Shown here: positions 1 through 2,389 of the stretch, piece after piece
Layout: each line of letters starts with the position of its first letter
Numbering within the stretch: position 1 is the first letter of the stretch
Source: Naegleria gruberi
Taxonomy: Eukaryota
DNA: 2,389 nucleotides
Assembly: GCA_000004985.1 (NCBI GenBank)
Contig: GG739233.1
Reading direction: 5' to 3' (one strand)
Translations under genes and position numbers: made by a program
The notes under the pieces: model-generated
Told to the model about the DNA's origin: nothing
Seen by the model: the letters and a program-made list of their open reading frames with translations, nothing else
The model's database searches: none

Positions 1-283
1 GGTTTAAAAACATAAATTTAGCAAAATTATTACTAATCATTTCTTTAATTAACTCATCATAATTATTAATAGATTTAATAGGAATATTATTTGATAATTT
101 AATAATCTTTTTAGAATGTGGTTTAAAATGATCATAGGGTCTAACTTTATAACTATCTGGTGTTCCGTTTTTACAAACAATACAAATTTCATTTGATGAC
201 TCCTTCTTATTCATTGAATCTTTTAATAAAGTTACTAGTGTTTCCTCCTGTTTTTGTTTTTTGCGTTTGGGTTGTTTAAGCAT
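1..283 (-). CDS. Partial CDS. The 5' end is complete and the ORF continues beyond window position 1. Hypothetical basic protein with a putative C2H2/BED-like zinc-finger motif. Hand translation: MLKQPKRKKQKQEETLVTLLKDSMNKKESSNEICIVCKNGTPDSYKVRPYDHFKPHSKKIIKLSNNIPIKSINNYDELIKEMISNNFAKFMFLN...
   Basis: The ATG is the reverse complement of 281-283 and is preceded by an A6 run (caaaaaaATG). There are 94 stop-free codons in sequence that is more than 75% AT; the chance expectation for that is roughly 1e-4. All three plus-strand frames have stops within the first 60 nt. Codon usage is AAA/AAT/TTA-rich, like the neighbouring gene. There is an in-frame TAA at 308-310 upstream. The ORF is absent from the supplied track only because it has no stop inside the window. 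The motif C-x2-C-x14-H-x3-H (ICIVCKNGTPDSYKVRPYDHFKPH) follows a KQPKRKKQKQ basic stretch. Confidence 0.55.
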   Translation of the reverse strand, partial: MLKQPKRKKQKQEETLVTLLKDSMNKKESSNEICIVCKNGTPDSYKVRPYDHFKPHSKKIIKLSNNIPIKSINNYDELIKEMISNNFAKFMFLN

Positions 284-332
284 TTTTTTGACCCTGCAAT
301 AAATTTTTTATTTTTATTGCAGGGTCAAAAAA
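284..332. repeat. Perfect inverted repeat (palindrome). The arms are 284-303 TTTTTTGACCCTGCAATAAA and 313-332 TTTATTGCAGGGTCAAAAAA, with a 9-nt spacer TTTTTTATT. The GC-containing core stem is GACCCTGCAAT.
   Basis: Direct reverse-complement comparison of the two arms gives 20/20 matches. The element is flanked by a T7 run and an A6 run. AATAAA is present on the plus strand at 298-303 and on the minus strand at 318-313 and 312-307. Confidence 0.9.
307..318 (-). promoter_or_regulatory. Candidate polyadenylation signal(s), AATAAAAATAAA, for the RWP-RK gene.
   Basis: On the minus strand two overlapping AATAAA motifs lie about 123-135 nt downstream of the TAA stop at 441-443. This is canonical eukaryotic poly(A) signal spacing. 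There is no transcript evidence. Confidence 0.35.
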
Positions 333-440
333 TACTTTGTTTGGTGAAACAGAAGTTGAAGTTGATTAATGTTATTGTTGAACTTGTTGATGTAAGTGAT
401 AATGATGGTATAGAAGTGATAGATTAAATGTTATACTTTA

Positions 441-1553
441 TTAAAATGTTTCTTTATAGGTTCCATCATACCACAACTTCAAAGAAATCATTCCGAATGA
501 AACTGTAACCAGTTGAGTGATTGAATTATGAGAAACACTTAATCTATAAACCATGTTTCGAACATGATCCCATCCTTCCATGAATTCCAATTGTCTATTG
601 CAATGTTCATTAAACTCATTCAACTCCTCTCCTAAAAATGAATAATCATTGTCTTCGATAACTGGAAAACTGAAATCATTTGATGATGTACTACTTGTTG
701 TTGATGTAGAATCGTTGAATATTGTTATTCCTTTCCCATCTTCAAATTCCGATTCATAATTATTATTATCTAAACTATATTGATTCAAAGTCCATCGTCC
801 ATTTCCGAATGTTGGTAAATATGGAAATTCAAACACATATCTTGAAACATTTCCTTTTGTAAAACAGCCAATAGAATCGTATCCAAGAACCTTTCTACTT
901 CTAATTGTACAATATTCTCCATACATATCAAAGTAACTGGTAAATACATTTCTGGTACACTTTGAAACTGGCATACAGAATACAACTTTCTTGAATCCAT
1001 TTGCTACTCTACCAATCATACGATCACAAATATCCTTTTCCAATCTTTTCATTTCCAAAAAATGTAAGAAATCTTGTAGTTCATATTTGTTAAAAGTGAA
1101 AATCTTATCATCATCTGTATAACCGGAATAAATTGATTCATGGTTAACATTATGTTGATTATTTTCAAGTGGAGAAGGAAGATATAATATTTTAGGTTCA
1201 ATAGAAGTGAATGGATTATTGCCCTTTTTGATTTGTTGTTTGTATATGAGAGATTTTTTAAAGATTGGAAAGTCATTTTCATCTCTAGGAAATTCTTCTT
1301 CTTCCTTCACTATGATGTTGTTGTTGTTGTTATTGGTTAGCATTTGTTGTCTAGCCTTTTGTGTTGGCCATCTAACCATAGAAAGCTCCTCTCTATGCTT
1401 CTTGAATAAAGAGCGAAGTTTGAAAGAAGATGTACCAAGTACTTTAGTAGCTTGCTCTTGGCTCAAGTGAAGAACGGACTTCAGTTCATCCAATGTTAAT
1501 TGCTTCTTCTTTGGTGAAGTTCCATCCAGTGGATTGTAGTGAATGAAGGACAT
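441..1553 (-). CDS. RWP-RK domain-containing putative transcription factor, 370 aa. The N-terminal RWP-RK domain is followed by an Asn6 linker, an acidic stretch and an unassigned C-terminal region of about 250 aa with scattered Cys/His.
   Basis: This is the ORF from the supplied track. I verified the ATG (reverse complement of 1551-1553) and the TAA (reverse complement of 441-443). There is an in-frame upstream stop at 1578-1580. Residues about 18-68, LTLDELKSVLHLSQEQATKVLGTSSFKLRSLFKKHREELSMVRWPTQKARQQ, match the RWP-RK consensus: the LTLxxL start, the hydrophobic/basic helix pattern and the invariant RWP, here RWPTQK where the canonical form is RWPxRK. The ORF is long and uninterrupted in AT-rich DNA. 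Confidence 0.85.
   Translation of the reverse strand: MSFIHYNPLDGTSPKKKQLTLDELKSVLHLSQEQATKVLGTSSFKLRSLFKKHREELSMVRWPTQKARQQMLTNNNNNNIIVKEEEEFPRDENDFPIFKKSLIYKQQIKKGNNPFTSIEPKILYLPSPLENNQHNVNHESIYSGYTDDDKIFTFNKYELQDFLHFLEMKRLEKDICDRMIGRVANGFKKVVFCMPVSKCTRNVFTSYFDMYGEYCTIRSRKVLGYDSIGCFTKGNVSRYVFEFPYLPTFGNGRWTLNQYSLDNNNYESEFEDGKGITIFNDSTSTTSSTSSNDFSFPVIEDNDYSFLGEELNEFNEHCNRQLEFMEGWDHVRNMVYRLSVSHNSITQLVTVSFGMISLKLWYDGTYKETF
1317..1334 (-). repeat. (AAC)5AAT trinucleotide microsatellite encoding an Asn6 homopolymer.
   Basis: The plus strand reads gttgttgttgttgttatt. It is in frame within the CDS and yields NNNNNN. This is typical of dictyostelid coding repeats. Confidence 0.8.
1350..1502 (-). 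other. Segment encoding the RWP-RK DNA-binding domain. R61-W62-P63 are encoded at 1373-1365.
   Basis: Nucleotide-to-codon mapping checked by hand. AGA-TGG-CCA on the minus strand corresponds to plus-strand tct/cca/tgg at 1365-1373. Confidence 0.75.
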
Positions 1554-1635
1554 TGGTGGGGATGTTGTGTGCTGTTGTTAATAGGTACGGTATTGTTTTG
1601 AACATTTTTTTTACCATGTGTTTTTTGTATGGATG

Positions 1636-1643
1636 TATTTATA
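1636..1643 (-). promoter_or_regulatory. TATA-box-like TATAAATA for the RWP-RK gene.
   Basis: The minus strand reads TATAAATA, the reverse complement of tatttata. It lies about 85-90 nt upstream of ATG 1553. The spacing is compatible with a TATA box, a TSS about 30 nt downstream and a short 5'UTR. The motif is common by chance in AT-rich DNA. Confidence 0.3.
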
Positions 1644-1763
1644 GAACAATTTTGACAACGCCAGCGAAAGTAAACACAGAGAAGCCACACATTTTTAACA
1701 CGTTGTTTACCTTGTTATCTTCCTCTGTAAATAATTTTCCATAGAGGTTTGGAATATTCTTCA

Positions 1764-1777
1764 AAAAAGTACTTTTT
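1764..1777. repeat. Perfect 14-bp palindrome AAAAAGTACTTTTT in the divergent promoter.
   Basis: The sequence is self-reverse-complementary and centred on GTAC. Confidence 0.6.
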
Positions 1778-1903
1778 CTAATCTAGTGCACTCTTTACTT
1801 TCAAAAATGAATTTAAAAGAACATTTGATTTTAAGTAATAGTAATAATTAAATATTAAATAGTCATTTGTAATTTATTATTTAAAAAAATAATTTTAAAA
1901 AAA

Positions 1904-2389
1904 ATGGACTCACACAATATCAGAGTTTTTCAATCACAAGATATTTTGTGCCCACACGATCTCGGACAGCCCTACTGCAGTGCTGCGAGTGATAGTTTAT
2001 TCTGGGTCGCATACAATGGAATTGTCAAAGGCTACTCGACACAAACAACACAGAAAGAGTTTCATTGCCTTTATGAATTTCAGCCTTTGTGGAATCAAGT
2101 GGATGCTATTCATTATTTGCCAGATATTAGGAGAGTAATTACGGTGGAAAGGAGAGTTTTATATTCATCATCTTCATCATCATTGAATGGAGGAGCAACA
2201 ATAACATCCTCTCCGATGAATAATAGTTTAAATGTTTTGGCAACATCATCAAATTTGACGGATTTTAAATCAAATCTCACGAGTGTTAATAATAATAACA
2301 GTCAGGGAACAAATGGTGGAGTGAGTGTGGAGCAATGTTGTAGAGTTTATCATTTTGATTATGATAAGAAGGAGAGAAAGACAATAATT
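1904..2389 (+). CDS. Partial CDS, open to the window end (162 codons, 5' end complete). Hypothetical protein. Hand translation: MDSHNIRVFQSQDILCPHDLGQPYCSAASDSLFWVAYNGIVKGYSTQTTQKEFHCLYEFQPLWNQVDAIHYLPDIRRVITVERRVLYSSSSSSLNGGATITSSPMNNSLNVLATSSNLTDFKSNLTSVNNNNSQGTNGGVSVEQCCRVYHFDYDKKERKTII...
   Basis: The ATG at 1904 follows an A7 run. There is an in-frame TAA upstream at 1856-1858. I checked codon by codon and found no stop in 486 nt. The other two plus-strand frames contain stops in this interval. The N-terminal roughly 80 codons are markedly GC-richer than the surroundings (for example ccacacgatctcggacagccctactgcagtgctgcgag), consistent with constrained coding sequence. Ser6 is encoded by (TCA/TCT) and Asn4 by (AAT/AAC), both typical of the genome idiom. 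The ORF is missing from the supplied track because there is no stop in the window. Confidence 0.6.
   Translation, partial: MDSHNIRVFQSQDILCPHDLGQPYCSAASDSLFWVAYNGIVKGYSTQTTQKEFHCLYEFQPLWNQVDAIHYLPDIRRVITVERRVLYSSSSSSLNGGATITSSPMNNSLNVLATSSNLTDFKSNLTSVNNNNSQGTNGGVSVEQCCRVYHFDYDKKERKTII
2165..2182 (+). repeat. TCA/TCT trinucleotide run encoding Ser6.
   Basis: The sequence is tcatcatcttcatcatca, in frame. Confidence 0.7.

What the first reader, a model, noticed from the sequence alone, without database searches (positions are those of the whole stretch)
284..332. Perfect 20-bp-arm palindrome carrying AATAAA on both strands, wedged between two tandem genes and abutting a start codon
Seen in sequence: TTTTTTGACCCTGCAATAAA-[TTTTTTATT]-TTTATTGCAGGGTCAAAAAA. 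The arms match 20/20 with no mismatch, and the element is flanked by T and A homopolymers. The GC-containing core GACCCTGCAAT is compositionally unlike the surrounding AT-rich spacer. It is the only substantial structure in the 157-bp gap between the stop of the RWP-RK gene (441) and the ATG of the next minus-strand ORF (283), and its left arm ends 1 nt from that ATG. Alternative inferences, all of them mine: (a) a dyad-symmetric binding site for a dimeric factor in the downstream gene's core promoter. (b) A 3'-end processing element for the RWP-RK transcript, since the AATAAA motifs are placed about 125-135 nt after the stop. (c) A 5'UTR stem-loop that would block scanning if the TSS lies upstream of it, which would be a translational control point. 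(d) A footprint or terminal structure of an unrecognised mobile or repetitive element. A perfect 20-bp palindrome with a GC-containing core is not expected by chance in a 2.4-kb window.
Basis: partly seen in the sequence, partly recalled or inferred. Interest (0 to 1): 0.55.

Follow-up and report, generated by a model that had tools for sequence, protein, structure and literature searches.

The report
Conserved intergenic hairpin between Naegleria genes
A perfect 49-base hairpin-forming palindrome between two same-strand genes of the amoeba Naegleria gruberi is real, and a related Naegleria in a metagenome keeps a hairpin at the same spot with a different stem sequence, so it is probably a working stem-loop at the boundary between the two genes, though its exact job is untested.

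Summary
Arms 284-303 and 313-332 pair 20/20 around a 9-nt loop. The next best perfect inverted repeat in the window has 8 bp, and 300 shuffles never exceed 12.

The window is a complete 2,389-bp scaffold of Naegleria gruberi nuclear DNA.

The main new result is a syntenic metagenome contig from a related Naegleria (L125: RWP-RK homologue, spacer, hairpin, downstream gene). The strongest hairpin of that contig lies in the same register, directly before the same A-run + ATGCT. Its stem sequence differs:
- 18 of 23 pairs are kept.
- 5 pairs are changed on both sides.
- The rest of the spacer cannot be aligned.

So the conserved feature is the pairing, not the sequence. This argues against a sequence-specific dyad binding site and against a dispersed repeat.

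On the sense strand, both loops carry AAUAAA, with a CA and an A-run 14-18 nt downstream at the 3' foot.

Best reading (about 0.4): an RNA stem-loop that forms the 3' end of the upstream transcript and stops read-through just before the next gene. Rivals are a 5'-leader or core-promoter element of the downstream gene, and a palindrome kept by DNA template switching without selection.

There are only two lineages and no transcript data. Genome-wide copy number could not be tested.

The parts
284..303 (-). Arm of the perfect palindrome. It is the 3' arm in the sense (minus-strand) RNA: UUUAUUGCAGGGUCAAAAAA.
   Evidence: 20/20 complementary to 313-332.
304..312 (-). 9-nt loop. The sense strand reads AAUAAAAAA, and its first six bases (312-307) are an unpaired AAUAAA.
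   Evidence: The related lineage L125 has a 13-nt A-rich loop with AAUAAA at L125 767-772.
313..332 (-). Other arm. It is the 5' arm in the sense RNA: UUUUUUGACCCUGCAAUAAA. It contains a second AAUAAA (318-313) that is base-paired.
333..337 (-). Possible outer extension of the stem. AAGUA pairs with UGCUU (278-282) across one bulged A.
   Evidence: Predicted in the folds. The same columns pair in L125 (GCA/UGC), with one U.G to C-G change. Support is weak because the helix is short.
278..283 (-). ATGCTT directly after the hairpin. The ATG (283-281) opens the 94-codon ORF that runs off the window. Its U and G lie in the outer stem.
   Evidence: A-run + ATGCT is conserved in L125 at 786-795.
289..290 (-). 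CA dinucleotide at the 3' foot of the stem, followed by A6-7. Candidate cleavage and poly(A) site, 18 nt after the loop AAUAAA.
   Evidence: Read from the sequence. In L125 the CA at 785-786 lies 14 nt after the hexamer. That cleavage happens here is inference only.
333..440 (-). 108-nt spacer between the stop codon and the hairpin. It is G-poor on the sense strand (4 G in 108 nt).
   Evidence: It does not align with the 205-nt spacer of L125 except for TAATAAAGTA at the stop.
437..442 (-). AAUAAA overlapping the double stop codon TAA TAA. This is a rival poly(A) signal.
   Evidence: It is conserved in L125 at 536-545.
441..1553 (-). Upstream gene. It encodes a 370-aa RWP-RK-like protein, identical to N. 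gruberi EFC35445.1 / XP_002668189.1.
1..283 (-). Downstream ORF, 94 or more codons, cut by the scaffold end. It is not in the reference proteome. Its 177-aa homologue starts at the position of Met24 (ATG 214-212).
   Evidence: The ORF is open by chance in only 0.02% of shuffles. No database hit. Homologue P0004/P0005.

Best explanation
The palindrome is a stem-loop kept for its base pairing. It most likely acts as RNA in the sense (minus-strand) transcript that reads out of the RWP-RK-like gene.

Proposed mechanism:
- RNA polymerase II runs about 108 nt past the stop codon and transcribes the 49-nt element.
- The element folds into a 20-25-bp hairpin that displays AAUAAA in its apical loop.
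- The hairpin places a CA plus an A-run at its 3' foot, 14-18 nt downstream of the hexamer. This is the normal hexamer-to-cleavage distance.
- Cleavage and polyadenylation happen there, or a double-strand-specific RNase cuts the stem. Either would end the upstream mRNA and stop read-through immediately before the start region of the next gene.

Shown:
- The palindrome and its stability.
- Its position at the boundary of two tandem genes.
- Its conservation in position and pairing, but not in sequence, in a second Naegleria lineage.
- The conserved loop hexamer and the CA/A-run geometry.

Inferred:
- That the region is transcribed from the upstream gene.
- That the hairpin forms in vivo.
- That cleavage or termination happens at it.
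For: **The structure is far beyond chance.**
- 20/20 pairs, against a maximum of 12 in 300 shuffles.
- RNA fold of -30.8 kcal/mol, z = -9.7.
- It stays the dominant helix when the whole 246-nt intergenic context is folded.

**A syntenic hairpin exists in a second lineage.**
- The organism is N. gruberi: the 370-aa protein is identical to EFC35445.1 on a 2,389-bp contig.
- Contig L125 (ENA ERZ4903137) carries the RWP-RK homologue's C-terminus (about 91% nt identity), a spacer, a hairpin at 740-794 and the homologue of the downstream ORF.
- That hairpin has 18 of 21 pairs and a 13-nt loop. It folds at -19.3 kcal/mol, z = -4.5.
- It is the best hairpin of the whole contig, and 0 of 100 shuffles reach its score.

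**Pairing is conserved, sequence is not.**
- An ungapped MAFFT alignment made without reference to structure puts both hairpins in one register.
- Of 23 pairs: 12 are invariant, 5 changed on both sides with pairing kept, 1 changed U.G to C-G, and 5 are open in L125.
- Slid-partner controls give 0-1 double changes. 7 of 500 shuffles reach 5 double changes.
- RNAalifold independently predicts the same helix with 5 compensatory pairs.
- Given the 16 arm differences observed, keeping at least 15 of 20 core pairs has P = 0.011.

**The rest of the spacer is not alignable and differs in length.**
- 108 nt against 205 nt.

**Sense-strand signals are conserved.**
- AAUAAA lies in the loop at window 312-307 and L125 767-772.
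- CA plus an A-run follows 18 and 14 nt downstream.
- The antisense loop has no such hexamer in L125.

**Absence at the other promoter.**
- The only other intergenic region in the window (1554-1903) is a divergent promoter with no gene 3' end. It has no comparable hairpin; the best there has 12 of 13 A/T pairs.
Against: - No transcript data exist, so neither the 3' end of the upstream mRNA nor the 5' end of the downstream mRNA is known.
- A second AAUAAA overlaps the stop codon and is equally conserved. It could be the real poly(A) signal, which would leave the hairpin outside the mRNA.
- The hairpin keeps a fixed 0-nt distance to the downstream A-run + ATGCT, while its distance to the upstream stop varies (108 vs 205 nt). 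That links it at least as well to the downstream gene.
- A-rich loops on an A-rich sense strand contain AAUAAA fairly easily by chance.
- Both strands fold about equally well in both lineages, so the acting strand, or DNA rather than RNA, is not resolved.
- The N. gruberi copy is perfect at the DNA level, with no G.U pair in the 20-bp core. The arms differ between lineages more (40%) than synonymous sites do (about 16-18%). Arm-to-arm copying at the DNA level would produce both features without selection on an RNA.
- Only one locus and two lineages were compared.
Confidence: 0.4

Rival explanations
1. The element belongs to the 5' side of the downstream gene. There are two versions. In the first, it is a stem-loop in the 5' leader that sequesters the AUG and controls translation. 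In the second, it is the core promoter, with the A/T-rich apex (AATAAAAATAAAAAA, about -20 to -35) acting as a TATA-like box and the A-run + ATG at the foot acting as the initiator or start context.
For: - The hairpin is anchored to A6-7 + ATGCT with a 0-nt gap in both lineages, while its distance to the upstream stop varies.
- The U and G of that ATG pair in the outer stem in both lineages.
- AAAAAATG occurs 4 times in the window against 1.0 expected (5 of 200 shuffles reach 4). Three copies lie sense-oriented at the 5' side of the three genes.
- For the RWP-RK gene, a TATAAA (minus strand, 1643-1638) sits about 30 nt upstream of such a copy.
Against: - A TATA box plus initiator needs no complementary arms, so the promoter version does not explain the compensatory changes.
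- In L125 the adjacent ATG is out of frame with the 177-aa gene and opens only 19 codons. The homologue starts at the position of Met24. The ATG may therefore not be the start codon.
- The other two gene starts in the window have the A-run + ATG but no hairpin.
- A stem of about -30 kcal/mol touching the AUG would be expected to hinder initiation rather than be a default feature (established knowledge of scanning; not tested here).
Confidence: 0.25
2. The palindrome has no function. It was created, and is kept nearly perfect, by DNA-level arm-to-arm copying during replication (short-range template switching, also called quasi-palindrome correction). It persists in both lineages by descent.
For: - The N. 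gruberi core is perfect at the DNA level, 20/20, with sharp ends and no G.U pair.
- The arms differ between lineages at 16 of 40 positions. That is more than the roughly 16-18% at synonymous or third codon positions of both flanking genes, yet many changes are mirrored on the other arm. One template-switch event copies a change to the partner arm.
- Both strands fold equally well.
- That template switching can create and maintain hairpins is my own knowledge of published work (Loytynoja and Goldman 2017; Monttinen and Loytynoja 2022). I did not retrieve these papers here.
Against: - The surrounding spacer has been scrambled by indels and is not alignable, yet the hairpin keeps its exact register next to the A-run + ATGCT.
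- Long palindromes are normally deletion-prone, so persistence suggests constraint.
- The L125 copy is imperfect (three 1x1 mismatches), so correction is not continuously perfecting it.
- The sense-strand loop hexamer and the CA geometry are conserved as well.
Confidence: 0.2
3. It is a copy, a terminal structure or a footprint of a small mobile or dispersed palindromic repeat (MITE-like or foldback element).
For: - The window is a tiny unplaced scaffold. Its RWP-RK-like gene exists in at least 4 near-identical copies on different scaffolds, so the region is repeated in the assembly.
- The element has sharp boundaries.
Against: - A syntenic copy with a diverged sequence sits at the same place in another lineage.
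- No direct repeat that could be a target-site duplication flanks it: CAT on one side, TAC on the other.
- At 49 bp it is far shorter than typical MITEs.
- There is no second copy in the window or in L125/L126.
- The two-arm pattern gives 0 hits in viral contigs.
- In JGI metagenomes it gives only 3 unrelated hits. One is bacterial-terminator-like and one is part of a local CCCCTGCAAT repeat array.
Confidence: 0.06
4. It is a dyad-symmetric DNA binding site for a dimeric, sequence-specific protein.
For: The symmetry is perfect and the GC-containing core has GGGTCA-like half-sites.
Against: - The core sequence is not conserved in the related lineage, while complementarity is.
- 20-bp arms exceed any usual half-site.
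- The centre-to-centre spacing of the GC cores is about 30 bp.
Confidence: 0.04
5. It is the precursor of a small RNA (a hairpin siRNA or miRNA-like RNA).
For: - It is a perfect 20-25-bp stem with a small loop.
- Generic sub-threshold matches to several miRNA precursor models cover exactly this stretch.
Against: - All Rfam matches are far below their gathering scores (20-30 bits against 54-111). They occur on both strands, as expected for any hairpin.
- The stem is at the lower size limit for Dicer products.
- No target or small-RNA data exist.
Confidence: 0.03

Closest known systems
'Hairpin rule' polyadenylation signals of Mimiviridae and Pithovirus (Byrne et al. 2009; Priet et al. 2015, PMC4402537)
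   Same: - Both are A/T-rich genomes with palindromes in short intergenic regions just downstream of genes.
[quoted passage not shown] That is the pattern seen between N. gruberi and L125.
   Different: - The viral rule covers viral genes transcribed in the cytoplasm by viral enzymes. A virus-encoded tandem RNase III (R343) does the cleavage, and the hairpin replaces the AAUAAA consensus.
- Here the locus is a cellular nuclear one, and the loop carries a canonical AAUAAA.
- Only one 3' end could be examined, so no 'rule' is shown.
- No poly(A) site has been mapped.
Retroviral poly(A) hairpins (HIV-1 poly(A) hairpin; HTLV-1 structure that bridges AAUAAA and the cleavage site). Recalled from my own knowledge, not retrieved here.
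   Same: An RNA stem-loop contains or positions the AAUAAA hexamer relative to the cleavage site, and its stability tunes use of the site.
   Different: - Those are viral LTR elements with conserved sequence.
- No regulatory occlusion or bridging has been shown here.
- The hexamer here is in the loop, with the cleavage candidate at the stem foot.
RNase III (Rnt1p/Pac1)-dependent fail-safe termination hairpins of yeasts. Rnt1p hairpin recognition is mentioned in PMC4402537. The termination role is from my own knowledge.
   Same: A stem-loop downstream of a gene would be cut co-transcriptionally to give an entry site for termination and to protect the next gene.
   Different: - Rnt1p substrates are defined by an AGNN tetraloop. 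The loops here are 9 and 13 nt and A-rich.
- No Naegleria enzyme has been tested.
Bacterial intrinsic (rho-independent) terminators
   Same: Both are a stable hairpin just after a gene.
   Different: The sense-strand stem is followed by an A-run, not a U-run. The terminator scan finds 0 sites in the window. The genome is eukaryotic and nuclear.
MITE or foldback transposable elements
   Same: Both are short elements made almost entirely of two inverted arms.
   Different: - It is only 49 bp.
- It has no target-site duplication.
- It is conserved at a syntenic site with a diverged sequence.
- No other copies were seen in reachable DNA.
Palindromes generated by template-switch mutation (quasi-palindrome correction). 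Recalled from my own knowledge.
   Same: The symmetry is perfect at the DNA level with sharp ends, and changes are mirrored on both arms.
   Different: That is a mutational origin, not a function. It does not by itself explain why the position is retained next to the conserved A-run + ATGCT in an otherwise scrambled spacer.

Membership tests
Mimivirus-type hairpin-rule poly(A) signal | A hairpin-forming palindrome lies in the intergenic region just downstream of the coding sequence. | tested here: met
   The palindrome is 108 nt after the stop in the window and 205 nt after it in L125.
Mimivirus-type hairpin-rule poly(A) signal | The signal is defined by structure, and its sequence is not conserved between related genomes. 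| tested here: met
   5 compensatory pairs, and 16 of 40 arm positions differ, with the register conserved. Only two lineages were compared.
Mimivirus-type hairpin-rule poly(A) signal | Transcripts are polyadenylated at or inside the hairpin. | not testable with these tools
   No RNA data are available. This needs 3'RACE, poly(A)-seq or direct RNA sequencing.
Mimivirus-type hairpin-rule poly(A) signal | The feature is genome-wide and found after most genes. | not testable with these tools
   The window contains a single gene 3' end. The N. gruberi genome could not be fetched.
Mimivirus-type hairpin-rule poly(A) signal | The context is viral: viral genes, the AAAATTGA early promoter, and a viral RNase III / poly(A) polymerase cluster. 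| tested here: not met
   - The DNA is N. gruberi nuclear DNA.
- AAAATTGA is absent from the window.
- There are no relatives of the RWP-RK gene in viral contigs, and only one weak short match (50% identity over query residues 44-73) for the plus-strand ORF.
Canonical eukaryotic AAUAAA poly(A) site | An AAUAAA hexamer lies 10-30 nt upstream of a CA cleavage site on the sense strand. | tested here: met
   In the window, the hexamer at 312-307 precedes the CA at 290-289 by 18 nt. In L125, the hexamer at 767-772 precedes the CA at 785-786 by 14 nt. This is geometry only; use of the site was not tested.
Canonical eukaryotic AAUAAA poly(A) site | It is the hexamer actually used by the upstream gene. 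| tested here: inconclusive
   A competing conserved AAUAAA overlaps the stop codon at 442-437.
Bacterial intrinsic terminator | A G+C-rich stem is followed by a U/T run. | tested here: not met
   0 terminator-like sites were found. The stem is followed by an A-run on both strands.
MITE / foldback element | A target-site duplication flanks the inverted arms. | tested here: not met
   The flanks are ...GCAT and TACT..., with no direct repeat.
MITE / foldback element | Many dispersed copies exist in the genome. | not testable with these tools
There are no extra copies in the window, L125 or L126. There are 0 hits in viral contigs and 3 unrelated hits in metagenomes.
Rfam RNA families (miRNA precursors, cis-regulatory leaders) | The score reaches the family's gathering threshold. 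| tested here: not met
   The best match is 29.5 bits against a gathering score of 90 (mir-2363). All 12 matches are sub-threshold, and the hairpin matches on both strands.
Rnt1p-type RNase III termination hairpin | An AGNN tetraloop caps the stem. | tested here: not met
   The loops are AAUAAAAAA (9 nt) and AAAAAAAAUAAAA (13 nt).
Sequence-specific dyad operator / TF site | The half-site sequence is conserved between related genomes. | tested here: not met
   The core GACCCTGC becomes GGGCTCCG, with the partner arm changed to match.

The most novel reading that the evidence does not exclude
Naegleria nuclear genes in tandem, tightly packed arrangements might end at structure-defined, sequence-free stem-loops that present AAUAAA in the loop. 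That would be a cellular counterpart of the giant-virus 'hairpin rule', used genome-wide for 3'-end formation and for insulation from the next gene. This locus would be the first recognised example. It would also raise the question whether the viral rule was borrowed from, or converged with, an amoebal host mechanism.
Probability: 0.08. Interest if true: 0.85.

Novelty: new variant of a known kind. Interest (0 to 1): 0.5.

Why it matters
Almost nothing is known about how Naegleria, a deep-branching free-living relative of the brain-eating N. fowleri, ends and starts transcripts in its compact genome. My literature searches found no report of intergenic stem-loops, poly(A) hairpins or terminator structures in this genus.

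A boundary hairpin whose pairing is conserved but whose sequence is not gives a concrete, testable handle on 3'-end formation and read-through control between tandem genes.

If it proved general, it would be a cellular parallel to the hairpin-defined polyadenylation known so far from giant viruses of amoebae. If it proved to be maintained only by template switching, it would be a clean natural example of a palindrome persisting through DNA-level arm correction.

Tried and rejected
1. **Fetching the N. gruberi genome around the gene.** The look-up of encoding contigs found nothing for the window protein, P0001 or P0003. Paralogue copies and genome-wide copy number could therefore not be examined.
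2. **A 14-mer scan of viral contigs.** It returned only chance hits, too many to be informative, and was a poor use of a scan. The two-arm pattern gave 0 hits.
3. **The two-arm pattern in JGI metagenomes.** It gave three unrelated hits: L121 looks like a bacterial terminator, L122 is a separate palindrome, and L123 is part of a local CCCCTGCAAT repeat array.
4. **A conserved RWP-RK 26-mer in genome contigs and viral contigs.** 0 hits.
5. **Protein homology for the two flanking ORFs.** No hits. Viral relatives: none for the RWP-RK gene, and one weak short match for the plus-strand ORF.
6. **Standard scans.** The Rfam, tRNA and bacterial terminator scans found nothing above threshold.
7. **Giant-virus origin of the window.** Rejected. 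The protein is identical to an N. gruberi nuclear protein. AAAATTGA is absent, and no convincing viral relatives were found.
8. **Helitron 3' end.** Rejected by eye. There is no CTRR within about 12 nt after the hairpin on either strand.
9. **Strand discrimination by folding energy.** Inconclusive. Sense and antisense fold about equally well in both lineages.
10. **Literature.** The 1988 alpha-tubulin paper that mentions AATAAA in N. gruberi is held only in truncated form. The 2010 genome paper is not held.
Full report
**1. The observation**

The window reads TTTTTTGACCCTGCAATAAA-TTTTTTATT-TTTATTGCAGGGTCAAAAAA at 284-332.
- The repeat finder gives arms 284-303 and 313-332: 20 nt, 100% complementary, 9 nt apart.
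- In my own scan the next longest perfect inverted repeat with a loop of 30 nt or less has 8 bp.
- In 300 dinucleotide-preserving shuffles of the window the longest was 7-12 bp. The analytic expectation for a repeat of 20 bp or more is about 1e-6 per window.
- As RNA the sense (minus) strand folds at -30.8 kcal/mol, z = -9.7. The plus strand folds at -29.3, z = -6.7. Single-stranded DNA folds at -19.9.
- The hairpin remains the dominant helix when the whole 246-nt intergenic context is folded.

**2. Where the window comes from**

- The 370-aa ORF at 441-1553(-) is 367/370 identical to an N. gruberi predicted protein.
- It is exactly identical to EFC35445.1 / XP_002668189.1 (NAEGRDRAFT_54907), recorded on a contig of 2,389 bp. 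The window is therefore a complete small scaffold of the Naegleria gruberi nuclear assembly.
- The RWP-RK match is borderline in my scan (24.8 bits against a cutoff of 29.3). The database also lists it for the protein.
- Near-identical copies (99%) lie on at least three other scaffolds, including ones of 695,587 and 312,004 bp. I could not read them, because the look-up of encoding contigs had none of these proteins on record.
- Both flanking ORFs are absent from the 5.8-billion-protein database. They appear to be unannotated, plausibly because the scaffold ends cut them.
- ORF 1-283(-) is nevertheless open by chance in only 0.02% of shuffles.

**3. A syntenic locus from a related lineage**

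- An exhaustive HMMER search with the 94-aa ORF fragment found one relative, P0004 (177 aa, 63% identity, query 29-91 aligned to protein 6-70).
- Its two cluster members come from ENA metagenome assemblies, and their contigs could be fetched.
- L125 (1,538 bp) carries four features in one orientation:
  - the C-terminal half of an RWP-RK homologue (about 91% nt identity to the window; same TAATAAAGTA at the stop);
  - an intergenic region;
  - a hairpin;
  - the 177-aa gene.
- Third-position or synonymous-type differences are 16-18% in both genes. So the two loci share one history and come from a moderately diverged Naegleria.

**4. The hairpin is conserved in place and pairing, not in sequence**

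- L125 740-794 folds into 18 pairs of 21 with a 13-nt loop, at -19.3 kcal/mol, z = -4.5.
- It is the top-scoring hairpin of the whole contig, and none of 100 shuffles reaches its score.
- MAFFT aligns the two hairpin regions without a single gap inside the hairpin. They share the same symmetry axis, directly in front of a conserved A-run + ATGCT.
- Counting a 23-pair structure on that alignment:
  - 12 pairs never vary;
  - 5 pairs changed on both sides and stayed paired (A-U to G-C, C-G to U-A, C-G to A-U, and two A-U to U-A);
  - 1 pair changed U.G to C-G;
  - 5 pairs are open in L125 (three 1x1 mismatches and two pairs that widen the loop).
- Sliding the partners by 1-3 columns gives 0-1 double changes. 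7 of 500 shuffles reach five.
- RNAalifold predicts the same helix on its own, with five compensatory pairs.
- Given the 16 of 40 arm positions that differ, keeping at least 15 of 20 core pairs has P = 0.011 in a simulation.
- The spacer between the stop and the hairpin is 108 nt in N. gruberi and 205 nt in L125. It cannot be aligned beyond the first 10 nt.

With only two lineages the statistics are modest. The pattern is still the one expected for an element kept for its base pairing.

**5. What this rules in and out**

Disfavoured, because the half-site sequence changes while complementarity is kept.
Disfavoured by the syntenic conservation, the lack of a target-site duplication and the absence of other copies in any reachable DNA. 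The decisive genome-wide count could not be run.
- **Other classes that do not fit:**
  - bacterial-type terminator: 0 sites, and an A-run rather than a U-run after the stem;
  - any Rfam family: all matches far below threshold;
  - tRNA-like element;
  - giant-virus DNA.

**6. Anatomy on the sense strand**

After the double stop there is a G-poor 108-nt spacer. The sequence then runs:
- U6-GACCCUGC-AAUAAA, the 5' arm;
- AAUAAAAAA, the loop;
- UUUAUU-GCAGGGUC-A6, the 3' arm;
- then AUGCUU.

The loop begins with an unpaired AAUAAA (312-307). L125 also has AAUAAA in its loop (767-772). In both, a CA followed by an A-run lies at the 3' foot, 18 and 14 nt downstream of the hexamer, which is the usual hexamer-to-cleavage spacing. 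The antisense loop of L125 has no hexamer, so 'AATAAA on both strands' is not the conserved property.

It would work much as structure-defined, sequence-free hairpins mark poly(A) sites in Mimiviridae (PMC4402537).

**7. Evidence that cuts the other way**

- Another AAUAAA overlaps the stop codon (442-437) and is conserved too.
- The hairpin is locked to the downstream A-run + ATGCT (0-nt gap in both), while its distance to the upstream stop varies.
- The U and G of that ATG pair in the outer stem in both lineages.
- AAAAAATG is over-represented: 4 copies against 1.0 expected. Three copies sit sense-oriented on the 5' side of the three genes.
- For the RWP-RK gene, a TATAAA lies about 30 nt upstream of such a copy. 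The A/T apex and the foot of the hairpin could therefore double as a TATA-like box and initiator for the downstream gene.
- Whether ATG 283 is the start codon is open:
  - the homologue starts at the position of Met24;
  - in L125 the adjacent ATG opens a 19-codon ORF, out of frame with the gene;
  - the gene's frame is open upstream to 798, and a 37-nt GT..AG segment (839-875) would join the two in frame. This is speculative.
- The perfect DNA-level symmetry in N. gruberi, and arms that diverge faster (40%) than synonymous sites (16-18%) with mirrored changes, are what arm-to-arm template switching would produce without selection. This mechanism is from my own knowledge of the literature.
- Folding energies do not favour one strand.

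**8. Verdict**

The element is a real stem-loop, conserved in position and pairing, at the boundary of two tandem Naegleria genes.

| Reading | Probability |
|---|---|
| RNA hairpin for 3'-end formation or read-through control of the upstream gene | about 0.4 |
| 5'-side element of the downstream gene (leader or promoter) | about 0.25 |
| Selectively neutral palindrome maintained by template switching | about 0.2 |
| Mobile element, dyad protein site and small-RNA precursor together | about 0.13 |

I found no published description of such elements in Naegleria. I rate it a new variant of a known kind (hairpin-associated poly(A) or termination signals). Interest is moderate, because it rests on one locus, two lineages and no transcript data.

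Noticed in passing
window 1-2389 (whole): The window is an entire 2,389-bp scaffold of the N. gruberi assembly. Its RWP-RK-like gene (EFC35445.1) has 99%-identical copies under three other accessions on other scaffolds, including ones of 695,587 bp and 312,004 bp. This means a duplicated locus, uncollapsed haplotypes, or both.
   Followed up: partly
window 1-283 (-) and 1904-2389 (+): Both flanking ORFs have no match in the 5.8-billion-protein database, even though the N. gruberi proteome is in it. They are probably unannotated genes cut by the scaffold ends. The downstream ORF has a 177-aa relative in metagenome contigs. The two differ about equally at codon positions 1, 2 and 3 (27/28/31%), so there is almost no purifying selection.
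   Followed up: partly
window 281-288 (-), 1603-1610 (-), 1899-1906 (+), 1057-1064 (+): AAAAAATG occurs 4 times against 1.0 expected (5 of 200 shuffles reach 4). Three copies are sense-oriented at or just upstream of the three gene starts. The copy at 1610-1603 lies 52 nt upstream of the RWP-RK ATG and is out of frame with it. A TATAAA (minus strand, 1643-1638) sits about 30 nt further upstream. This may be an initiator or start-context motif ([D2], 34 and 75).
   Followed up: partly
window 434-443 (-); L125 536-545: The double stop codon plus overlapping AAUAAA (TAATAAAGTA) is identical in both lineages, although the rest of the spacer is not alignable. It may be a stop-proximal poly(A) signal.
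   Followed up: partly
window 333-440: The sense strand of the spacer between the stop and the hairpin has only 4 G in 108 nt (3.7%). This is a strong strand asymmetry of unknown meaning.
   Followed up: no
L125 about 60-65 (alignment A2, columns 85-86): The RWP-RK homologue in the metagenome contig lacks 2 nt relative to N. gruberi inside the coding region. This is a frameshift, from either a pseudogene copy or an assembly error.
   Followed up: no
L125 791-921: The ATG next to the hairpin opens a 19-codon ORF. The frame of the 177-aa gene is open upstream to 798 without an ATG. A 37-nt GT..AG segment (839-875) would join the two in frame, so this is either a tiny intron or a upstream ORF. 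L126, from another sample, has the same sequence.
   Followed up: partly
L125 1538 and L126 787 (contig ends); L126 1: Two contigs from different samples end at the same base, 84 nt after the stop of the 177-aa gene. L126 begins inside the left arm of the hairpin. This hints at assembly breaks at structured or repeated DNA.
   Followed up: no
L123 4430-4600: An unrelated metagenome contig has several closely spaced small palindromes built on CCCCTGCAAT...ATTGCAGGGG, which looks like a local repeat array. It came up only because it shares the 12-mer core with the query.
   Followed up: no

What the first reader, a model, noticed from the sequence alone, without database searches (positions are those of the whole stretch)
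441..1553. RWP-RK transcription factor with an unusual architecture: N-terminal domain, a degenerate RWPxQK motif and an unassigned Cys/His-bearing C-terminal region
What the sequence shows: residues about 18-68 form a convincing RWP-RK domain (LTLDELKSVL...VRWPTQK). The second basic pair of the family-defining motif reads QK rather than RK, and the domain has a 4-5 residue insertion before RWP relative to plant NLP-type domains. The domain sits at the extreme N-terminus. In plant NLPs it is central and followed by PB1, and in Chlamydomonas/Volvox MID it is C-terminal. After an Asn6 linker and an acidic patch (KEEEEFPRDENDFPIF) comes a region of about 250 aa that I cannot assign to any known fold. 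It includes DICDRMIGRVANGFKKVVFCMPVSKCTRNVFTSYFDMYGEYCTIRSRKVLGYDSIGCFTKGNVSRYVFEFPY and a C-terminal EHCNRQLEFMEGWDHVRNMVYRLSVSH. Established knowledge: RWP-RK proteins are regulators of nitrogen-status responses (plant NLPs, Chlamydomonas NIT2) and of gamete and mating-type specification (MID, MTD-linked RWP-RKs). In amoebozoans they are little characterised. Inference: the C-terminal region may be a lineage-specific sensor or dimerisation module, possibly metal-binding, coupling an unknown signal to RWP-RK DNA binding.
Basis: partly seen in the sequence, partly recalled or inferred. Interest (0 to 1): 0.6.

Follow-up and report, generated by a model that had tools for sequence, protein, structure and literature searches.

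The report
Naegleria RWP-RK factor with orphan domain
This is a real gene of the amoeboflagellate Naegleria gruberi that encodes a divergent member of the RWP-RK family of DNA-binding regulators. It is joined to a conserved C-terminal domain of about 200 residues that matches no known family or solved structure, which is mildly interesting but not extraordinary.

Summary
The 370-aa ORF at 441..1553 (minus strand) is real. It is N. gruberi gene NAEGRDRAFT_54907 (Heterolobosea, not Amoebozoa), and the window is a whole 2,389-bp scaffold.

Residues 18-68 are a divergent RWP-RK domain:
- Pfam scores it at E = 2e-5 and 24.8 bits, below the 29.3-bit cutoff.
- The clade consensus passes at 35.4 bits.
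- A profile-profile comparison with Naegleria fowleri RWP-RK domains gives 99.3% probability.

The features called unusual are normal for Naegleria. These are the degenerate RK, the 4-residue insertion and the N-terminal position. RWP-RK is that genus's third-largest transcription-factor family (39 genes in N. gruberi), and most members lack a canonical RWPxRK.

The module is conserved in only about 13 protein clusters out of 1.84 billion. All the others come from environmental contigs.

Metal binding is not supported: only one Cys and two His are conserved.

Verdict: a lineage-specific architectural variant of a known transcription-factor family, of modest interest.

The parts
441..1553 (-). 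Complete single-exon CDS of 370 aa plus the TAA stop. This is N. gruberi NAEGRDRAFT_54907 (D2W657).
   Evidence: ORF list. Exact match to the deposited protein on a 2,389-bp contig. 99% identical to P0001. Full-length homologues at about 40% identity.
1530..1547 (-). Conserved N-terminal short motif F-[HI]-x-Y-[ND]-P (residues 3-8). It is predicted disordered.
   Evidence: P8 is invariant and F3 and Y6 are conserved across the six N-terminal sequences. pLDDT is about 37.
1350..1502 (-). Divergent RWP-RK domain (residues 18-68). It has three predicted helices, a 4-residue insertion before RWP, the motif RWPTQK and pI 10.3.
   Evidence: PF02042 at E = 2e-5 and 24.8 bits, against a gathering cutoff of 29.3. 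The clade consensus scores 35.4 bits. hhalign against N. fowleri RWP-RK domains gives 99.3% probability and E = 1.5e-20. Helices 21-26, 32-39 and 43-52 have pLDDT of about 80. pI.
1284..1349 (-). Disordered linker (residues 69-90) with an Asn6 run and an acidic EEEE patch; pI 4.5.
   Evidence: pLDDT is below 50 for residues 62-86. The Asn run is N6 here and N7 in copy P0003. Composition.
1089..1283 (-). Conserved pre-core region (residues 91-155) with the motifs FPxF[DK]..L[YF]...K[KR]...P....P.I.[FY][LI]P. The structure prediction here is of moderate confidence.
   Evidence: Conserved columns in A1. pLDDT 57-77.
780..1088 (-). C-terminal module, first half (residues 156-258). It comprises a long basic helix (MKxLE...RLxGRVANGFKK), strand, helix and two long strands, ending in FE[YF]PYLPxF..W..N.YS. 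pI is 9.2.
   Evidence: pLDDT 84-92; secondary structure H156-183, E189-198, H201-214, E216-225, E231-242. Invariant residues are K169, R178, R182, G186, K189, Y225, P244 and P247 (numbering +87). No Pfam hit.
642..779 (-). Variable, disordered, Ser/Thr-rich acidic insert (residues 259-304; pI 4.1). It is longer here than in the relatives.
   Evidence: pLDDT 24-32. The relatives have gaps in this region of the alignment. Composition.
444..641 (-). C-terminal module, second half (residues 305-370). It has helix 305-325 and then a long beta-hairpin carrying GW[ED]HxRNxVY[RK]L[ST]xxHNxIT..VTxSF.
   Evidence: pLDDT 82-92 for residues 331-360. Conserved block.
1554..1903 (.). 350-bp intergenic region shared with the divergently transcribed gene that starts at 1904 (+). 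It presumably holds the promoter and 5'UTR; this is inferred only.
   Evidence: Gene positions. No functional test was done.

Best explanation
The gene encodes a Naegleria-lineage transcription regulator built from two conserved parts.

The first part (residues 18-68) is a basic, three-helix RWP-RK-type domain at the N-terminus. It is homologous to the expanded RWP-RK family of Naegleria and most likely binds DNA.

The second part (residues about 91-258 plus 305-365) is a lineage-restricted alpha+beta module. It has a long basic helix and a five-stranded antiparallel sheet, interrupted by a disordered acidic Ser/Thr loop. It most likely acts as the regulatory or partner-binding part, through self-association, binding of a protein partner, or binding of a small ligand. 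That would be analogous to the PB1 and GAF-like regions that flank the RWP-RK domain in plant NLPs.

The acidic low-complexity linkers may serve as activation regions.

Shown here: homology of the N-terminal domain, conservation of both parts and of their order, the confident fold prediction, and the absence of any known-family match for the C-terminal part.

Inferred: DNA binding, nuclear function, and the role of the C-terminal module.
For: RWP-RK homology:
- Pfam E = 2e-5 for the query.
- All 9 clade members that carry the region hit PF02042 independently.
- The clade consensus scores 35.4 bits, above the 29.3-bit gathering cutoff.
- phmmer links the query directly to P0014, a genuine triple RWP-RK protein scoring 66.4 bits.
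- hhalign against Naegleria fowleri RWP-RK domains gives 99.3% probability and E = 1.5e-20.
- The three helices are predicted with pLDDT of about 80, and the domain pI is 10.3.

Architecture conserved in at least five lineages:
- the query
- P0004
- P0005
- P0012 plus P0006/P0021, assuming these overlapping fragments from different contigs belong to one gene
- P0015 plus P0007, which lie on one contig

C-terminal core:
- It is confidently predicted (pLDDT 84-92) from only about 10 distinct sequences.
- It has invariant residues, including K169, R178, R182 and K189.

Context: RWP-RK is the third-largest transcription-factor family in Naegleria, with 39 genes in N. gruberi (PMC8296547 Table S3).
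Against: - The query scores below Pfam's gathering threshold (24.8 against 29.3 bits).
- The second half of the name-giving motif is QK here and is not conserved across the clade. Relatives read RWPKQ, RWKVN, RWPMN, RWPTK and RWKCI.
- The clade also replaces the otherwise near-invariant TLKRRF of Naegleria RWP-RK domains with KLR[ST]xF, so DNA-binding properties may differ or be lost.
- No experimental data exist for any Naegleria RWP-RK protein in the literature I could search.
- Nothing identifies what the C-terminal module binds.
- The overall model confidence is only moderate (mean pLDDT 65, pTM 0.53).
Confidence: 0.6

Rival explanations
1. The C-terminal module is a small-molecule or lipid sensor with a helix-grip-like pocket, resembling START, Bet v 1 or PYR/PYL proteins. 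The protein would then be a one-component ligand-regulated transcription factor.
Confidence: 0.15
2. The C-terminal module is itself a nucleic-acid-binding domain of the TBP-like two-layer alpha+beta class. The protein would then contact DNA or RNA through two modules.
Confidence: 0.12
3. The RWP-RK-like domain has lost DNA binding, and the protein acts as a non-DNA-binding adaptor or as a competitor of other RWP-RK factors.
For: The basic RK of the motif is lost. The basic KRR of the TLKRRF helix is reduced to a single R in this clade. Every clade member scores below the Pfam threshold.
Against: The domain is still strongly basic (pI 10.3, 10 K+R in 51 residues) and strongly conserved, with 13 invariant positions across 6 sequences. 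Most Naegleria RWP-RK domains also lack RK, yet that family is retained at 26-39 copies per genome.
Confidence: 0.08
4. One reading: the C-terminal region is a Cys/His metal-binding sensor module.
For: The query has 6 Cys and 9 His. C199, H330 and H342 are conserved among the closer relatives.
Against: There is no conserved set of four ligands. C176, C193, C215, C230 and C318 are all variable. P0013 has V, Y and Y at the three conserved positions. No zinc-finger or metal-binding family is hit.
Confidence: 0.04
5. The gene belongs to a repeated or mobile element, because several near-identical copies exist in the assembly.
For: Four N. gruberi gene models on at least three scaffolds (695 kb, 312 kb and 2.4 kb) are about 99% identical, in three distinct sequence versions.
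Against: The window has no transposase, integrase or terminal repeats around the gene. The window also carries two ordinary flanking genes. A tiny scaffold that duplicates part of a large one is what uncollapsed alleles look like. I could not fetch the larger scaffolds to test this.
Confidence: 0.03

Closest known systems
Naegleria RWP-RK transcription-factor expansion of the 'VLHLSQ...ELKxELGM-[KRQ]WP' subtype (for example N. fowleri 986 g10375, g10377, g11326, g1758, g2471; Herman et al. 2021, PMC8296547 Table S3)
   Same: The domain is homologous (hhalign 99.3%). It has the same VLHLSQ core, the same 51-residue length with the 4-residue insertion, and the same loss of the canonical RK after WP.
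   Different: The query clade has KLR[ST]xF where these have TLKRRF. Its domain lies at the extreme N-terminus behind an FHxYNP motif. It also carries the orphan C-terminal module. No N. fowleri entry with this signature is listed, and no named N. fowleri or other cultured-species homologue appeared in the exhaustive search.
Plant NIN-like proteins (NLP/NIN), which are RWP-RK plus PB1 with an N-terminal GAF-like region
   Same: The logic is the same: an RWP-RK DNA-binding domain combined with a separate regulatory or oligomerisation module.
   Different: The domain order is reversed, with RWP-RK first. No PB1 or GAF is detected by Pfam or by fold search. The motif reads RWPTQK instead of RWPxRK, and there is a 4-residue insertion.
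RKD and MID-type minimal RWP-RK proteins (plant RKDs, Chlamydomonas/Volvox MID)
   Same: These are small proteins whose only recognisable known domain is RWP-RK.
   Different: In those proteins the domain is central or C-terminal and nothing large follows it. Here it is N-terminal and is followed by a conserved module of about 280 residues.
SRPBCC / START / Bet v 1 helix-grip ligand-binding domains, and more broadly two-layer alpha+beta 'TBP-like' folds

Membership tests
RWP-RK domain family (Pfam PF02042) | The individual sequence scores at or above Pfam's gathering threshold (29.3 bits). | tested here: not met
   The query scores 24.8 bits with E = 2e-5. Clade members score 15.9-28.5 bits. 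A hand-built clade consensus scores 35.4 bits with E = 1e-8, which is above the threshold.
RWP-RK domain family (Pfam PF02042) | Profile-level homology to accepted RWP-RK domains. | tested here: met
   hhalign of the clade's N-terminal alignment (A3) against 11 N. fowleri domains that the authors listed under PF02042 gives 99.3% probability and E = 1.5e-20 over 51 columns. phmmer also links the query to P0014, which scores 66.4 bits with three RWP-RK repeats.
RWP-RK domain family (Pfam PF02042) | The name-giving RWPxRK motif. | tested here: not met
   RWP is present, but the motif reads RWPTQK. Within the clade only RW is invariant. The same is true of 9 of the 11 N. fowleri RWP-RK domains I read, so in this genus the full motif does not define the family.
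RWP-RK domain family (Pfam PF02042) | A compact helical (helix-turn-helix-like) basic domain. | tested here: met
RWP-RK domain family (Pfam PF02042) | Sequence-specific DNA binding. | not testable with these tools
   This needs a protein-binding microarray, DAP-seq or EMSA.
NLP/NIN subfamily | A C-terminal PB1 domain and an N-terminal GAF-like region flanking RWP-RK. | tested here: not met
SRPBCC / START / Bet v 1 superfamily | A helix-grip fold (beta-alpha-alpha-beta6-alpha) with a confident structural or sequence match. | tested here: inconclusive
Cys/His metal-binding module | A conserved set of about four Cys/His ligands. | tested here: not met
   Only C199, H330 and H342 are conserved, and all three are absent in P0013.

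The most novel reading that the evidence does not exclude
The C-terminal 280 residues are a previously undescribed protein domain family confined to Naegleria-like heteroloboseans. The domain has a helix-grip-like fold that binds a small molecule or lipid. The protein would then be a one-component ligand-gated RWP-RK transcription factor, a protist parallel to nitrate-sensing NLP7.
Probability: 0.12. Interest if true: 0.55.

Novelty: new variant of a known kind. Interest (0 to 1): 0.3.

Why it matters
RWP-RK factors control nitrogen responses and sexual or gametic differentiation in plants and algae. Their roles in the large Naegleria expansion (26-39 genes per genome) are entirely unknown. 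One N. fowleri RWP-RK gene is upregulated in mouse-passaged, highly pathogenic amoebae and has been suggested as a drug target because humans lack the family (PMC8296547).

A clade with a conserved, foldable, unassigned partner domain offers one route to what signals these factors receive. It would also add a new domain family to the databases.

Against that, the protein is already deposited, and its near-identical copy already carries a precomputed PF02042 label. Lineage-specific C-terminal domains on protist transcription factors are common, and nothing here points to a specific biological process.

Tried and rejected
1. The word-indexed homologue searches returned almost nothing beyond the N. 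gruberi cluster. This held for the full protein, the family profile and the N-terminal profile. The exhaustive HMMER search was the productive one.
2. PDB sequence searches found nothing meaningful. The single sequence gave only noise at E above 0.5, and the profile gave 0 hits at E <= 10.
3. The AFDB50 fold library was unavailable, so the most informative structural comparison could not be run.
4. Foldseek against the PDB gave nothing at E <= 1e-3, and its top hits are glutamate dehydrogenase noise.
5. A metagenome contig scan with the C-terminal profile matched 554 patterns, none confirmed.
6. Contig look-ups for the N. gruberi proteins failed. The flanking partial proteins are not in the collection. 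The allele-versus-paralogue question therefore stays open.
7. The literature has no mention of any of the gene identifiers. A search on N. gruberi ploidy and heterozygosity was uninformative.
8. The gene's domain string is not in the Herman et al. supplement, which has no N. gruberi gene sheet, only counts.
9. Rfam found no RNA family in the window.
10. Rejected readings: an amoebozoan or Dictyostelium origin, a PB1 or GAF C-terminus, a zinc-binding module, and a chance ORF.

Full report
**Observation**

The window holds one long ORF on the minus strand at 441..1553, encoding 370 aa. It is more than four times longer than any other ORF in this 31%-GC sequence, and 370 open codons have a chance probability of about 7e-14.

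The protein is identical to the deposited Naegleria gruberi model EFC35445.1 / XP_002668189.1 / D2W657 (NAEGRDRAFT_54907). That model sits on a contig of exactly 2,389 bp, so the window is a complete small scaffold of the N. gruberi assembly. Naegleria is a heterolobosean (Discoba).

**N-terminal domain**

Pfam places RWP-RK (PF02042) at residues 18-68 with E = 2e-5 and 24.8 bits. That is significant but below the curated 29.3-bit cutoff. The match spans 51 residues against 47 profile positions, which confirms the net 4-residue insertion.

All nine relatives that carry this region hit PF02042 on their own, at 15.9-28.5 bits. A consensus of the clade scores 35.4 bits with E = 1e-8. The query finds P0014 directly, a genuine triple RWP-RK protein that scores 66.4 bits.

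A profile-profile comparison gives 99.3% probability and E = 1.5e-20 over 51 columns. It compared the clade's N-terminal alignment with 11 N. fowleri domains that Herman et al. 2021 listed under PF02042.

AlphaFold predicts three helices (21-26, 32-39, 43-52) at pLDDT of about 80. The domain is basic, with pI 10.3. Homology to RWP-RK is therefore established at the family level, even though the single sequence fails Pfam's own threshold and the RK half of the motif is missing.

**Are the N-terminal features unusual?**

They are not unusual for this genus. Table S3 of Herman et al. 2021 (PMC8296547) ranks RWP-RK as the third-largest transcription-factor family in Naegleria. It counts 39 genes in N. 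gruberi and 26-27 in N. fowleri.

I read 11 N. fowleri 986 domains with the motif visible. Only g150 (RWPYRR) and g4799 (RWPYRK) are canonical. The others read KWPSY, KWPQY, QWPKD, RWPQF, RWPGQ, KWPYP, RWPYQ, RWPAV and KWPYV.

Five of them share the VLHLSQ core and the same 4-residue insertion. One of them (g3092) lies at residues 11-60.

What does distinguish the query's clade is KLR[ST]xF in place of the nearly invariant TLKRRF, together with a conserved FHxYNP motif ahead of the domain. No N. fowleri entry has that signature.

**C-terminal region**

No Pfam family is hit by the query at E <= 10, or by any of the 15 family members at E <= 0.1. The PDB sequence search with the family profile returns nothing at E <= 10.

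An exhaustive HMMER scan of 1.84 billion cluster representatives finds only 13 proteins at E <= 1e-3. Apart from the N. gruberi cluster, all come from short environmental contigs without names.

The alignment shows strong blocks:
- FPxFD..LY..KR..P...P.IQFLP
- MKxLE...RLxGRVANGFKK.V..MPITxC
- RKLLGY
- FEYPYLPxF..HWTxNEYS
- GWEHxRNxVYRLT..HNxIT..VTVSF

K169, R178, R182, G186, K189, Y225, P244 and P247 are invariant.

With only about 10 distinct sequences, AlphaFold still predicts the core at pLDDT 84-92. The elements are helix 156-183, strand 189-198, helix 201-214, strands 216-225 and 231-242, a disordered acidic Ser/Thr insert at 259-304, helix 305-325, and strands 331-343 and 348-360. A second model of residues 88-370 gives the same topology.

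**Fold comparison**

- With the trimmed model the best scores are 5.5 for an SZT2 fragment and 5.2 and 5.0 for the RnlA N-repeated domain.
- Foldseek gives nothing at E <= 1e-3.
- The AFDB library was not available.

**Metal binding**

Of the query's Cys and His residues, only C199, H330 and H342 are conserved among the closer relatives. The most divergent member, P0013, has V, Y and Y at those positions.

**Architecture conservation**

The order 'RWP-RK first, module second' recurs in several relatives:
- P0004 and P0005, which are full length.
- P0012 with P0006/P0021, which are overlapping fragments.
- P0015 with P0007, which lie on one strand of one 1,806-bp contig and are separated only by a one-base frame change inside the linker.

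P0013 has the module but no recognisable RWP-RK domain, and its contig leaves only 143 bp upstream. The module may therefore also occur on its own.

**Mechanism**

The best-supported model is a DNA-binding regulator. The basic RWP-RK domain contacts DNA. The acidic disordered segments (69-90 and 259-304, pI 4.1-4.5) are candidate activation or spacer regions. The C-terminal module supplies regulation through self-association, partner binding or ligand binding.

Only the homology, the conservation and the fold prediction are shown. DNA binding and the module's role are inferred.

The rivals are a ligand-sensor reading, a second nucleic-acid-binding module (core part 1 has pI 9.2 and invariant basic residues), loss of DNA binding, a metal site, and a mobile-element gene. 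They are scored in the report sections.

**Copies in the assembly**

N. gruberi has four gene models in three sequence versions, all about 99% identical. They lie on scaffolds of 695 kb, 312 kb and 2.4 kb, and the versions include an N6/N7 length difference in the Asn run.

Uncollapsed alleles are the simplest explanation for a 2.4-kb scaffold, but I could not retrieve the larger scaffolds to test this.

**Verdict**

The RWP-RK identity is already in the databases: the near-identical copy carries a precomputed PF02042 label.

The domain's peculiarities are typical of the lineage. The remaining point of interest is a conserved, foldable, unassigned C-terminal module restricted to Naegleria-like organisms.

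I rate this as a new architectural variant of a known transcription-factor family, of modest interest.

Noticed in passing
window 284-332 (arms 284-303 and 313-332): A perfect 20-nt inverted repeat with a 9-nt loop. As minus-strand RNA it folds at -30.8 kcal/mol, with z = -9.7 and 0 of 200 shuffles doing as well. It lies 109 nt downstream of the RWP-RK gene's stop codon and directly abuts the ATG (283-281) of the next minus-strand gene. It could be a 3'-end or terminator signal, or a 5'-UTR translational hairpin. No Rfam family matches.
   Followed up: partly
window 2-283 (-) and 1904-2389 (+): Two flanking genes run off the scaffold ends. One starts MLKQPKRKKQKQEE...CIVCKNG... and the other MDSHNIRVFQSQDILCPHDLGQPYC.... 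Neither has a Pfam hit below E = 0.04. Neither partial sequence is in the protein collection.
   Followed up: partly
whole CDS 441-1553; Asn run at residues 74-79 (window 1317-1334): The N. gruberi assembly contains four near-identical gene models in three versions, on 695-kb, 312-kb and 2.4-kb scaffolds. They differ by a few substitutions (T36A, Y214H, K273E, plus G233R in P0003) and by N6 versus N7 in the poly-Asn run. Whether they are alleles or recent duplicates is unresolved.
   Followed up: partly
L001 / L003 (JAJNPV010000005.1, 1806 bp), genes at 324-704 and 643-1380: A relative of this eukaryote-type gene sits on a 36%-GC contig deposited as 'MAG: Ohtaekwangia sp. isolate MAG_016', a bacterial bin. 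This is almost certainly a mis-binned protist contig. The gene there is split by a one-base frame change, which points to a sequencing error or a pseudogene.
   Followed up: partly
L002 (JGI 3300038658, Ga0399987_097390), gene at 144-953: P0013 carries a divergent copy of the C-terminal module (23-30% identity) behind a low-complexity N-terminus with no recognisable RWP-RK domain. The contig is 23% GC. This suggests the module can exist independently of RWP-RK.
   Followed up: no
window 1530-1547 (-), residues 3-8: A short F-H-x-Y-N-P motif is conserved at the extreme N-terminus of all six relatives that include this end. It is predicted disordered. It may be a short linear interaction motif.
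   Followed up: no
P0014 (Logan assembly, 246 aa): A small protein made of three tandem RWP-RK repeats (66.4 bits). One repeat combines the Naegleria-type 4-residue insertion with a fully basic RWPRRRR tail.
   Followed up: no
window 1486-1617 (-): A 43-codon ORF starts 64 nt upstream of the main ATG and overlaps it in another frame. It could be an upstream ORF if the transcript starts that far upstream. Homologue N-termini support the ATG at 1553 as the true start.
   Followed up: no
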